Shown one piece after another: positions 1 through 64,000 of a stretch of 64,000 nucleotides of DNA. Origin of the DNA: a virus. Its lineage: Duplodnaviria; Heunggongvirae; Uroviricota; Caudoviricetes. The DNA lies in IMG/VR virus record IMGVR_UViG_3300047317_001031, positions 64,001 through 128,000 of that record, one strand, 5' to 3'. The notes under the pieces were generated by a model. The model worked only from the letters and a program-made list of their open reading frames with translations, ran no database searches and was not told the origin of the DNA. Numbering within the stretch: position 1 is the stretch's first letter; every line of letters begins with the position of its first letter. The translations under genes were made by a program, and so were the position numbers.

Positions 1-8
1 GGACGTGC

Positions 9-218
9 TCATGCATATCTCCGTTTGTAGTTACGTGGAAATTCGCCGTCGCATTTGCAAGGATGCCCATAGAGAGGACCGTGATCATAGCGTATCCCGC
101 ATGTACGGTTTCGATGCGGCGTATGTCCGCAGTGTGGGCAAATGCGTCCTTGTGCTAGGAGTTCTTGCTCATACTCCGGGTCGTCGCGCAGTTCATCCAT
201 CCTGCTTAAACGCCTCAT
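9..218 (-). CDS. small Cys/His-rich hypothetical protein
   Basis: CPHCGH and CKC motifs; last gene of a tightly packed leftward operon; start could be ATG at 200. Confidence 0.5.
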   Translation of the reverse strand: MRRLSRMDELRDDPEYEQELLAQGRICPHCGHTPHRNRTCGIRYDHGPLYGHPCKCDGEFPRNYKRRYA

Positions 219-408
219 ACATGCGATTGAGAGTTTCCGGGATAGCTTTTTCGAGTTCTTCGTCTTCGCGTAGTAATCCCCCGATTTTCGCAGCGTTTTC
301 GGCGACGAACATTAGGAGTTTGCGTGCGGCAATCTGCATTTTCTCGGGATCTCCCGCCGCATGTGATAATTCATAAACGAGGGATGCGAACTCGTCGGAC
401 TTACCCAT
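193..408 (-). CDS. hypothetical protein
   Basis: Track ORF 193-519; start moved to ATG 408 (AAGGAG upstream, overlaps stop of previous gene). Confidence 0.5.
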   Translation of the reverse strand: MGKSDEFASLVYELSHAAGDPEKMQIAARKLLMFVAENAAKIGGLLREDEELEKAIPETLNRMYEAFKQDG

Positions 409-892
409 TCCCGTCTCCTTGCGGAACGCGCTGTAATGCTTTGTAAGCGGCATACTGATAGCTAAGGCCGTTGAAATCAGCCGCCCAAACCATCCGCCGC
501 CAAAGGGGATGAGGTCCACATTGGGGACGCAAGCAAATGCCGTTATTTGCTTCTTTGCCGTGTCCGATGTGGCCGCGATATGCCGCTGCTTCGGCGACTT
601 CGCGCTTTACCAAGAGAAGCGACGTATCTTTCCCGTCGCATAGCTTCTGTGCCAGAAGGTACTCTGCAATGTTGAATTGCCGTCCCAAATCATCAAGTAG
701 GATGATCTCCGTCGGCACTTCCTCGATGATCGGCGCTCCAATGGCTTTCGCAACACGCTGCCCAGGGATAGTAGCATGTCCAACCTTACGCCGTGTTATT
801 TCCACGCGAGCCACATAGCCGGAAGGCTCATATGTCGTTTCTTCGCCTGATTCTGCTATGATGCAAATCTTCTCAGGGGTTAGATTTAGCAA
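401..892 (-). CDS. hypothetical protein
   Basis: 163 aa ORF in the leftward operon. Confidence 0.55.
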   Translation of the reverse strand: MLNLTPEKICIIAESGEETTYEPSGYVARVEITRRKVGHATIPGQRVAKAIGAPIIEEVPTEIILLDDLGRQFNIAEYLLAQKLCDGKDTSLLLVKREVAEAAAYRGHIGHGKEANNGICLRPQCGPHPLWRRMVWAADFNGLSYQYAAYKALQRVPQGDGNG

Positions 893-1019
893 GGCGTTCC
901 TCTAATTTCTCAATGCGAAGGCGATGTAATTCTAGATGCCGTGTCGTATTGATTGACGCCCATCCAAGCATTATTATGGACAATGCGAGAACGATGCCGA
1001 TAATTATAATATTTAGCAT
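873..1019 (-). CDS. small membrane protein (48 aa, not in ORF track)
   Basis: Manual translation MLNIIIIGIVLALSIIMLGWASINTTRHLELHRLRIEKLEERLAKSNP; fills the gap between neighbours. Confidence 0.55.
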   Translation of the reverse strand: MLNIIIIGIVLALSIIMLGWASINTTRHLELHRLRIEKLEERLAKSNP

Positions 1020-1210
1020 GATCTCTGCCTTTCTAAGCGGGCAAGATATTCTTTTTCGAAGTCGGCAAGTGATATGCCGCGCAAATCCGCAACTTCTTCC
1101 CTCAAATCTTTAAGCATATTCGTCTGGCGTTCGAAAGTTTCATTGGATTTCTCCACAACCAAAAAAATATCTGGATAAATAAGCCTTGCAATCGCTCGAC
1201 GGATACGCAT
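1013..1210 (-). CDS. hypothetical protein
   Basis: Start overlaps stop of the upstream gene. Confidence 0.55.
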   Translation of the reverse strand: MRIRRAIARLIYPDIFLVVEKSNETFERQTNMLKDLREEVADLRGISLADFEKEYLARLERQRSC

Positions 1211-1578
1211 TAGAGTTCGGCGTCTTCCCCGTGCAGTTTTGGGATGGTTTTGAGAAGATCGGCAACGGTGCAGTTGAGCGCTTTAGCATAATCGTAGAGG
1301 CGGTGTATCGGAATGGATATATCCCCTGATTCGATGAGGTAAACGCTTCCTCGGTAGGCACCGACAAGTTTTGCGAGATCCGTTTGGGACATATTTTTTA
1401 TGGCGAGTCTTTTTTCGCGAATGACTTGTCCGATCGCGACGTAGCATGCATCGGCTTTGGGAGGCCTTTTACGGACGCGACTACGACGTTTTTCGGCGTT
1501 CGCTCGGCATTGAGCTTCCCTAAGAGCCTCTTTCGCTTGTGCAAGAGCGCGCTTCGCGTCGGCTACTGGATCATTCAT
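1210..1578 (-). CDS. XRE/Cro-family HTH transcriptional regulator
   Basis: IREKRLAIKNMSQTDLAKLVGAYRGSVYLIESG...LYDYAKALN matches the HTH_3 pattern. Confidence 0.8.
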   Translation of the reverse strand: MNDPVADAKRALAQAKEALREAQCRANAEKRRSRVRKRPPKADACYVAIGQVIREKRLAIKNMSQTDLAKLVGAYRGSVYLIESGDISIPIHRLYDYAKALNCTVADLLKTIPKLHGEDAEL

Positions 1579-1880
1579 TTTGCTGGGTTTTCCCCGACTT
1601 GTGGGGACTCCTTGGGAGCAACGAGGGAGCGAGAGACTTCTGCCTCAAGCGTCCCTTCGAGTCCAAGCGCATCAATTATCATTTCCGTGAGATCATGTGC
1701 CATGACGCATAGCCGTTCGGCTTCGAAGACGGCCAGTCGTAGATAACTTTGCGCGGTCGCGAACAATCGCTGATCGTCGGGAGGCTGCTGTGGTGCATAG
1801 ATTGCCATGTCAAGCCCTTCGGCGAACGCTTCGATCCGGGCGCGATCGTACGATGGTTCGGGCGAGATTGGATCTTTCAT
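1575..1880 (-). CDS. hypothetical protein
   Basis: ATGA-type overlaps on both sides. Confidence 0.6.
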   Translation of the reverse strand: MKDPISPEPSYDRARIEAFAEGLDMAIYAPQQPPDDQRLFATAQSYLRLAVFEAERLCVMAHDLTEMIIDALGLEGTLEAEVSRSLVAPKESPQVGENPAK

Positions 1881-2356
1881 GCAGGACCTGCTTCAGAGGC
1901 TTGGCAGACCATGAGTACGTCGGCATAGGTCTGCGATATCTCCTCGGTCTCTATCCGGGGGACTTCGGAGGCCTCGGGGAAGGTCGGGGTCTTCATGATC
2001 CATTTGTAGAGCGCCCGCCATCCGGCGGCGAACGCGATGGCGGGAGACGCGCTAAACGATGACTCGCGCCATTTGTCGTATTCGTATTCGATCGTTTCCT
2101 TCGTCGGCGTACAATCGTTCACGCATCGCCGAGCGCGAAGTTTTTCTGCTTCTGCCGCAGCGCCGAGAAGAGCATAGCGCGCTTTCGCCAGGTATGAGAC
2201 GTTCTCCGCAATCGAACCGGGGTTGCGGATCTGCTGGTTGATTTCATCGGCGAGAGCAAGGATGTCTACGGAATCATAGCGCTCGAAGTCTTTTGGCTGC
2301 AAGCCGGAAATGCCGAATTTGGCGGATGGGTTATTCATGCGGTTGTGCTTGGACAT
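1877..2356 (-). CDS. hypothetical protein
   Basis: 159 aa, operon-packed. Confidence 0.6.
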   Translation of the reverse strand: MSKHNRMNNPSAKFGISGLQPKDFERYDSVDILALADEINQQIRNPGSIAENVSYLAKARYALLGAAAEAEKLRARRCVNDCTPTKETIEYEYDKWRESSFSASPAIAFAAGWRALYKWIMKTPTFPEASEVPRIETEEISQTYADVLMVCQASEAGPA

Positions 2357-2534
2357 TAGTAGTTTGTGGGCCGCCCGGTATTGAGCCGGTATAATGACCT
2401 AATGCAAACGCGATATAGGAACGATTAGCTAAAATGAGAGCAATAGCAGATTTTCTATCTGGATTTTTTGTGAGGGCCTCAAGCGCATCAAGTACTTCGC
2501 CTGATGCTTTAACCCACGAGGAAAACTCGCTCAT
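2331..2534 (-). CDS. hypothetical protein
   Basis: ATGA overlap with the upstream small ORF. Confidence 0.55.
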   Translation of the reverse strand: MSEFSSWVKASGEVLDALEALTKNPDRKSAIALILANRSYIAFALGHYTGSIPGGPQTTNVQAQPHE

Positions 2535-2698
2535 CGTTTGTTCTTATAAGCGTCAGAGCGTGCTCGCCTGCCGTAATTTTCGACGCGGTGAGGCTTGCAA
2601 TAGGAGCACGATAATACTTTCCCGCGTCTAATCTTCCAGTAGACGGTGGGATTTTCGGTTACGGCAAGTTCTTCCCCAAGGCGATGCAGTTGCATCAT
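2531..2698 (-). CDS. small basic Zn-knuckle-like peptide (55 aa, not in ORF track)
   Basis: MMQLHRLGEELAVTENPTVYWKIRRGKVLSCSYCKPHRVENYGRRARSDAYKNKR; GGGGAG RBS; stop/start overlaps both neighbours. Confidence 0.65.
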   Translation of the reverse strand: MMQLHRLGEELAVTENPTVYWKIRRGKVLSCSYCKPHRVENYGRRARSDAYKNKR

Positions 2699-3048
2699 GG
2701 TTTCTCCCCCAATTGTAGATCACGATATACGCGACCCATGAGTTTCCCGTTCTTCATCGCGCAAACGGCATGACCGCGGGTCCCTTTTTTTGTAGAAAAA
2801 TAGACCGATATGGAATCAAACGGCTTTTTCAAGGTCATAAGCGCTACCTCGCATTCGCGTTGCGCTTGCCGGACGATCGTGAGCGGTGGAGCGTTCATCC
2901 CCTCCCTTTCCCGCATGGATTTCTCGTCTTCCTGTTCGGCGGCTAACTCATATATCAAAGAATCCCGTAAAAAGCAGAATAAAATAGTATACGATAGGCG
3001 TTCCTGCGAGTTCAAGCACGGTATTGCATATTTCATGAACCGCGGCAT
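2695..3048 (-). CDS. hypothetical protein
   Basis: Operon-packed ORF. Confidence 0.55.
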   Translation of the reverse strand: MPRFMKYAIPCLNSQERLSYTILFCFLRDSLIYELAAEQEDEKSMREREGMNAPPLTIVRQAQRECEVALMTLKKPFDSISVYFSTKKGTRGHAVCAMKNGKLMGRVYRDLQLGEKP

Positions 3049-3051
3049 CGC

Positions 3052-3351
3052 TCATCCTATAACGACTCCCCTGGCTTTAAGTTCCCGCTCCCAAAGTACT
3101 TTCATTTCGTCGGTGCAGTGGGTCATGGCGTCTTTCCAGGTAGGCCAACGACCGTGCTCGCCATAGAACGCATACTGATAATAGAGGGATTGGGCATCGT
3201 GCGGCATCTCTAGCGGATGGGCGGGGGTCTTTCCGCAGACCTGGCAAGCGGATGGAGAGGGCGGAAGAAGGCCGACGTCTACCATGCGGTCCTCAGTCAC
3301 GTCTCCCGTTTGCATGTTGACCGTCTGCCTACGGATGGGAATACTTTTCAT
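3052..3351 (-). CDS. hypothetical protein with CxxC
   Basis: Start moved to ATG 3351 (GGAG RBS, ATGA overlap); ACQVCG motif. Confidence 0.65.
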   Translation of the reverse strand: MKSIPIRRQTVNMQTGDVTEDRMVDVGLLPPSPSACQVCGKTPAHPLEMPHDAQSLYYQYAFYGEHGRWPTWKDAMTHCTDEMKVLWERELKARGVVIG

Positions 3352-3737
3352 ATCCTTGCGCTCCAAAAGGCGGCATGGATTTTTGCGAGCGAGCGACAGC
3401 CTTGAGCGATGCCGTTTTCATCTCGTAATTGTATTTTCCATGGGATCATATGCCGTTCGATGCTTCGAACTAATAATGCTTCAGGATCATTGTTTTGGAT
3501 AAGCATAGCGCACGGTTTGCACGCAGTCCAGTCTCCCACAGATACGAAAGGTAGCCCTATCGTTTTAACTGTTATGTCGTTGGCTTTGAAGGTTTTCGCA
3601 CCGGACGGGACCGGCATTGAACAGAAGTCGCAAACGCCGTCTCCGATTTTTTCTATGCAAATATGGTCATCATGGTCTGCGATATGGCTAAATGGAATAT
3701 CGCGGCGCATGCTTTCAAGAAGCTCCAGATCGTTCAT
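3348..3737 (-). CDS. putative Zn-binding protein, paralog of 3734-4123
   Basis: CDFC...WTACKPC...FWSARI; start moved to ATG 3737. Confidence 0.7.
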   Translation of the reverse strand: MNDLELLESMRRDIPFSHIADHDDHICIEKIGDGVCDFCSMPVPSGAKTFKANDITVKTIGLPFVSVGDWTACKPCAMLIQNNDPEALLVRSIERHMIPWKIQLRDENGIAQGCRSLAKIHAAFWSARI

Positions 3738-4123
3738 ATTTTTGCGCTCCAAAACATGCTATGTGCCCAAATTACGCTTTCCCGAAGTTCCTCACGCACG
3801 CTCGGATATGCCGTGTTCTCTGGGCGCAGAATGGCGAAAACTTCAAGCGCTCGGTCAACTAGATCATCTTTTAAGCCTTTTTCGACGAGAGGAGCGCAAT
3901 CGTCGCAAGCCCCCCAGTCTTCAAGGGAATGATAGGGAAGTTGGCTTGAAACCATGACGGAAATTGTTCTCGCATGGAAGCGTTTTGACTTACGTAGGAG
4001 AGGAGCAGTGCAGAAATCGCAAACGCCCAAGCCTTTCCCTACGACGGTATATCGATTGCCTTCTTGAACGATGTCTGCGAACGGATTTGCACGTCGAAGT
4101 TCTTCTAGGTCTTCATTATTCAT
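3734..4123 (-). CDS. putative Zn-binding protein, paralog of 3348-3737
   Basis: CDFC...WGACDDC...FWSAKI. Confidence 0.7.
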   Translation of the reverse strand: MNNEDLEELRRANPFADIVQEGNRYTVVGKGLGVCDFCTAPLLRKSKRFHARTISVMVSSQLPYHSLEDWGACDDCAPLVEKGLKDDLVDRALEVFAILRPENTAYPSVREELRESVIWAHSMFWSAKI

Positions 4124-4446
4124 CGGAAATCTCCCATCCCGATTTCAAGTTTTGGCAGCATGCGTATCTTTCCATGAAGGACGACCTTATCGTGCATCAC
4201 CTTTTTACGAGCAGGCTCTATTTCATAAACAATGGTCCGCATGACTTCCTTTGGGAAAGCCTCTATTTCTTTAGACGTAGGAATACGTCTCGTGCAATCA
4301 TCGCAAAAAATGGATGGAGCGCCGCATCCCATGCAAATAATAACATCTCCCATCTTAGGTAATTTTTCGGCCTTAATTATTAAGCGTTCTTCTGTGACGA
4401 GCCCGCAATTCCAGCATGTGCCGGAAGGTAACATGATTTCTTTCAT
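4120..4446 (-). CDS. Zn-ribbon hypothetical protein
   Basis: CWNCG...CMGCG motifs. Confidence 0.65.
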   Translation of the reverse strand: MKEIMLPSGTCWNCGLVTEERLIIKAEKLPKMGDVIICMGCGAPSIFCDDCTRRIPTSKEIEAFPKEVMRTIVYEIEPARKKVMHDKVVLHGKIRMLPKLEIGMGDFR

Positions 4447-4457
4447 AATTCCCCTCT

Positions 4458-4769
4458 TTAGGTTTTTTTGCCCGTACCGTTATGCGCTTTTCTGTGGATG
4501 AGATATTGCCGATAGGCTCTCCATCCCTCTTGGAAGCCGCGTCTAAGCGCCGAATTCGTTTCCTTATAGAGAGGAGCCAGGTTGACGACCGCATAGTTCT
4601 CTTCGTACTCGCGAAATACGCAGTCCTCATTCATTACGGCATCTTCCATGCGGAGAGCCCCTTCAATAAGGTCATGATCCCGACGAATCCTCTCAATGAA
4701 GTATTCGAGGTCCCGTTCATCCTTGATCTTCATCTTAAGTATCTGGATGAGTTCATTGCACTTATTCAT
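4458..4769 (-). CDS. hypothetical protein
   Basis: First gene of the leftward block. Confidence 0.6.
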   Translation of the reverse strand: MNKCNELIQILKMKIKDERDLEYFIERIRRDHDLIEGALRMEDAVMNEDCVFREYEENYAVVNLAPLYKETNSALRRGFQEGWRAYRQYLIHRKAHNGTGKKT

Positions 4770-4985
4770 TAGAACTTACATTGACGATCGTGAATCTTCC
4801 GTCCTCCATTTCGGAAGCACGACGAAGACTCGGCTATTTCCGGGCTTTAGGCCGGGGAGCGCGTCAAGAACCTGCCTTGTCTCTCTTTGGGACTCCATGC
4901 AGCGAGGATCGCATATATAAGGAAGACGTGAGAACGGGCTACGATCCCCTTGAAACGGATATTGATTGCGTGCTAGCGTTTTTGT

Positions 4986-5288
4986 ATGATTTCACGTTCG
5001 AAAAAGAAAAAGACCCGTAAGCCTTCCGCAAAAAAGGCGGCAACCAAAAAGCGCATCCTGAAGAAGGCGGCTTTAAAGCCGGGGAAATTGCTCCGCTTTG
5101 ACGGGATAAAGGAGACCATCCAGGAGGCCCTGGACGAGCGTGATACCGTGCTTCTCGCGGAGATGGAGCGTATGCATCAGTCTCTTAAGCGCGTTGAGGA
5201 GATCCTCTCAAAGTGCGTCGTTGAGGAGACTGTAGCGACCGAGGGCGACGATAGCGAACCCTTAATCGAAAAGACGTATGAGGACTGA
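4986..5288 (+). CDS. Lys-rich hypothetical protein
   Basis: Basic N-terminus and coiled-coil-like C-terminus; start uncertain. Confidence 0.5.
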   Translation: MISRSKKKKTRKPSAKKAATKKRILKKAALKPGKLLRFDGIKETIQEALDERDTVLLAEMERMHQSLKRVEEILSKCVVEETVATEGDDSEPLIEKTYED

Positions 5289-5481
5289 GGATTCCGGGAT
5301 CGCTATTCGTGAAGAGATCCAAACGAGAATCGCCTCCGGGGACGTGATTTCATGGGATGCGCTTAAGTTCGCGCATGAGGCGGCGATGTATGCGGCTTCG
5401 CATGGAGACGAAGAGACGGCACATGAGGCGTCTCGCTTGCTTGTTATGATTTCGGCATATGCGATGCGGGATGTGACGTGA
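5278..5481 (+). CDS. hypothetical protein
   Basis: Overlaps both neighbours. Confidence 0.5.
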   Translation: MRTEDSGIAIREEIQTRIASGDVISWDALKFAHEAAMYAASHGDEETAHEASRLLVMISAYAMRDVT

Positions 5482-6230
5482 TCTTTCTCTTACAGGGAGA
5501 TCTGGGGGATCAAATAACGATGCTCCCGGCGATAAATGCGTATCATGCACATACGGGTTATTGCGGTTGGATAATCGCGGACAAGCGAATAGATCAACTC
5601 ATTCCTGATTATTCCTGGCGCGAACCGCTAACCTCAATCCCGATCGCACAGGCGCATAGGGTCGTTTCTCTCAACGTATGGGATGCGGTAGAAAAATTCG
5701 GTAAGGACCTGCACCCCACGCGCATGTTCTTCAAGTACCTCGGACTTGACGATCCGGGCGATGGAGTGCGGCCTGAGATTGCGGTGGATGAGAACGCGCC
5801 TGTGTACGACTATGTGATTGCCCCATTTGCGAATGATCCGGCACGGGCTATGCCGTTTTCTGCCTTGAACGACATTCTCGTTTCTCTCAAGAAAGAAAAG
5901 TCAAGGATCTCCTTCGTTTGCGGGGGCAGTGCAGATGAATACAACCGATTCCAATACAAGGTTCACGGCGCGCTAGGAAACATGATTGATTTCTTTGGCG
6001 GGTCTCCTTTGCCTTACGTCGCGGGCCTCATGCGAAGCGCTCGCAAGGCCGTGATAACCGTCGATAGCATGGCGAACCGTCTTGCACATGCGGCGGGGAT
6101 AAAGAATCATATTCTGCTTTGTTCGGATGTGGTACCCGAAGTATGGGCAACCCATCCGAGCGCACGGGTTCTGTATGGGCCTCCCGATTCATGGACAATT
6201 GATAAGATATTGGAGTTGATCCCGGCATGA
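5478..6230 (+). CDS. glycosyltransferase, GT9 (heptosyltransferase)-like
   Basis: GDLGDQITMLPAI N-terminal motif; AVITVDSMANRLAHAAG resembles the GT9 V-T-x-D-S/T-G-x-x-H motif. Confidence 0.75.
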   Translation: MIFLLQGDLGDQITMLPAINAYHAHTGYCGWIIADKRIDQLIPDYSWREPLTSIPIAQAHRVVSLNVWDAVEKFGKDLHPTRMFFKYLGLDDPGDGVRPEIAVDENAPVYDYVIAPFANDPARAMPFSALNDILVSLKKEKSRISFVCGGSADEYNRFQYKVHGALGNMIDFFGGSPLPYVAGLMRSARKAVITVDSMANRLAHAAGIKNHILLCSDVVPEVWATHPSARVLYGPPDSWTIDKILELIPA

Positions 6231-6808
6231 GTTTCGAATGCGCGAAGGCGACGATACGGCGACTTCATCATCCGCTCTTTCATCAGAGGGTATTCGTTGG
6301 GCGAGGCCTGGATATCGGGTGCGGAGACGATCCGTTATCAAAATACGCATGCGTTTTCCCACAGATTACATCAGTTGATTCGTGGGATCGTGAGCAAGGG
6401 GATGGGCAGATACTCCTAGGCGTTCAAGACGGAGCGTATGACTTCGTTCACTCCTCGCATAGCCTGGAGCATATGGATGATCCGTATGCTTCTCTGAAAC
6501 GCTGGAGTCAGATCATCAAACATGACGGGCACATCGTCATAACCGTTCCTGATTTCGATTTGTATGAACATACGAATTGGCCTTCTCGTTTTAACGGAGA
6601 TCATAAGCATTCGTTTACGCTTAACGTACGTACCGTAGATCCCTGCGTAATATCCATCTTTGAACTCGTCTCTCATGCGGTTCCGAATATGGAAATCATA
6701 CGAGCGGAACTGATCGAATCTACATTTGATGATGTCGCGTTGGGAAGAATAGATCAAACGCAAGGGCGCATCGCAGAATGTGCTATTGAACTCGTTTTAA
6801 GGAAATAA
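6227..6808 (+). CDS. class I SAM-dependent methyltransferase
   Basis: GLDIGCG motif I; YDFVHSSHSLEH. Confidence 0.85.
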   Translation: MSFECAKATIRRLHHPLFHQRVFVGRGLDIGCGDDPLSKYACVFPQITSVDSWDREQGDGQILLGVQDGAYDFVHSSHSLEHMDDPYASLKRWSQIIKHDGHIVITVPDFDLYEHTNWPSRFNGDHKHSFTLNVRTVDPCVISIFELVSHAVPNMEIIRAELIESTFDDVALGRIDQTQGRIAECAIELVLRK

Positions 6809-6809
6809 T

Positions 6810-7370
6810 ATGATCCATCGTGATACTATCCATGTTGAGCCGACGAATTTCCACGAGGCGCGGTTGTTGCTCCCGATCGTCTATGATGATCACCGCGGTA
6901 CGTTCCAGGAAACATACTCGGAGAAGAAATACGAAGCGCTCGGCTTGAAAGATGTCTTCGTACAGGATTCTCTATCTGTTTCCGCTCGTAATGTTCTCCG
7001 CGGCCTTCACGGAGATACGAATATGAGCAAGCTAGTCACCTGCGTTCGAGGGCGCATATGGGATTGTATCGTTGATTTCCGACCATCGTCGCCGACATAT
7101 TTGCACTGGCAAGGGTTTTACCTGACGGATGCAAACCATCATCAGCTTTATGTTCCGCATGGGTTCGGTCATGGGTTTTTCGCGCTTACCGATGTTATCG
7201 TAGCGTATAAACAAAGTGCGCATCATAATCCCGCATCGGAGTTTTGCATAAGGTGGAACGATCCCGCCATTGGGATTAGATGGCCGGGAAATCCTCGTTA
7301 TCCGATCATCTCAGATAAGGATGCTAACGCGCCTCTAATTATTCGTCCAGAAAGAGAAATCGCTGCTTAA
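6810..7370 (+). CDS. rfbC: dTDP-4-dehydrorhamnose 3,5-epimerase
   Basis: DDHRGTFQETY, FVQDSLSVS..NVLRGLH, LYVPHGFGHGF, IRWNDP signatures. Confidence 0.92.
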   Translation: MIHRDTIHVEPTNFHEARLLLPIVYDDHRGTFQETYSEKKYEALGLKDVFVQDSLSVSARNVLRGLHGDTNMSKLVTCVRGRIWDCIVDFRPSSPTYLHWQGFYLTDANHHQLYVPHGFGHGFFALTDVIVAYKQSAHHNPASEFCIRWNDPAIGIRWPGNPRYPIISDKDANAPLIIRPEREIAA

Positions 7371-8422
7371 TGCGTATATTAGTAACTGGAGGAGGAGGAT
7401 ACATCGGAAGCGTCCTCATCCGTAAACTTATTGAACGTGGTCATGAACCCGTCATCCTTGATCGAATGTTTTTCGGAGACGAATCGATCAAAGGTTATGA
7501 ATGCATGACGATTCGCGAAGATATCCGGAACTTCCGTGATGAATGGCTAGACGGGATAGCCGGGGTAATTCATCTTGCCGGTTTGAGCAATGATCCGACT
7601 TCTGATTATAAACCTCATGCGAACCATCAGATGAACGTCGTCGCTACGAAGAATCTGGTGAAGGCTTGCATTAAGAAGAACATTCGGCGTTTCACCTTCG
7701 CATCAAGCGCATCCATATACGATGAGCAAAAGCATTATGGAGACGGCCCCCCGCCCATGCGGAAGGAACAGGATATCGTTTCTCCTAGAGGGGCATATTC
7801 TTGCTCGAAATATGAGGCAGAGAACATAATAAAAGATGCCTTTTCTCCAGATTTTTGTGCTGCGGTCTTTCGCCAGGGAACGGTTTATGGATATTCGCCT
7901 CGTATGCGTTTTGATCTTGTCGTAAATACTTTTGTGAAGGATGCGCTTACGAAGGGGAAGATTACGTTACATGATGGAGGGAGCATGTGGCGTCCGTTAA
8001 TTGACGTGGATGACGTTGCTAATTGCCACATTGATGCATTAGAAAAACGGAGATGCGGATTCATCAATTTGGTTGGAGAGAATCTAATGATCCGTGATGT
8101 TGCCGGCATGGTGGCCGGAGCTTATGACTTGTTTTTTGCCGGTCATGGGAATAGGCGTCTTGAAATTGAGCATTCCGCTATGTCCCCTGCGATAAAGAGA
8201 AATTATCGTATTAGCGGGAATATGGCAAATATGCTTGGATTTGTTCATTCTAGTACGGTCTTTAAATCCGCATACAATATGTTCGAGAAATTCTCCGAAT
8301 GGACTCCTGAGCAGCTTATGGCGCCGCAGTATTATAACGTACGCTATATGGAACTCTTGGAAAATGTGCATCGCGGGCAGTGCGATTTTAGCGGTATTTA
8401 CGACTTGAAAGTAAAGGCATGA
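7370..8422 (+). CDS. NAD-dependent nucleotide-sugar epimerase/dehydratase (extended SDR)
   Basis: VTGGGGYIGS Rossmann motif; YSCSK catalytic YxxxK. Confidence 0.9.
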   Translation: MRILVTGGGGYIGSVLIRKLIERGHEPVILDRMFFGDESIKGYECMTIREDIRNFRDEWLDGIAGVIHLAGLSNDPTSDYKPHANHQMNVVATKNLVKACIKKNIRRFTFASSASIYDEQKHYGDGPPPMRKEQDIVSPRGAYSCSKYEAENIIKDAFSPDFCAAVFRQGTVYGYSPRMRFDLVVNTFVKDALTKGKITLHDGGSMWRPLIDVDDVANCHIDALEKRRCGFINLVGENLMIRDVAGMVAGAYDLFFAGHGNRRLEIEHSAMSPAIKRNYRISGNMANMLGFVHSSTVFKSAYNMFEKFSEWTPEQLMAPQYYNVRYMELLENVHRGQCDFSGIYDLKVKA

Positions 8423-9303
8423 ACCTACAGAAAATTCTTATTATTGGCGGAAGCGGGCAACTCGGAACCGCGCTCCGTGAAGTGTTCTCGGATAAGCAGA
8501 TTAAGTATCCGACGCATCAAGAACTTATGCTTAGTCTCGTTGATTATCCTGAAGACGGCGGAACGCCTTTCGAGAAAGCGATCCAAGGCGTTGATCTTGT
8601 TATCAACGCGGCAGCTTATCATAATGTACGTGAGTGTGAAGAAAACCCTAGCGTTAGTTTTCAGCTAAACGCTATCAAGGTCGGATACATGGCGAAGGCG
8701 TGTGCTAAACGCGATATGCCTTTCGTAACGGTATCAACGGATTATGTTTTTGAAGGCGAGAGGAGGGAATACTCCCCATATTCTCCTTGTAACCCGCTCA
8801 ACGTGTACGGTGTGTCCAAGTTGGCGGGAGAACACCTCGTATTGAATGCTAATTCGCGATCGACTATCATCCGAACTGCGGGGCTTTATGGGCCGAGCGG
8901 ATTCTCAGGGAAAGGCCCTCATTTCCTGGAACGCGTTCTTCGTATGACGGAATCCCGCGAAACGTTCCGAGCTGTGGATGATGTATTTTTCTCCCCGAGT
9001 TACGCTCCTTACGTAGCAACGGCCATGCGGGAGATAATCGAATCAGAAGATTACGGCGTTCGTCATGTTGCTGGCACAGGATGCGTTTCATGGTTTGAAT
9101 TCGCGAGATATGCTCGGTATGTTGCCTTTAGCGGAACGGCGTACGACATAGGAATTATTGAGCCGATCAAGATCGCAAGTTTGAACGAGCCGTTTACTCG
9201 CCCGGAAAAGGTTGATCTCGTTAGCAAAAAATCTTTTATGCCGCGATGGGAACGCGGAGTCGAAGAATACATACATCAACGATCTACAAGAAAGAATATG
9301 TGA
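8419..9303 (+). CDS. rfbD: dTDP-4-dehydrorhamnose reductase
   Basis: GGSGQLG, INAAAY, STDYVFEG, PLNVYGVSKLAGE. Confidence 0.92.
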   Translation: MNLQKILIIGGSGQLGTALREVFSDKQIKYPTHQELMLSLVDYPEDGGTPFEKAIQGVDLVINAAAYHNVRECEENPSVSFQLNAIKVGYMAKACAKRDMPFVTVSTDYVFEGERREYSPYSPCNPLNVYGVSKLAGEHLVLNANSRSTIIRTAGLYGPSGFSGKGPHFLERVLRMTESRETFRAVDDVFFSPSYAPYVATAMREIIESEDYGVRHVAGTGCVSWFEFARYARYVAFSGTAYDIGIIEPIKIASLNEPFTRPEKVDLVSKKSFMPRWERGVEEYIHQRSTRKNM

Positions 9304-9569
9304 GAGAAAAAGAATTGCCCAAGATATTCGAAACGGTTATCGCCCAGTGTAAGGGACAGTATCCTGATCACAACTGGGAAATGGAAGAAAAAGAAGTAAG
9401 TCGGTCAAGCATTGTTTACAAACTTATTGGGGAGGCTCATGGAGTAAGAACATTCGAGCCTATAAACCGCATGATGGATGATAAGTACATACTCGAACTT
9501 GCATGTTTCCATGCGAAAACAATAGTTGACCGTATAAAGCGTGTTTCAAAGGGGCATCATAAAAAATGA
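9300..9569 (+). CDS. hypothetical protein
   Basis: GTGA overlap with rfbD stop; part of track ORF 9246-9569. Confidence 0.5.
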   Translation: MREKELPKIFETVIAQCKGQYPDHNWEMEEKEVSRSSIVYKLIGEAHGVRTFEPINRMMDDKYILELACFHAKTIVDRIKRVSKGHHKK

Positions 9570-10657
9570 GGATAACTTTCATCCTGGCAGATTCATTCGG
9601 TTGCGGGTATTTCCGAGCGATCGTTCCGGGAAAGGCGTTGCGTGAAAAGGGCCATGAAGTCCATTTTATTAACGATTGGAGAGACCCTAATGGAGTTAAT
9701 TGCGATGTTCTTGTAATGCAAAGGCAAGATTCGCAAGAGGCTATTAACGCAATAGGAGTGGCGCGATCTCGCGGCATAAAAGTTGTTCATGAGTTTGATG
9801 ATTCTTTCCATGTTCTCCCTACGACCAACCCGAACTATAAAGTTTACAGAACGGGAAGCGAAAACACGAAGAAGATGGAGACCGTTTGCCGTATGGCAGA
9901 TGCATTAATCGTTTCTACTCCCCGCTTACGGGAAGAATATGTGAGGTTCAATCCAAATGCCCATATTTGCTATAATGCGATAAATGATAGCGACTTGAAG
10001 AGATTTGGATATAATGGATTATCATCAGATTTCAAGCGGGAAGGTCAAATTCGGATAGGTTTCGCCGGGAGCGATACGCATAGAGGGGACTTCTCCATGA
10101 TCGTCAAGCCTCTCATACGGATATTCGACGAATTCACGAATGTTCGCATGGTATTCGTCGGAGCGGATATGAGAACGATGTTCCCTTTGGAGTATCGGCA
10201 CTGTGATCAAGTCGAATTTGCCGGTATAACGACAGGAAAGGCCTATGATCGGATAGCGGATATCGAAACGAAAGATTTAGCGACGCAAAAATACTATGAT
10301 CTTATCCATAGATCGGATTTTGATATAGCGGTTGCTCCGATCGAGAGCACGTCCTTCAACGCTCAGAAATCTGCGTTGAAGGAAATGGAGTACGGCATGC
10401 TCGGCATTCCAAGCATAGCGAGTAACTTTGGGCCGTACCGGCAGTATGTGAAGGAAGCCTCTGATCGCATATGCTTGCTCGCAGACGATGAGAAGCAGTG
10501 GTATCGGCATATTAAGGCGCTTATTGAGGATGCGTCTTTACGTGAATCGCTTATCCGTGCTAATCTCGAATACGTGAAAAGCCGTCATCTCATATCGGAT
10601 CGTGTAGAACAATGGGAACGGGTTTTTGAATCGCTTCTTAAGAAGAATGTCGCATGA
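9566..10657 (+). CDS. GT-B glycosyltransferase (GT4-like)
   Basis: GCGYFRAIVPG, EFDDSFH, RIGFAGSDTH, FNAQKSALKEMEYGMLGIP. Confidence 0.85.
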   Translation: MRITFILADSFGCGYFRAIVPGKALREKGHEVHFINDWRDPNGVNCDVLVMQRQDSQEAINAIGVARSRGIKVVHEFDDSFHVLPTTNPNYKVYRTGSENTKKMETVCRMADALIVSTPRLREEYVRFNPNAHICYNAINDSDLKRFGYNGLSSDFKREGQIRIGFAGSDTHRGDFSMIVKPLIRIFDEFTNVRMVFVGADMRTMFPLEYRHCDQVEFAGITTGKAYDRIADIETKDLATQKYYDLIHRSDFDIAVAPIESTSFNAQKSALKEMEYGMLGIPSIASNFGPYRQYVKEASDRICLLADDEKQWYRHIKALIEDASLRESLIRANLEYVKSRHLISDRVEQWERVFESLLKKNVA

Positions 10658-11121
10658 GTGAAATGCCTCTTCCCGATTTCAACTATATCACTGATCGCTT
10701 CCTTATAGGGGGGTATGTCAAGAGTCATGGTCAGGCGAAGGGATTGGTCGGACTTGGCGTGACGCATGTTGTGAATGTGGATGAAGAGACGATGCCGGAT
10801 GAACTGGAATATCCCGCATGGCGTAGGGTTTCTTATCTGTACGCTCCGACCCCGGATGACCATAAAGGGAAGCCGCTGGAGTGGTTCGCGAAGATCGTTC
10901 CTTTCGTTTTGCATGCAGTTTCGAAGCCGAGAACCAAGATATATGGACATTGTGCCGCCGGGATAAGTCGAAGCGCGCTTCTATGGTATTCGGTTTTCCG
11001 TGCTCTTGGAATGAAAAAGGAGGAGATAGAGCCATTTATGATTTCGAAGAGATCAGTCGCGTTTTGGCCTGAATATCGTAAGAGCGCGGAAGATGCACTC
11101 AAGCAATTGGGGTATACATAA
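10654..11121 (+). CDS. dual-specificity/tyrosine phosphatase family protein
   Basis: HCAAGISRS = HCxxGxxRS active-site loop. Confidence 0.88.
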   Translation: MSEMPLPDFNYITDRFLIGGYVKSHGQAKGLVGLGVTHVVNVDEETMPDELEYPAWRRVSYLYAPTPDDHKGKPLEWFAKIVPFVLHAVSKPRTKIYGHCAAGISRSALLWYSVFRALGMKKEEIEPFMISKRSVAFWPEYRKSAEDALKQLGYT

Positions 11122-11714
11122 TGGGGAAATTCCCGGAGAGCGCGCTTGCGCATGAACTCCTTGACGGGCTAGACGGGGTTGAGATAGGCGGCGGCGCTCA
11201 CAACCCTTTCAGTATCCCTGGATGCAAAAACGTAAACTGGACGGATCAGCATAATCTCTGCACCGATGAGGAAATAAGGCTCTGCGGAGAATTTCTCCCG
11301 GTTGATATCGTCGCCGATGCCGGATCGCTTCCATTCAATGATGCGAGCCTCGGATATATTATCAGTTGTCATCAAATTGAGCATATGTGGGATACCATAG
11401 GGACTCTCAAGGAGTATTGGCGGGTTATCCGTCCAGGCGGCTATCTTTTCATGGTCGTGCCCCACAAGGATCGCTGCGAGCCGGATAGCACGATGGAGAC
11501 GACGACGATTGAGGAACTTGAGAAGCGGTATAACGGAGAGATCCCGGTCCCGGAAGACTATGGTCCGCATGGCTTTTATGGGCATCGTTCGTATTGGAGA
11601 ACGGCGGATTTCATTGCCTTAGTTGAGCATTTGGGGATGAAAGTTTATCGGTATTTAGAGATTTGCGATAAGGTACCGAACGGATTTACAGTAGTAATTA
11701 GAAAGCCTTATTGA
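11121..11714 (+). CDS. class I SAM-dependent methyltransferase
   Basis: GVEIGGG; DAGSLPFND..LGYIISCHQIEH; RVIRPGG. Confidence 0.85.
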   Translation: MGKFPESALAHELLDGLDGVEIGGGAHNPFSIPGCKNVNWTDQHNLCTDEEIRLCGEFLPVDIVADAGSLPFNDASLGYIISCHQIEHMWDTIGTLKEYWRVIRPGGYLFMVVPHKDRCEPDSTMETTTIEELEKRYNGEIPVPEDYGPHGFYGHRSYWRTADFIALVEHLGMKVYRYLEICDKVPNGFTVVIRKPY

Positions 11715-11831
11715 CGTAAGCATAAAAATGGCGTAACATTTGCCTGTAAGGGAACGCGCCGCAACTGCAACGTGAGCGACGTTTTTGTGACTAATTAGCG
11801 TCGTAATTATTGCGCTATCGGGGAAATTTGA

Positions 11832-13787
11832 TTGAGCGAAGTCGAGTATGCCGAAGAAGAAATTGCCATGCTCCCCATGCAAGAGAAGATGTTCTTCTAT
11901 GATGAAATTTGGGGAGGAATGCGAGGCGGACAAGGTTGCCAACCCGCAGGTTCGTTAGTTCTTCTCGCGAGCGGCAAATGGAAAGACGTTAAATATGTAA
12001 ACCCCGGCGACATGCTCTTGTCTCCGCAACATGACGGATCAATGATCCCGGCAACCGTTGAAGAAGTATATCGTTACGAAAATTCTCCTATTTATGAAGT
12101 AATTACGACGCACAGTGATATAGAAACATACCGTTATATTTGCTCGGGAGATCATATTCTTCCTATAAGGTTACGCCATGAAAAAGGTCTCTGCGAAATA
12201 GGCGTTAAGGCGTATTACGATATGCCTGATGCGAAGAAACCGCTAGGGAAGATATTTGGCATTTCTCATAGAGATAGCAAAAAGATAAAGCATTATAGGT
12301 TTTTGGTTCGTCCCGTTGGGAATTCTACGGTCTACGGATTCACGCTTAACTCTCCGTCAAGTTGGTACGTCACGGACGGGAACCTCATTACGCATAATAG
12401 CGGGAAGTCGCTTGTAAATGCATACTGGCTTTGGCTCCGTCGCATGGAAGAGTATCCGAAGAGCAACTTTGTAGCGGTCGGGGCTACCTATCAGCAGTTG
12501 CGTGAGGGGTTCTTCGCCGGGTTCGTCAACATGCTCGTGAAGCGCGGTCTTGAAGAAGATATCGACTTCATGTATCGGGGAAGCCCGAGGCCATGGATAA
12601 AACTTCTCTACTCCGGTGCAAAGTTACATAGTTGGTCTGCGGATATCGTCTCTCGCGTCCGCGGCACGAGCGTTCAAACTATTATTTTAGAAGAACCTCA
12701 GACATGGGGGAAAAACGCTGAAGCCGCTTGGATTTCCGTTCAGGGTCGGTTACGCCCCAACGAATTAACGAAGCAAATATATCCTGATTTAGTTCCGCAA
12801 GGTAGGTTATCGTTTAACCCTACGGACGTCGGTCCTGGGCATTGGTTATACGATATGCTCGAAAACCGTTGGCCGAAAGAAGGCTGGGTTTGCGAGCGTA
12901 TGAGCACGCGCGACAACACGCTGCTCCTTGACGATGACCCGGATTATATTCGCAAACTCGAAGCCTCCATGTCGCCCGATCGTTGGCCGATTGAAATCGA
13001 CGGCGAGTACGCGACGTTCGGCGGAGAAATATATCGCGGGTTCCGACCTGCTATCCACGGCGTATGGAAAGATGGGCTTCCGCTCATCGCGCTTGATAAA
13101 ACGAAGCCGATCTTGTGGACGTTGGACTTCAACATTGGTTGGATGTCGAGCGTCGTCGCTCAGGCGCACACGCAGACGCAAATCGTGACGGGATACGAGC
13201 CGAGGCTAAACTTGCCTCCGAACCCGATCATCGCGAATTTCATGCCGGATTGGCAGCGGAACATTTTCGTCGTCTTGGACGAATTCTTCTTGCGTAATTC
13301 TACGGTGCGCGATGCGACGAACGCATTCCTCTCCTCTCCATACGGAGAACATGCGAAAGAACTCTCTCGTCAAGGGCACGTCGGCGTACGCCTCTACGGC
13401 GACTCCACGGGCGGCAATCGCAATCAACAGACAGCGCTTTCCAATTGGGAAGTGGTCATGAGCGAATTGCACGATGCCGGCATTCGCATGGACGTCCGTG
13501 TCCCGCATAACCCGAGCGAACTAGATCGCGTCAATGCGATGAACGATCAGTTCCAAACGGGCGAAGGATACGGGTTGCTTGTTGATCTCAACAAATGTGA
13601 GAACCTCATACGAGACTGGCAAGGAGTCAAACGTAAAATCGGAACGAATGAAATAGATAAGAGTGATAAAAGCGAATCCGGGTTACGTTTAACGCATTTG
13701 AGCGATTCCATGGGGTATCTCGTCTATGTTGAAAGACGACTCGCAAAGCGTGAGCCGATCAAATTCCTTGATTTTATAAACAGATAA
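11832..13787 (+). CDS. terL: terminase large subunit (intein-containing)
   Basis: Splicing restores Walker A GGQGSGKS; IILEE Walker B; TLDFN, GDSTG and HLSDSMGY nuclease motifs; next to portal. Confidence 0.9.
   Translation: MSEVEYAEEEIAMLPMQEKMFFYDEIWGGMRGGQGCQPAGSLVLLASGKWKDVKYVNPGDMLLSPQHDGSMIPATVEEVYRYENSPIYEVITTHSDIETYRYICSGDHILPIRLRHEKGLCEIGVKAYYDMPDAKKPLGKIFGISHRDSKKIKHYRFLVRPVGNSTVYGFTLNSPSSWYVTDGNLITHNSGKSLVNAYWLWLRRMEEYPKSNFVAVGATYQQLREGFFAGFVNMLVKRGLEEDIDFMYRGSPRPWIKLLYSGAKLHSWSADIVSRVRGTSVQTIILEEPQTWGKNAEAAWISVQGRLRPNELTKQIYPDLVPQGRLSFNPTDVGPGHWLYDMLENRWPKEGWVCERMSTRDNTLLLDDDPDYIRKLEASMSPDRWPIEIDGEYATFGGEIYRGFRPAIHGVWKDGLPLIALDKTKPILWTLDFNIGWMSSVVAQAHTQTQIVTGYEPRLNLPPNPIIANFMPDWQRNIFVVLDEFFLRNSTVRDATNAFLSSPYGEHAKELSRQGHVGVRLYGDSTGGNRNQQTALSNWEVVMSELHDAGIRMDVRVPHNPSELDRVNAMNDQFQTGEGYGLLVDLNKCENLIRDWQGVKRKIGTNEIDKSDKSESGLRLTHLSDSMGYLVYVERRLAKREPIKFLDFINR
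11937..12398 (+). mobile_element. mini-intein (154 aa, no endonuclease) in TerL Walker A
   Basis: Starts CQPAGSLVLLASG; block B CSGDH; ends NLITHN followed by Ser+1. Confidence 0.9.
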
Positions 13788-13813
13788 AGAAATTTGTAAG
13801 TTGGAGATTAAAA

Positions 13814-14302
13814 TTGTTCGAAGAAATACTTAACGCAGAACTTGAGGCGGAAAATATCCTCAACAACATCATGCCGACGATCGAGCAGGGCGTTGAGAAC
13901 CATTTCCGACGCAATGCCCCCTCCTGTTCTCGCATGGAATGGGATCGTCATTCTATGACGGCATATGCAAAAATTCCCGGCAAGGAAGAAGTTCTCGTCT
14001 ATGCGACGAGTTCACATTATCAGTTTAACGAGGATGCTTCTCAAGAACGGATGCAGCTAGAGATTCTTCACCAAACTGCCGAGTATGCCGGAATGCTTTG
14101 CTTAAAGTATCTCGCACAAACGCTAGTGGACGAATCGGAACATCGCGGAGAAATTGACTGCTATTTCGAACGTCTTAGTTTCGGATATCATTTTCTTGGA
14201 GAACGTAGCGTTCCGATTTATGCGTCAATAACGGAGCCTAATGTTTTGAACCAACTTTCATTTCAGAAAAACCAGCATCTCCTAAAACATATCGTTTCCT
14301 AA
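13814..14302 (+). CDS. hypothetical protein
   Basis: TTG start with GGAG RBS. Confidence 0.6.
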   Translation: MFEEILNAELEAENILNNIMPTIEQGVENHFRRNAPSCSRMEWDRHSMTAYAKIPGKEEVLVYATSSHYQFNEDASQERMQLEILHQTAEYAGMLCLKYLAQTLVDESEHRGEIDCYFERLSFGYHFLGERSVPIYASITEPNVLNQLSFQKNQHLLKHIVS

Positions 14303-14355
14303 ACCACTAACTCGTGCGCCGATGAGCGCGCTTTCTTACTCCTGGAGGGAATACC

Positions 14356-15171
14356 GTGTCTCAGTCACCGCTCACCGGCCCATACAACGCGACCGAATAC
14401 CTCGGCACGACGCCTTGGTTCCCGCAGGGAATCGTAACTGATCCCAATACTACTGGAATCAAATATCTCTACGATGCGAGCACGTCGCCGGCCGCCGTAG
14501 GATCATTGCTCGTTCTCGGAAGTGCCGATACGTGGGCACAGAGTTCCGTAACGGGCGCTTCCTATGCTCCCAATACGTTCGGCATCGTGACGGTTGCCGC
14601 AACTGGCGTAGGAGCTCAGGCAACGCTACAAACCGGCGGGATGGTCAATGCGACTTGCACGACCCAATCCGTAGCGCTCGCTGCCGGTTCTCCGCTTATT
14701 TCCGATGGTTCCGGATACCTTACGACCCCATCGCCGAGTATCGCTCCGTCATCCGCGACGGCGACGGCACAAGTAACCGGCTCAAGCACCGTGACGTATC
14801 TCGCGTATGCACGCAATGCTTATACATTAGATTCCGTCGCCTCGTCAGGTATTACGACGACGACCGCTCCTGCGACGATTACTTCAGGTAACCCGATCGC
14901 CGTTGCGGGAACCGTCCCAGCCGGAACGACGAGCGTCATTATCGTCCGATCTGCCGGCGGCGCCTCACAGGGGGTTATCGGACAAGCGAGCGTCGCGCCT
15001 GGGCAAACGAAGTTCAATTTCTTGGATTGGGGACAGGCGGCTGGAGCAGCGACGTATACCCCGAACGCAACGCCGAGTTTCGTGCCGGGACAGCTTCTCG
15101 GGTTCTCGCTTGGAGCACTCGCTGGATCTTCGGCGGCGACAAGCGTTAGCGTCTTGATCGCGGGACGTTAA
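14356..15171 (+). CDS. putative capsid decoration/virion protein
   Basis: Ser/Thr/Gly-rich beta protein in the head module; GGAGG RBS. Confidence 0.6.
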   Translation: MSQSPLTGPYNATEYLGTTPWFPQGIVTDPNTTGIKYLYDASTSPAAVGSLLVLGSADTWAQSSVTGASYAPNTFGIVTVAATGVGAQATLQTGGMVNATCTTQSVALAAGSPLISDGSGYLTTPSPSIAPSSATATAQVTGSSTVTYLAYARNAYTLDSVASSGITTTTAPATITSGNPIAVAGTVPAGTTSVIIVRSAGGASQGVIGQASVAPGQTKFNFLDWGQAAGAATYTPNATPSFVPGQLLGFSLGALAGSSAATSVSVLIAGR

Positions 15172-15179
15172 TCTCCCAG

Positions 15180-15572
15180 ATGCTGAAAAACATGCGCGTA
15201 GCGGCGGCTTCGGTCATCGCTACGCTTGTTTTGTCCATGCAGCCGGTAGCGGCTCAATACAATCAGCAAGGAGCCGGAGAACTTCCTGTTACGCTTGGCA
15301 TAAATGTAACGGTCATCGCGGCGGGGACAAATACGTCGTGCAAGGTCGAATACGTCTATCCGAAGACGATTCACAAGATCTTTAGCGCAGCGGTGAGCGA
15401 AACGGCGACGGTCTCGCTTTATAACGATCAGACATGCACTGCGGCTGATCTCATATGGAGCGGCGTTCCGAGTAATACGGTTCCGGTTTGGATCGACGTG
15501 CCGTTTTCAAATGCATGGTCGGTTAAAACAAGCGGAGCAACCGTCAATAATACGATCATAACAACGAATTGA
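15180..15572 (+). CDS. signal-peptide-bearing beta-sandwich protein
   Basis: MLKNMRVAAASVIATLVLSMQPVAA: basic n-region, hydrophobic core, VAA cleavage site. Confidence 0.65.
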   Translation: MLKNMRVAAASVIATLVLSMQPVAAQYNQQGAGELPVTLGINVTVIAAGTNTSCKVEYVYPKTIHKIFSAAVSETATVSLYNDQTCTAADLIWSGVPSNTVPVWIDVPFSNAWSVKTSGATVNNTIITTN

Positions 15573-15587
15573 TTCATCGAGGCATTT

Positions 15588-17225
15588 GTGGGCTATCGTG
15601 AGATAAAGGGGAAAATCAAGTACCCGAAAGGCACGACGGAACGATACAAGCGCCTTGACGCATATGATCGTCTCCGCGAAGGAACGCTCTACGACCATAT
15701 CCGCACGCCTTTTGATTGCGAAGAAGAGGGCGGACAGTATATCCGCATGCGTGAGCGCCGCCCTTCTATCATATGGCAATGCCCGCGGCTTATCGTTGAT
15801 CAGCTTTCCGGTCTGCTTTGGGGCGACGAGCAGATGCCGATCGTCCGTACGTATTACGGAGAAGAACCGACCGACGAAGACAAGGCAGCAGAAGACGGCA
15901 TTCAGCACCTCGTAGAAATTCTTAATCTTGACGCTGTTATGGACGAGATTACGGAAAAGGCTTCGTCTGGAAGCGCAGCCGTCGTTTTACGCGCAGTTGA
16001 AGGGATCGAGGGAGACGGAAACGATCCGTATATAGAGATCATTCCTGGTAAAGAATGCAAGCCGACATTTGATCCGAAAAATCCGAAGAAACTCGTAAAA
16101 ATAGAACAACTCTATCCGACGACGGGGCAAGCGCTTCGAGATATCGGATACGATAAGGATGTTATCCCGGACGAGGAACTTGATAAGGATTTTTGGTTCC
16201 GGTTGGAGATTGACGATAAAGAAGAAATCCGTTACTTCCCCATGCGTTCCGACCGTTACGAACGTCTTGGACAAATCGAAGGCGGCAAGAAAATAGAATG
16301 GGAAATTGATAAGGAAAATTCCATAGCGCACGAATGGCCCGCGCTTCCCGTTATCTGGGTAAAGGGTCCCAAGGGAAATCGTATCGACGGCGACTGCCTC
16401 TACGGTTCCATCATTGATATCCTAGTTGAAATTGACTACTCGCTCTCGCAGATCGGGCGAGGATACCGCTACACGGCAGATCCGATGCTCGCCTACAAGC
16501 GGGGAGAATTACGTCAAGGCGTTATCCCGGCAGCTTTTGATAATGTTGAGGATCGTACTCAGCGTGACGAAAACGGCCAAGTCATCAAGTCGCCGAACAA
16601 CGTGCTTGATATCGAACCGGGCGGCGATGCGAAGTACCTTGAGATAAGCGGCGACGGCCTTAAATCGTCTGGAGAATTCGTCAAGCTTCTTCGCGAGTGG
16701 GGGCTTGAAATCTGCGGCGGCATGAAGTCCGATGCGGAGACGACGAGCGGCGTCCAAAGCGGACGAGCTCTCGAAATTCTCTACCAAGCGCTGATCCTGG
16801 TCATCAAGCGGTGGCGCGTAGCGGTCGGCAATGGCGCTTTCCTCCCTCTTATCCGCATGTTGCTTACCGGGATGGAAGACGGCGTGATAACCGTCAACGG
16901 CGTTGATTCTCTTGATCCGAAAACGACCATGCGGCTTGTTTGGCCCCAGTGGATGACGCCTAGCGGCTCAGACCTCTTGGCATCGGCTCAAGCTTGGCAG
17001 TCGCTTGCGGGCGGCTCCGCTACGGCTCCCGTTCCGATCTTGCCGCGTATGACCGTGACGAGAATCGCGGGAAGCAACCTCGGCATGCCGGACGTTTCGA
17101 CGCTTATCAAGACGTTGGAAAAACAGAACAACGATGATGACGCAGATCAACTCGAATCCGAGGATCGCGCTCATCAGCGTCAAGTCGAGATTAAAAAAGT
17201 ATCCACAAAACCTAAGATCATATAG
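15588..17225 (+). CDS. portal protein
   Basis: 545 aa between terminase and scaffold; SGVQSGRALEILY motif typical of SPP1-like portals. Confidence 0.85.
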   Translation: MGYREIKGKIKYPKGTTERYKRLDAYDRLREGTLYDHIRTPFDCEEEGGQYIRMRERRPSIIWQCPRLIVDQLSGLLWGDEQMPIVRTYYGEEPTDEDKAAEDGIQHLVEILNLDAVMDEITEKASSGSAAVVLRAVEGIEGDGNDPYIEIIPGKECKPTFDPKNPKKLVKIEQLYPTTGQALRDIGYDKDVIPDEELDKDFWFRLEIDDKEEIRYFPMRSDRYERLGQIEGGKKIEWEIDKENSIAHEWPALPVIWVKGPKGNRIDGDCLYGSIIDILVEIDYSLSQIGRGYRYTADPMLAYKRGELRQGVIPAAFDNVEDRTQRDENGQVIKSPNNVLDIEPGGDAKYLEISGDGLKSSGEFVKLLREWGLEICGGMKSDAETTSGVQSGRALEILYQALILVIKRWRVAVGNGAFLPLIRMLLTGMEDGVITVNGVDSLDPKTTMRLVWPQWMTPSGSDLLASAQAWQSLAGGSATAPVPILPRMTVTRIAGSNLGMPDVSTLIKTLEKQNNDDDADQLESEDRAHQRQVEIKKVSTKPKII

Positions 17226-17242
17226 GAGATCAGAACTAACGT

Positions 17243-18022
17243 ATGGACCCCGAAAAAACTTCGTCCGAGACGACGGAAACAACGCAAGCTACTGAATCCA
17301 CGAAGGAGACGGGGCAAAAAGGCGCTGAGTCCGTAAAGCATGAGCAAGGGAAGACCGACTCTACCACTCAAGCCGCCACTACGACGAAAAAGACCGAAAC
17401 AGAATCGTCGGTTAGCGAATATGAGAAGCAACTCCGCAAAGAGAACGAAAATGAGCGTAAGAAACGCCAAGACGTAGAACGACGTGCGGATGATGCTGAA
17501 AAAGAACTTAAAGAACTCAAAAAGTACAAAGAAGATCAAGAAAACGCAGAACTCGCTGCGCAGAAGAAGCATGAGGAAATCGCCTCAAAGGAACGCAAAG
17601 CGCGCGAGAAAATCGAAAAAGAACTCGAAGAAGAACGGAAAGTCAACAAGCGAGAGAGACTCCTTGACCGCGCTGAAACGTTCGCCGCGAAACTCGGAAT
17701 CCTTGATGAGTATGTCGAGGATCTACGCGCATCGCTAGAGCGTAAGGCCGACAAGGAAGACATCACATTCGATGCGCTTTCCGAACTTGTCGAGGGATAT
17801 AAACAATCGAAACCCCGTTGGTTCAAAGACGAAGAAGTGAAAAACGAAACCACCAAAACCACGACCGAAACCAAAAGCAAGACCGAAGAAGAGAAAAAGA
17901 AAGCTACCTCTTCAGCAACTCCGTTACGGAAAGACGCCGGCACGGAAGCAAAAGTTGACCATAAGGCATTGGACAAGAATGATTGGACAAAACTTATGGC
18001 TTCCTACGGCGTAAGAGCCTAA
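17243..18022 (+). CDS. capsid scaffolding protein
   Basis: Highly charged coiled coil directly upstream of the capsid gene. Confidence 0.8.
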   Translation: MDPEKTSSETTETTQATESTKETGQKGAESVKHEQGKTDSTTQAATTTKKTETESSVSEYEKQLRKENENERKKRQDVERRADDAEKELKELKKYKEDQENAELAAQKKHEEIASKERKAREKIEKELEEERKVNKRERLLDRAETFAAKLGILDEYVEDLRASLERKADKEDITFDALSELVEGYKQSKPRWFKDEEVKNETTKTTTETKSKTEEEKKKATSSATPLRKDAGTEAKVDHKALDKNDWTKLMASYGVRA

Positions 18023-18241
18023 AGATAGATAACCCGTTCCTCTCAAAAGAAGAGGAACAGAGTGACGTTACGTTTTCGCCGTCAATGGGCGCAGAGTAAC
18101 GCAAAACCGACCATGCGAGCATAAGGGTGTTCGCATCATGCGTTGTAGCCGTTAGATACGGATTGCTTTCGCATGGAACCGATAAGCGGCTGATCCGATG
18201 AGGCTTTAACCCTGATTGATTTCTTCTCAGGAGTTTTCCTC

Positions 18242-19645
18242 ATGCCCATTGATAATGTGCCGGCCGTTCAAGACATCATCGAACAGCAGAACCTCTTGGA
18301 GCGGCTCTTCCACGACCCGCTAGAGGCGAATCTTGCCTATTCCAAGTTCGCGGACGATGAGATGTTTCCAAACGGCATCGGTGAAACGCTCACCAAGACA
18401 CGCCCGGCTCTGTTCCCGCTTTCGGCTGCGATGACGCCGATCAACCCGGCAAGCAATACCGGCTTGGATAACGGATTGACGAACAATTACTATGCGTTCG
18501 AGCAATACATCCTCCCGATCAATCTGTATGCATTGACGACCAACGTCAACATCATGCAAGATCGCACGCTCATCCGACGCATCTTCCTCCAGAACTATCA
18601 ACAGCTCGGAGAAAATGCCGGTCGTACGATGGACGGTCTCTGCTCGCAGTTCATCCATACGGCGTATGATTCCGGTAACACCTTCGCTACGCAAACGGTG
18701 AGTAGCGGAACGACGTTGACGGTTGATAACGCAGTCGGTTTCGATACGGCTTTCAATTCCAACGCAGGTCAGTCTCCGGGTTCTCCGACGACGACTTCCT
18801 CAAGCAACCCCGTGACGGTGACGGTCTACAACGGAACGAGCGGAGCGGTAAAGGGGACCTTGACGGTTACCGGCGTTGCGTTTGATTCGGTCAACACCTC
18901 AACGGCGAACGTCGGAACGGGTCCCACGGCTATCGCATACGGCAAATCCGGTACGCTCACGTTCTCGGCGACGATCGGGATCACGATTTCTGCGAACGAT
19001 AACATCGTTGCATCAGACGGATCATTCGTCGAACGCCCGAACGGAAAGCTCACGCGTGCGGCTCTCGTAAGTTCCGATACGCTAAAGCTTATTGACTTCG
19101 GAAACGCTGCGGCGAAGCTCCACTCGCGAAATGTTCCGAAACTCCCTAGCGGAATGTATGGGGCGATCATTGATCCGGCACTATGGCCGCAACTCTTGAG
19201 CGATAACGCGTTCAACTTCGCAACCATGGGCCAAATGGGCGAGGGATACTTCAAGAACGGTATGGTTTCTCGTACCCTCGGTATGGAATTCGTATCATCC
19301 AACATGATCCCGAATTACTCCATCCCGAGTTCCAACCTCCGTGCACGTCACTGCGTCGTCGGCGGAATGGGGATGCTCATCAAGGGGACCTTCCAAGGTT
19401 CGATTGATGCGGCTAGACAGGCGAACACGATGCAGAATGCCGATATACGGCTTATTGAGGACGCAAAGATCGCCCTCATTACCCGCGGACCGATCGACGT
19501 TCTCCAACAGGTCGTGTCGCAAACCTGGGAGTGGGTCGGCGGATTCGTTGTTCCGACAGACTTCACCTCAACGCCCGCGATCATCCCGACAACCGACTAC
19601 GCACGTTACAAGCGCGCCGTGGTCATCGAGGTCGCATCACTCTAA
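18242..19645 (+). CDS. major capsid protein
   Basis: 467 aa after scaffold; GETLTKTRP, E-loop-like N-half, GMEFVSSN; Ser/Thr-rich internal insertion. Confidence 0.85.
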   Translation: MPIDNVPAVQDIIEQQNLLERLFHDPLEANLAYSKFADDEMFPNGIGETLTKTRPALFPLSAAMTPINPASNTGLDNGLTNNYYAFEQYILPINLYALTTNVNIMQDRTLIRRIFLQNYQQLGENAGRTMDGLCSQFIHTAYDSGNTFATQTVSSGTTLTVDNAVGFDTAFNSNAGQSPGSPTTTSSSNPVTVTVYNGTSGAVKGTLTVTGVAFDSVNTSTANVGTGPTAIAYGKSGTLTFSATIGITISANDNIVASDGSFVERPNGKLTRAALVSSDTLKLIDFGNAAAKLHSRNVPKLPSGMYGAIIDPALWPQLLSDNAFNFATMGQMGEGYFKNGMVSRTLGMEFVSSNMIPNYSIPSSNLRARHCVVGGMGMLIKGTFQGSIDAARQANTMQNADIRLIEDAKIALITRGPIDVLQQVVSQTWEWVGGFVVPTDFTSTPAIIPTTDYARYKRAVVIEVASL

Positions 19646-19878
19646 TGCCTATCGTAAACCGCGGGGCGCACCAGGTTCAGCCTGAACGCCCCGCTACGGC
19701 GGTTCCAGTTAGGGAGGCGGAGAAAACGATCCCCAAGATCATTCGAATGGACGAGAAGCGTACCGTCGTGCGAGGGAACGGCATGATCGTATTCGAGCAA
19801 AATCAGGTCGTAAGCGATCCGTGGCTTATTTATGCCGCAGTTGATAATAAGGTTGGATTTCAAATCATAGAGGCATAA
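19645..19878 (+). CDS. small head-associated hypothetical protein
   Basis: TAATG overlap with the capsid stop. Confidence 0.6.
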   Translation: MPIVNRGAHQVQPERPATAVPVREAEKTIPKIIRMDEKRTVVRGNGMIVFEQNQVVSDPWLIYAAVDNKVGFQIIEA

Positions 19879-19890
19879 TTACTAATAAGT

Positions 19891-20706
19891 TTGGAGCGCA
19901 ACATGGTTCTGCCTGAGTACCTTAAGGACAGAGTGCGTATCCACCTTGATGTTCCGGTTATTGGGATTCAAGATTCTGGAAGCATGTTCGGTTACAGATT
20001 CCCAAATGTAATGGGTTTATTGGAAAACCGGATGAACATGCTACAACCCTTTGAATTCGCAACGATAACAGGAACGCCCACCGCATCGTTAAGCCTAATG
20101 CAAAACGGAACAATCCTCGCAGGCGGAACGATAACGATTTCGGTCAATAGCATTCCAGTCATCTACACGATAACGAGTGCGGATGCATCGGCTCCTGATC
20201 CGGTTCTTTCGATCGCGACGAACGCTTCAAATTTGATTTCTGCGACGTTGCCTTCTCTAGTGATCGCGAGTGCGCAGCCGACGATCGTCTTCCCTATCAC
20301 GACGATCGGGAGAAGCCCTTCGCAGTGGCAGGTTACGCTTTCGTCTACGAACGATTCGACGTTCACAGTAGCGATTTCGGGGAGCACGGGCAATCCGTAT
20401 GCCTATGTGAGCCTGCAAGGCATTATGCCGAAGCCGTCATATACATTTGTTGAGGATAGTTATACGGCTACGGGATATCTACCCATACTTGATTACCTGG
20501 AGTCAAAAGTTGCCGGATCAAGCGACTTGATGAAGTTCTCCAAGGCCGACGTGGTTGATTTCCGTCGTGACGAAATGGGCGCTCGTAGCGGGCTATACTG
20601 GTGGTGGAAGAAGCGTCTCTCCACGGTCTTCGGCGTTCCGATTCGTCCGTTGCCTATGGTCGGACGTTTTGGCGGTTCCGGCACGAATCTACGTATGACG
20701 TATTGA
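19891..20706 (+). CDS. head-tail connector (neck) protein
   Basis: Position; N- and C-terminal adaptor-like helices around an inserted beta domain. Confidence 0.65.
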   Translation: MERNMVLPEYLKDRVRIHLDVPVIGIQDSGSMFGYRFPNVMGLLENRMNMLQPFEFATITGTPTASLSLMQNGTILAGGTITISVNSIPVIYTITSADASAPDPVLSIATNASNLISATLPSLVIASAQPTIVFPITTIGRSPSQWQVTLSSTNDSTFTVAISGSTGNPYAYVSLQGIMPKPSYTFVEDSYTATGYLPILDYLESKVAGSSDLMKFSKADVVDFRRDEMGARSGLYWWWKKRLSTVFGVPIRPLPMVGRFGGSGTNLRMTY

Positions 20707-20716
20707 GGAAACCCTC

Positions 20717-21499
20717 ATGCCGATATTCTTCCCGTCATTCGGTACGATGCCGCTTATTGATTTTGCTATTCAGATCGGGCGTGGAGCGGCTGCGGGCGTT
20801 ATTGGTCAGACGTACGATATTCGCCGCCTAGATGACAATACGAACGGCGCTATTTCAAATAATCCCCCTATTTTTACTGCATACCCTGCGCGTGTACGCC
20901 GTACAACGAGTAAAGCGGCGATCGAGAACATAACATTTGATACCCTTATTTTCCAAGCGACATGCGATAATAGAGTTCTTCGTGACGGGGATTTATTAAC
21001 GCAGACCGGCTATGAGAATGACGGTTCTATCTTCACGATGGCCCAAGCGCGTCCAACGCGTGAGACGCTTTGGGTAAGAACTGAAGCGACGTGTTCCATT
21101 ACGCGTCCTATGCCGACTGCTGGTGCAGCCTCCCAGCAGCCGGCAAACGGAATCGTTGCGACGCAGGGATATAGCGGGTTTGCTAAGTCTACCGAAATAC
21201 CTTTAACGTTGCAGAACGGAATGTACTCATTTTCTTCTGATCCTAATGCGACGCAGGCATCCGTACAAGTCGGAATACAGCCGTTTAACCGCATACGAGA
21301 CGGCAATATAAAGCTCCCCACTGCTCTTTATCGTGAACATTTCATGATTTGGGTTCCGATGCTTCCGGGCGAGATCCTTAATGAATTGGATCGTGTTCGC
21401 TTTCAAAACATGGATGCATACGAGGTCGCTCTTATTTTCTCAACGGATACCGTTGGATTGTCCGGGCATATTTGCATTGTCGAGAGGATCAACGTTTGA
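20717..21499 (+). CDS. head closure/adaptor protein
   Basis: Position in the neck module. Confidence 0.55.
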   Translation: MPIFFPSFGTMPLIDFAIQIGRGAAAGVIGQTYDIRRLDDNTNGAISNNPPIFTAYPARVRRTTSKAAIENITFDTLIFQATCDNRVLRDGDLLTQTGYENDGSIFTMAQARPTRETLWVRTEATCSITRPMPTAGAASQQPANGIVATQGYSGFAKSTEIPLTLQNGMYSFSSDPNATQASVQVGIQPFNRIRDGNIKLPTALYREHFMIWVPMLPGEILNELDRVRFQNMDAYEVALIFSTDTVGLSGHICIVERINV

Positions 21500-21852
21500 G
21501 AGTTGTTGTCGCAGATGATTCGCATCCGACCCTTTTATTTTTCCGACGTATCCTTATCGAAAATGGTCATGAAGTTGTCGCGATGGCAAATAATGGAAAA
21601 GAGGCATTAGATTTCTGCAAAATCCATAACCCTGATCTTGCATTACTTGATAGAACGATGCCGGGGCTAGGTGGAGAAGCCGTCGCAAAAGAAATTATTG
21701 ATAATAAGTATGCGTCCCATGTGATTATGGTAAGTTTGGATGCTCAACTTTCCGTTTTCAAGCCGCTACTCGAACGTGGTGTTCAAGTCCTCGGGAAACC
21801 TGTTCGGAAAGAGCAGATTCTCGCAGCTATCAATAAACTTCCGCGACAGTAG
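21496..21852 (+). CDS. stand-alone response-regulator receiver (CheY-like)
   Basis: VVADDS, LLDRTMPGLGG (phospho-Asp), IMVS and GKP all intact; TTGA overlap with GAGGA RBS. Confidence 0.9.
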   Translation: MRVVVADDSHPTLLFFRRILIENGHEVVAMANNGKEALDFCKIHNPDLALLDRTMPGLGGEAVAKEIIDNKYASHVIMVSLDAQLSVFKPLLERGVQVLGKPVRKEQILAAINKLPRQ

Positions 21853-21860
21853 GTTCTTCA

Positions 21861-22136
21861 TTGACAAGCGACGAGTATATTGATCGTGCTCGCGAGATAG
21901 AAGAACATGCGAATAGAAAAGCTGATGCGGCTAGGAAAAGCGTCGTCTGTTGGTTTGGCAGGCATGGGCGTTATACATACCTTGCCGATTGTATTCGTTC
22001 TCTCGCATGTTCTAGCGCGCTTTCAAATATAGAATCTGAAATGAACAAAGAGATGTCTGAATTAGATGCTGAATTTTACGGGATAACCGAAGAGGAGATG
22101 CGCTTAGATGAAGCCTCGCCTCGAAGATGTTCTTGA
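21861..22136 (+). CDS. hypothetical protein
   Basis: Operon-packed. Confidence 0.5.
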   Translation: MTSDEYIDRAREIEEHANRKADAARKSVVCWFGRHGRYTYLADCIRSLACSSALSNIESEMNKEMSELDAEFYGITEEEMRLDEASPRRCS

Positions 22137-22974
22137 AACCATTCAGATTGCGGTTGCGAACGCGATACAAACGGGGATAAACGCCGGTAGGATCGTTGCG
22201 CCTCCTGCTCAGTGCGTTGTAGGATGGCCGACAACGCCGGAATTGGTTATGATTCTATCTCAAGGCCAATATCAAGTAAATATATTTCCGCTTCCTGACG
22301 GTCGTCAAACGTCGCGGTATACGCCGGTTCCTTTCCCGATAGAGAATCCGAACGTCACGCTTACGGCTACGATATCGGGCGGGACGATAAACTTCGGCGG
22401 ATCGGTTGTAACGGGACTGAATATCCATACGTTCGTTGGGGCGCTACTACGAGATGCCCATTATCAGACGGTTCCTATGGATACGTTGACGACGGTTGCC
22501 GCGGGCGTCAAGAACGCGATAAACGCACTTTCCTTGGCTGGGGTGTCCGCTTCGTCAAGCACGAGCTCCGTTTCCATTACCGGATCTCCGAACGTCATTT
22601 GCAATATCGGATCTTCCGGAACGGTTATGGCGGTTGAGGTTAATCGTGTGCAGCGCGGTATTCAAGTTACCGCATGGTGCCCGGAGCCGTTTTTACGATA
22701 TAGCGTGATTGAGCCGATCGTTGAGAATATCGGGACGACGGATTTTCCATTTTTGAAATTGTCTGACGGAACGCCTCTCCGAATTCAAAATAGCGGTCGT
22801 GATAATTTTAACATGGATCAATCGCAGTCAGCTTATTCATGTTATGAGTACCATTTGAATTTCGAAGTAGAATATGGCCTCATTCGTCTTCTCACCGGCG
22901 CGCAAGTCGAATCGGTTGAGCTAATAACCACCATTAACAATGAACCATCGGTCACTTACTACGCCGGAGGATAG
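22108..22974 (+). CDS. tail terminator/completion protein
   Basis: Position just upstream of the sheath gene. Confidence 0.55.
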   Translation: MKPRLEDVLETIQIAVANAIQTGINAGRIVAPPAQCVVGWPTTPELVMILSQGQYQVNIFPLPDGRQTSRYTPVPFPIENPNVTLTATISGGTINFGGSVVTGLNIHTFVGALLRDAHYQTVPMDTLTTVAAGVKNAINALSLAGVSASSSTSSVSITGSPNVICNIGSSGTVMAVEVNRVQRGIQVTAWCPEPFLRYSVIEPIVENIGTTDFPFLKLSDGTPLRIQNSGRDNFNMDQSQSAYSCYEYHLNFEVEYGLIRLLTGAQVESVELITTINNEPSVTYYAGG

Positions 22975-23185
22975 ACTTTTGTTTTCATATGTCGTGAAAA
23001 AGAGCGGCGACTTTCATAAGGACGGCGTTCTCCTTCGGCGCGGCGATGCGCTTACTGGGGAAGATGCACGTTGGTTGGAGTCGCCTGAGAATCATCATCT
23101 TTTGCTTCGTTGCAATCGTGTGCAGGCTCATCGGATAGACGAGTCTTCGCCTTATGTTATTTCAACTTCTAAGGCGGAGGGCTAA
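22940..23185 (+). CDS. small hypothetical protein
   Basis: Fills the gap before the sheath gene; start uncertain. Confidence 0.45.
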   Translation: MNHRSLTTPEDRLLFSYVVKKSGDFHKDGVLLRRGDALTGEDARWLESPENHHLLLRCNRVQAHRIDESSPYVISTSKAEG

Positions 23186-23188
23186 TCC

Positions 23189-25114
23189 ATGCCTATCGTA
23201 ACGAACACGCAGCCCGGCAATTTCGTTATTCCGGGGAGCTATATCCAGATCGCTCCAACGCCCCCTCCGGTCGCGCTAGGACCTAATACGTCGCTTATCG
23301 GGCTAAACGGATGTGCGGCTTATGGAGCGGTAAATTCGCCGACATATTTTACGCTTGCTACCGTCTATACGACGTTCGGGCGTAGTACGTCGGTTCCGTA
23401 TTCTATCGCTGATGCGGTGGTAAACGGCATGACGCCGGAATCGAATATATTCCTGGGCAACCGTGTAACGGACGGAACCGATACGGCAGCGAGCGTTCTT
23501 GTCGTTGACGGTTCGGGATTCGCGACGGAGACGATTACGATTTCGGGAGCCGCTGGTACGGGGCAAACGGTTATCGTAACGCTCGTCAACGGAAGCGTCA
23601 CGGTCAATACTCCGCTCTATACGATTCCGAATGGGCAAAGCGCGGCTCTGACGGCAACGGCCCTTTCGAATATCATCAATAACACGGTGGCGGTTCTCGG
23701 ATCAAATTCATTCATTCAAACGACGACCGCCTCAACGAATACGATCCCGATAAACGCCCTTGCATCAGGAACCGGCGGGAATTCGATTACTGCTTCGGTT
23801 GCGATCACGGGAAGCGGAACGAGTGCTACGCCGAATAGCCCGACTGCACTAAGCGGAGGGGCTGTGCCGGGAAGCATCGGAACGCTTACCGATATTCATA
23901 CCGGATCGTACCCGAACGCCTCCACGGCGAACAACATCATTTCGGGATACCGCCTTGATTACACGTCGCCTTCAGGATCGACGTCTCCGGTCGCGCGCCT
24001 TACCCTGTACCACCCCGATTCCGCCGCTCAGGTCTTCAACAATATCATCGCATATGCGACGGTCGGAGGCGGGTATAGCGCGGCTACCTTTAAGACGAAT
24101 CTCGCCGCCGCCATAAATACCGGATCAAGCGCTCAGGCTCCAGCGCAGTTCTGGACATTCACGAGCGGATCTTCAACCGCAGTTCCCCTCGTCGGCGTTT
24201 ATCAGGGTGCCTCGGGCGGTACGGACGGTACGACGAGTATCACGACTCAGGTTCTCCTCGGCCAAGATGCGACTGTTTCTTCGGCACGTACGGGGATCTA
24301 TGCGTTGCGTACGATGCTCGGAGCGGCTCAGGTCATTATTCCACAATTTGCCGACTGTACGGCTGCTCAAGCGCTCGCTTCATTCTGCGTGGAAGAAAAC
24401 TGCATCGGGTTCATTGATCTCGGCGGCATTGGGACATCGACGACGACGGCGGTCACGACGAAGACGAACAATAACGTCAATAGCAGTTCGCTCATCTCGT
24501 CAATGGAGTGGGGTTACTATCTTGATCCGTTCACGGGGGTCGAGAAACTTTGTTCTCCGTCAAACACGATTGCCGGTACGGTAGCGAGCCTCAATCCTTG
24601 GTTCTCGCCGCTTAATAAGCCGACAGGCGGAAAGAGCGGCCTGATCGCGACGGAGTGGAGCACGACCCAGTTTCCCGATTTTACGTCCCTCGAAGTGAAC
24701 AATATTTGCTTCATCGCTCGCGAAAACGGAAACTTCGTCGTATGGAACGATAATTGCTCGGACGGAACCCCGATCGCCGATGCACGTATGCGAAATTACA
24801 TCGCCTACCAAATCCAAGTTATCGGTTTTCCGTTCATCGGCATGTTGCAGTCTACGGCTCCGAACGATCCGACCCGAAACGACTACTTCAACGCGATTAA
24901 GGGATTCTTGTCGCCGATGGCTCCCCCGCCTTTTGGAAGCGCAACGACGCCGCAGATCAACGCCTTTAACGTGGATTCGTCGGGGAATACGCCCACGACG
25001 ATCCAAGGCGGATTCCTCATTGGAAAGACGACTGTCCAGACCCTCCGCGGCATCCGCTATGTCTTGAATATTATCTTGGTAGGGTCGCAAGTCGTCGTGC
25101 AACAGGCCGCATAA
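23189..25114 (+). CDS. contractile tail sheath protein
   Basis: 641 aa; FVIPGSYIQI N-terminus, GASGGTDG, sheath-like C-terminal domain; followed by tube gene. Confidence 0.85.
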   Translation: MPIVTNTQPGNFVIPGSYIQIAPTPPPVALGPNTSLIGLNGCAAYGAVNSPTYFTLATVYTTFGRSTSVPYSIADAVVNGMTPESNIFLGNRVTDGTDTAASVLVVDGSGFATETITISGAAGTGQTVIVTLVNGSVTVNTPLYTIPNGQSAALTATALSNIINNTVAVLGSNSFIQTTTASTNTIPINALASGTGGNSITASVAITGSGTSATPNSPTALSGGAVPGSIGTLTDIHTGSYPNASTANNIISGYRLDYTSPSGSTSPVARLTLYHPDSAAQVFNNIIAYATVGGGYSAATFKTNLAAAINTGSSAQAPAQFWTFTSGSSTAVPLVGVYQGASGGTDGTTSITTQVLLGQDATVSSARTGIYALRTMLGAAQVIIPQFADCTAAQALASFCVEENCIGFIDLGGIGTSTTTAVTTKTNNNVNSSSLISSMEWGYYLDPFTGVEKLCSPSNTIAGTVASLNPWFSPLNKPTGGKSGLIATEWSTTQFPDFTSLEVNNICFIARENGNFVVWNDNCSDGTPIADARMRNYIAYQIQVIGFPFIGMLQSTAPNDPTRNDYFNAIKGFLSPMAPPPFGSATTPQINAFNVDSSGNTPTTIQGGFLIGKTTVQTLRGIRYVLNIILVGSQVVVQQAA

Positions 25115-25192
25115 GCGGTAGAAACCTCACCCTGATCATTCTCGCATGGCCGCTCACTTTTTGGGCGGCTTTCCCTATTTGAGGAGCCGCAA

Positions 25193-25645
25193 ATGGCGAT
25201 TGTTCCCGGCACATACAACCTTGGGCCGGATAATTCTATTACGATCACGCGTAACGATACGAATTCCGTGGTGACGCTTGACGGCGTTCGAACGAAGTTC
25301 ATGTCTAAGTATGACGATGAAATCGTAAAGGGTTCTCCGATTGACCTTGGCGGAATCGTTATCGCTACGCGCATCCCTGGAGGATTGTCGGGATCTATTG
25401 AGGTTGAACGTGCAACCAACGATTTCGACTTACTTACCCAGTTCCTTGATCAAAACTATTATGCACAAGGTCCGCATCTTCGATTCACGATTACGGAGAC
25501 GGTGCTCCAAGCGGATAGACTCTCTTCAGATTCGGCACAATTCACGCTTGCAGTTTTCCATGGATACAATCGTGGATCATACGAGAGAACCGGAATCGTT
25601 AAAACCACAGTGGAATTTTTCGCTTCAACTCTAGTCGCTGTATAG
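25193..25645 (+). CDS. tail tube protein
   Basis: 150 aa after the sheath gene; GGLSGSIEVER. Confidence 0.75.
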   Translation: MAIVPGTYNLGPDNSITITRNDTNSVVTLDGVRTKFMSKYDDEIVKGSPIDLGGIVIATRIPGGLSGSIEVERATNDFDLLTQFLDQNYYAQGPHLRFTITETVLQADRLSSDSAQFTLAVFHGYNRGSYERTGIVKTTVEFFASTLVAV

Positions 25646-25667
25646 CGCGTATAAATAGGAGATCCCC

Positions 25668-26063
25668 TTGATTGGAGAGAAACAGACTCTCGTACTTAGC
25701 GACCGCGTAACGGTTGAGGTAGGAGAATTGGACGGATACGAAGAGGACCTCGCCGATTCGCGTCTAGCAGAAGTCGTAAGCATCGGCGGAGATCCGAAGC
25801 GAATGGAAAAACCTGAAGAGCAAAGTTCTCTTATGGCGAAGATGATGCTTTCTACTGCTAAGGTTTTTTCTATTTGTAGTATACGCAAAGTTAATGACAA
25901 TCTGGTATTCCCGCTTAAAAATGCTGGAATGTACGCTAGCACGGCGAAGATGCTAAAAATTTCCGAGAAGAGAACGCTTACTGAATGGGGCGCTCCGATT
26001 TATTCTCCTCCCCAGGAGAAGGTGGGAAACGCGCAGGCCGTCGAGGATTCCGAACATCCGTAA
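25668..26063 (+). CDS. tail assembly chaperone
   Basis: Follows tube gene; contains an in-frame slippery heptamer. Confidence 0.7.
   Translation: MIGEKQTLVLSDRVTVEVGELDGYEEDLADSRLAEVVSIGGDPKRMEKPEEQSSLMAKMMLSTAKVFSICSIRKVNDNLVFPLKNAGMYASTAKMLKISEKRTLTEWGAPIYSPPQEKVGNAQAVEDSEHP
26024..26030 (+). other. -1 programmed frameshift site G GGA AAC
   Basis: X XXY YYZ phased to the chaperone frame; the -1 frame is open to 26233. Confidence 0.75.
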
Positions 26064-26233
26064 CGCTCGCTCGTGTTTCTCGTGGCGGCATATCTATGCA
26101 CGATGCCCGTATGATGTCTCAAGTTGATCGTAGAGCCGCACTCCAAATTCTTGCAGAGCTTGAAGGCGGGATCGTGGATGAGAAGACGGGTGAGGTGACA
26201 TGGCCTGATCGCTCTAAGTCTGAGGAGAAATGA
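26030..26233 (+). CDS. frameshift extension of tail assembly chaperone (GT-like product, about 188 aa total)
   Basis: -1 frame KRAGRRGF...WPDRSKSEEK. Confidence 0.65.
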   Translation, partial: RAGRRGFRTSVTLARVSRGGISMHDARMMSQVDRRAALQILAELEGGIVDEKTGEVTWPDRSKSEEK

Positions 26234-26742
26234 TGAGCATTGAACGTGTGTTTCATAGTTTAGAGTCTTTCTCGCGGTTCTTGGAGCGTGCGGCAGTAAC
26301 GGCAGAAATCCCAATGGTCATCGCTGCTCGGGAATCTGCTCGCGTACTTCAAAAAAACATAAAGAACGTTTATGGTAAAGGGTATAAATTCGAACATAAT
26401 CTTGCGGGATCAGGAGATCTAGCCCCATCAACTCAAGCGGAGCGTACGGCACTTAATTATACGCCCAATGATCCGCTTCTTCGAGACGGTCGTCTCTTAC
26501 GTGATAATGTTGAACGCTTTAGTGAACCTGGGATAGCGGCATCAGGAACCCCCGAAATCATAAACGCTTATCATGAATTTGGGTACCTGTCATTTAGGTC
26601 AGGGAAAAGCGTACCACCGCGTCCGACGTTCAAGATCGGGCTCCAGGATTCAGAAGCGGAAGTTATCGAGATCGTTGAATTAGCATGCGGAAGTATACTT
26701 GGTTTTAGCCCAATAGCAACGGTTATCAGAGAGGGATACTAA
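26230..26742 (+). CDS. HK97-gp10-like neck/tail protein
   Basis: LAPST..R.....PL...G.L....YA..HEFG pattern; PPRPTF. Confidence 0.65.
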   Translation: MMSIERVFHSLESFSRFLERAAVTAEIPMVIAARESARVLQKNIKNVYGKGYKFEHNLAGSGDLAPSTQAERTALNYTPNDPLLRDGRLLRDNVERFSEPGIAASGTPEIINAYHEFGYLSFRSGKSVPPRPTFKIGLQDSEAEVIEIVELACGSILGFSPIATVIREGY

Positions 26743-26803
26743 AATTCTCGGAAGCTGGACCGTCGCAAGCATTATTCGTTTTTCTTCGAATGCGGATGTT
26801 GTT

Positions 26804-29047
26804 ATGTCCCGCATAGCCTCGTCGACTGCGATGGCATCGGGAGCACTTGATCGTCAAAAGAAGCAATTAGATGCTAATCAATTAGCCACGCTCCGTTATC
26901 AGCAACGAATAGCTGCTCTTCGCGCAGAACAGATGCGTTTCGTACAGATGGGAGCAGGGTTTGCCGCAGTTGGAGGATTCCTTGCTATAGGAACTGCTGT
27001 GGCTGATGCATCTAAGTTCCAGCTAGTGATGACCAGTATCCAGAACGTCACCGAAGCATCGGCATCACAGATGGAGCGTCTCTACAACGCAACGTTCAAC
27101 GTCGGGAATAAAACGGCGATGAACGCAACCGAGGTTGCAGAAATGTTCCGGGAAATCGCGCGTAGCGCACAAGGCTCTACGTTGGGATTTCAGGGGATGT
27201 TAAACATTCTTCCCTATGCAGCGAAAATGCAGACGGTTCTAGGGCCTACTCGTGGAATGTCACCTGAACAAACGGTTGATACCACAATGGCGCTTGTCCA
27301 TCTCTTCCGCCAATATTACGAAGCCGGAACTCCAAAGATGATGGATACCGTTCTTCGCATGTTTGAACTGTCCCCAATTTCGCCCGCCCAAATGTTACGG
27401 CAAATGACGTATTTCGTGCCGATGCTCAAGGCGCTCAATACGCCTAATGAGCAAGCAGCAACGATGATGACGTTCCTTGCACGCGCTGGGTTCGGAAGCG
27501 GAAAAGGCGGCACGGGCGTTGCCATGCAAACATTACAATCATTAGGGCCTCTACAAATAACATCTTTCGCTCAAGCACATAAACACGAAATGTTAGTCAA
27601 GCTCGGATTGCTTAATAAAGATGGAACAAGTCCGTTCGTACATCCTGGAGGACCTGGCGGAAAACCGTATTACGATCTCTTCCAAGAACTGGCGCAGGTT
27701 TCCAAGGCTTCGCAACTCGTAGGCGGCGGAGCGAATGCGGTAAAGACTCTTACGAGCATCTTTGGGACAACCGGCGGCAGAGTCGCTATGCTTATGGCAG
27801 ATCCTGATCTTGTCAAGCAATTACAGTCCCTCGAAAAGATCATGACGACCCAAGCCTCGCTCGGGCTTAAACCACAGTCCGAGAAGATCATGGATACTGT
27901 ATCATCTCAGTGGAAACGTATGATCGCGAACTTCAATTCGCTAATGATTGAAATGGGCGTTCCGTGGTTGCGTGCGTTAACAGATTTATTCCGATCAATC
28001 GGTGATGCCTTACATAATGCACAGGCATGGATGCACCAACATCCGCGTGCGGAAAAGGCTATTGGTGCAGGTGCCGCAGTTGGATCAACGGTTCTTGCGG
28101 GTGTCGCTCTTTCAGGAATTATCGGTGCTGCCGGAAAGATACTCGGTTTTGGGGGCGGGATAGGCATTTTAGGAGGCGGTGCCGGGGGGCTATTCGGTGG
28201 GGTTCTCGGATCATTACGTAGAGCGGGAACAGATATTGCGAAAATTTTCACATTCTCTCCAGGAGGGAAAGGGATTATCGGTCAGGGTGTTTCCGGGATG
28301 ATGAAGCCTGATTTTCTCCGTGATCTAGGTATGGGATTACGAAACATACCAGGAATACGGCAACTCCTTACGGCTCTTGATCATCTTGGAGGAGTCGGAA
28401 AACTCATCGCCGGCATAATGAATATTCTCGTTCATAGTTCCGGGCTTCTTATCAGGACTCTTTTCGCGTTTGGATTGCGCTTGCTCAACGTCGTTGGATG
28501 GGCATTGCTTGTTAAGGATGCCTTACAATTCTTTCTTGACCATCCGAAAGAAATCGGGGCTTGGGTTGCGAAAATCATATGGTTTTTCCGTGCAACGCTA
28601 ATACCGCAGACGATCAAGGCCATGCAGACATTCGTTCCGCTTATACTCGGGGCATTTTGGAATATGCTCAAAGGGATGTTGGATATGATCTTGCATCCCG
28701 GTCGTTTTGTCGCAGCAGCAAAGGACATGATGAAGGCCATAAACGATTACAATTGGCAGCAACAGCATATAAACGATATAGCCGCTGCACGGGCATCGGC
28801 ACAACATGCGAAAGAAAATGAACAGCGTTACGCAGATGAACAGCGTAAGCGAGCATTTGCAAATGACCGCGTAAGACGTCAAGAAGGAACTAATATAACC
28901 ATACAGAGCCTCGTTCTCCCTGGCGTGAAAACAGCGAAAGACATACATCCAGCACTTATGAATGTTGATAAGCTAACGCAGGGAAGCCCCCGCATTCCAA
29001 CTGATCCTCGCATTGCATTCCCGCTGAATTCTTCATTCGCTATCTAA
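26804..29047 (+). CDS. tail tape measure protein
   Basis: TP901-like core (FQLVMTSIQNVT...ATEVAEMF), Gly-rich hydrophobic repeats; true start may be ATT 26744. Confidence 0.88.
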   Translation: MSRIASSTAMASGALDRQKKQLDANQLATLRYQQRIAALRAEQMRFVQMGAGFAAVGGFLAIGTAVADASKFQLVMTSIQNVTEASASQMERLYNATFNVGNKTAMNATEVAEMFREIARSAQGSTLGFQGMLNILPYAAKMQTVLGPTRGMSPEQTVDTTMALVHLFRQYYEAGTPKMMDTVLRMFELSPISPAQMLRQMTYFVPMLKALNTPNEQAATMMTFLARAGFGSGKGGTGVAMQTLQSLGPLQITSFAQAHKHEMLVKLGLLNKDGTSPFVHPGGPGGKPYYDLFQELAQVSKASQLVGGGANAVKTLTSIFGTTGGRVAMLMADPDLVKQLQSLEKIMTTQASLGLKPQSEKIMDTVSSQWKRMIANFNSLMIEMGVPWLRALTDLFRSIGDALHNAQAWMHQHPRAEKAIGAGAAVGSTVLAGVALSGIIGAAGKILGFGGGIGILGGGAGGLFGGVLGSLRRAGTDIAKIFTFSPGGKGIIGQGVSGMMKPDFLRDLGMGLRNIPGIRQLLTALDHLGGVGKLIAGIMNILVHSSGLLIRTLFAFGLRLLNVVGWALLVKDALQFFLDHPKEIGAWVAKIIWFFRATLIPQTIKAMQTFVPLILGAFWNMLKGMLDMILHPGRFVAAAKDMMKAINDYNWQQQHINDIAAARASAQHAKENEQRYADEQRKRAFANDRVRRQEGTNITIQSLVLPGVKTAKDIHPALMNVDKLTQGSPRIPTDPRIAFPLNSSFAI

Positions 29048-29065
29048 TCCGCATGGGGAGTCGTT

Positions 29066-29998
29066 ATGGCTTTTACTGTCGCAACGATCCCTCCAACAGG
29101 ACCTCAACATCCAGGCCCTGCGCCTCTTACATTCGGTTCGGTTGCATTCAATTCTGAGGAATGCCCGTCACATTTACCGATAGGTCCAGGGACGCAGAAA
29201 TTAACGGTATGTGAATTGATCGGGGGAGGGCGAGTTTTACAATCATTCGGCTCTCAGCCGCAACCCGTGACGTTTTCCGGTACGTTCTGGAATGTGAACG
29301 TCGCTCCTCGTGTTACGCTTTTACGTTCATACAATGTTGCCGGAAGCGAACAACCGTTAACATGGAATTTCGAAAAATATTACGGAATTCTCACAAAATT
29401 CGAGCCGAATTATCATAATGTAAATCGATGCGAATATACGCTCACGATTGAAATAACTCGTGATGCGAACGGTTCATTTTCATCAACAACTCCGACTTCC
29501 GTTGATTCGCAAGTTTCCGCTCTTCAGAATAATGCAACTCTTGCATATGGACAACTCCTCGGTCAAGCATCAGCGGTCGGAGATACACAGCCGGCAAGCT
29601 GGCAGTCTGATTGGAGTAACGAGCAGCAGGCGATTCAACAAGGTGCTCCTCTTTCCCAAGCAAGCCCGCAAACCGCTCAGAATATAACGAATACGGTGCA
29701 GGCATTGACGGGCCAGGTTTCACCGTATATCTCAGGGCTTAATCCCCTTGACCCTCGTATAATTCCAGCTACGCAGTTCTTGAATGCCCTCATCCTTGTT
29801 TCAAGGAATGTCCAACAAGGTCAAGCTCCTAGAACGGTTCAGGTGATCGGCGGATCTCTCGCGACCGTTGCGGCAAAGTATTATGGTGATGTTTCGCTTA
29901 CGATGCAATTAGCTCAGGCAAACGGTCTATCAACGGCGCAGCTTCCAAGCGGAGTTTTCAAGACGATCATCCTTCCGCCGTTCCCAATGGTTGCATAG
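29066..29998 (+). CDS. baseplate/tube-initiator protein with C-terminal LysM/tail-X-like domain
   Basis: GGSLATVAAKYYGD...LAQANGL C-terminus. Confidence 0.7.
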   Translation: MAFTVATIPPTGPQHPGPAPLTFGSVAFNSEECPSHLPIGPGTQKLTVCELIGGGRVLQSFGSQPQPVTFSGTFWNVNVAPRVTLLRSYNVAGSEQPLTWNFEKYYGILTKFEPNYHNVNRCEYTLTIEITRDANGSFSSTTPTSVDSQVSALQNNATLAYGQLLGQASAVGDTQPASWQSDWSNEQQAIQQGAPLSQASPQTAQNITNTVQALTGQVSPYISGLNPLDPRIIPATQFLNALILVSRNVQQGQAPRTVQVIGGSLATVAAKYYGDVSLTMQLAQANGLSTAQLPSGVFKTIILPPFPMVA

Positions 29999-30007
29999 GA
30001 ATAAAAT

Positions 30008-31468
30008 ATGGCCGCATTCCCAACCCCAATGTCAACGGCTTTGCAGCCCGTCGTTTATACACCAACATTCGAGACCAATCAGGTTGCGTGCGTCGTAGTT
30101 ATTGAAGGCGTTCCATATCTTCCGGTTCATGCAACGATTGAGCATAATGCACATGGGGCTACGGACTCTGCTGAATGTACGCTCCCCGTAAGTAGTAATC
30201 CTGATTTCTCGGTAATGTTTGCCCGAAGTGATGGGACTGGAGGAACGCCTAACAATGCCCTCGTCCCTGTCTATGTAAGCATTTATGCTGGATTCCCGGC
30301 GAACCGTGTTCCTGAATCTCTTGATTTCTCTCAATTGTCGCAGCGATTCTTCGGTATCGTTGATTTGTACTCGGCGCAAATCGGAGCGAATGAAGTAACT
30401 TTTAAGTGCCGTAGTATGGCGGCTCCTCTTGTTGATTTCCCAGTAACATCGCTCGCGATGAACGTAACGACGACGCAACTCGTTACAGCACTCGCTCAGA
30501 GCGTAGGGCTTACGCCGAATATCCTCCTCAATCCGAATAATCCGCCACTATACGTGCAGGAAGTATTCGCGAATGAATTTGTCGGAGGTCAGAACTTCGC
30601 CTCAACCGTAGTGAATGAACGTGCATGGGATTTGCTTTTGAAGTGTGCTCTCTTTGACGATGTGGATGTTTGGGTAAGCCAGATCGGCGGAATTTCTTTC
30701 CTTAATTATTGTGCGCCTGGTCTTATCCCTAGGACGACGGTCGGGCTTACATATGGAACGGATATAGAAGAAATAACCGTTGAGCACTCAATCCAATATG
30801 CGAAAAATATACACGTTGAAGTACATAGTTATAATAAACGAATAAAGCAATCGACGTCATTTTCTGTTGATAGTAATGATCCAGGAGGCATAACGAGTAC
30901 GCCTACAACGAAAACCGTGACTTCATCTCCTATATTCGGGACTTCCGGCCAAGTATCAACGAGCGTATCTCCTACTGGAGTTTCAACAACGACGCAGACT
31001 TCTTTTAGTGGCGGATCTACAACGGCGAGCACTTCTCCAGGAAGAGAATCGGCTAAAGAACGATATGTTGTATATCCTAGAAATCTATCTCCCATAGCTT
31101 GCCAACAATTAGCGCAATCCATGTGGAGGCAGATTTCCATGCAAGAATATCGCATGACGCTAACGATCCCCATGACGACACTATTTCTTTTCGCTTTTGA
31201 CACTAGCGGCATAAGTATTCTCCTGAACGTAATGGGTCTTCCCTATCGTAATGCCAATAGCGTTTTTAGCGGAACGGCTCCGATAACGAATACGGCCACT
31301 CTCTCATACGCAGGTTCTCCTGTTGTGACCTCAAATACGGTAACAACAACGAGAACGGATACACGCTATTGGCCTCGTCGGATTACTGAGACGATTGATC
31401 CTAGCGGTGCCGGGTGGAAGCTAGTAGTGGAAAGTGTGAATCACTCGTTGCCGCAGGGTCAAATTTGA
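30008..31468 (+). CDS. baseplate hub protein
   Basis: Position and size. Confidence 0.65.
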   Translation: MAAFPTPMSTALQPVVYTPTFETNQVACVVVIEGVPYLPVHATIEHNAHGATDSAECTLPVSSNPDFSVMFARSDGTGGTPNNALVPVYVSIYAGFPANRVPESLDFSQLSQRFFGIVDLYSAQIGANEVTFKCRSMAAPLVDFPVTSLAMNVTTTQLVTALAQSVGLTPNILLNPNNPPLYVQEVFANEFVGGQNFASTVVNERAWDLLLKCALFDDVDVWVSQIGGISFLNYCAPGLIPRTTVGLTYGTDIEEITVEHSIQYAKNIHVEVHSYNKRIKQSTSFSVDSNDPGGITSTPTTKTVTSSPIFGTSGQVSTSVSPTGVSTTTQTSFSGGSTTASTSPGRESAKERYVVYPRNLSPIACQQLAQSMWRQISMQEYRMTLTIPMTTLFLFAFDTSGISILLNVMGLPYRNANSVFSGTAPITNTATLSYAGSPVVTSNTVTTTRTDTRYWPRRITETIDPSGAGWKLVVESVNHSLPQGQI

Positions 31469-32232
31469 TGGAGAGAATGAAGCGAGGAACATTCCCTGCG
31501 TGCCCTGGGATATATCTTATCAAGAATTCCGTAAACGGGAAGAAGTATGTTGGGTCAGCGGTAAATATTAGAATGCGCATAAGGAATCATAGGACAACAT
31601 TAAATAGAGGGAAGCATACAAACCATATATTGCAAAGGTCTTGGGACAAATATGGAGCAGAAGCGTTTGAATATTTTGTTCTTGAGTATGTTGAAGATAA
31701 AAGTGAACTTATTCCACGAGAGCAATCTTGGATTGACAGAATTTCTCCTGAATATAATATATGTAAAGTCGCAGGGAGCCGTTTAGGGCGTGGGCATACG
31801 CAGGAATCTAAAGATAAGGTAGGAGCGGCAAGCAGGGCGAGGGGGGCCGGGAACAAAAAAGGATTAAAACTCTCACTTGAAACACGTCAAAAAATATCTG
31901 TAGCACGCATGGGGAAGAAATTATCGCGTGAATCTATTGAGAAGCGTGAAAAAACACGACGCGAAAATGCACAAAGTCTTCGAGCTATGGGTATCCCTGC
32001 TTGGAATAGTGGAAAGCAATTTCTTTCTCCAGAGAAACTTCGTGAGGTTGTGGATAACAATCGTGGAGAGAAAAACAAAACTGCAAGATTGACGGAAGTA
32101 GAAGTTCGAGAAATAAAGAGGCGCGTTTTAGCTGGCGAAGTGCAGCAGCGTATCGCCGATGAACTGGGAGTCCCACAGTCCCATATCTCGCGTATAAAGC
32201 TCGGAAAGTCTTGGAGCCATGTGATAGTCTGA
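31468..32232 (+). CDS. GIY-YIG homing endonuclease with NUMOD3 and HTH
   Basis: GIYLIKNSVNGKKYVGSA; HTQESKDKVG and SLETRQKIS NUMOD3-like repeats; TGATG overlaps at both ends. Confidence 0.9.
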   Translation: MERMKRGTFPACPGIYLIKNSVNGKKYVGSAVNIRMRIRNHRTTLNRGKHTNHILQRSWDKYGAEAFEYFVLEYVEDKSELIPREQSWIDRISPEYNICKVAGSRLGRGHTQESKDKVGAASRARGAGNKKGLKLSLETRQKISVARMGKKLSRESIEKREKTRRENAQSLRAMGIPAWNSGKQFLSPEKLREVVDNNRGEKNKTARLTEVEVREIKRRVLAGEVQQRIADELGVPQSHISRIKLGKSWSHVIV

Positions 32233-32861
32233 TGACGCTACAAGAAGAGCAATACATCCGCACAATCCTCTCCATCGTCTCGACCATGATAGCGCGTATT
32301 CCTCATCCGGTCGCTATTGAGGGCATTCTCGCTAGCGGAAGTTACAACCCGCAAAATAGTTCGGCGATGTCCATACGTGGTGATACCTTCGCCTCGACGA
32401 GCGCAGAAGAGCAACTTACACATAGAAATATTTCGATCGCGACGGCAGCGCATGGCGACCAATATGGGCCTGTCGGAGACGAACGGACGATCTTGATTCC
32501 TACGCAATCTGGGTACGTTATGCTCTTCGAACATGGAGAAGATGACTCTCCAGGAGCGCCTTCGGGTTGGCGGTACATAAATGTTCCATACGGATTCCGT
32601 CTCAAAACGACAAACGGCTTAATATTCCAAATGGACGATCCGACCGGGTATGCACAAATGGGCGCAATCGGCCTAGATGCAACGCAAGATGCGGTCGTGA
32701 CGTATCGTTATCTCCATGCGGCTATAGAGGCCCTTCGCGCGACCGTACAGACCGCTTTCAATGCGCTCGCGGGAAGCGTGGCCGGAGGCTCCGGGATCAC
32801 GCCCCCGACCGTTGCAGACGTGAGCGTTTCAGGATCTTCAAAATTCAAAGCGGCCCCTTGA
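32232..32861 (+). CDS. baseplate central spike (gpV-like)
   Basis: Position; C-terminal beta repeats. Confidence 0.6.
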   Translation: MTLQEEQYIRTILSIVSTMIARIPHPVAIEGILASGSYNPQNSSAMSIRGDTFASTSAEEQLTHRNISIATAAHGDQYGPVGDERTILIPTQSGYVMLFEHGEDDSPGAPSGWRYINVPYGFRLKTTNGLIFQMDDPTGYAQMGAIGLDATQDAVVTYRYLHAAIEALRATVQTAFNALAGSVAGGSGITPPTVADVSVSGSSKFKAAP

Positions 32862-32870
32862 GGTAGATCT

Positions 32871-33314
32871 ATGCCCTATGTTGATGCCTTAAGAGCATGG
32901 GGGGCGGATTTTTCCATAACCTCGACTGGAGACCTCGCGCTTCTCCAAGATTCACCTGCAAGCCCTGCCGCAACGCAACAGCGCGTGATCCGACTAATCC
33001 AATATGTTCCTTTGATTCTTGACGATGCCGGCAACCCGATCACGGAACCGGATGATATTTTTAACACATCATATGGGAGCGGAGCGAGAACGCTCATCGG
33101 GCAGAATCCAGTAAACGATATCATCTCCGGGATGAAAAATCGCATTCTATCCGGTTTGGCACTTGATCCATATATCACGACGTTCCCGACCCCCGTCATT
33201 TCAATCGTTGCCGGACCTACGAACGGAATCGTGACGGTGAGCGTTTCGTGCATGACGACCACGGGGCAACCCGTTACCATTCCACCTCAACAAATTCAGC
33301 TAGCAACGCAGTAA
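32871..33314 (+). CDS. baseplate wedge gp25/W-like
   Basis: GADFSITSTGDL...QRVIRL; YGSG. Confidence 0.7.
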   Translation: MPYVDALRAWGADFSITSTGDLALLQDSPASPAATQQRVIRLIQYVPLILDDAGNPITEPDDIFNTSYGSGARTLIGQNPVNDIISGMKNRILSGLALDPYITTFPTPVISIVAGPTNGIVTVSVSCMTTTGQPVTIPPQQIQLATQ

Positions 33315-33327
33315 GAGGGAGACCGAT

Positions 33328-34566
33328 TTGAGTTTCTTGTCGCCTCTTACGCTAGCACAGATTCAGCTTACTATTACGACGGGCTATAACGCTGCCGCAG
33401 TCGCGAATGGGTCTCTCATCGCGGATACGGGGGCTGGATCAAGCTTCGGCCCCGCATTCAATGCAGTTGCCTTCGCGATCTTTCAGCAGCAGAATCAGAT
33501 TCTCTATGTCGCCGCGATTTCTCGGCTAGCAACGATCCCGGCGAATCAAAACGGTACGCCGAATCCCGACGTCGATTCTTTTGTCGCTCCTTGGGGATTC
33601 ACGCGGCTAGGAGCATCGGCCTCAAGCGGATTGGCTACGTTCTCAACTCCGAGCAATGTCCTCGTACAGATCGTCGTCCCGGTCGGCGCTATCGTACAAA
33701 CGCCAGGGGGCTTACAATTCGCCGTTATCGCTGATCCGAATAATACCGCCTACAATGCAGGGCTCAACGGCTATCCGATAATCGTAAGCACCTCCTCCGT
33801 AAACGCGACCGTCCAATGCCTCACGACCGGAACGATCGGAAACGTCCAGGCAGGACAGATAACGCAGCTTTTCGGAGGAGTCGGAGCAACGCAGATCCCG
33901 GCGCCCGTAAATGCCGTGACGAATACGCTAGCCTTCACGAACGGCATCAATTTCGAATCCGATGCCGCGCTCAAAGCACGCTTTACCTCTGGGCAGTCTA
34001 CGGGAAGAAATGCAGGAACGGGATTTGCGGTACGGGCGGCGGCTCTCGGGGTACAGCCCGGCCTCATCGTATCGTACGGGGATCGCATCAATGTGGACGG
34101 GTCACCTCATTCCGCATGGTTTACGTTGGTCGTAGCCGTTGCCGGTTCTTCCACGACGACGCCCTCTTCGATCATCAACAACGTCATCGCGGCGTTGGAA
34201 GGAAATCCTTTAGCGATTCCCCCCATTCCGCCCGCTCGCCCTGCCGGGATAGCATACAACGTCGTTAGCCCGACCACGTTTACCGGAGTCAACGTCTCCG
34301 CACTTCTAACGCTTATAAGCGGAGCGGTTCCGGCAACCGTCGTTGCTTTAGCCCAAGCCTCCGTAACCGCCTATATTAGCGGAATCGGCCTTGATCCGTA
34401 CGGCAAGCCGACAACCGTCTCTTATACGAAGGTTGCAGCTATTCTTTGGAGTATCAGCGGAATCGCGAACGTCGATAATATCCTGCTAAATTCCGGGACT
34501 TCCGACGTAACCGCTCCGTTTGCGCAGATGCTCATCCCCGGAACCATGACGTTCACGACGGCGTAA
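33328..34566 (+). CDS. baseplate J-like protein
   Basis: FTRLGAS.SSG.ATF, VQC.T.G..GN, ESDAALKARF. Confidence 0.88.
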   Translation: MSFLSPLTLAQIQLTITTGYNAAAVANGSLIADTGAGSSFGPAFNAVAFAIFQQQNQILYVAAISRLATIPANQNGTPNPDVDSFVAPWGFTRLGASASSGLATFSTPSNVLVQIVVPVGAIVQTPGGLQFAVIADPNNTAYNAGLNGYPIIVSTSSVNATVQCLTTGTIGNVQAGQITQLFGGVGATQIPAPVNAVTNTLAFTNGINFESDAALKARFTSGQSTGRNAGTGFAVRAAALGVQPGLIVSYGDRINVDGSPHSAWFTLVVAVAGSSTTTPSSIINNVIAALEGNPLAIPPIPPARPAGIAYNVVSPTTFTGVNVSALLTLISGAVPATVVALAQASVTAYISGIGLDPYGKPTTVSYTKVAAILWSISGIANVDNILLNSGTSDVTAPFAQMLIPGTMTFTTA

Positions 34567-34567
34567 T

Positions 34568-35536
34568 ATGGCGACGACGCAAACGACGATCACATTTTTT
34601 GACGAAACGGGAACAAATCCGTTTCCTCCGGGCGTAAAAGTAACGATCGTCAATACATCCGCCGCCCTTATCGCCGTTGCCTATACGACGGTCGGAGGCG
34701 TAATAACCGTTGCACTTCAAACGGGGACGACATATGCGGCAAGTTTTGTCGGAACGCAAGCGGTAAGTGCGCAACCCGTCATTTTTGTATCCTCACCGAC
34801 AACGAATATTACCGTTCCTAATTATCGCTCGCCGGCTCTTTCTGCGACCGGGTACGCGCAAACGCAGATGGAAGTCTTACCGAACGAAGATTTTCCCGCA
34901 TCCGCGCTAACAGTCGGCGGCATCGCCTATACGATAGGATACGGTTTTGGTTCCGGTGCGTTCCAGACGGATTACGAAACGCAACAAACGCTTGCCGCGA
35001 ACCGTCTTCAATCATGCCAAAATAACATGGTTGATTCTTGGGCGACTGATTTTATCGGTTACGGCGTTTTCCCTCGATGGTCGGATACTGACGCCGCATA
35101 CATTGCACGGATCATGCAATGGTTACAACTTCCATGCGAAACATTGTCGGCTATTGCGTACGTCGTGCAAGTTTTCTTCAAGTATTTTCCCGATACGTCT
35201 ACCGTCGTTGATGTTTTCGATACGGTGAGCGATCCGGCTCGTGCGGGATATTATGGGATTGTTCCTGGTCAAGTCGCTATTATCGCTTACTATCCGCTTG
35301 AAGGCCAATTCGATGGATGGTATCTCGGGCAGTCCTTCCTCGGGCAGAATACGTTCTTCGCTGATCCATACGGATTCTCCGAGGGAGATATGTCGATCTA
35401 TCCTGAGTTACAAGCGCTCGTGAACGCCGTGAAGCCTGTCGGCGTGGAGCCTGTATATATCGCATCCCGCGGCGAGTTCCCGAACTTCTCGGGCTGGGGT
35501 GCATTGTGGCGTAATGTTATCTGGGAACCGGCGTAA
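34568..35536 (+). CDS. baseplate wedge gpI-like protein
   Basis: Follows J; DSWATDF..R..TDAAYIARI; VNAVKPVG. Confidence 0.7.
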   Translation: MATTQTTITFFDETGTNPFPPGVKVTIVNTSAALIAVAYTTVGGVITVALQTGTTYAASFVGTQAVSAQPVIFVSSPTTNITVPNYRSPALSATGYAQTQMEVLPNEDFPASALTVGGIAYTIGYGFGSGAFQTDYETQQTLAANRLQSCQNNMVDSWATDFIGYGVFPRWSDTDAAYIARIMQWLQLPCETLSAIAYVVQVFFKYFPDTSTVVDVFDTVSDPARAGYYGIVPGQVAIIAYYPLEGQFDGWYLGQSFLGQNTFFADPYGFSEGDMSIYPELQALVNAVKPVGVEPVYIASRGEFPNFSGWGALWRNVIWEPA

Positions 35537-35545
35537 GGAGTTTGG

Positions 35546-37699
35546 ATGCCTGATCTCACTCAAACCACAGAGATCCTCTTAGCGACGGAAGGATTACTCT
35601 TCACGCCGTCCATGCGTCTTATCGACCAATCCGTTCTTGATAATCAAGTAGGTCGAATTCTTGATTCTCTAGGCGGTCCTAACTTTCTACCGTATACGAA
35701 TTATGCCCAGATCGTTCCGACGAGCGGCCTCAACTTGCAAGCGGGCGGTCCTGGTCAAACGGTTATTGCTCAGGGGCGTCTCCTCGATTCATGCCCAACG
35801 ACGACGCTCACGGTTGCAACGGCCGGAGTCTCCGATCGCGTTGATCTTATCGCGATTCAGGCTACGCGCACGACGGGATCGGTTGCGATTACCGGGTTCG
35901 TACGTTCTGACGCCGCAACTCCGCAACTCGTCGTTCTGACAGGCACCCTCGTCTCCGGCGCGGCCACGGTCGGGTTGCCGGCAGGCTATACCGTCGCTCC
36001 GCGTATCGTCGGTCCATTCCCGGTAGGGATTGATAGCACGGCGGACCTTCGTCTTGTCTCCGTCTCCACGACGCAAGCTATCTTCCAGAGCGACGACAAC
36101 ACCGATACGCGCGCATTTGCATTCCTCGTTGCGGGAGTCGCGCCAGATCCCACGGGGAATTCCGGGGTTCCGACGACGCTCTATCTCCAAGAGAATCGTC
36201 CCGCATGGATTTACGTGCAGAACACGTCGGGGACGCCGCTTGTCGCTCCGCCTGCGCCGAGCGGATATGATCAATACGCGACGGTATACGTCCATGCGAA
36301 TGAGACCTCGATTTCCGGCGGCGATATCACGTATCTGTTTCCGCAATTGCCCGCTCTTTCCACGCAACTTATTCTCGCTGGATTAAACGTCGCCGGAAGC
36401 GCAGTTATCCAACAAACGCTTACCGTTGATCAAGCGACGACGCTTGCGGCACTGACTGCTGCGGCTACGATACTTGCCTCGCTTACTGTTACTGGAAATA
36501 CGACTCTTGATGGAACTCTTACGCTTGGGGGCTTGGCATCCTTTGGCGGATCAGTCAATATCGGGAACGCGCTTACGGTCGCTGGGGCGACAATCCTTGA
36601 TACGACGCTCAATGTCTTAGGGAATACCGATCTCGAAGGTACGCTCAACGTAGACGGAGCGACGACGCTCGCGGCTCTTGTTGCGACTGCGTCAACGCTT
36701 CTTTCGCTTGCCGTCACGAACAATGCGACGATCGGCGGAACATTAGGCGTTACGGGAAACGGTAATTTTACTTCAAGCGTGGCGATAACAGGAAATGCGA
36801 CTATCGGGGGTACGCTTGGGGTTACGGGAGCGACAACGGGTTCACTTGCGTCTTATACGAGCGCGGTAACGGCAGGATCAGGAACCGCTCCTGTGGGACC
36901 GGCGGCGGGCGACTTGCAAGCTTCACGCTCAACGACGACAGGTGCTCTTATCCTCGGCGGAACGAGCTCGAATTCGTCATTAGATTATGGGGTTAACCAT
37001 GCGGGCGCATTCACGCTTGGGGCTCTCCTCTATTGTGCAGAGATATTCGGGTCAAGTGCAATTACGGCAGGATCAGGAACGGCTCCGGGAAGTCCGGCTG
37101 CGGGGGATTTGCAGGCATCTCGTTCAACCACGACGGGCGCTCTCGTATTAGGCGGGAGCAGTTCGAGCGCGGCGCTAGATTACGGAGTAAATCATGCGAG
37201 CGCGTTTACTCTCGGGGCTGCGCTATATGGCATTAGCATTGTGCTTTCGGGTGCGATTACCGCTTCGCAATTCAACGGTTCCGGCGCTGGCTTGACGAGC
37301 GGGACGGTCCCTACGGCGGCGCTTGTGAGCATTCCGATCGGCGGAACAGTCCAGAGACAGATACGCCTTGATCAGACGGCCCCGAGTCAAACCTTAACGC
37401 TGCTCGCTCCTCTGCCTGCCGGGAATTGGATTGTTCGTGCGCATGCGAATTTCAATACAAATTCAACTTCAACGACGACCTTAGCGGGGGTAGACGGCGG
37501 AACAACATGGGAAGCGACTAGCCCGAACGGGACAACGACCGATACGCAACAACCGAACAATGCTGATCTTTATCTCATGGGAACGGCAGTAGGGGGAAAT
37601 CAGCCATCAGTTACGCTTGCAACGGATGCAAGCACTTCGCCTAATCCCTATATTGGTTACGGTGGAATCTACGAGATTACGTGTGTACGTTCGAGCTAA
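35546..37699 (+). CDS. tail fibre protein
   Basis: Beta-helical T-x-G-x-L-x-V-x-G repeats and two 65-aa tandem repeats. Confidence 0.8.
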   Translation: MPDLTQTTEILLATEGLLFTPSMRLIDQSVLDNQVGRILDSLGGPNFLPYTNYAQIVPTSGLNLQAGGPGQTVIAQGRLLDSCPTTTLTVATAGVSDRVDLIAIQATRTTGSVAITGFVRSDAATPQLVVLTGTLVSGAATVGLPAGYTVAPRIVGPFPVGIDSTADLRLVSVSTTQAIFQSDDNTDTRAFAFLVAGVAPDPTGNSGVPTTLYLQENRPAWIYVQNTSGTPLVAPPAPSGYDQYATVYVHANETSISGGDITYLFPQLPALSTQLILAGLNVAGSAVIQQTLTVDQATTLAALTAAATILASLTVTGNTTLDGTLTLGGLASFGGSVNIGNALTVAGATILDTTLNVLGNTDLEGTLNVDGATTLAALVATASTLLSLAVTNNATIGGTLGVTGNGNFTSSVAITGNATIGGTLGVTGATTGSLASYTSAVTAGSGTAPVGPAAGDLQASRSTTTGALILGGTSSNSSLDYGVNHAGAFTLGALLYCAEIFGSSAITAGSGTAPGSPAAGDLQASRSTTTGALVLGGSSSSAALDYGVNHASAFTLGAALYGISIVLSGAITASQFNGSGAGLTSGTVPTAALVSIPIGGTVQRQIRLDQTAPSQTLTLLAPLPAGNWIVRAHANFNTNSTSTTTLAGVDGGTTWEATSPNGTTTDTQQPNNADLYLMGTAVGGNQPSVTLATDASTSPNPYIGYGGIYEITCVRSS

Positions 37700-37703
37700 A
37701 GAG

Positions 37704-37729
37704 AGAAGCCCCCAAAATTGGGGGCTTCT
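37704..37729. terminator. bidirectional hairpin between convergent genes
   Basis: AGAAGCCCCCAA-AA-TTGGGGGCTTCT, 12 bp. Confidence 0.75.
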
Positions 37730-37731
37730 TA

Positions 37732-38580
37732 TTATGTTCTCGAATTAGGAGAAACGCTAAAGGACGTAACATCTTGCGGTCCTCCGACCCAAAAATGTGT
37801 GAATCCGATCCCAGGAGCAAATCGAGTATCGTCTTGACCTCCGCCTCCTGGAACATTGATAATCGTAGCGGCAACATTTTGCACGGTTTGCGATCCTATG
37901 ACTTGAGTGGCCCCAGTGCTTAGTATTCCGCTAACAATGGGGAAATAATAACTTGTCACGCCGAGCGATGCCGTAAGCGTAAAAGTTTCCCCGGTCGTTG
38001 GACTATCGTCAATTTGCGGGACTCCAGGAATCATTCCGTCATTGGAATAGAACAATATCGGTTTTATAGTGTTCCCGCCTCCGCTCCCAATATAATATGT
38101 TATGCGATGTGTACTAAACGCATCTGCAAAAGGCCAGCCCGATTTAGTGTAGAACATTGAATAATTACCATAACTACTGCTTGTCATATCAAATCGTTCT
38201 GCTTGCACATTATTGATCGGACATGAACATGCGAGCATAAATGCTCCGGCATCAGTAATCTTCGCTCCGTTAGCAAAGATCCAATAATTCCCGGCAAGAA
38301 ACGGCAAGTATGATTGAGAAACGCTTTCGGCAGAGGTAGACGGAGCATAATCCGGCTGTACGGTAATCGTTGCAACGGGGAGAACTACTGAAGAAGGACT
38401 CCCAGGAGTCGGAGACGGCAAATCTCCCGGATTGGCCGAAATGCCTGCTGGAGAATTCCCGGCTGCCTTGGGTGATGCTTGAGCGTTTACGGCTACGGAT
38501 TGAGGTACAGGCGACGACCCCCCGCCTCCGCATGCAGAGAGAGAGAGCGCGACGATGATCGCGGCAATGATGGGTTTCAA
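37732..38580 (-). CDS. lipoprotein
   Basis: TTG start with AGGAAG; IIAAIIVALSLSA-C lipobox followed by GGGGSS linker. Confidence 0.8.
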   Translation of the reverse strand: MKPIIAAIIVALSLSACGGGGSSPVPQSVAVNAQASPKAAGNSPAGISANPGDLPSPTPGSPSSVVLPVATITVQPDYAPSTSAESVSQSYLPFLAGNYWIFANGAKITDAGAFMLACSCPINNVQAERFDMTSSSYGNYSMFYTKSGWPFADAFSTHRITYYIGSGGGNTIKPILFYSNDGMIPGVPQIDDSPTTGETFTLTASLGVTSYYFPIVSGILSTGATQVIGSQTVQNVAATIINVPGGGGQDDTRFAPGIGFTHFWVGGPQDVTSFSVSPNSRT

Positions 38581-38723
38581 GTTCTTCCTACCTTTCAGGG
38601 ATAGCCTGCCATGCTTATTGCATCCAGGCAAGTGATTCCTGGGTAGGCAAGAGTCAAATGGGGAGGAGGTAGTCCCCGGAAGTCCTTAAAGACCCGGAGG
38701 CTTCCTTGCGGTATACTCCGAGC

Positions 38724-38963
38724 ATGACTCGTAGCGCACTCCATGAACTCGTTGACAAGGTTCCCGATGCCCAGATTGACCGCATGGCCGAACTGGTACG
38801 GGCTGTCAACGCAAACGATCGCTTAGGCATTCAGCTTGCCCTAGCCCCCGAAGTCGATCCTGAACCGGATGAAATCGCCACCGACGAAGATCGTCAAGAT
38901 GCTATTCCCATGAAGGAATTCCTCGCAGAACTGGGCTTAACTGAGCGCGACCTCGTAGCGTGA
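38724..38963 (+). CDS. putative antitoxin
   Basis: Acidic, directly upstream of RelE with GTGA overlap; ATG 6 nt after TATACT (leaderless). Confidence 0.7.
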   Translation: MTRSALHELVDKVPDAQIDRMAELVRAVNANDRLGIQLALAPEVDPEPDEIATDEDRQDAIPMKEFLAELGLTERDLVA

Positions 38964-39211
38964 CGGTCAAGTTTGAGTCACATGCCCGTAAAGACACGAT
39001 CCGCCTGCCTGAAGCTGATCGGAAGGCGATACTGAAGGCCATCTATGCGTTCGCCAACGGGAATTTGGAGAACGCCGATATTAAGAAGCTCAAGGGTCGG
39101 AATCCTCCCGAATATCGGCTCCGTATTGGAGACTGGAGGATCATCTTTAGCCAAAATTCGGACATCCTAATTGTTCGCCGCATTGTGGATCGCAAGGAAG
39201 CGTACCGTTAG
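38960..39211 (+). CDS. relE: RelE/ParE-family toxin
   Basis: IKKLKG..PEYRLRIGDWRIIF...IVDRKEAYR. Confidence 0.9.
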   Translation: MTVKFESHARKDTIRLPEADRKAILKAIYAFANGNLENADIKKLKGRNPPEYRLRIGDWRIIFSQNSDILIVRRIVDRKEAYR

Positions 39212-39777
39212 CCTCCTCCAGATATGCTGGTGGTATAGGTGGAAAAAGATTCGTCCTCTTGAATTGCGGACTTTCGGTAATCGGCCATGCGGATGACGAT
39301 TCGCGGTTTTTCCACGGTCTTCGGTGGAGCAGAAACCTTTTTGGCACGGACCTTTCGCATGGGAGGCACCGAGAAGGCTTCATCCTGATAAGCGAGATCC
39401 GCCTCTTTCCCTGCGAATCCATACATCGTATTGAGCCGATATAGCGTTTTCGTTCCTTCCTTGCCAACAGGAAAGATGAGCGAGCAAGCCTTCAAGCGTG
39501 TAATTTCGCGGCTAACATTTTCTCGCCTCATCCCCGTTATCTGAGCGATATCTTCAGCGGTACATCCGATAATATTATCCATGCGGATGAAACACTCCAT
39601 CGCGAGGAGCACTGACCCTGCTGCCGGGTTCTTGAGATTGAAGCGTGCGAGGAACTGCTTCCCGGCGATGCGATTCTGCACGTAGTTCATCCCATCAAAG
39701 GCGAACGGTCTTTTTTTCTCCAGGGCAGGAGGAAACTTGCGGGATCTGCCTAACTTTTTCATTCGTCCGAAGAGCAT
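39208..39777 (-). CDS. RepL-like winged-HTH plasmid replication protein
   Basis: MDNII.CT.EDIAQITGMRRENVSREITRL....Y.LN..Y.F.G pattern resembles the RepL family. Confidence 0.55.
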   Translation of the reverse strand: MLFGRMKKLGRSRKFPPALEKKRPFAFDGMNYVQNRIAGKQFLARFNLKNPAAGSVLLAMECFIRMDNIIGCTAEDIAQITGMRRENVSREITRLKACSLIFPVGKEGTKTLYRLNTMYGFAGKEADLAYQDEAFSVPPMRKVRAKKVSAPPKTVEKPRIVIRMADYRKSAIQEDESFSTYTTSISGGG

Positions 39778-40019
39778 TCTAGCCGTGCAACCGGCAGATG
39801 TGGGAAAGAATCGTCAACTTTAGAAGAGGGCTGACGATTTTTTCTTTTCCCTTTGTAAAGAAAAATCCCTACCTGCCGATACAAGCAGGAACATTTTCAC
39901 TAGCACGGGAAATGTCAGGGACCCGGCCTGATAACCCGGATGCGATACCCGATGTCACGAGAAAAGTAACACCCGCTACTGGCGAGGTGTATTTTGCTAT
40001 TCCCATGGTGAATTATTCG

Positions 40020-40080
40020 AAAAGTGTGTTGCACGTTACACACTTTTGCCTGGAAAGTGTGTTGCGGGTGATACACTTTC
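40020..40080. repeat. two adjacent 28-bp palindromes (10-8-10)
   Basis: AAAAGTGTGT-8-ACACACTTTT and GAAAGTGTGT-8-ATACACTTTC. Confidence 0.85.
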
Positions 40081-40495
40081 GGGATAAATGTTTTAGCCGT
40101 TTTCGCCTTATCCCATAAGGTCTTTCGCCCATTTTTGAGCCAATCTCGCTATTCTAATGATTCTAAGTCGTCTATTTGCCCCGGCACCGATATTGAGGAT
40201 AAGCGCCTACGCGGCGGGCGGATAGGGCGACCCCGATAATCCGATAAAGGGAACCTTAAAAATCAAACGTGGGGCGGCGGAGCCGTCACACAAGCGGTCC
40301 CAGAACAAGACTATCCCCCGTCCTCCTTTGCACGACGGATCAAGATTGGGAAAGAGGCCCATAGGTTGCCCTAGGAGGCCCGTTCCCTGATTCCCGAGCC
40401 TTGGAGTGCATCAAGATGCCTTCCACGCGCTCCACAGGCCATTCTTGGGGCTTTTGCGCGGAAGGCGACCCATGCGAAGAGATGTCGGGTGAACC

Positions 40496-40912
40496 ATGAA
40501 GCTAACGACTGATCAGCGATCTCTCCCGCGGCGATTGGCTCTCTTGGGTTTTTCCTCGTATGCAGAGTATCTTGATTCGGAGCATTGGAAGAGCGTTCGG
40601 GCTCGGTATCGTGCCTCAAAGGTTCCGGATTATTGCGCTCGGTGCGGCGGGCCGGGGGAAAACCTGCACCATAAGACCTACGAGCGGCTTGGGCGGGAAT
40701 GGTTACGGGATCTCGTTCTGCTTTGCCGGCCGCATCACGAGGCGGTTCATCGGCATCAACGGGAACAGATGGAGAACGGAACCTATCGGGGTCTTGCCGC
40801 AGCGACTCGCGACGTCGTGAACGGGCCTAGGAAGCCGAGAAGGCCGAAGAAGAAGCCTGCGGATTCGAAAGCATCCTTTCTCGCATGGTATCGTCGTCGG
40901 GCATTTTCTTAA
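40496..40912 (+). CDS. HNH endonuclease
   Basis: CARCG...LHHKTY...LVLLCRPHHEAVH. Confidence 0.85.
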   Translation: MKLTTDQRSLPRRLALLGFSSYAEYLDSEHWKSVRARYRASKVPDYCARCGGPGENLHHKTYERLGREWLRDLVLLCRPHHEAVHRHQREQMENGTYRGLAAATRDVVNGPRKPRRPKKKPADSKASFLAWYRRRAFS

Positions 40913-40949
40913 GAAGACATCCGGGAGCGAGGCCAAGAATACCCGGATC

Positions 40950-41345
40950 ATGATGAAAAAGAAATCCCGTTCTTTAGCCGCTTGCTTAATCGCCGTCATT
41001 TTCGCATGCCCGGCTCTCTCAGAGGGGAGCCTCGGTAACGAGAGAGTTCTCCATGCGAAAAGTGCGTGCGTGGAATCGTTGCAATCGGAAATTATCGTGC
41101 AGAACGGCCAACCTGCGCCCCCAAGGCATAATCACATAGCTAGCGAGATGCGTTTCCCCGGTGTCGGAGCGCAGACGACCGAAGCAATCTATACCCGTTT
41201 CCGCAACGAACCGATCCAAGTACGACCGGGCTATACGATGTGGTCAACGTATGACGATGTTCACACGGTTTGCGGCTACGATGACCAAGGCAAGCTTTAC
41301 GTTCGGCTTGATACCGCGAAGCAGATCCCCGTGAGGACATGGTAG
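40950..41345 (+). CDS. secreted hypothetical protein
   Basis: Basic N-terminus, hydrophobic core, ALS cleavage site. Confidence 0.55.
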   Translation: MMKKKSRSLAACLIAVIFACPALSEGSLGNERVLHAKSACVESLQSEIIVQNGQPAPPRHNHIASEMRFPGVGAQTTEAIYTRFRNEPIQVRPGYTMWSTYDDVHTVCGYDDQGKLYVRLDTAKQIPVRTW

Positions 41346-41365
41346 GGGGAGACGAATATTTTTCA

Positions 41366-41734
41366 TTAGGTCTGCCTTAGATGGTGTTCGCGAAAAAGCT
41401 TCATGAAGAAGGCGATTTGGGGGATGTTGAGCGATCGGCTTTCTCCAGTTTGGTCCGAGTAGCCGATCGCGAAGATATCTCCCCGGAGCGTAGCATCCGT
41501 CGTCATGGGAACGAACTTTTCAGGGGCGACGATGTTCCTGGGCAAGTTTTTAATAAATCCTTCATCATTTAAGAATATGTAGGATCGATCGTCCCATTTT
41601 AGGCATTCAAAGTGCCCCCCGACGATCTGTTGTATGGCCTCGAAATCGTCTTCGACTTCCTCTATGACCGGCAACTGATTGACGCGCTTCACGACGATGC
41701 GAAAGCGCTTTTTGGGCATATCGGTCTTCATCAA
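41366..41734 (-). CDS. DUF3846-like protein
   Basis: IQQIVGGHFE...FLNDEG...LPRN...GDIF. Confidence 0.75.
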   Translation of the reverse strand: MMKTDMPKKRFRIVVKRVNQLPVIEEVEDDFEAIQQIVGGHFECLKWDDRSYIFLNDEGFIKNLPRNIVAPEKFVPMTTDATLRGDIFAIGYSDQTGESRSLNIPQIAFFMKLFREHHLRQT

Positions 41735-42099
41735 TTTTCTTTAGTCCCAACAATTGCGGCGTAACGCATAACTGCATTCCCGGAGAGCACCTGCGCTCCT
41801 AACCCGACCTTGATGATCTCAAACGCATATTCGAGTTGAGCGGTGCAGCATCGATATTCCCACCAGGATTCGGGATCAATCTTATCACGGAACATCGTAT
41901 CCTCGGCCATGCGACGTGAAGCAAGCGCCGACGTAATTTCCGCAGGCGTGTTCATCTTCGAGATCAGTTCAAACCCGGCGAGGCATCCGCGAATCTTCTC
42001 CGGACGCTTTTCATTCGCATGGACGCTCTTTATCCCGTCCTCGACGATGCGGTCTCGTAGTTCTTGGAACGTCATCATACTACTAGCATTTTCACGCAC
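41731..42099 (-). CDS. hypothetical protein
   Basis: ATGA overlap. Confidence 0.65.
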   Translation of the reverse strand: MRENASSMMTFQELRDRIVEDGIKSVHANEKRPEKIRGCLAGFELISKMNTPAEITSALASRRMAEDTMFRDKIDPESWWEYRCCTAQLEYAFEIIKVGLGAQVLSGNAVMRYAAIVGTKEN

Positions 42100-42118
42100 A
42101 ACCTAAGAATCCATTCTG

Positions 42119-42601
42119 TTGGAGGGTCTCGTTTTGAAGAATTTAAGGCTGCTTTTAGCGGCTTTTTTCATTTTTGCGGCCCTGTTCTTCGCCCCGCGAC
42201 AGGCAGATGCCACGACATGCGTCCTCCCCTACCCGAACGCTCCGCCGCTTTATACCTCCGCTGATCCGAACGTCGTATGGGGAAATTTCAATGCCCTTGC
42301 TGCGTGTTTGCTTATAACGCCGCAATCGGCTACGGCGACGTTAAGTACCGTCGCGTCAAGCGCCTCGTCGGTTACGCTGCTCGCCTCAAATAGTATCCGA
42401 AAGGGCATGATCATCTACAATAACTCAACGCAGTTTTTGTATTTGGCGTTTGCCGCTTCCGCTTCGACAAGTGTTTTTACTTATCCGATTCCGCCCGGCG
42501 CGATCTATGAGAACAGCGGTCTTGACACGCTTTATACCGGCAAAGTAACGGGCATATGGCCGAGTGCGAACGGTAGCGCGATTATAACGGAGGAGAAGTA
42601 A
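42119..42601 (+). CDS. signal-peptide-bearing virion-like jelly-roll protein
   Basis: LLLAAFFIFAALFFAPRQADA signal; TLLASNS.RKG.IIYNNS..LYL domain. Confidence 0.65.
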   Translation: MEGLVLKNLRLLLAAFFIFAALFFAPRQADATTCVLPYPNAPPLYTSADPNVVWGNFNALAACLLITPQSATATLSTVASSASSVTLLASNSIRKGMIIYNNSTQFLYLAFAASASTSVFTYPIPPGAIYENSGLDTLYTGKVTGIWPSANGSAIITEEK

Positions 42602-42605
42602 TAAC

Positions 42606-43646
42606 GTGAAACGCTTCTTAGCAACGGCAATGTTTGTGCTTTGCTTTACCGGCACAGCGCTAGCGAATATTATCCAGCCGTATCCCGCTCCTGTTACAAT
42701 CCCTGCGTCAAACCCGCTAGCCGTCGCGCCGGCAGTCCCCACTCCCGGCGCGACGGCTATCCCGCTTACATCCACAAGCACGGGAAAGTATGTTTATTCG
42801 GTCGGGAATAACGGATACACGCAGATATCATGCAATATCAACGGTCTTACGGCTGGGGCAGCGACGATCACGAGTTATGTCGCCTATGATGCGGCAAACG
42901 CTTTAACACAGACCGTTAACGGATACGAATGGAATACAGGGGAGTATGATTCTATTCTTAACGACGACGGAAATTACACCTTTGTCATAAACGGCGCCGC
43001 ATTTTTTGATCTTTACGTAACGAGCATCGGAACGGGAAGCGCGAGTATTGTTTGTAATCCGCGATATAGCGGCCCAAATGCCGACAATATTGACGGGAGC
43101 GGAAATCACGGCATCATTATCAATGGGCAATCCGGTCTTGTCAATGTCCCGACGCCCGCTCCGGCTCCCACAGGCGCGCATAGCGTCGTAGCGGTTGAGG
43201 GAATTTCGTCCGGAACGAATGTCAATGTTGCTGGATCACGTAATTCAACGACGGTCGGAATTCAAGGAATAATCGCCGACAATCCTGCGAATGCCGCATG
43301 CAACGGGTCCATTGCTCAAATTATGTGCGGTCTTACGCTGACTGGAACATCCATAACGAATATCGTCACGGGAGTTACGAGCAAACAAATTTACCTCATG
43401 TTCCTTTCGGCGACAAATACAAGCGGAACGGCGGTCACTATGCAGCTTTCATATGGAACAAGCGGAAGTTGCGGAACCGGGAATACGCCGATCGGAGCGC
43501 CTATTCTTGTCCCTCCCGGCGGCGGATTTGTCTGGCCGATGGGGCAAGTCCCATATGCCGTTACACCTGTTACGAACGGACTCTGTGCGCAATTGTCGGG
43601 ATCGGCGACGAGCGTTTATATTAACTCGGACGTGGCGATATTCTAA
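42606..43646 (+). CDS. signal-peptide-bearing Thr/Gly-rich beta protein
   Basis: MKRFLATAMFVLCFTGTALA signal; multiple Cys pairs. Confidence 0.7.
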   Translation: MKRFLATAMFVLCFTGTALANIIQPYPAPVTIPASNPLAVAPAVPTPGATAIPLTSTSTGKYVYSVGNNGYTQISCNINGLTAGAATITSYVAYDAANALTQTVNGYEWNTGEYDSILNDDGNYTFVINGAAFFDLYVTSIGTGSASIVCNPRYSGPNADNIDGSGNHGIIINGQSGLVNVPTPAPAPTGAHSVVAVEGISSGTNVNVAGSRNSTTVGIQGIIADNPANAACNGSIAQIMCGLTLTGTSITNIVTGVTSKQIYLMFLSATNTSGTAVTMQLSYGTSGSCGTGNTPIGAPILVPPGGGFVWPMGQVPYAVTPVTNGLCAQLSGSATSVYINSDVAIF

Positions 43647-44401
43647 TGTTGAAGAGTATGGCGTTCCCAAGGTGGTTGCTTTTTATTATCTTGATGCTTT
43701 CATCATGTGATGCAATAGCGACGGTCGGAACCGATCATATGCAAACCTTCGGATCTGGCACGAGCATTCCAATTACGGCATTACAAACTCCAGCATCCGG
43801 GAATCAAATAGTCGTAGCCGCGATTTTTGGCATTTCCTCTCCCGCTCCGTCTCCGCCCGCTGGATTCACGCAAAGATGCACAGATTTCGCAGGAGGCTCA
43901 TGGTGGATATGGACGCACACGGTATCCGGCACGGAAAATCCCGCATACGGAAACCTCACCTTCGCATCTTCCGGCGGAGCGGTTTTCATCGGCGAGCGTA
44001 GCGGCATGAATTCGACGACCCCGATAGATACGAACGGAACATGCGTACATATCAGCCCGGTAGGAAGCAATCTCACGCCGACGCTCGCTCTCGGCGGCAC
44101 GACTTATCAAAACGAATTACCGGAATCGCTATTTGAAACAAATCAACTTGGACGTTGTACGGGCGGAGCAGGAACCTGTAATCAAGCCGGGTGGACGGAG
44201 CGAGGTTATGGAAATACCGGGGTTTTCGGGGAAGAACAGGTAGATAATTCCGTATCGCCTCGTGCGGGCGTTTCTACGCTTATGAATTTGAACAACACGA
44301 GTGCGAATACTATGCGCGTTCTCGGATGGTACGATGAACCCGCAACCCTCACTTCCTGGTGCCTTGCCGGCGCTATGCTTATGGGGATGATAGGATGCTA
44401 A
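43646..44401 (+). CDS. signal-peptide-bearing minor-tail-like beta-sandwich protein
   Basis: Hydrophobic N-terminus; P.GFTQ...W.WTHT...E pattern. Confidence 0.6.
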   Translation: MLKSMAFPRWLLFIILMLSSCDAIATVGTDHMQTFGSGTSIPITALQTPASGNQIVVAAIFGISSPAPSPPAGFTQRCTDFAGGSWWIWTHTVSGTENPAYGNLTFASSGGAVFIGERSGMNSTTPIDTNGTCVHISPVGSNLTPTLALGGTTYQNELPESLFETNQLGRCTGGAGTCNQAGWTERGYGNTGVFGEEQVDNSVSPRAGVSTLMNLNNTSANTMRVLGWYDEPATLTSWCLAGAMLMGMIGC

Positions 44402-45462
44402 AACTAAAAATTGCTTTCGCGAGCGTTCTTTTCTTCCTATGCGCATCCCCGGCGTTCGCGGGACTTTATGGATATGCTATCCACAACCCGCCTCCGATCC
44501 CAAGCGGCGCATATATCGGATGTTTCGCGAATACGCACGGTCACATATCGGATAGAAAAACTGCGTTGCAGCAGCATGAAACAGACCTTGAAACACAAGA
44601 GGCTGCGATAGGTAGAAGATGTGCAATTCAGTTGAGTTATTATGGATTCAGGGGAATAACTTCAAGTAATATTAAAACCGATGCGATGATTCAGGGGGAT
44701 ATAACATATCACCGCATTCCCTTGATCGCATGGTCATGCGGCGCTCCTCTCACAGATATTGCAAGCGGACTTTATGACGTATCCGTTATTAAGCCCGCTG
44801 CGCTTCTTCTTAAAGCGCTCAATATCCCGATCATGGTTCGCCCATTCCATGAATTTAATTTATGCTTTGCGCCAGGGCATTGCGCGAACGGCGATTATGG
44901 ATCTTGCTTTTCGCAACCGTTTAGTAACGATACGGCTGAAGGGGCGGAGTATATCGCGTATTTCGAGCATCTTTACAACGTATTTCAAAGTCTCGGAGCG
45001 ACGAACGTAAGTTTTGTCTTTTGTCCGAATGCGAATGCACAAGACGTTATTATTAACGATCTTACGAAGTATCTTCCCCCAGCTCCATACGCTGCATGGA
45101 TTGCCGGAGACGGTTACGACAAACTCATAAATTCATCAGGGACAAAGGTTCCGTCAGAAGGGTTTCAGGCAGCATTAGCCCCTTTTTACAATACATTCTC
45201 CTTTGATGGGCGACCGATGATGATCGGAGAAACGGGAGAATATAATAGTTCTGTTCCTCCGACCGCACCGTGGACGCAGGCGCAATACTGGACAGATATT
45301 TCCACGACGGCCAATCCTAGCGGAGCTTTTCCGTTGCTCCATGCAGTGAATTATTTTTCGTCCGAGGCCGCTTCGCCGTTTGATTGGATTCTTGATTCAG
45401 GCGGATTAACGGAAATGGCGGCAGTAGGAGCGACGCCGTATTTTTCTTATATGGGGTTTTAA
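44395..45462 (+). CDS. secreted GH26-like glycoside hydrolase
   Basis: Signal ..ASPAFA; MVRPFHEFN acid/base; DGYD; MMIGETG nucleophile. Confidence 0.8.
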   Translation: MLKLKIAFASVLFFLCASPAFAGLYGYAIHNPPPIPSGAYIGCFANTHGHISDRKTALQQHETDLETQEAAIGRRCAIQLSYYGFRGITSSNIKTDAMIQGDITYHRIPLIAWSCGAPLTDIASGLYDVSVIKPAALLLKALNIPIMVRPFHEFNLCFAPGHCANGDYGSCFSQPFSNDTAEGAEYIAYFEHLYNVFQSLGATNVSFVFCPNANAQDVIINDLTKYLPPAPYAAWIAGDGYDKLINSSGTKVPSEGFQAALAPFYNTFSFDGRPMMIGETGEYNSSVPPTAPWTQAQYWTDISTTANPSGAFPLLHAVNYFSSEAASPFDWILDSGGLTEMAAVGATPYFSYMGF

Positions 45463-45469
45463 GGAATAA

Positions 45470-45898
45470 TTGATGGCTCTCGACAACAATGAACTTCGGG
45501 AACTCTACCAAACTTTCGCGACGAGAGCGGACATAAACAACATACAAAATATGCTCGGAGCGATCATCGCGAAGCTTGATATCGTTGTGCCAAAAGATAC
45601 GCACGAGATGATATGGAAGAATGATGCGGAGTGGAAGAGGACAACGGAAGAACGACTTGATTCCATGAGAAATTCCGTGGAAATAGTAAAAGGCGGCGAA
45701 TGCGCATGGGCTATTGAGATGAAAAAAGATGTAAAAACCCTGCGCGAAGATATTGATACCGGCAAGATTCAATGGGCAACGAACCTGCAAAAAGATGTTG
45801 AAACATTGAAGTCTTCTCGCATCCCCGAGCGTGTTTTCATCGCTATAGGATGGATCATAACCGCTCTCATTGCTTATTTCGCTCCGCACGCTCATTGA
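45470..45898 (+). CDS. coiled-coil protein with C-terminal TM helix (holin-like?)
   Basis: Directly upstream of endolysin; internal repeat WAIEMKKDVKTL/WATNLQKDVETL. Confidence 0.55.
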   Translation: MMALDNNELRELYQTFATRADINNIQNMLGAIIAKLDIVVPKDTHEMIWKNDAEWKRTTEERLDSMRNSVEIVKGGECAWAIEMKKDVKTLREDIDTGKIQWATNLQKDVETLKSSRIPERVFIAIGWIITALIAYFAPHAH

Positions 45899-45909
45899 TC
45901 GGAGAATAT

Positions 45910-46479
45910 ATGACTCGTCAAGAATGGCTATCTGAGGTTGAACGACGCTTAAAAATAAATGAAGGTTCAGAACCATACGTCTATACGGATTCGATGGGAA
46001 TCCCCACGATAGGGATTGGGTTTAATTTGGATCGAGTGGACGCTCGTGCGGCGCTCGCCAAGATCGGCGTTTCGGATTTCGAAGGTATTTTGTCCGGAGA
46101 CATATGCCTTACGCAACCGCAGATTGACGCGCTCTTTGATTATGCGTTCGCTCCAATTGAGAGAAACGCAAACATTTCGCTAGGTGCCGGGATTTTCGAT
46201 GCTCTCTCCGACGCTCGCCGGTTTGTGTTGTGTGACTTAGAATATAACTTAGGGCAACGAGGATGGTTAGGATTCACGGCCACGAGAGCGATCATCAATG
46301 AAGCCCAGGCATCCAAGAACGCTGGGAGATTTGAGCAGGCGAGCGCGCTATTCGGGATTGCAGCGGATCACCTACGCGCTTCCGCATGGGACGGTCAGGT
46401 CGTGGATCGCGCCCGACGTGACGAGGCAATGATGCGTTCGAGCGTATGGGTAGATGCAAACGGAAACGGCTTCAATTAA
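45910..46479 (+). CDS. endolysin, phage lysozyme (GH24-like)
   Basis: NEG....YTDSMGIPTIGIGFNL; S.W..QV..RA; GGAG RBS. Confidence 0.85.
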   Translation: MTRQEWLSEVERRLKINEGSEPYVYTDSMGIPTIGIGFNLDRVDARAALAKIGVSDFEGILSGDICLTQPQIDALFDYAFAPIERNANISLGAGIFDALSDARRFVLCDLEYNLGQRGWLGFTATRAIINEAQASKNAGRFEQASALFGIAADHLRASAWDGQVVDRARRDEAMMRSSVWVDANGNGFN

Positions 46480-46491
46480 GTAAGGAGAGAC

Positions 46492-46689
46492 ATGGGAGAT
46501 TGGTCGATTACTATCATCGGTACGGGATGTCACCATAACGACAAGCCTGAGATTGACGCAAACGAGGCGACGAAATACTTCGTGAAACGTCTCAAGGAAC
46601 AGGGGCATACGATTCACCATGCGTCGTTCGTGAGCGGCGGTCGTGATCATACGATCCTTGATGACGACGGGCATAAGGCTTGGGCTTGA
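46492..46689 (+). CDS. small hypothetical protein
   Basis: AAGGAG RBS. Confidence 0.7.
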   Translation: MGDWSITIIGTGCHHNDKPEIDANEATKYFVKRLKEQGHTIHHASFVSGGRDHTILDDDGHKAWA

Positions 46690-46709
46690 CCTGCATGCTA
46701 TGATGCCGG

Positions 46710-46910
46710 AAAGCAGCGTTGAGGTGCCATTAGCGTTGCTTTGGGTCCCCGGAGAGCGTGGGAGACTGTGGGTGATGGTCGCTATCGCGAGATCGTCGCC
46801 TCGAAAACCTGTCGTCTGAAAAACCGGGAGCGGGTCTTCACAAACTGATCCGGACAGGAGAGGGACGACGTAGATGCTCCCTAGCGGGGACCGATTGGTC
46901 TCCGTTTTTC
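46710..46910 (+). ncRNA. candidate structured small RNA
   Basis: Extended -10 TGCTATGAT (46696-46704), several hairpins plus a pseudoknot, terminator 46885-46910, no credible ORF. Confidence 0.45.
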
Positions 46911-46914
46911 GTTG

Positions 46915-46949
46915 TGTCTTGACTTTGTAAAGATTCCGTGGTTTAAGTT
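46915..46949 (+). promoter_or_regulatory. promoter/operator copy 1
   Basis: 18-bp TGTCTTGACTTTGTAAAG identical to 47654-47671. Confidence 0.6.
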
Positions 46950-46953
46950 CCTT

Positions 46954-47598
46954 ATGAAGAAAAAAGGCCCTGGGAAAATGGTCTCTGAGGCGTTACGGAT
47001 GCCTCTCGCGAAGATCAGCGACTTCGTGAACCCTGAGGATTTTCCGCATGACGCAGATCCGAAATTGATAAAGATAAGCAAAAGCGGATACATACGAAGT
47101 CATCTTATTGCTCGCAGATACGCAGTCGGATTGCAGTCTCCGATAGGGAGATCCGGCAAGCCGTCCATTTTTAGGCTCTACCCGGACGGGGATGCTCCAG
47201 CCCTTACGAACGCCAGCAAAGGCTCAAGAAAGAGAAAGCAAGCGAGAAGGAAGTATGTAGCGCAGACGACTGCTGCCGCCGTCATCGCGATCGAAAAGAA
47301 GCCGCAGTCAAAGAATGGGAAAATTCTCCCAACGATTGAGGATCTCGCGGCGATCATCGCACGCGTTAGAGAAATTGAAGGCCCTGTCACAAGAGATTCC
47401 ATTGATGCTGAAATGCTCAAAATGCGAAATAGAATCAGCATTGCGAGTATTGAGGACATCCTTTCGCTTTCCAAGGAACTTTCGGAACTCGCCCAGTCAC
47501 GGAATGAGCAATCCCTTCGAAGAAAAGAAGCGCTTACTCAACTCTCGCAAGACGAGACGTTTCAGCAGAGAGACTTCCTCCATCTTATCGCCGTTTAA
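46954..47598 (+). CDS. hypothetical protein, paralog A
   Basis: QSPIGR...YPDG.AP and FQQRDFLHLIAV shared with paralog B. Confidence 0.75.
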   Translation: MKKKGPGKMVSEALRMPLAKISDFVNPEDFPHDADPKLIKISKSGYIRSHLIARRYAVGLQSPIGRSGKPSIFRLYPDGDAPALTNASKGSRKRKQARRKYVAQTTAAAVIAIEKKPQSKNGKILPTIEDLAAIIARVREIEGPVTRDSIDAEMLKMRNRISIASIEDILSLSKELSELAQSRNEQSLRRKEALTQLSQDETFQQRDFLHLIAV

Positions 47599-47613
47599 AA
47601 ACCCAAATTGGGA

Positions 47614-47652
47614 ATCAGGAAAAGACCGCCGATCAAACGGTCTTTTCCTGAT
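47614..47652. terminator. 15-bp perfect inverted repeat terminator
   Basis: ATCAGGAAAAGACCG...CGGTCTTTTCCTGAT. Confidence 0.8.
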
Positions 47653-47653
47653 T

Positions 47654-47686
47654 TGTCTTGACTTTGTAAAGTTCTGTGGTTAAACT
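47654..47686 (+). promoter_or_regulatory. promoter copy 2 (TTGACT-N17-TAAACT)
   Basis: Canonical spacing; ATG 7 nt downstream. Confidence 0.7.
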
Positions 47687-47693
47687 GGAATAT

Positions 47694-48302
47694 ATGAAAA
47701 CCAAAGGCGTTAGAAACGCACTCGCTGCGGTTTATAATATGCCGCTAGCGACGGAAGAGCATTTCCGAAACAAAACCGACATGCCTAATGAGGTTGATCC
47801 GAGCCTCCTGCGAGTTAGCACGGACTCCAACGTACGGCATCAGCTTATTTCTAAGGGATATGCTCACTCAATCCAATCACCGATCGGGCGAGACGGGTAT
47901 AAAAGTATTTTACACGTTTATCCCGATGGCGGAGCCCCTGAAACCCTTAAAAAAGGAGAACGCATTCGTAAAAATAGCGAATCCGTATATAGCGGATCAT
48001 ATAAGAATACAAAGCGGCTTCCAACGCTTGATGATTTGAAAGCGATTATAACGCGCGTGGATGCCGTCGAGGGCCACCTCGCTAGAGAATTGAGCATGAA
48101 GACGGAAGCAGAAATGCTTCAGCTCCAAGCGAAAATAGCATCTGCGACGGTAAACGAAATATATGCATTATCGTCAGAATTAGCGGAAATCGCTAAAAAA
48201 CGAGAAAACGCGCGATTGTACGTAAGGGAAGAAGCCCTTCGAAATGTTCAGCGAGATCCAGATTTCCTCCAAAGAGATTTCATTTCGCTCATCGCCGTGT
48301 AG
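47694..48302 (+). CDS. hypothetical protein, paralog B
   Basis: QSPIGR...YPDG.AP and FLQRDFISLIAV. Confidence 0.75.
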   Translation: MKTKGVRNALAAVYNMPLATEEHFRNKTDMPNEVDPSLLRVSTDSNVRHQLISKGYAHSIQSPIGRDGYKSILHVYPDGGAPETLKKGERIRKNSESVYSGSYKNTKRLPTLDDLKAIITRVDAVEGHLARELSMKTEAEMLQLQAKIASATVNEIYALSSELAEIAKKRENARLYVREEALRNVQRDPDFLQRDFISLIAV

Positions 48303-48375
48303 AGACGCGATTGTATCCAACCCGAAAAAGACCGTCATGATGATGGTCTTTTTTTGTTCCTTGTGAGGTCCGATC

Positions 48376-48609
48376 ATGAAACCTCTGCACCCTGGAATAA
48401 CAATATCCGCAATCTTGGGAGCGATTATTTCCATGGGGATTTCCCTCACGGCCCTAAGCGCGCCCCTTCATACGCTTTTTGGGGAGAACGCAGATAAGAT
48501 CGTTTCGGTTTCTGCTATCGTAAGTGCGCTACTCGCATGCGTTGCCGGCATCGGAAAGAGTCCCTTATCTTCTGATTCTGCGCCTGCCGAGAAAGAACCC
48601 AAGCAATGA
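48376..48609 (+). CDS. putative holin (2 TM)
   Basis: Two hydrophobic segments, charged C-tail, near endolysin. Confidence 0.55.
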   Translation: MKPLHPGITISAILGAIISMGISLTALSAPLHTLFGENADKIVSVSAIVSALLACVAGIGKSPLSSDSAPAEKEPKQ

Positions 48610-49013
48610 ATATAGCCCAGATTCTTCTATCTGCCGCGAATATTATAAAAATACTTGGAGATTTGGGGACCCCCGTCCCGGTTTCTATTGTAAATACTGC
48701 CGCGAAAGCGATCCCCATTATTTCCGCCGTGCAGAATATTTCGGTGAGCCCGCCTATGAATCTCGTGCAAACGGTGAATGATTTCGCTACTATTGCGGCA
48801 ACCATAGCCCCGATTGGGATAGCCGCCGCCGACTCGGAAATCCAAACGATTCTCGGCGAAGTTTCGAAGTATGCCGCTTCGATCGCGAACCTCCAGGCGG
48901 GGCAAGCGGTAATCGTCGGGTCTTCAATGATCTCCATCAACGGGAAGACCGAAAAGGTTTCCTTAGCGATGTTCATTGAGGGCGGCGCTGCGGCTCAGTC
49001 CCTTGGGCTTTGA
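48606..49013 (+). CDS. hypothetical amphipathic protein
   Basis: ATGA overlap. Confidence 0.6.
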   Translation: MNIAQILLSAANIIKILGDLGTPVPVSIVNTAAKAIPIISAVQNISVSPPMNLVQTVNDFATIAATIAPIGIAAADSEIQTILGEVSKYAASIANLQAGQAVIVGSSMISINGKTEKVSLAMFIEGGAAAQSLGL

Positions 49014-49037
49014 GGCATTGCGCTTTTCCGTAATTGC

Positions 49038-49610
49038 ATGGTAGCGTTTGATATGCCGATGAATTGGGCAAAAAATCTCCTGCGAGAACTTCTCGTGGAA
49101 GAACTCGCGCCCATAAAAACATTGCTCACTCGCATCGAAGGGAATATAGAGATAATCATGACGCAAGTCGATACCGCAATCGCCTTAATCCAAGCAGACG
49201 TTCAGAAACTCGGCGCAGATCTCCTCGCCGAAATTGCCGCACTCAAGGCCGAAATCGCCGCAGGAGTAGATACCGCCCCACGATTGGCCGCTCTTAGCAA
49301 TATCGCGACGCAACTACAGCAAATTGATGCGGAAACCATCGCCGCTACGCCTATCATCATCGTCGCAACGCCCGCGAGCATTTCTCTTAGCGTGACGAAT
49401 CCGTCCCAAGTCGTGACCGTTTCCGAAGCGGCCAACGCATCGGCGACATTCACGGCAGCAAGTTCGAATACCGCCGTAGCAACCGTTGCCCCAGGTTCGG
49501 CACCCGATTCGTTCACGGTAACGGAAGTCGCTGCCGGCACCGCGACGATTACGATTTCCGATAATGCAACGCCCCCGAATACGCTTTCGGTAAACGTAAC
49601 CGCAACCTAA
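49038..49610 (+). CDS. coiled-coil plus Ig-like domain protein
   Basis: C-terminal TFTAASSNTAVATV...GTATITISD (Big_2-like); start uncertain. Confidence 0.65.
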   Translation: MVAFDMPMNWAKNLLRELLVEELAPIKTLLTRIEGNIEIIMTQVDTAIALIQADVQKLGADLLAEIAALKAEIAAGVDTAPRLAALSNIATQLQQIDAETIAATPIIIVATPASISLSVTNPSQVVTVSEAANASATFTAASSNTAVATVAPGSAPDSFTVTEVAAGTATITISDNATPPNTLSVNVTAT

Positions 49611-49656
49611 AAGCGTGGAATGATCGCGGTTTTCCTTTTCCCGCGATCATGAACGA

Positions 49657-49700
49657 AAAAAGCCGCGAGGGCTCGCCGTCCTTCCCCCTCGCGGCTTTTT
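49657..49700. terminator. bidirectional terminator
   Basis: AAAAAGCCGCGAGGG...CCCTCGCGGCTTTTT between convergent genes. Confidence 0.85.
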
Positions 49701-49907
49701 CTATTCGCTCGTTTTCGTGGGCATCGCTGATCGGCTTTTTAGCTTTCGCATGGCCCGCCTAATCTCTAATGCACATTTATCACACTCAAGAGGGGATTTC
49801 GTTCCGTCGCCATTGACAAGCAAGGCGGAACATCTACAACGGCATTCCGCCTTTGTTTTATGGAAGACGAACGCTCCCGTCTTCGAGCAGCACCGGCAAC
49901 GGATCAA
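49701..49907 (-). CDS. small Cys-rich protein
   Basis: Multiple Cys motifs; stop abuts the terminator. Confidence 0.5.
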   Translation of the reverse strand: MIRCRCCSKTGAFVFHKTKAECRCRCSALLVNGDGTKSPLECDKCALEIRRAMRKLKSRSAMPTKTSE

Positions 49908-50143
49908 TGCGCCAAAGCGCTCGTAAGCGTCACGAATGCATGGGCCAATTTCCCAACATTTTTTGATGTTTCCATATTCGCGTTCGCTATTAAAACGAGC
50001 GTATCGGATATTTGAAAGGTCGCCCTCTCTTCACGAGAGAGACGACCGCCCAATGATGCGATCTGAAATGTATTCCAGAGGCAAAGGAAGAAGACTATTA
50101 ACAATGCATGATTTCTGAAATCAGTCGTGCCCATATTCGTCAA
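49904..50143 (-). CDS. small membrane protein
   Basis: N-terminal TM helix. Confidence 0.5.
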   Translation of the reverse strand: MTNMGTTDFRNHALLIVFFLCLWNTFQIASLGGRLSREERATFQISDTLVLIANANMETSKNVGKLAHAFVTLTSALAH

Positions 50144-50591
50144 TTTCGCTAGTCCCGTCGCGATACATTGTCACCTGTACGCCGTCTCCATAGATGCCTT
50201 CCATGAACTGCTCAAGCCCGCGGACTCCTTTATCTAGGGCGCTTGCCGCTTCACAGACTTCTTTCGCTCGCGGAGAAATATATTTCCGTTCGTCTCCATA
50301 TCCGCTAAAGATATCGTATAAATCGCCTTCACAGTAATCTTCCTCATCGTCATCTTCGTCTATCGGATCAAGCCCAAAAGAAAGACGCCCTTCATTTGTG
50401 AGATGCGTGAAAACATCATGAACGCTGAATGTGCAGGGATCTCCGTCGTTGAAATGCGGCGTATACTGCGTCCAATGCACATGCGATACTTCCGGGAATT
50501 CCGTGAAGAACGTATGGAAAGTCTCGCTTAGAGCGGCTTTCGCTTTCTCCTTGAAGGATTCCAGTTCGTTAGTCAACTCTTGCAAGTTCAT
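50121..50591 (-). CDS. conserved phage hypothetical protein
   Basis: W.QYTPHFNDGDPC.F motif common in phage proteins. Confidence 0.75.
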   Translation of the reverse strand: MNLQELTNELESFKEKAKAALSETFHTFFTEFPEVSHVHWTQYTPHFNDGDPCTFSVHDVFTHLTNEGRLSFGLDPIDEDDDEEDYCEGDLYDIFSGYGDERKYISPRAKEVCEAASALDKGVRGLEQFMEGIYGDGVQVTMYRDGTSEIDEYGHD

Positions 50592-50949
50592 CGTTTGCTT
50601 CTCCTATGATCGGTCGTCCGGCATGTTTACGTTTCCTACCTCCGAGCCATGCGTAAAAAGGCATCCCCTGAAGATAGTCCGTTATTGATGGGATTCTCCC
50701 CATGTCTTCTATGATATGTTCTTCCGCTATGTCGCGAACGGAAATAATCTTCCCGCCGCTATTCGTGATATTATGTCCGAATATTCGTTCGCAAATGTAG
50801 ATCCCCCAAGAATTATGAAGCATAGCGCGATGCCGCATATCGGCATGATGCGCTTTCGATTCGTCAATGAAGTCGTGGATCGGCAGATAGTCTTCCGGGA
50901 CACCTCCCCAACGACGAACCGATGCTTTCGCATGGAGGTATGGCTTCAT
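50569..50949 (-). CDS. DUF6915-like protein
   Basis: HA.AS.RRWGG..EDY..IH..ID.SK....D.RHR..LH...EEH..ED. Confidence 0.8.
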   Translation of the reverse strand: MKPYLHAKASVRRWGGVPEDYLPIHDFIDESKAHHADMRHRAMLHNSWGIYICERIFGHNITNSGGKIISVRDIAEEHIIEDMGRIPSITDYLQGMPFYAWLGGRKRKHAGRPIIGEANDELARVD

Positions 50950-51521
50950 TCTCCGCGCGCTTTTCGGATTTCTTCATGGGTAGCGTGGCGCATGGAAATT
51001 ATGTTCCACTTATGACCCTTGAGGGCTCCTCTCAAATTATCACCGGGAATCTCATGGATTTCTTGAAGCCCCATGTAATCGACGTCGTTACTAAGGATAA
51101 CCGCTAAAAGTTTCGGGGCGTTCTTATCGGCCCCAAGAAGCGTGAGATCCTGAACGACAAAATCCCCGAGCTTGAATTTAGGCTTCGGCCGCAAGGCTTT
51201 TACGCGAGGATCGCCTTCACCGTAGAGGGCCGCTCCGAGGTCCGCCATTTTCTTTTTGTGAAGAAAAGGTTCGCGACACTCATCACACGAGAATATCTCT
51301 CCCGCTACGACTCGAAGGTCCTCTTGATTCCGTAGTCTTATAACTGCGGTGGCAATACATCTCTCGTAATATGACCCAAGTTCAAGCTTCACGTTCTCAC
51401 TCAAAATAAATTTACAAAAAGTTTCAAGTTCTTTCGCCAAACTAGCATTCGTGAGAATATCGGGGATTCCAGCCTCTTGAATCATGGACATATCCTCGCA
51501 CGGATTATCGGGAAAATGCAA
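50946..51521 (-). CDS. hypothetical protein
   Basis: 191 aa ORF, one CxxC. Confidence 0.55.
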   Translation of the reverse strand: MHFPDNPCEDMSMIQEAGIPDILTNASLAKELETFCKFILSENVKLELGSYYERCIATAVIRLRNQEDLRVVAGEIFSCDECREPFLHKKKMADLGAALYGEGDPRVKALRPKPKFKLGDFVVQDLTLLGADKNAPKLLAVILSNDVDYMGLQEIHEIPGDNLRGALKGHKWNIISMRHATHEEIRKARGE

Positions 51522-51620
51522 GAACTACAGGGGAACATCCAGATAGAATTCGCGAGCAATGCAAGGGGGCGAAAACGGCTCATCTTGCATTGCGAGCACA
51601 TTCCGTGTTTGACTGTTGAC

Positions 51621-51947
51621 ATGGAACCGAAAGAAAAGAAAACCGGCATAACGGTGCGGGAAGCGGGAAGACTCGGCGGACAAAAAGTCCTAAAAGAGCG
51701 TGGTCGGGATTTCTATAAGGAAATCGGGCAGAAGGGCGGACAAGCGACGAGGAATGCATATGGGATAGATTTTTATAAGGATATCGGACGGCGCGGAGGA
51801 ACGAAGGGCGGAGAAAAAACGCGTGATACGTACGGTCATACCTTTTATAAGGAAATCGGCGAAAAGGGCGGACAAGTAGTTCGTGATCTGATTAGGAAAG
51901 GGAAAGAAGCAAAACTCAAGGAGCAGGAAAACCAACATGATGAATAA
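51621..51947 (+). CDS. KGG-repeat general stress protein (GsiB/YciG-like)
   Basis: EAGRLGG, YKEIGQKGG, YKDIGRRGGTKGG, YKEIGEKGG. Confidence 0.85.
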   Translation: MEPKEKKTGITVREAGRLGGQKVLKERGRDFYKEIGQKGGQATRNAYGIDFYKDIGRRGGTKGGEKTRDTYGHTFYKEIGEKGGQVVRDLIRKGKEAKLKEQENQHDE

Positions 51948-52128
51948 TCTCGCATGGATCGTCCTATTCTTCGCGGCGCTCTCCGTCTTTATAGGAACGA
52001 TCGGATTTATTTTCGGGCACGGATTAGTGAATTTTCTCGCATGCGTCGCTTGTTCAATAGTCTTATTATGGGCTCTTCGCGAGGTTTCTCGGACACGAAC
52101 TTTCGGAGATATCGATAGAGGCGATTGA
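51937..52128 (+). CDS. small 2-TM membrane protein
   Basis: Two hydrophobic segments. Confidence 0.55.
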   Translation: MMNNLAWIVLFFAALSVFIGTIGFIFGHGLVNFLACVACSIVLLWALREVSRTRTFGDIDRGD

Positions 52129-52141
52129 TCATGAGTCTCTT

Positions 52142-52246
52142 ATGGTAAAGCCCGTCCCATTATTTTTCGTTATCGTTTTAGGCATAACGATAGGGGTCGT
52201 CTTGGCGGTATGGATTTTTGGGATTCCGGTTCCGCGTCTCTTATAA
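52142..52246 (+). CDS. 34-aa membrane peptide (not in track)
   Basis: MVKPVPLFFVIVLGITIGVVLAVWIFGIPVPRLL. Confidence 0.4.
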   Translation: MVKPVPLFFVIVLGITIGVVLAVWIFGIPVPRLL

Positions 52247-52300
52247 AAAAGCAAAAGAAGCGCCGGAGCGCTCCTCCCCTTCAGTTCGGGCTTAATATCA

Positions 52301-52507
52301 TCATGTAAAACACAATTCTCTCTCAGAATTGAAGCACACAACTTCCGCATCGACGCGCGGGCCTATACGAGTCGCGATTCCATTGCAAATACGCATCTCT
52401 CCGGAGAACGAATCAAACCATGCGAGAGCGGGGCATTGAAGTTCGGAGGCGTTTGTCATCGCACGGAAAACGTGACCGCGAGAGCAGCTAAATTCAAAGG
52501 TGTCCAT
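52301..52507 (-). CDS. small Zn-ribbon-like protein
   Basis: FEFSCSRGH..CP..C; extended -10 TGGTATACT at 52562-52554 upstream. Confidence 0.5.
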   Translation of the reverse strand: MDTFEFSCSRGHVFRAMTNASELQCPALAWFDSFSGEMRICNGIATRIGPRVDAEVVCFNSERELCFT

Positions 52508-52749
52508 GATGTTATCCTATTGCTTCCATGTTAAGGTTAAAGAAAGAACGTCTAGTATACCATAAGAAAGCAAGAAAAACGCAAAAGCCCCTTGCCTACT
52601 GTGGATAAGGAGGGGCCTTAACGCACGACGACTACTATCGCTTCGTATTGAGAAAAACCATGACTCAATACTCTCGCATGCTAGCGCGTATTCTTTTAAG
52701 AAGTCAAGGGAAAGAGGTTCTCGTTCAATAGGACGGCGAACCAGCGGGC

Positions 52750-53034
52750 ATGGTCGTTTTTACGCGCGTCATGTGGGCTATGACTTTCATTATTGTAATA
52801 ATAGGGGTTACTTCTAGCATCAGGATGCACCAATTACGAGCGGAAGATGTGAAAGAAAAGGCATGGGAAAAAACCGTTGTTGGTCGCTGTCCGCATACGC
52901 CGATCGTCGCTCGCTCATGTTTCAACCCTGACGGAAGCATCGAAGTGATATGGCCGCATCAAAGCGCGGAAATCATGATCCCGGTGCCTATGATGCCGAT
53001 TCCGGCAACAATCTCGCCGTCACAGAGAACCTAA
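52750..53034 (+). CDS. membrane-anchored hypothetical protein
   Basis: N-terminal TM helix. Confidence 0.5.
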   Translation: MVVFTRVMWAMTFIIVIIGVTSSIRMHQLRAEDVKEKAWEKTVVGRCPHTPIVARSCFNPDGSIEVIWPHQSAEIMIPVPMMPIPATISPSQRT

Positions 53035-53140
53035 AAACGCCATGCGAAAGATAATATAACCTCTCCCACGAAGTAATCAATTCCGATCTGCGGCAACGCG
53101 GTACGGTTAATAAGTAGACCAAGCATATTATGGTGTAGAA

Positions 53141-53761
53141 TTGAAGGAGAGCACGCTCGCGTTCCCTTTTTATGCCGCCGATTGGTTAGGCGACGAGCAG
53201 ATCATGGCGATGTCTTCCGCCGAACGCGGGGTGTATATCACCTTGCTTGCTTTCGTATGTCGTGACGGTAATCTCCCGAATGATTCTAACGTGTTAGCTC
53301 GCCTGGTTGGAGAGCCGCACGACATATTCAAAAAAGTATGGTTAAAAATTCTTCCGTTCTTCGTTGAGCAAGAAGACGGACGCCTAGTAAGTTCATTTTT
53401 AGAAAAAGGACGAAAGAGGGCGGCGGTTTCTTGCGTGCTTCCCTTGTTGCCGGCAGACGTGAACTTCGGAGATATCGAACCGGACGTCGCCTGCTATGTT
53501 GCGAATGCTGCGGCGGGAAATAAAAGCGGCAAAATATTCCCCGGTCGCATCCTCTCGCTTCGGCGTGATTTGTTTCGGGTGCTTGAAGAAGTGCAAGACC
53601 GCGACGCGTTCGCTTATGGATTACGTGCGGCCAATAGCAGAAACGCCGTCAATCCGAATTACGTAAAAGCCGCCGCTCTTACCAAAAAAAACAATTCGCA
53701 GCCGTCGTTACTCCGTATCCCTTCTCTCCAATATCGCCAAGGATCGGTCCCCCCCCAATGA
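53141..53761 (+). CDS. DUF1376/YdaU-like replication initiator
   Basis: FPFYAADWL.D....MS.AERGVYITLL; directly upstream of DnaB. Confidence 0.8.
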   Translation: MKESTLAFPFYAADWLGDEQIMAMSSAERGVYITLLAFVCRDGNLPNDSNVLARLVGEPHDIFKKVWLKILPFFVEQEDGRLVSSFLEKGRKRAAVSCVLPLLPADVNFGDIEPDVACYVANAAAGNKSGKIFPGRILSLRRDLFRVLEEVQDRDAFAYGLRAANSRNAVNPNYVKAAALTKKNNSQPSLLRIPSLQYRQGSVPPQ

Positions 53762-55167
53762 GTTCAGATATCTCCCAACTGGTTCCCCCGCATAATATAG
53801 AGGCGGAAATGACCGTTCTAGGCTCTATCCTCACGGATCAAGCCCTGATCCATGAAATCATCGGGGTGATCCAGCCGGAAGATTTCTATAGCGCCATGCA
53901 CGAGAGAATTTTCTCCTCGATGCTCATACTCGCGAATAGTTTGTCTCCGATTGACGCAATCACCCTTGCGGAAAAAGCACATCATCTTAAACCGGAAGAG
54001 CAAGCGAACGAGTTTGCCTATTATGCAAAACTGCTTGATATCGTTCCGAGCGCCGATAACATACGTCATTATGCGGCTATCGTAAAAGAGAAGTCTGCGT
54101 TACGGGCGATTCTCCGGGCCGCATCGGGGATGACTCGGCTTGCCTATCTCGGAGAAGACAATGTAGAACGCACGTTCTCCGAGGCAGAAGCGCTATGGAA
54201 GAAAGCATGTGATCAAAAATGCAGGGTACGAGGCGCGCTCAATCTCGCAGAGGCCATTAAGGAGAATTACTACCGTGTCACGGATCTTGCGTACGGGCAA
54301 GCCGTTAGCGCCGTACAGAAGACCCCCTGGAGAGCCGTCAACGAGTACTTAGGGGGGTTCTGCCCAGGAAACCTCATCGTATGGGCGGGAGCCCCCAAGG
54401 CGGGCAAGAGCGGCGCCGTTCTTACGCTGGCGGATTATGTCGCGGCAACGTACGGCACGGTCATGTATTGCAGCATGGAACTTACCCTCGCCGAAATGGT
54501 CATGCGGTACGTAGCGCTCTATAGCGGCGTATCCGTGAAACGGCAGCTTGAGGGGAATTTGAGCGAAAAAGAACTCATGGATATGTCCGACGTCCAAGGG
54601 CAAGTCGCAGAACGTTCTATGAGCTTCTACGGGCGAGAATCATGCAAGAGCCTCCCGCTTATCCGATCAGAACTACGGGATCTCAAACGCAAGGAGCATG
54701 TCGTCGCGATGGTTATCGACGGCGTGAACTTTCTAAGCGAAGTGGATGCTTCCAGTTCAAGCGACCGATCAAGCAAGAATGATCGCATGGATCGGGTATA
54801 TCGGGACATCCTAAGCCTTGGTAGCGAGAATCAGGTTGTAAGTCATGTCGTCACGCACATCAATCGCGAGGGACAAAAAAACGGGCACCCCAAAATGTCC
54901 GATATCCGAGACGGCGGAAACCCCGAGGGACATGCCCATGCGGTGATTATGCCGTATCGGGAAAACGCCTTGTCCAATGTCGAGGCCGATCGTGAAGAAG
55001 GTCAATTCGTTATCGCCGCTACGCGTACGGGATCTGCCGGGGTTCTTGATATGAGTTTCAAACTCGGCCGCGGATTATGGCTTGGGAGAGATGATAAACG
55101 TCCCTGGTTCGAAATAAAATCAACGAATAATGCACATAACGGATTGAAAGAAGCATCCGGGTTTTAG
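53758..55167 (+). CDS. dnaB: replicative DNA helicase
   Basis: PPHNIEAE..VLG N-domain; GAPKAGKS Walker A; SMEL; SDIRDGG. Confidence 0.92.
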   Translation: MSSDISQLVPPHNIEAEMTVLGSILTDQALIHEIIGVIQPEDFYSAMHERIFSSMLILANSLSPIDAITLAEKAHHLKPEEQANEFAYYAKLLDIVPSADNIRHYAAIVKEKSALRAILRAASGMTRLAYLGEDNVERTFSEAEALWKKACDQKCRVRGALNLAEAIKENYYRVTDLAYGQAVSAVQKTPWRAVNEYLGGFCPGNLIVWAGAPKAGKSGAVLTLADYVAATYGTVMYCSMELTLAEMVMRYVALYSGVSVKRQLEGNLSEKELMDMSDVQGQVAERSMSFYGRESCKSLPLIRSELRDLKRKEHVVAMVIDGVNFLSEVDASSSSDRSSKNDRMDRVYRDILSLGSENQVVSHVVTHINREGQKNGHPKMSDIRDGGNPEGHAHAVIMPYRENALSNVEADREEGQFVIAATRTGSAGVLDMSFKLGRGLWLGRDDKRPWFEIKSTNNAHNGLKEASGF

Positions 55168-55279
55168 CCTCCATATCCCCTTGACGGGGACGCTCATTGC
55201 GTGGGATTATTCTCATGAAACGATGATTTTGTGGTATTTTATTACTGGTTTGAATGTAGTATCTAATGCAGGAGGCATT

Positions 55280-55816
55280 ATGGGAAGACCTATTGTCGAT
55301 ATGGTTGGACGTAAGTATGGGAGGCTAACGGTGGAGTCTCGCGCTCCCATAAAGAGGCAACGATTTGACCAGGCAACCTGGAATTGTATCTGTGAATGCG
55401 GAAACAAAATCGTCTTGCCGGGGAGCTTTCTTCGGGGAGGTTCATATAAAAGCTGTGGTTGTTTCCGACGCGATAGGATGGGGCAAGTTTTCAGGAAGCA
55501 TGGCAAGTCAAAAACCCCGCAGTATTGCGCTTTCTATGATGCTCGCAAGAGATCCATAGAATATAGTCTCCCATTTGATATTGAGCCGGAAGATATCATT
55601 ATACCTGAAACGTGTCCGGTTCTTGGTGTCAAACTTGTAAGCGGTGGCCCGCGAGACAATGCTCCATCACTAGATCGTGTTATCCCTGAACTTGGGTATA
55701 CGCGCGGGAATATACGGGTCATATCATTTCGCGCAAATCGCATAAAATCGGATGCGAGAATCATTGATCTTGAGGCAGTTATAAAGTATATTCGTGAGGC
55801 AACTTGCGATATCTAA
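55280..55816 (+). CDS. His-Me/HNH-type homing endonuclease
   Basis: GRKYGRLTV..W.C.CECG..KSCGC; PSLDRV...GY..GNI.VIS..AN; GGAGG RBS. Confidence 0.8.
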   Translation: MGRPIVDMVGRKYGRLTVESRAPIKRQRFDQATWNCICECGNKIVLPGSFLRGGSYKSCGCFRRDRMGQVFRKHGKSKTPQYCAFYDARKRSIEYSLPFDIEPEDIIIPETCPVLGVKLVSGGPRDNAPSLDRVIPELGYTRGNIRVISFRANRIKSDARIIDLEAVIKYIREATCDI

Positions 55817-58263
55817 GTGTATGCTCTGGAATCGAAAGCGCGAGCGTAGCTTTTGAACCTTTAGGTTGGGTCCCCGTAGCATTCGCAGAGATCGATCCGT
55901 TTGCATGCGCTGTTCTCAAACACCGTTTTCCGCATGTACCGAATCTCGGCGATTTTACAAAGATAGGATTAGATGATGTCGGAGCAGTTGACCTTATTGT
56001 CGGAGGAACGCCTTGTTTCGGAGCAGGAACCCTGATACTCACGAAACAGGGATTCCATCCTATTGAGGAAGTCAAAATCGGCGATATGGTTTTAACTCAC
56101 AAGGGCCGATATCGCCCCGTTACAGCAGTTGGATCGAAAATTGCACCAACAGTCAAGCTATGCGCTCAAGGAACAAGCGGAACAATAACGACAAAGGAAC
56201 ATCGGTTTCTCGTTGCGGATGTTCAACGTTGGGCTACTCATGAAAACGGGAAAAGTATTCGAAAACTTGAACGACACAAAGAAGAGTGGAGAGAGATCAG
56301 CAAGAGCATAGGATCGTACGTCGCTTCTCCGCAGGAATTTCCGTCGCTGATCATTCCGCCGATTTCGCTTAAAGGACGTGAGTTTCCATTTGAGATAAAA
56401 AACAAGCAAGACTTCTTTTGGATCATCGGGGCTTGGGTTGGAAATGGATGGGTTCAGATAGACCGGCGACGCGGACGAGCCGTTATATCTGCACGCAAAG
56501 GGAAGAAGGCTCAGGAAATGGCAGAGCACCTTTCCGCAGGGATCTATAATTTCTGCGAGGTCAGTGAATCCACGTCGCAGAAATTTCACATTGCGTCACG
56601 CCCATTGGCTCGATGGCTTTCACAAGAGTTTGGATCAGGCGCCGTTAATAAACAAATTCCGTCGTGGCTTTTGGGCTCCGAAAAAGAATTACGTGGGGCG
56701 TTTATGGAGGGTTATCTTGCGACGGACGGATGTATTCCGTTGGGAAAGCCCTATATGTCGTTCACAACGGTCTCACGGAAATTGGCTTTCGGGATTCGCA
56801 TGCTTGCACAGTCGCTTGGTTTTTCCGTAAGTGTTCATCTGCATATTCCTCCGACTACATGCATCATCGAGGGACGAACCGTTAATCAGCGACCTCTCTA
56901 CACGATTCGCGTCCCTAAAGATGCACGATCATCGTGGGCGCGGGACAGTTATCGTTTTGGGTTGGTTCGGAAAGTTGAAGAAACCGGATCATTGGATCGT
57001 GTATATGACATCACCGTGGAAGAGGATCATTCGTATGTCGCAGATGGATTTTGCGTTCACAACTGCCAAGACTTCTCCGTTGCGGGACTCCGAGCGGGGA
57101 TGGATGGAAAGCGTGGTCAACTCACGATCGAATTCATTCATCTTCTTGAGCGAATTCGGCCCCGCTGGGTGGTTTGGGAAAACGTCCCCGGCGTCTTGTC
57201 AAGTGACGACGGACGGGCGTTTGGAACCTTTCTCGGAGCGTTGGGGAAACTCGGGTATGGGTTCGCTTACCGGATTCTTAACGCTGAATACTTCGGTGTT
57301 CCACAACGACGCAACCGCGTCTTCGTTGTCGGATATCTTGGAGACTGGCGACCTCCCGCAGCGGTATTATTTAACAAAGATAGCTTGTGCCGGAATCCTC
57401 CGCCGAGCAGAAAAACGGGGGAGATCGCTGCCCCCCTCCTTGCGAGCGGCGTTGGAGCAGGCGGCGGGGCTTCCGACAACTCCGCAATAGCGAATCACCT
57501 CGTAGCGAATGCCTTGACGGGGAATGCCTACGCAGATCGCGCCGGAGAAGAAACGAATCTCATCGCGCATACGCTTCGAGGCGAAGGCTTTGATGCATCA
57601 GAAGATGGGACGGGGCGCGGAATTCCGCTCGTCGCCGCATTTTTAGGAGGCCAATCTTCACAAGCAAGAAGCCTCGCCTATAGCGAATCGGTTTTCCCTA
57701 CGCTTAAGGCCGCTTCAAGCGGAACGAATCAAGTCCCGAGTATAGTTGCGGTCGTAAATGGAAATAGCACGCCCGAAGTTTCCATGGATATCGCTATGCC
57801 CTTACGAGCGAACGACGGAAGCGGGAATCGACAAGCGATTTTAGCGTTTGATACGACGCAGATTACCTCGCCTCAAAGCAGAAGCCATCCGAAGCCGGGA
57901 GATCCATGTCATCCGCTAGCAGCGGCAGCGCACGCCCCCGCAATCGCTTTTCAGCCAAAAGCATCCGTCACGCAAAGTATGAGCATCGGCGAAACGTGCC
58001 CGACGATCGGAACGACGAAAGAACCGGGAGTTTATACTCGCATGGCGATACGGAGATTAACTCCTACTGAGTGCGAAAGACTACAGAATTTTCCTGATAA
58101 TTTTACGTTAGTCCCTTATCGCAGGAAACTCGCAAAAGATGGCCCACGATATAGGGCGATCGGGAATAGCATGTGTACTTCCGTTATGTCTTGGATCGGA
58201 AAACGTATTCAACTGGTAGAGGAAATACGAAATGCGAAAGAAAGTTGCTCCACAGAATGTTAA
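55804..58263 (+). CDS. DNA (cytosine-5)-methyltransferase with intein
   Basis: SVCSGI motif I, GGTP-C-QDFS motif IV after splicing, WENVPG, PQRRNRVF, YRAIGNS. Confidence 0.93.
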   Translation: MRYLSVCSGIESASVAFEPLGWVPVAFAEIDPFACAVLKHRFPHVPNLGDFTKIGLDDVGAVDLIVGGTPCFGAGTLILTKQGFHPIEEVKIGDMVLTHKGRYRPVTAVGSKIAPTVKLCAQGTSGTITTKEHRFLVADVQRWATHENGKSIRKLERHKEEWREISKSIGSYVASPQEFPSLIIPPISLKGREFPFEIKNKQDFFWIIGAWVGNGWVQIDRRRGRAVISARKGKKAQEMAEHLSAGIYNFCEVSESTSQKFHIASRPLARWLSQEFGSGAVNKQIPSWLLGSEKELRGAFMEGYLATDGCIPLGKPYMSFTTVSRKLAFGIRMLAQSLGFSVSVHLHIPPTTCIIEGRTVNQRPLYTIRVPKDARSSWARDSYRFGLVRKVEETGSLDRVYDITVEEDHSYVADGFCVHNCQDFSVAGLRAGMDGKRGQLTIEFIHLLERIRPRWVVWENVPGVLSSDDGRAFGTFLGALGKLGYGFAYRILNAEYFGVPQRRNRVFVVGYLGDWRPPAAVLFNKDSLCRNPPPSRKTGEIAAPLLASGVGAGGGASDNSAIANHLVANALTGNAYADRAGEETNLIAHTLRGEGFDASEDGTGRGIPLVAAFLGGQSSQARSLAYSESVFPTLKAASSGTNQVPSIVAVVNGNSTPEVSMDIAMPLRANDGSGNRQAILAFDTTQITSPQSRSHPKPGDPCHPLAAAAHAPAIAFQPKASVTQSMSIGETCPTIGTTKEPGVYTRMAIRRLTPTECERLQNFPDNFTLVPYRRKLAKDGPRYRAIGNSMCTSVMSWIGKRIQLVEEIRNAKESCSTEC
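56014..57063 (+). mobile_element. intein with LAGLIDADG endonuclease (350 aa)
   Basis: CFGAGTLILT...FCVHN then Cys+1; IGAWVGNG and MEGYLATDG blocks. Confidence 0.92.
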
Positions 58264-58460
58264 TCCTTGAGCTCGTAAAGACATCCGATCAGGCATTCGC
58301 TGCGGCGGCGTTTATCGGTGATTGGATTTTAGCACATGGAGAAGATGGGCTTGGTGATCGCGCTTATTTCCAATCAAAGATGCTTGTCTTTAATCCAGAC
58401 TCAAAACTTGTCGGGGTCGTCGTGAAGGTAGGGATGGATCAATGGAGACTTCTCCAATAA
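58257..58460 (+). CDS. hypothetical protein
   Basis: Overlaps the methyltransferase stop. Confidence 0.45.
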   Translation: MLILELVKTSDQAFAAAAFIGDWILAHGEDGLGDRAYFQSKMLVFNPDSKLVGVVVKVGMDQWRLLQ

Positions 58461-58687
58461 AAATGAAGCGCGCGGAGAACCGGCATCAATGCGAACGAAG
58501 CAAGGGGCGATCGAAGCGCTTATGGGCTTTATGGAAATCTCGATCCATTGACGATATGGCGCCGAACCCTAAGCAAATTGGATTCTGGGCACGTACCCGC
58601 AAGCCGTGTTCTTGCTCCATGTGCGGGCATCAACGGAAATGGTTCGGGCCGAAGTTTTCCGAGATGCGGCATCTAGCGGAGGACTAA
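58442..58687 (+). CDS. small basic protein with PCSCxxCG motif
   Basis: RTRKPCSCSMCGHQRK; start may be 58463. Confidence 0.7.
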   Translation: METSPIKMKRAENRHQCERSKGRSKRLWALWKSRSIDDMAPNPKQIGFWARTRKPCSCSMCGHQRKWFGPKFSEMRHLAED

Positions 58688-58691
58688 GCAC

Positions 58692-59213
58692 CTGAGAAGT
58701 ACGGGACCATGCGATTTCTGCGGGACAAACCGAAACCTGCGCCCTTCCGATTGGAAGAAGGCCTCCCCCAAAATACATGCGCTTCGTCATCGCGACGGCG
58801 ACGATTGCTATTTATGTGATCTCCCGATACTTTTTGAAGTCCAGGAAAGGAATCCGTGCGCTCCTAGTGTTGAGCATGTCGTCCCGAAGTATCTCGGCGG
58901 GTGCTCTTGCCTATCGAATATAAAACTAGCGCATTATTTTTGCAATCATTGCAAGGGCGGAGGAACCGTAGAAGATTTTTTGCAAGGTAAAATTATCCAT
59001 GCGAGAAAATATATTCTTTGGGTTCTTGTGAATAGTACAAAGAAAACTGATCCGCGTCGCTCCGCATGGCTTATCGCTTCTAAAAGGAATGGAGAATCAA
59101 GAGGATCAAAGGCTTCTATTAAGAGAGAAGAACGCGCTAGGAGGATGTATGAAGGGCGAAATCTATCCGGGGCTATGGTCTTCGAAGTGGGATCATTGGA
59201 CGGGAAAAGTTAA
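58692..59213 (+). CDS. HNH endonuclease, probable CTG start (mostly missed by track)
   Basis: RDGDDCYLC...SVEHVVPK.LGG...SNIKLAHYFCNHCKG; frame open from 58677; GGAGGA 8 nt before CTG. Confidence 0.7.
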   Translation: MRSTGPCDFCGTNRNLRPSDWKKASPKIHALRHRDGDDCYLCDLPILFEVQERNPCAPSVEHVVPKYLGGCSCLSNIKLAHYFCNHCKGGGTVEDFLQGKIIHARKYILWVLVNSTKKTDPRRSAWLIASKRNGESRGSKASIKREERARRMYEGRNLSGAMVFEVGSLDGKS

Positions 59214-59277
59214 GGGCTTCGGTAAGCGATACATCCGGCGTTGGCAGCGGCGGAATGCGAATCGGGATAAGCAATGA
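59149..59277 (+). CDS. 42-aa Arg-rich peptide
   Basis: AGGAGG RBS; GKRYIRRWQRR; ATGA overlap with next gene. Confidence 0.65.
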   Translation: MKGEIYPGLWSSKWDHWTGKVKGFGKRYIRRWQRRNANRDKQ

Positions 59278-59585
59278 AGATCGCGATCAACACGCAATCC
59301 CCTGGAACCTTCGCACTATCCGATGAGGCCATGGATGAGATTCATAAACGCGGCCTTGATCTAGAACATGATGACTATTTCCTCTGCCGCGATGTTCGTA
59401 CTCATTCCATCGTTATTAAAGCGATAGAGTTGCTAGGGGATCAAGCGAATCGGAAGGATCTGTTCGGTGAACGCCCGATGTGCGAAATTAAGATCGTGGA
59501 AATTCCCGACGACGTAATCAACTGGTACATTATGGAAGACGATGCCGGCGTTGAGTCCATCCATGAAGGACGCATATGGAAATGA
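59274..59585 (+). CDS. conserved phage hypothetical protein
   Basis: F.LS.EA...IKIVEIPDDV.W.I.EDD.G.E.IHE. Confidence 0.8.
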   Translation: MKIAINTQSPGTFALSDEAMDEIHKRGLDLEHDDYFLCRDVRTHSIVIKAIELLGDQANRKDLFGERPMCEIKIVEIPDDVINWYIMEDDAGVESIHEGRIWK

Positions 59586-59839
59586 ATACGTACGATCCCA
59601 GGCATCTCCTGATAAAGGCATCCGAGCAATACGGGGAAGAATGGTGGAGCGATCCTGTTGATGCGGATGGGTCTTCCTTATGGGATAAGCGTCTTGCCCA
59701 TATGCGTCATCAGGCCTATATTGATCTATGGTCCCGATACCTTGAATTATATGTTCCCTATTTGAGGAAACTTCTGAAGAAGCATGGTCCGTTTCTCGCG
59801 TATCTTATGATGAGGGAAACTCAGCGTGCGAAAAAGTGA
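59576..59839 (+). CDS. hypothetical protein
   Basis: Operon-packed. Confidence 0.55.
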   Translation: MEMNTYDPRHLLIKASEQYGEEWWSDPVDADGSSLWDKRLAHMRHQAYIDLWSRYLELYVPYLRKLLKKHGPFLAYLMMRETQRAKK

Positions 59840-59963
59840 AGTATTCCCTGATTCCATGAACGTGTTCCCCGATTTCCCAAGTCCGCCTACAAAGCGTTGG
59901 TGCAAGCGCTACCGCTGCCGTTGGTTACGACGACGTGCAAGACGAAGCGTATTCTCAGATTAA
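59826..59963 (+). CDS. 45-aa Arg-rich peptide (not in track)
   Basis: GAGGGA 8 nt before GTG; KRWCKRYRCRWLRRRARR. Confidence 0.55.
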   Translation: MRKSEVFPDSMNVFPDFPSPPTKRWCKRYRCRWLRRRARRSVFSD

Positions 59964-59991
59964 AATCTTTGTTCGGAAATAAGAACAAGGC

Positions 59992-60021
59992 TTGACAAAA
60001 CATATGACGACAGGATACGCT
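59992..60021 (+). promoter_or_regulatory. promoter of tRNA array (TTGACA-N18-TACGCT)
   Basis: Perfect -35; ATG 6 nt after the -10. Confidence 0.7.
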
Positions 60022-60027
60022 CTAGGC

Positions 60028-60168
60028 ATGAGAACCGTAGGCATAGTCTCAGAACAGCCCAAGCCGTCCGCAAAAACAGCGGATTGCTTTAGCTATGCCC
60101 GCCAATCGTGGAATATTATGACCTTGAATTTCGGGAACACGCACGGTTGGAGCGGAACAGGCGGCTAA
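60028..60168 (+). CDS. leaderless codon-diverse leader peptide (46 aa)
   Basis: MRTVGIVSEQPKPSAKTADCFSYARQSWNIMTLNFGNTHGWSGTGG; 38 distinct codons. Confidence 0.7.
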   Translation: MRTVGIVSEQPKPSAKTADCFSYARQSWNIMTLNFGNTHGWSGTGG

Positions 60169-60232
60169 GTCGGAAGGTAGTCTCAATCAAGTTTGAGAGC
60201 ACCTCTCGGCAATAGCCGGGGGGTGTTTCTCT
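60169..60232 (+). terminator. attenuator: antiterminator 60169-78/60201-10 versus terminator 60200-10/60215-25 plus T-rich tail
   Basis: CACCTCTCGGC-AATA-GCCGGGGGGTG-TTTCTCTT; GTCGGAAGGT pairs 9/10 with ACCTCTCGGC. Confidence 0.75.
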
Positions 60233-60237
60233 TATAT

Positions 60238-60314
60238 GGGGTCGGATGCCGAAGCGTCGAGGCGCATGCCTGTGAAGCATGATCAAGCGGATTCGAGTTC
60301 CGCTCGACCCACCA
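60238..60314 (+). tRNA. tRNA-His(GTG), G-1 encoded, A73
   Basis: Cloverleaf; loop CTGTGAA; CCA. Confidence 0.92.
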
Positions 60315-60320
60315 AGTTTG

Positions 60321-60338
60321 AACCTTGAAAATTGAATA
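60321..60338 (+). promoter_or_regulatory. boxA-like antitermination element
   Basis: AACCTTGAAAATTGAATA resembles the rrn-leader CTTTGAAAACTGAA motif. Confidence 0.4.
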
Positions 60339-60350
60339 CGAAACAAAATC

Positions 60351-60442
60351 GCCTGCTTAATGTAACGATAGCATGGCCTGTTTGCTCATGGGATTCTCAT
60401 GCGCAAACAGGAGAGAGACGTTCAACTCGTCAGCGGGCGCCA
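60351..60442 (+). tRNA. tRNA-like RNA with a 20-nt insertion in the anticodon loop (identity unclear)
   Basis: 7-bp acceptor, D arm, T loop TTCAACT, CCA; anticodon arm extended. Confidence 0.6.
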
Positions 60443-60447
60443 ATTTT

Positions 60448-60536
60448 GGAGAGATGGCCGAATCAGGTAAGGCAACGCACTGCTAAGGCGTCGAGTCCGT
60501 AAGGATGTATGGGTTCAAATCCCATTCTCTCCGCCA
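60448..60536 (+). tRNA. tRNA-Ser(GCT)
   Basis: Long variable arm; G73; CCA. Confidence 0.95.
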
Positions 60537-60540
60537 ATAT

Positions 60541-60612
60541 GCCGGGGGTTCCAGTGAACAGCGAAGTCTCCAAAACTTCGCGCGCTCAGATCAGCACTGA
60601 GACCCGGTGCCA
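60541..60612 (+). tRNA. atypical tRNA-Trp(CCA)
   Basis: Loop CTCCAAA; 4-nt D loop, 7-bp anticodon stem, T loop ATCAGCA; CCA. Confidence 0.7.
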
Positions 60613-60613
60613 T

Positions 60614-60689
60614 CCCAGGATAGCTCAGACGGAAGAGCACTTGTTTGAAGCACAAGGGGTCGCGGGCTCGAAATCCGCTCCTGGGGCCA
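60614..60689 (+). tRNA. tRNA-Phe(GAA)
   Basis: Cloverleaf; G73; T loop CTCGAAA; CCA. Confidence 0.9.
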
Positions 60690-60708
60690 ATAAAATCGGA
60701 GAACATGC

Positions 60709-60888
60709 ATGACCGGAGATCGCACACGATACTTTCCGAGTATCCTGTACGTTGACTTGATTCAGTATATCGACTTCGCAACAACGAAACGATGGAAACG
60801 CCGTCGCGTTCGTCGGGATTCAAAGCGGTACACGCAAGAGGGGTCTGCGGAACTTGCGTGTGGGATATCGTCAACCTCGCAGCGATGA
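60709..60888 (+). CDS. 59-aa Arg-rich peptide inside the tRNA array (not in track)
   Basis: GGAGA RBS; KRWKRRRVRRDSKR. Confidence 0.55.
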   Translation: MTGDRTRYFPSILYVDLIQYIDFATTKRWKRRRVRRDSKRYTQEGSAELACGISSTSQR

Positions 60889-60911
60889 TCGCGAAAAATG
60901 CGAGGAAACAT

Positions 60912-60987
60912 ATCCCCGTAGCTCAGTGAATAGAGCGTCTGGCTACGAACTAGAAGGCCGCGAGTTTGATCCTCGCCGGGGATTCCA
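60912..60987 (+). tRNA. tRNA-Arg(ACG)
   Basis: Cloverleaf; CCA. Confidence 0.93.
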
Positions 60988-60991
60988 TAAC

Positions 60992-61065
60992 GGGGATGTC
61001 GCCAAGCGGCCAAGGCAATCGGTTTGCACCCGATCATTTCGAGAGTTCGAGTCTCTCCATCTCCA
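60992..61065 (+). tRNA. tRNA-Ala(TGC)
   Basis: G3:U70 present. Confidence 0.93.
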
Positions 61066-61078
61066 CAAGAAAGGGACT

Positions 61079-61255
61079 ATGATGATCGGCTACGGCGTCG
61101 AGAGACAAATCCCATGTTGCCCCGGCCATGACAAAACGGTATGGCCCGGTAACGCAAGACGTAAAAGAGAAACTGTAGAACGCTTACATCGTATCGCTAA
61201 AAAGCGCGGGCGACGTGAGGGGAAAAGACAAGTTGAAGAACAGATAAATGGATAA
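61079..61255 (+). CDS. 58-aa basic peptide with CCPGHD motif
   Basis: AAGGGA RBS; HRIAKKRGRREGKRQ. Confidence 0.7.
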   Translation: MMIGYGVERQIPCCPGHDKTVWPGNARRKRETVERLHRIAKKRGRREGKRQVEEQING

Positions 61256-61259
61256 TCAT

Positions 61260-61333
61260 TCCTCGCTCGTTCAAAGGTAGGACGGCTGGTTGTTACCCAG
61301 CGAATCGGTGTTCGAGTCACTGGCGAGGAGCCA
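61260..61333 (+). tRNA. tRNA-Asn(GTT)
   Basis: Cloverleaf; G73; CCA. Confidence 0.95.
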
Positions 61334-61339
61334 ATCTTC

Positions 61340-61414
61340 GTGCGCGTGAAGGGAATCGGTATACCTCCGTCGCTTAAAACGATGGGCTTGCAAGTTCGAG
61401 GCTTGTCGCGCACA
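61340..61414 (+). tRNA. tRNA-Leu(TAA), short variable loop
   Basis: Loop CTTAAAA; A73. Confidence 0.88.
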
Positions 61415-61419
61415 TTATT

Positions 61420-61797
61420 CTAGATAACCCCAAACTGATTCTTCACTTCTTGAAGTTGTTTCCCAATCTCCTCAATAATTTCGTCTTTAAGGCCGATTTG
61501 AAAATGAAGGGCATTGACGATACGGCCTCGCTCCTCAAGTAGCGCGTCTAAGAGACGAAACGTGTCTTCTTTAAGGGAAATAATTTCTTGTTGAGAAGAA
61601 ATTGTTTGCTTGTTCGCAGAAATGGTCTCTTCCAATAATGCCAAATGCGTAATAAGATCATCGTTTGATTTGAGTATATCTTCCCCCGTCTTAATCGTAT
61701 CTTTTAATATGTTGTTTGTTTTTACGAGAAAGTAATAATTCCCGATCCCATACATGAGAAGAAGAACCATGACCGAAACGATGGAGATTTCGTACAT
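61420..61797 (-). CDS. TM plus coiled-coil protein antisense within the tRNA array
   Basis: N-terminal TM helix, heptad pattern; occupies a tRNA-free gap. Confidence 0.6.
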   Translation of the reverse strand: MYEISIVSVMVLLLMYGIGNYYFLVKTNNILKDTIKTGEDILKSNDDLITHLALLEETISANKQTISSQQEIISLKEDTFRLLDALLEERGRIVNALHFQIGLKDEIIEEIGKQLQEVKNQFGVI

Positions 61798-61860
61798 GCG
61801 AGAATAGTTCGTACAAGGGATGCCCGATCCTATCGAGGATATGATGAAATTAGGAAGCAT

Positions 61861-61934
61861 GCTCCACTAGCACAATTGGTAGATGCAGCGGATTCAAGTC
61901 CCGCGTGTTCTCCGTTCGAGTCGGAGGTGGAGCA
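61861..61934 (+). tRNA. tRNA-Leu(CAA), short variable loop
   Basis: Loop TTCAAGT; A73. Confidence 0.88.
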
Positions 61935-61941
61935 TAATCTT

Positions 61942-62016
61942 CTCGGTGTAGCAGAGCGGTACATGCGGCAGGTTTAGGCCCTGCGTCTTCGGGAGGTTCG
62001 AATCCTCTCACCGAGA
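61942..62016 (+). tRNA. tRNA-Leu(TAG), short variable loop
   Basis: Loop TTTAGGC; A73. Confidence 0.9.
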
Positions 62017-62019
62017 TAT

Positions 62020-62094
62020 GGGGATGTAGCAGAACGGTATATGCGCTACCTTGAGGAGGTAGGTCTCTTGCTGGTTCGAGTCCAGTCTTCCCCA
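62020..62094 (+). tRNA. tRNA-Leu(GAG), short variable loop
   Basis: Loop TTGAGGA; A73. Confidence 0.9.
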
Positions 62095-62109
62095 TTTGAC
62101 AAAATACAT

Positions 62110-62188
62110 GAGCGGATGCGTGAGAGGTTGAAACGGATGGGCTGTAACCCCATTGGAAACCGCGTTGGTTCGAATCCAACTCCGCTCA
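62110..62188 (+). tRNA. tRNA-Tyr(GTA)
   Basis: Loop CTGTAAC; 10-nt variable arm. Confidence 0.92.
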
Positions 62189-62195
62189 TATTCCA

Positions 62196-62267
62196 CTCCC
62201 AGTAACTCAGTGGTAGAGTGCCTTCCTCATAAGAAGATCGGCGCATGTTCGAATCATGCCTGGGAGA
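62196..62267 (+). tRNA. tRNA(CAT): Met or Ile2
   Basis: Loop CTCATAA; no initiator features. Confidence 0.85.
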
Positions 62268-62271
62268 CTAT

Positions 62272-62344
62272 GCGAGAGTATATCAGTTGGCAGATAGTTT
62301 CCCTCATAAGGAAAAGGTCGGCGGTTCAATTCCGCTCTCTCGCT
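62272..62344 (+). tRNA. tRNA(CAT): Met or Ile2
   Basis: Loop CTCATAA. Confidence 0.88.
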
Positions 62345-62856
62345 CTTTCCATTGCGCGTTGCCAAACTCGTCCGCATAATACTTGAGAAGCGTGATGCGG
62401 CGTAACATTGTAATATCTCGCGATTACACCAACTCTTACACCTGCTGCACGTTTTTCAAACATCTCTAAAACTTGCTTCTCCGTGAGTTTCGAGGATTTA
62501 TGGTTCTCACCACAAGCGATAGATGCATCTGGCATCTTCATGCCTCTAGTATAAAAAAGTCTTCCTTTATCGCGACAATCTATCATGTTTGCGCTTGGCG
62601 TTCCGCTAAAAAGATGAAGCGGATTCACGCAAGAAGGATTATCACACGTATGGCATACAAAAAGTGATGGATCAATCCATCTTCCCCTATGTAGGGCCAA
62701 AGAAACTCGGGTTGCTTGATAGAGTCTCCCCTGAATTTTTATTCGACCATATCCATTGGATGTTGCTCTCCGCCAAATCCAGCATTCTCCTACGACGATA
62801 TATGCACGATTGAAATTTTCACGTAATGCGTCCGTAATAATAAATGGAATTTCCAT
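62326..62856 (-). CDS. HNH homing endonuclease, antisense in the tRNA array
   Basis: GECWIW...GYG...VCHTCDNPSCVNPLHLFSGT..AN; C-terminal KLTE..V HTH. Confidence 0.9.
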   Translation of the reverse strand: MEIPFIITDALRENFNRAYIVVGECWIWRRATSNGYGRIKIQGRLYQATRVSLALHRGRWIDPSLFVCHTCDNPSCVNPLHLFSGTPSANMIDCRDKGRLFYTRGMKMPDASIACGENHKSSKLTEKQVLEMFEKRAAGVRVGVIARYYNVTPHHASQVLCGRVWQRAMERARERN

Positions 62857-62910
62857 GTGTTAATTTTCTCACGCAATTAACAAAGATGTCAACACGTTGC
62901 TTTTCACTAT

Positions 62911-62987
62911 CGAGATGTAGTTCAGCTTGGTAGAACGCCGACTTCGGGAGCCGGAGGCCGCAGGTTCGATTCCTGTCATCTCGACCA
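62911..62987 (+). tRNA. tRNA-Pro(CGG)
   Basis: C1-G72, A73, CCA. Confidence 0.95.
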
Positions 62988-62997
62988 TTTCTTTTAC

Positions 62998-63073
62998 GCC
63001 GACGTAGCTCATGTGGTAGAGTACCGCCCTTGTAATGCGGATGTGATCGGTTCGAGCCCGATCGTCGGCTCCA
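62998..63073 (+). tRNA. tRNA-Thr(TGT)
   Basis: Cloverleaf; CCA. Confidence 0.93.
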
Positions 63074-63078
63074 ATCAT

Positions 63079-63152
63079 CGAGGAGTGGTGTAACGGTAAC
63101 ACGGGTGCTTTGGGAGCATTTGATCGGAGTTCAATTCTCCGCTCTTCGACCA
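63079..63152 (+). tRNA. tRNA-Pro(TGG)
   Basis: C1-G72; CCA. Confidence 0.93.
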
Positions 63153-63168
63153 TTTATCCGCCGTCGTA

Positions 63169-63234
63169 GGGACCGTGGCGCGGATGTATACATGGCTGCA
63201 TAAGGCGCGTCGAGTGCAGTGCAAAACGGTCTCA
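63169..63234 (+). ncRNA. unassigned 66-nt RNA with acceptor-like closing stem
   Basis: GGGACCGT/ACGGTCTC stem flanked by tRNAs; no cloverleaf. Confidence 0.4.
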
Positions 63235-63237
63235 CTT

Positions 63238-63313
63238 GTCGGTGTAGTTTAGCGGCCAAAATCGGTGACTTTTAATCACCTTATCGTGGGTTCGAGTCCC
63301 ACCACCGACCCCA
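63238..63313 (+). tRNA. tRNA-Lys(TTT)
   Basis: Loop CTTTTAA; CCA. Confidence 0.92.
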
Positions 63314-63319
63314 ATCTTT

Positions 63320-63392
63320 ACCCCCGTAGCGAAACGGATAACGCATCCCTTTCCTAGAGGGAAGATACTCGGTTCAATTCCGAGCGGGGGTT
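63320..63392 (+). tRNA. tRNA-Arg(CCT)
   Basis: Loop TTCCTAG. Confidence 0.93.
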
Positions 63393-63414
63393 CATCATCA
63401 AGGAGAAGATAGAA

Positions 63415-63471
63415 ATGTGTGAACATGGCGTTGCCGTTCATGTCCCTTGCGTGGAGTGCGAATCACAATAG
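63415..63471 (+). CDS. 18-aa Cys/His micropeptide
   Basis: AGGAG RBS; MCEHGVAVHVPCVECESQ. Confidence 0.45.
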   Translation: MCEHGVAVHVPCVECESQ

Positions 63472-63486
63472 CTCCGCGCTTCATAA

Positions 63487-63560
63487 TCCCGAGTCGTCTA
63501 ACGGTAGGACGGAACCCTCTGAAGGTTCTTATCGGTGTTCGAATCACTGCTCGGGAGCCA
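63487..63560 (+). tRNA. tRNA-Gln(CTG)
   Basis: U1-A72; G73; CCA. Confidence 0.95.
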
Positions 63561-63564
63561 ATTC

Positions 63565-63638
63565 GCGCGGGTAGCCTAGTGGATTCAGGCATCGAGCTTC
63601 TACCTCGAACGACGGGAGTTCAAATCTCCCTCCGCGCT
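63565..63638 (+). tRNA. tRNA-Arg(TCT)
   Basis: Loop CTTCTAC. Confidence 0.93.
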
Positions 63639-63641
63639 CAT

Positions 63642-63712
63642 TCCGGGTTCGGCTAATGGTAAGCCGATGGTTTTTGGTACCATCTATCGGAGTTCGAGTC
63701 TCTGGCCCGGAG
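63642..63712 (+). tRNA. tRNA-Gln(TTG)
   Basis: U1-A72; G73. Confidence 0.92.
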
Positions 63713-63716
63713 TCAT

Positions 63717-63790
63717 GCACCCGTAGTTTAGTGATAGAATTCCTGATTGGTATTCAGAGGGCGCGGTTTTGATTACCGCCGGGTGCTCCA
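63717..63790 (+). tRNA. tRNA-Thr(GGT)
   Basis: Loop TTGGTAT; CCA. Confidence 0.9.
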
Positions 63791-63814
63791 TCTTTCACGA
63801 TATAATTGCTTCAT

Positions 63815-63892
63815 GCTTCCGTAGCTCAGTTTGGTAGAGCGTCTCATTCGTAACGAGAAGGTTCATCGGTTCGATCCCGATCGGAAGCTCCA
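63815..63892 (+). tRNA. tRNA-Thr(CGT)
   Basis: Loop TTCGTAA; CCA. Confidence 0.93.
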
Positions 63893-63893
63893 T

Positions 63894-63965
63894 GCGTTCG
63901 TGGCCTAACGGACAAGGCGACAGTCTTCGAAATTGTTGATGGCGGTTCAACTCCGCCCGAACGCT
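63894..63965 (+). tRNA. tRNA-Arg(TCG)
   Basis: Loop CTTCGAA. Confidence 0.92.
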
Positions 63966-63976
63966 TTGAAATAAAT

Positions 63977-64000
63977 GACGGTGTGGTGAAATGGGAACGC
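63977..64000 (+). tRNA. 5' part of a further tRNA, truncated by the window end
   Basis: GACGGTG-TG-GTGAAATGG resembles an acceptor 5' strand plus D arm. Confidence 0.5.

Follow-up and report, generated by a model that had tools for sequence, protein, structure and literature searches.

Small basic proteins at and within a phage tRNA array as candidate independent RNA-binding accessory factors

The window analyzed here is a stretch of 64,000 nucleotides from a circular phage genome of 128.8 kb that carries a 36-tRNA array. Five short open reading frames (ORFs), all on the plus strand, lie around the start of this array. The first, at 58442..58687, encodes an 81-residue basic Cys-knuckle protein of the PHROG 4499 or T5.055-like group (family B); a second possible start lies at 58463, and the homologues align from that ATG. 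An HNH endonuclease frame (58677..59213, plus strand; PHROG HNH matches to E 2e-10), which has no ATG, GTG or TTG ahead of its HNH core, sits between this gene and the second ORF at 59149..59277. The latter encodes an Arg/Lys-rich peptide of 42 residues behind an AGGAGG site and has been called as a gene where this phage appears in public assemblies. Its stop overlaps, in an ATGA, the start of a gene for a 103-residue acidic accessory protein of PHROG 16527 (59274..59585, plus strand). The third ORF, at 59826..59963, encodes an Arg-rich peptide of 45 residues from a GTG start and ends the upstream gene run. The fourth (60709..60888; 59 residues, Arg-rich) lies between tRNA-Phe and tRNA-Arg(ACG), and the fifth (61079..61255; 58 residues), a member of the CCPGHD family of PHROG 5428/6713 (family A), lies between tRNA-Ala and tRNA-Asn. 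The sequence-only reading, which had listed at least five short ORFs with ribosome-binding sites, two of them between tRNA genes, was correct on both points: each of the five was found at its stated position, on the plus strand, with the motif quoted for it.

The predicted isoelectric points of the five products range from 10.3 to 11.4. All five ORFs passed the Shine-Dalgarno filter, with GGAG ahead of 60709 and GAGG ahead of 59826. In every case the stop codon comes before any tRNA; those of 60709 and 61079 lie 24 nt and 5 nt, respectively, ahead of the next tRNA. The claim that basic ORFs cluster at the tRNA array also stood, at p of about 0.003-0.005 for a region chosen post hoc. When a basic ORF was defined by at least seven Lys or Arg residues in a 15-residue window and the pool by the 101 short Shine-Dalgarno-bearing ORFs outside long genes, nine were basic and four of these nine fell within this 2.8 kb (hypergeometric p 0.003, region again post hoc). 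Other assemblies carrying these genes were 100% identical, and a search for close relatives of the phage yielded none. The three ORFs at 59149, 59826 and 60709 are presumably translated.

The first part of the tRNA array occupies 60240..63965 on the plus strand. ARAGORN places 24 of the genome's 36 calls in the window, and the array continues across the circular junction. Directly after the stop of 59826 comes an 8-bp hairpin (59967..59990, plus strand), then a TTGACA at 59992. Hairpin and TTGACA probably mark off the tRNA transcription unit from the genes ahead of it, and the consensus scan did not flag this promoter because its -10 element is weak. Three of the five ORFs are upstream of both elements and thus outside the tRNA unit. 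A 46-codon leader ORF with a terminator-like hairpin (60197-60228) occupies 60028..60228 on the plus strand, ahead of the tRNAs. A codon-sensing leader role for the five ORFs themselves was rejected, as each reads as a coding frame, either conserved or of full length, with no called terminator after it. The array also houses several HNH endonucleases and a metallophosphoesterase. It is closed by a Ro60-YrlA-RlaP block, with Ro60, RlaP, NadM-NUDIX and NAMPT following the tRNAs; the YrlA-like match scored 38.5 bits, below the gathering threshold. Co-occurrence with RtcB, which had been suggested as a check, was seen neither in the genome nor among the top 25 neighbour families. PF01139 and PF09414 were absent from the complete genome; Ro60 and RlaP were present.

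The five ORFs had been described as one family that shares a basic helix. Four of them do carry an in-register basic stripe (K/H-R, x3, R/K, x2, RR, x2, K/R/N). The motif quoted for 58442 is a Cys knuckle and not a helix. The stripe pattern, defined after the ORFs had been seen, occurs only five times in the six frames of the genome. Its RxxRRxxK portion resembles the lambda N-peptide motif. Mutual homology beyond composition did not extend to all five, and at least three unrelated lineages were distinguished. The profiles of families A and B are unrelated (hhalign 0.2%, against 100% for the positive control), with a cross-profile maximum of only 5.5-5.8 bits, and 58442 resembled none of the remaining four (pairwise p 0.1-0.6). 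The peptides at 59149 and 59826 are probably paralogues: their alignment score of 55 had a shuffle p<0.001, and they are reciprocal best hits among 3077 six-frame ORFs. The peptide at 60709 is perhaps a third member, being weakly similar to both (scores 39-41, p 0.008-0.013 against block-shuffled controls), at scores that other ORFs equal. Placement of these three in the CCPGHD family was rejected, since they have no Cys-His core and scored 3-7 bits, with a block-shuffle p of 0.04-0.23 and an hhalign probability of 0.6%. Homologues of the three outside this genome were found neither in GenBank phages nor in PHROG, Pfam, NCBIfam or PADLOC, nor in about 620 fetched loci or 35 large phage records, searches that are weak for peptides of 40-60 residues. 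A scan of viral DNA for KRYxxRWxRR gave 56 matches, none of them a short homologous ORF, and the ESM Atlas, tried with 60709 alone, returned no usable match. As judged by sequence comparison, the five ORFs do not form one family; they most likely encode accessory microproteins that are independent of one another.

The expectation of homologues under purifying selection held for the families of 58442 and 61079 (dN/dS 0-0.35). For 59149, 59826 and 60709 the searches above yielded no outside homologue, and we refer to these three as orphans. With 58442 and 61079, single-sequence searches of a word-indexed protein database gave nothing, and motif scans and profiles were used. The 58442 protein belongs to PHROG 4499, the group of T5 gene T5.055 and its relatives (E 2.9e-14; leave-one-out profile 54.9 bits). 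It shares with them the invariant CSCxxCG, here a PCSCxMCG knuckle, the downstream Arg, the N-terminal basic helix and a length of about 75-85 residues, but in this copy His replaces the Asn seen in most members and the GNPR motif is without its Pro. Over the 1198 clusters of family B, the Cys/His positions of the CSCxxC cluster and the Arg positions are invariant, and dN/dS was 0-0.28 for unsaturated pairs. Matches to 58442 were found in T5-like phages, where the family B copy lies about 0.9 kb beyond the last tRNA, and in Agricanvirus; members are often located within tRNA regions or at their margins. The AF2 model of 58442 has helices at residues 2-24, 36-44, 57-61 and 66-73, with a pLDDT of about 55 across the C-terminal part and no fold match at Z 5 or above.

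When all six frames of the genome were scanned with a profile built from other proteins, 61079 scored 40.2 bits (E 8e-11) and the next match 10 bits; single-sequence PHROG scores were weak (about 21 bits). It has the N-terminal M-x-x-YG, the CCPGHD, the aromatic-Pro and the C-terminal basic helix of PHROG 5428/6713, a family of about 55-65 residues, but is divergent and lacks the usual linker Tyr and Ser. Family A comprises 129 representatives at 50% identity, with invariant Cys/His and Arg positions, a CCPGH cluster and a dN/dS of 0.05-0.35. AF2 predicts a single helix of 35 residues (22-56) at a pLDDT above 90. For neither family did we find a Pfam model, a solved structure, a published function or a paper, T5.055 included, and fold searches gave no informative match.

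The predicted enrichment near tRNA arrays was seen in part. A tRNA lies within 2.5 kb of 6 of 27 family A loci and 13 of 69 family B loci, together 19/96 or about 20%, compared with 4/62 (6.5%) for a matched accessory family, the non-basic PHROG 16527 family of the 59274..59585 gene, and 2/76 (2.6%) for random viral sites. The difference from the matched control had a p of 0.015, and of 0.007 for at least three tRNAs, with loci that are phylogenetically non-independent. All 19 tRNA-near members are on the tRNA strand. The enrichment is about threefold, same-stranded and modest, and about 80% of members lack a tRNA within that distance. In several tRNA-rich phages, 28-75 kb separate the family gene from the listed tRNAs, and family A also occurs in one complete phage that has zero tRNAs. 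Two bacterial copies, picked only for the length of their contigs, also flank tRNA clusters. No translation or RNA-repair neighbour recurred among 103 and 133 neighbouring ORFs, which were heterogeneous, and none of 46 other records contained both families. At one locus (L006), a phage bS21-like ORF lies near a family B gene and a tRNA array.

Kinship to small ribosomal proteins was examined as well. Phage-encoded bS21 (PMC9723584, PMC6375957) and single-helix proteins of the bS22/eL41 type resemble the five products in their long basic helix and size. No Pfam match to bS21 or bS22 was obtained at E up to 1 with 28 and 60 members, nor any at E up to 10 among PDB sequences, and in the fold comparison a single helix yields no informative match. 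These analogies from the sequence-only reading fail on defining sequence features, as do those with ArfA and the ArfB tail considered below. The CxxCG(N/R)P(R/H) knuckle of family B aligns over about 19 columns with the rRNA-binding knuckle of uS14 (PF00253; hhalign 22%, pairwise P 0.001), and 2/60 family B members matched PF00253, with E down to 0.006. Two features of uS14 are absent from family B, however: the second pair of Cys residues and the conserved tail at the C terminus. Membership was rejected: the global alignment was not significant, the best profile score was 10.5 bits versus a cut-off of 27, and the first knuckle alone aligns. Comparison with solved RNA-binding proteins gave no clear structural or sequence match.

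The explanation that we favour, tentatively and at somewhat less than an even chance, is that the five products are independent RNA binders of the arginine-rich-motif type that act on translation and have gathered in a translation-support island. Each ORF is predicted to carry a strongly basic helix. In families A and B, the invariant Cys/His cluster (CCPGH and CSCxxC, respectively) probably coordinates a metal and so holds a short loop in place, and the arginine-rich helices would most likely fold on the groove of a structured RNA, rRNA or tRNA, in the host translation apparatus. Microproteins bound in this way may help phage translation under stress. We propose that the ORFs gather at the array because it is an island of translation support and counter-defence, with its tRNAs, Ro60, YrlA-like RNA, RlaP and NAD-salvage enzymes. 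A general RNA- or ribosome-binding role is plausible. The conserved Cys/His and Arg positions, the purifying selection, the same-strand enrichment near tRNAs, the genes that follow the array and the uS14-like knuckle speak for this reading. The many members far from tRNAs, the heterogeneous neighbours, the separate occurrence of A and B in other records and the comparison with solved RNA-binding proteins speak against it. Basic helices bind DNA or acidic proteins equally well, which counts against a reading specific to RNA.

A distinct possibility, though we doubt it on balance, is that the ORFs are ordinary small accessory genes that bind DNA or host proteins and have no link to tRNA function. 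They would then accumulate because arrays are hot spots of recombination and insertion with strong promoters, and the orphans may be recent and weakly constrained. The distance of most homologues from tRNAs, their mixed neighbours, the HNH endonucleases and metallophosphoesterase in the array, the 6.5% of the non-basic control family and the position of three ORFs outside the tRNA unit all agree with such hitch-hiking. Against it, the enrichment holds versus the matched control (p 0.007-0.015), the local clustering of basic ORFs is above chance, and the Arg and Cys positions are strictly conserved.

Improbable in our estimate is a role as counter-defence peptides, which would block anticodon nucleases, or other defences aimed at translation, either by attaching to the nuclease or by protecting the tRNA, like the Rad gene of the T5 tRNA-rich region. 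To our knowledge, the known nucleic-acid-mimic inhibitors are acidic, not basic, which speaks against this role, as does the lack of similarity of the five ORFs to any named protein. Its appeal comes from the T5 tRNA-rich region, in which ORF75 counters retrons Eco2 and Eco7 and tRNA-Tyr counters Eco7 (PMC11555353), and from T5 tRNA-Lys, which counters PARIS (10.1101/2024.01.02.573894). Large phages use Ro60, RlaP and NAD salvage for counter-defence (PMC7824862), and in a T5-like phage the family B gene sits at the margin of the tRNA-rich region. The T5 island likewise interleaves small ORFs with many tRNAs (PMC11555353), but no anti-defence activity is known for families A and B. In a screen of fragments of that region, which may or may not have included the family B gene, rescue was reported for ORF75 and tRNA-Tyr only.

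Back-up ribosome rescue of the ArfA/BrfA type, in which a peptide enters the empty mRNA channel and recruits a release factor, is quite unlikely. Size and charge would fit, the five ORFs being short and basic like ArfA (PF03889) and the C-terminal tail of ArfB, and tRNA cleavage would yield stalled ribosomes. None of the five, however, matched PF03889 or has a KGKGSY-type motif or a GGQ, and PF00472 is absent from the whole genome. The stop-less layout of ArfA and BrfA is also missing as far as the position of the stops relative to tRNAs shows: all five stop before a tRNA, a stop inside a tRNA was seen in 0/27 family A and 2/69 family B loci, and the length from anchor to stop is conserved among these loci. 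Least probable of all are arginine-rich antiterminators like lambda N, which would bind a hairpin and let RNA polymerase pass a terminator ahead of or within the array: despite the N-like stripe and the hairpin and terminator-like element ahead of the tRNAs, the peptides are half as long as N, four of them place the basic helix at the C terminus, no N-family profile matches them and most homologues lie away from arrays. The arginine-rich motif of N has been described (PMC11480772).

A more specific form of the RNA-binding explanation is unlikely. In this form large tRNA-carrying phages would use several unrelated metal-anchored arginine-helix microproteins that bind ribosomes or tRNA, family A as a single-helix rRNA clamp and family B as a mimic of the uS14 knuckle; together with an attenuator-gated array and Ro60-YrlA-RlaP, these would sustain translation once the host's anticodon nucleases are activated. 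If true, phage translation factors would gain two new classes, one of which the model phage T5 encodes. Binding to ribosomes or tRNA would in any case add these proteins to the few known translation factors of phages; if they bind neither, they are ordinary accessory genes and their cluster a curiosity. Families A and B are widespread and conserved, and their same-strand bias toward tRNAs is the first positional clue that we found for them. Because T5-like coliphages carry a family B copy, the role of small ORFs in phage tRNA regions is directly testable in E. coli.

All five short ORFs described in the sequence-only reading are present on the plus strand (58442-58687, 59149-59277, 59826-59963, 60709-60888 and 61079-61255, each named here by its start), with pI values of 10.3-11.4 and SD-like sites. 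The claim that they make up a single family, however, does not hold. By its sequence, 61079 is a member of the CCPGHD family (family A, PHROG 5428/6713; 129 representatives at 50% identity), scoring 40 bits against a profile made from family A proteins, while the next six-frame match in the genome reached 10 bits. 58442 matched PHROG 4499 (family B) with an E value of 2.9e-14, and also T5.055-like genes in over 200 phages that are T5-like or infect Erwinia. The family B profile retrieved 1198 clusters, and those listed were unnamed or hypothetical except for one automatic 'rubrerythrin' label; the invariant residues are CSCxxCG followed by an Arg. 59149 and 59826 were reciprocal best matches among 3077 six-frame ORFs, above block-shuffled controls (p<0.001), and 60709 showed a weaker similarity to both. 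Since the two family profiles do not align (0.2%; cross-scores of 5.8 bits or less) and the Cys-His core is absent from 59149, 59826 and 60709 (family A profile scores of 3-7 bits), at least three lineages are present, and the shared basic helix would come from convergence or from an ancestry too remote to show. The five ORFs are two new members of known, uncharacterised phage families and an orphan pair or trio.

Purifying selection, proposed in the sequence-only reading as a check, was seen in families A and B, with dN/dS values on relatives of the window's copies of 0.05-0.35 in four pairs and 0-0.28 in unsaturated pairs, respectively. Because these values are low and the motif-to-stop distance is conserved in both families, we judge both to be functional genes. 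For the three orphans, no homologues were found outside this phage in GenBank phages, PHROG, Pfam or the fetched loci; indirect signs of functional genes are their SD sites, the ATGA by which 59149 overlaps the gene that follows it, their mutual similarity and, in the case of 59149 and 60709, automatic gene calls.

The phage genome is complete and circular (128.8 kb, 51% GC, terminal repeat of 127 bp), and the window is its second half. ARAGORN called 36 tRNAs, 35 of them in a single array that starts near 60240 and crosses the circular junction. Atypical tRNA-like elements were also seen at 60240-60612: an Rfam tRNA match at 60240-60311 that ARAGORN did not call, a tRNA of undetermined type at 60350-60441, and near 60541-60612 a stretch shaped like a tRNA that neither tool called. 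A lone tRNA with anticodon CTA (ARAGORN label Pyl) lies about 6 kb past the array, at 8703-8777 of the whole genome. DnaB helicase, an HNH protein and a methyltransferase with an intein are encoded 5' of the array. The upstream gene run, of which 58442, 59149 and 59826 are the last part, ends with an 8-bp hairpin (59967-59990). There follow, at 59992-60228, TTGACA, a leader ORF of 46 codons and a terminator-like hairpin, a candidate attenuator, and then the first tRNA. Given this arrangement, the tRNA transcript would take in just two of the five ORFs, 60709 and 61079, both of which lie between tRNA genes; this agrees with the sequence-only reading. An HNH endonuclease frame at 58677-59213 has no ATG, GTG or TTG 5' of the HNH core and its nearest ATG (58709) is out of frame, which suggests that the gene is frameshifted, decayed or read from an unusual start. 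Antisense genes within the array encode a membrane-anchored coiled-coil protein (61420-61860, minus strand; weak Rz-like match, E 0.001) and an HNH endonuclease (62326-62856, minus strand).

Further along the array, in L630, a stretch of this genome outside the window, an 82-aa ORF (L630:1144-1392) with a GGAG site has a basic helix at its C-terminal end; it had no match in PHROG or Pfam and scored 6 bits against the family A profile. Its TAG stop lies inside tRNA-Val(GAC) (1383-1454), so tRNA 5' processing would yield a non-stop mRNA, an ArfA-like layout. Directly after the array (L630:2300-8205) are Ro60/TROVE, RlaP, NadM-NUDIX and NAMPT, preceded by repeated elements with GCCGGATG, one of which scores as YrlA (38.5 bits, below the gathering score).

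The clustering of basic short ORFs at the array is real. Nine short SD-bearing ORFs in the genome carry at least 7 K/R per 15 residues, and four of them fall in the 2.8-kb region of the five ORFs (p 0.003, the region being picked post hoc). Basic residues in a strict helical stripe, a pattern also set post hoc, occur five times in the six frames of the genome, four times in this region. The local concentration is unusual, since only 7/136 short ORFs near arrays of other phages pass the same basicity filter.

In non-redundant viral loci, a tRNA lies within 2.5 kb of 6/27 family A and 13/69 family B genes, and in each of these 19 loci the gene is on the same strand as the tRNA; for random viral sites the figure is 2/76. 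A matched and fairer control, the non-basic accessory family to which the neighbouring gene 59274 belongs, gave 4/62 (A+B excess p 0.015), and three or more tRNAs were near 13/96 A+B loci versus 1/62 (p 0.007), the loci not being phylogenetically independent. The excess over the control holds and is modest. Metagenomic family B loci had a nearby tRNA in 8/51 cases, and two bacterial copies, selected solely on contig size, adjoin tRNA clusters. About 80% of family members, however, lie away from tRNAs. Several phages with 9-28 tRNAs have the gene 28-75 kb from the tRNAs among the matches listed, and a family A gene occurs in one complete phage that lacks tRNAs altogether. The genes are biased to tRNA regions, yet are no fixed array component. 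No recurring neighbour family was found around A or B genes, nor any A+B co-occurrence in 46 other records. The proposed co-occurrence with RtcB was not seen here: the complete genome has neither RtcB nor a PF09414 ATP-grasp RNA ligase, and it also lacks a release-factor domain. Among the loci, an IMG/VR contig (L006) has a bS21-like ORF, identified by eye and not profile-confirmed, less than 1 kb from a tRNA, and its locus, an array of 22 tRNAs, also holds a family B gene; an Acidithiobacillus chromosome contig (L311:2120-6016) combines a 16-tRNA array with an HNH gene and a copy of family B.

AF2 predicted for 61079 a disordered N-terminus of 21 residues, which contains CCPGH, and then one confident helix of 35 residues. 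For 58442 it predicted a basic helix of 23 residues, a short helix, a Cys knuckle and a low-confidence tail. No informative match came from fold searches. Over 19 columns the family B knuckle is similar to the first of the uS14 knuckles (hhalign 22%, P 0.001), the remainder of uS14 being without a match in family B, and the likeness may serve as a lead only.

We tentatively place first the reading that the five ORFs encode independent Arg-rich microproteins that would bind and act on rRNA or tRNA, two of them probably metal-anchored, and that are gathered in an island at the tRNA array which would support translation and counter host defences; we infer the binding, the target and the benefit. 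Such islands have documented precedents: in the T5 tRNA-rich region, tRNAs and an ORF counter the retron and PARIS defences (PMC11555353; 10.1101/2024.01.02.573894), and Ro60 and RlaP serve RNA repair in large phages (PMC7824862). The main rival, ordinary accessory genes hitch-hiking in an insertion hot spot, is a rather doubtful but serious possibility, to be weighed against the excess over an accessory family. Anti-nuclease peptides, one of the earlier proposals, are unlikely. ArfA-like ribosome rescue is improbable, as the motif is missing and all five ORFs and nearly all relatives keep their own stop codon, and N-like antitermination ranks last, about as improbable. The sequence-only reading is thus partly confirmed as observation and partly supported as interpretation, and nothing in these data shows a new mechanism. 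With a family B copy in T5, the question of what such small genes do is testable experimentally.

Follow-up and report, generated by a model that had tools for sequence, protein, structure and literature searches.

A candidate leader-peptide attenuator with a non-redundant set of codons at the head of a phage tRNA island

Known attenuators and the phage leader

Leader-peptide attenuators control the amino-acid operons of enterobacteria, as in trpL, hisL, pheL, leuL, thrL, and the multivalent ilvL. The element described here sits right at the 5′ boundary of a phage tRNA island and has the parts of the trpL/hisL type: a promoter, a short open reading frame (ORF), a stop codon beside the 5′ strand of an antiterminator, and an antiterminator strand held in common with an intrinsic terminator ahead of the regulated genes. 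Its predicted logic is likewise that of trpL/hisL, with a stalled ribosome giving readthrough and a finished ribosome giving termination. It differs from this type in that the regulated genes would be tRNAs rather than biosynthetic enzymes, that the leader avoids repeated decoding classes and has no run of codons for a single amino acid, that the leader mRNA is predicted to be leaderless, and that the ORF has 46 codons versus 14 to 32. It also has no clear 1:2 pause or anti-antiterminator hairpin and no sequence homology to these leaders. Regulatory codons are not concentrated on a sensed amino acid, and no amino acid is enriched in the leader. Because such codons are not concentrated and the controlled genes would be tRNA genes, we regard the element as a variant of leader-peptide attenuators and not as a member of that class.

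The element also resembles general-stalling attenuators, such as the mef/msr(D) leader (PMC4335068) and those treated in surveys of premature terminators (PMC2965389), in which a uORF with a terminator and an antiterminator reports slowed translation and not one metabolite. Unlike the phage leader, attenuators of this type respond to ribosome-targeting drugs at specific arrest peptides and control resistance genes, and no codon non-redundancy is known to have been described for them. Like T-box riboswitches, the element would attenuate transcription in response to the state of tRNA and act on genes connected with translation, but T-boxes bind uncharged tRNA directly, via a specifier loop and the T-box motif, without requiring an ORF. 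A T-box was rejected at this locus, as an Rfam search of 59992-60237 at E values up to 1 returned no T-box and no other family.

The timing and regulation of phage tRNA genes are barely known, and current work asks why phages carry them, whether for codon supply or to replace tRNAs destroyed by host defenses. Two papers (PMC10264068, PMC11464382) present phage tRNAs as a counter-measure to tRNA-targeting host defenses, which gives a plausible rationale for a broad phage tRNA set that is needed once host tRNAs are lost; they appear to concern the tRNAs themselves, unlike the proposed regulation of an array considered here. In the literature we found no description of attenuated or regulated expression of a tRNA array, nor of a sensor of the kind that an earlier, sequence-only reading of this DNA had proposed and believed to be new.

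We analyzed a 64,000-nucleotide window (bases 64001-128000) of a 128,918-bp viral record from rhizosphere metagenomes; positions below refer to the window unless given as genome positions. Among its products are a terminase and portal, capsid, tape measure, and baseplate proteins, each with no more than a distant relationship to cultured phages. A 127-nt overlap between the genome termini suggests that the assembly is circular or terminally redundant. The tRNA genes form a single island, all on the + strand, that begins at 60239, runs to the end of the genome, and resumes at the genome start as far as about 8.85 kb. It holds about 38 tRNAs over its whole length, where 25 or more had previously been noted, and covers nearly every amino acid. 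The features of the leader and of the window part of the island are collected in Table 1. We give an even chance to the reading that the element is a ribosome-mediated transcription attenuator of the leader-peptide type, known from one sequence, which would sample many tRNA species and gate the phage tRNA island. If this is true, the leader would exemplify a novel principle of attenuator design, in which a near-whole decoding repertoire is read in a single pass and many tRNAs are sensed at once in place of one amino acid, and it would tie the expression of phage tRNAs directly to the condition of the host tRNA pool.

Table 1. Predicted features of the leader and the adjoining tRNA genes (window positions)
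Feature	Position	Strand	Details
Promoter	59992..60021	+	-35 TTGACA 59992-59997, 18-nt spacer, -10 TACGCT 60016-60021, then 6 nt to ATG 60028
Leader ORF	60028..60168	+	60028-60165 = 46 codons, TAA 60166-60168; leaderless (predicted)
Antiterminator, long hairpin	60162..60218	+	-27.8 kcal/mol; 5′ strand starts at the stop codon
Intrinsic terminator	60195..60237	+	16-pair G+C-rich hairpin 60195-60231, loop AAUA; T-rich run TTTCTCTTATAT 60226-60237
tRNA-His (GTG)	60239..60314	+	First gene downstream of the terminator; Rfam tRNA score of 32.1 bits (60240-60311)
tRNA island, window part	60350..63965	+	23 tRNA genes and one tRNA-like gene

Promoter, predicted leaderless start, and proposed RNA switch

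The promoter and the ATG 6 nt beyond it are present as the sequence-only reading had placed them. We counted six occurrences of the layout TTGNNN-N18-TANNNT-N6-ATG in the genome; every one of their ATGs begins an ORF, with lengths of 46 (the leader), 86, 100, 106, 115, and 417 codons. As a control, the other 43 combinations of spacer and offset average 1.4 occurrences, one third of those with ORFs. That this exact layout always opens an ORF supports a leaderless start at ATG 60028. Four members of the layout have a nearly identical -10 element, TAGCGT, with six T-rich nucleotides between it and the ATG. Near-identical TTGNNN-N18-TAGCGT promoters are found at 4962-5288 in the window and, outside it, at genome positions 58979-59272, 59570-59950, and 59970-60323, with ORFs of 86 to 115 codons that lack a Shine-Dalgarno sequence. 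Judged by their sequences, these leaderless promoters probably represent the phage's early promoter class, and the family points to a host that may be able to translate leaderless mRNAs.

A gene for a 607-amino-acid TnpB-like protein has an N17/N7 version of the layout and shares TCTAGGCA before the ATG with the leader. This nuclease gene (genome 15655-17514) starts 7 nt after TTGACA-N17-TAGCGT, with an operator-like inverted repeat, GCCTAGA...TCTAGGC, overlapping its promoter.

Shine-Dalgarno sequences are clear in the structural genes of the phage and absent from these promoter-proximal genes; the sequence has none at a usable distance from ATG 60028. A generic sigma-70 scan did not list the leader promoter, because its -10 element matches TATAAT at only 3 of 6 positions. 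From the sequence, a promoter with a transcription start at or next to ATG 60028 is the most likely reading.

Behind the stop codon, two mutually exclusive hairpins are predicted. The antiterminator comprises an outer stem (60162-60167/60213-60218), a middle stem (60169-60178/60201-60210), and an inner hairpin (60181-60198). Of the 10 positions of the middle stem, 9 pair, as previously noted; two of these pairs are G-U. The antiterminator is the minimum free energy (MFE) structure both of 60150-60240 and of the nascent transcript up to 60212, and it is thus the fold predicted before the 3′ arm of the terminator exists. When the upstream arm was shuffled with the terminator strand fixed, its stability exceeded that of 99.6% of dinucleotide shuffles (P = 0.004). 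In the alternative structure, the partner of 60201-60210 is the G-rich arm beyond the AAUA loop (from 60215), with the T-rich tail and then tRNA-His behind it, again in agreement with the sequence-only reading. This terminator (ΔG of -27.2 kcal/mol, z of -7.2) was listed by a terminator scan and is the global MFE form of the full leader by about 5 kcal/mol; 26 other hairpin and T-tail sites in the genome are of the same style. Strand 60201-60211 is common to the two structures, and their energies are nearly equal (-27.2 versus -27.8 kcal/mol).

The TAA codon lies within the base of the antiterminator and directly adjoins its 5′ strand, 60169-60178, so that a terminating ribosome would cover this strand, given the footprint of a ribosome at a stop codon, which is taken here from general knowledge. 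As a candidate for 1:2 pairing we found one long-range helix of 8 pairs (60029-60036 with 60176-60186), which appears in the full-length MFE structure only and not in shorter nascent folds. The predicted folds contain no strong anti-antiterminator; the default without a ribosome may therefore be readthrough, and the off state would need tight coupling of transcription and translation. On these structure predictions, the attenuator architecture is well supported in silico.

We infer the transcription start, the translation of the leader, the efficiency of termination, and the response to tRNA supply as follows. Host RNA polymerase would initiate at the A of ATG 60028 or beside it and produce a leaderless mRNA, and a ribosome would translate the 46-codon leader while the polymerase proceeds. 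With smooth decoding, the ribosome would reach the TAA and cover 60169 to about 60180, which is the 5′ strand of the antiterminator; with this strand masked, 60195-60231 would fold as the terminator, and transcription would end just before tRNA-His. A stall anywhere in roughly the first 40 codons would instead let the antiterminator form first, with readthrough into the tRNA genes.

A locus without function would consist of a chance ORF in an intergenic spacer, an ordinary terminator, and a fortuitous promoter-like sequence. Such a locus would fit the missing Shine-Dalgarno sequence and the poor -10 match, as well as the facts that a single sequence is at hand and that gene callers did not call the leader ORF. 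For it to hold, however, several independent features would have to coincide: a promoter layout class in which six of six members have ORFs, a codon non-redundancy with a probability of about 1e-6 (see below), an antiterminator whose stability stands out from shuffled sequences, and a position at the head of a tRNA island. We consider it very improbable.

Codon non-redundancy of the leader ORF

The composition of the leader ORF was as the sequence-only reading had described it. All 20 amino acids are present, 38 of the 46 codons are distinct, and codons 1 to 30 are all different, with no box contributing both its NNU and its NNC codon; repetition begins at codon 31 (ATG). When NNU and NNC codons are merged, following a universal decoding rule, there are 45 decoding classes, and the leader holds 30 of them in its first 30 codons and 35 over the whole ORF.

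The earlier birthday-type estimate of about 2e-4 for 30 distinct codons was recomputed as 1.7e-4. For 30 classes in 30 codons, the probability is 7e-7 analytically and 8.5e-7 by simulation (40 million draws, ATG fixed). Under the codon usage of the phage itself it falls to 1e-7, in line with the earlier expectation that real codon bias would make the pattern rarer. Among the 102,922 stop-free 30-codon windows of the genome, those with 29 or 30 classes are exclusively in-frame windows at the leader ORF. At the level of codons, 5 of 102,872 such windows are all distinct, and three of the five lie within the leader ORF. We also counted the run of non-repeating classes from every ATG, GTG, and TTG codon on both strands of the whole genome (11,502 start codons); the longest run was 30 at the leader versus a maximum of 23 elsewhere. 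The other two frames of the same 90 nt hold 21 and 24 classes.

Within the first 30 residues, nine amino acids recur, and every recurrence uses a new decoding class, for which the probability given the peptide is 1.5-2.9e-4. Given the 46-residue peptide, the probability of at least 35 classes over the whole ORF is 2-4e-4. Since non-redundancy persists given the peptide, the signal lies in synonymous codon choice and not only in amino-acid composition. Statistics for the whole ORF, which are less selected, are weaker: 0.9% for at least 38 distinct codons, 0.35% for at least 35 classes, and 2.4% for all 20 amino acids. The non-redundancy statistic was picked post hoc in a scan of about 250,000 windows, and the headline probability is therefore to be discounted by one to three orders of magnitude. 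After this discount, the pattern is hard to ascribe to chance. The codon non-redundancy is thus confirmed, and it is stronger than the earlier calculation had it.

The body of the ORF is not unusually structured (z of -0.74). Such predicted folding is more in keeping with a translated segment than with a structured small RNA, and the latter was rejected for the ORF body. The leader peptide has no match in Pfam or PHROG.

Which tRNAs the leader would sample can be read from its codons. Ten decoding classes are missing (CUY, CUA, CUG, UUA, CCA, CGA, CGG, AGG, GUG, and GAG), most of them for Leu and Arg. The leader has one Leu codon versus four tRNA-Leu genes in the array, and the array encodes tRNAs for the absent CUN and UUA (Leu) and AGG, CGA, and CGG (Arg). 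A leader matched to the anticodons of the phage was rejected: codons cognate to its 34 anticodons are not enriched, with 29 of 46 in Watson-Crick correspondence (63%) versus 56% expected (P = 0.22). The codon set is diverse, yet it is neither complete nor matched to the tRNA set of the phage. The description of the leader as sampling almost the whole tRNA pool ("pan-tRNA") is overstated: 35 of 45 classes are present, ten are absent, and phage-cognate codons are not enriched.

These gaps leave room for a reading in which a working translation-coupled attenuator, or a leaky terminator, sets the expression of the array and the codon non-redundancy is coincidental. The element would then sense the general status of translation or of coupling, like the drug-sensing ribosome attenuators, or merely damp transcription. 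The architecture speaks equally for this reading and for the main one, and the ten missing classes, the lack of a match to the phage tRNA set, the post hoc choice of the statistic, and the failure of five other phages to replicate the pattern (see below) are in its favor. We nevertheless judge coincidence unlikely, because the pattern has a probability of about 9e-7 per ORF and is specific to one frame, because it is the genome-wide extreme by 7 codons, and because it persists given the peptide, at the 2-4e-4 obtained above. By a rough estimate, the count expected by chance is below about 0.01 even with some thousands of leader-like ORFs examined.

If the non-redundancy is instead functional, as the sensing attenuator supposes, a leader with about one codon per decoding class would respond when any of many tRNA species or amino acids, and not one in particular, is in short supply. 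Its most specific form is a multiplexed decoding check, in which one codon for each of 30 to 35 tRNA classes is read and the loss, cleavage, or uncharged state of any single host tRNA stalls the ribosome and switches on the near-complete set of replacement tRNAs of the phage, so that the leader would act as a counter-defense sensor. This form is possible, and we put it forward tentatively; to name anticodon nucleases as the trigger is speculation.

Outside this genome, the run of distinct decoding classes from a start codon offers a simple statistic with which other genomes can be searched. In the tRNA islands of five tRNA-rich phages, XacN1, Atu_ph07, Bxz1, KVP40, and T5 (about 72 kb), runs in ORFs do not exceed 19. 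(Rhizobium phage B1VFA, with only 4 tRNAs, is not among the five.) Codon-diverse uORFs upstream of other phage tRNA arrays, for which the sequence-only reading had suggested a search, were thus not found in these phages. The comparison serves as a negative control for the run statistic and means that the design is not general.

Proposed gating of the tRNA island, and related sequences

The T-rich run of the terminator stops 1 to 2 nt before tRNA-His, which leaves no room for a promoter in between. Further on the + strand, the stretch up to genome position 1009, which spans about 30 tRNA genes, contains no TTGNNN-N17/19-TANNNT promoter, and no promoter motif is repeated in the gaps of the array. 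Weaker sigma-70-like matches lie within the array at 60668 and 61450, so that later blocks of tRNA genes might have an input of their own. A near copy (14 of 16 positions) of the -35 region of the leader (TTGACAAAA...) occurs at 62096-62111, in the 13-nt spacer between tRNA-Leu(GAG) and tRNA-Tyr; no -10 element follows it at the right distance.

The leader could also be a unit of its own, either a leaderless gene encoding a protein of 46 residues or a small RNA of roughly 205 nt with its own terminator. The island would then be transcribed from unrecognized promoters, for example phage-specific middle or late ones, or be processed from longer transcripts, and transcription of the upstream operon (59274-59963) would stop at the hairpin as well. 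The promoter, ORF, and terminator do form a unit that is complete by itself, and with no terminator between the upstream genes and the leader, those genes too would depend on this hairpin. Phage tRNA islands often contain small ORFs and homing endonucleases, of which the HNH gene at 62326-62856 is the example here, and the two weak promoter-like sites would be in keeping with separate input. This account nevertheless leaves no space for a promoter behind the T-tail. Moreover, the peptide has no family or homologue and is low in protein-likeness, an equally stable rival hairpin starting at the stop codon would be superfluous for a simple terminator, and protein coding leaves the synonymous-codon diversification unexplained. 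We assign this account a low probability.

Identical contigs are present in several rhizosphere runs (runs X4 to X7 were compared, with exact matches), which indicates that the leader sequence of the proposed attenuator is real. Lower word shares across runs reflect fragmentary cover and not divergence. No RNA run is among those listed as carrying the sequence. A related contig from another rhizosphere run (X6, low depth) reaches tRNA-His only and not the leader. Its tRNA-His carries two compensatory double changes in the anticodon stem, at 60266/60280 and 60268/60278. In this relative (matched regions 60232-60315 and 60559-60612), the downstream spacer is partly conserved, as TTGAAAATTG-N-ATACGAAA, and the array is ordered differently around tRNA-Ser.

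Searches of phage records, IMG/VR, JGI metagenome contigs, and a collection of 15 billion proteins returned no leader homologous to this one. A blastn search of phage records with 59500-60700 gave tRNA-Ser matches only. For the flanking proteins of 87 and 103 amino acids, IMG/VR and the large protein collection returned only the sequences themselves or homologues of 40 to 47% identity in nonsyntenic contigs. Searches with DnaB and the capsid protein retrieved from IMG/VR a few short contigs with 70% capsid identity, none with tRNAs, and a capsid profile retrieved a single 3.3-kb contig from the metagenome contigs. Patterns built on tRNA-His (IMG/VR) and on tRNA-His with its spacer (metagenome contigs) had no match, and the promoter-motif pattern gave three chance matches inside a coding region in IMG/VR. 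A search for relatives through the methyltransferase reached 50% identity at best. The exact leader peptide is absent from the protein collection; phmmer against 1.84 billion representatives returned long repetitive proteins only, taken as compositional, and an atlas search with the peptide gave nothing above 0.77.

The island and its surroundings contain several unusual genes. tRNA-His itself was missed by ARAGORN and found by Rfam. Behind it, at 60350-60441, lies a tRNA-shaped RNA with an intact acceptor stem and CCA, in which a long hairpin replaces the anticodon loop; ARAGORN assigned it no anticodon, and the related contig of run X6 ends in a similar 3′ end. Two more odd tRNA-like genes are located at genome positions 8779-8853 and 1462-1570. 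One of this pair has a 6-nt anticodon loop with TCA and adjoins a CUA suppressor tRNA, and the other has an insertion of roughly 35 nt. The HNH homing-endonuclease gene lies within the array on the - strand, opposed to the tRNAs, and has its own promoter, TTGACA-N18-GAAAAT (62326-62892 for the locus). A second - strand ORF in the array, 61420-61860, is coiled-coil-like. Upstream of the leader, an 819-amino-acid cytosine methyltransferase (55804-58263) appears to carry an intein, as Pfam domains for Hint, intein splicing, and LAGLIDADG accompany the methylase domain in its closest homologues.
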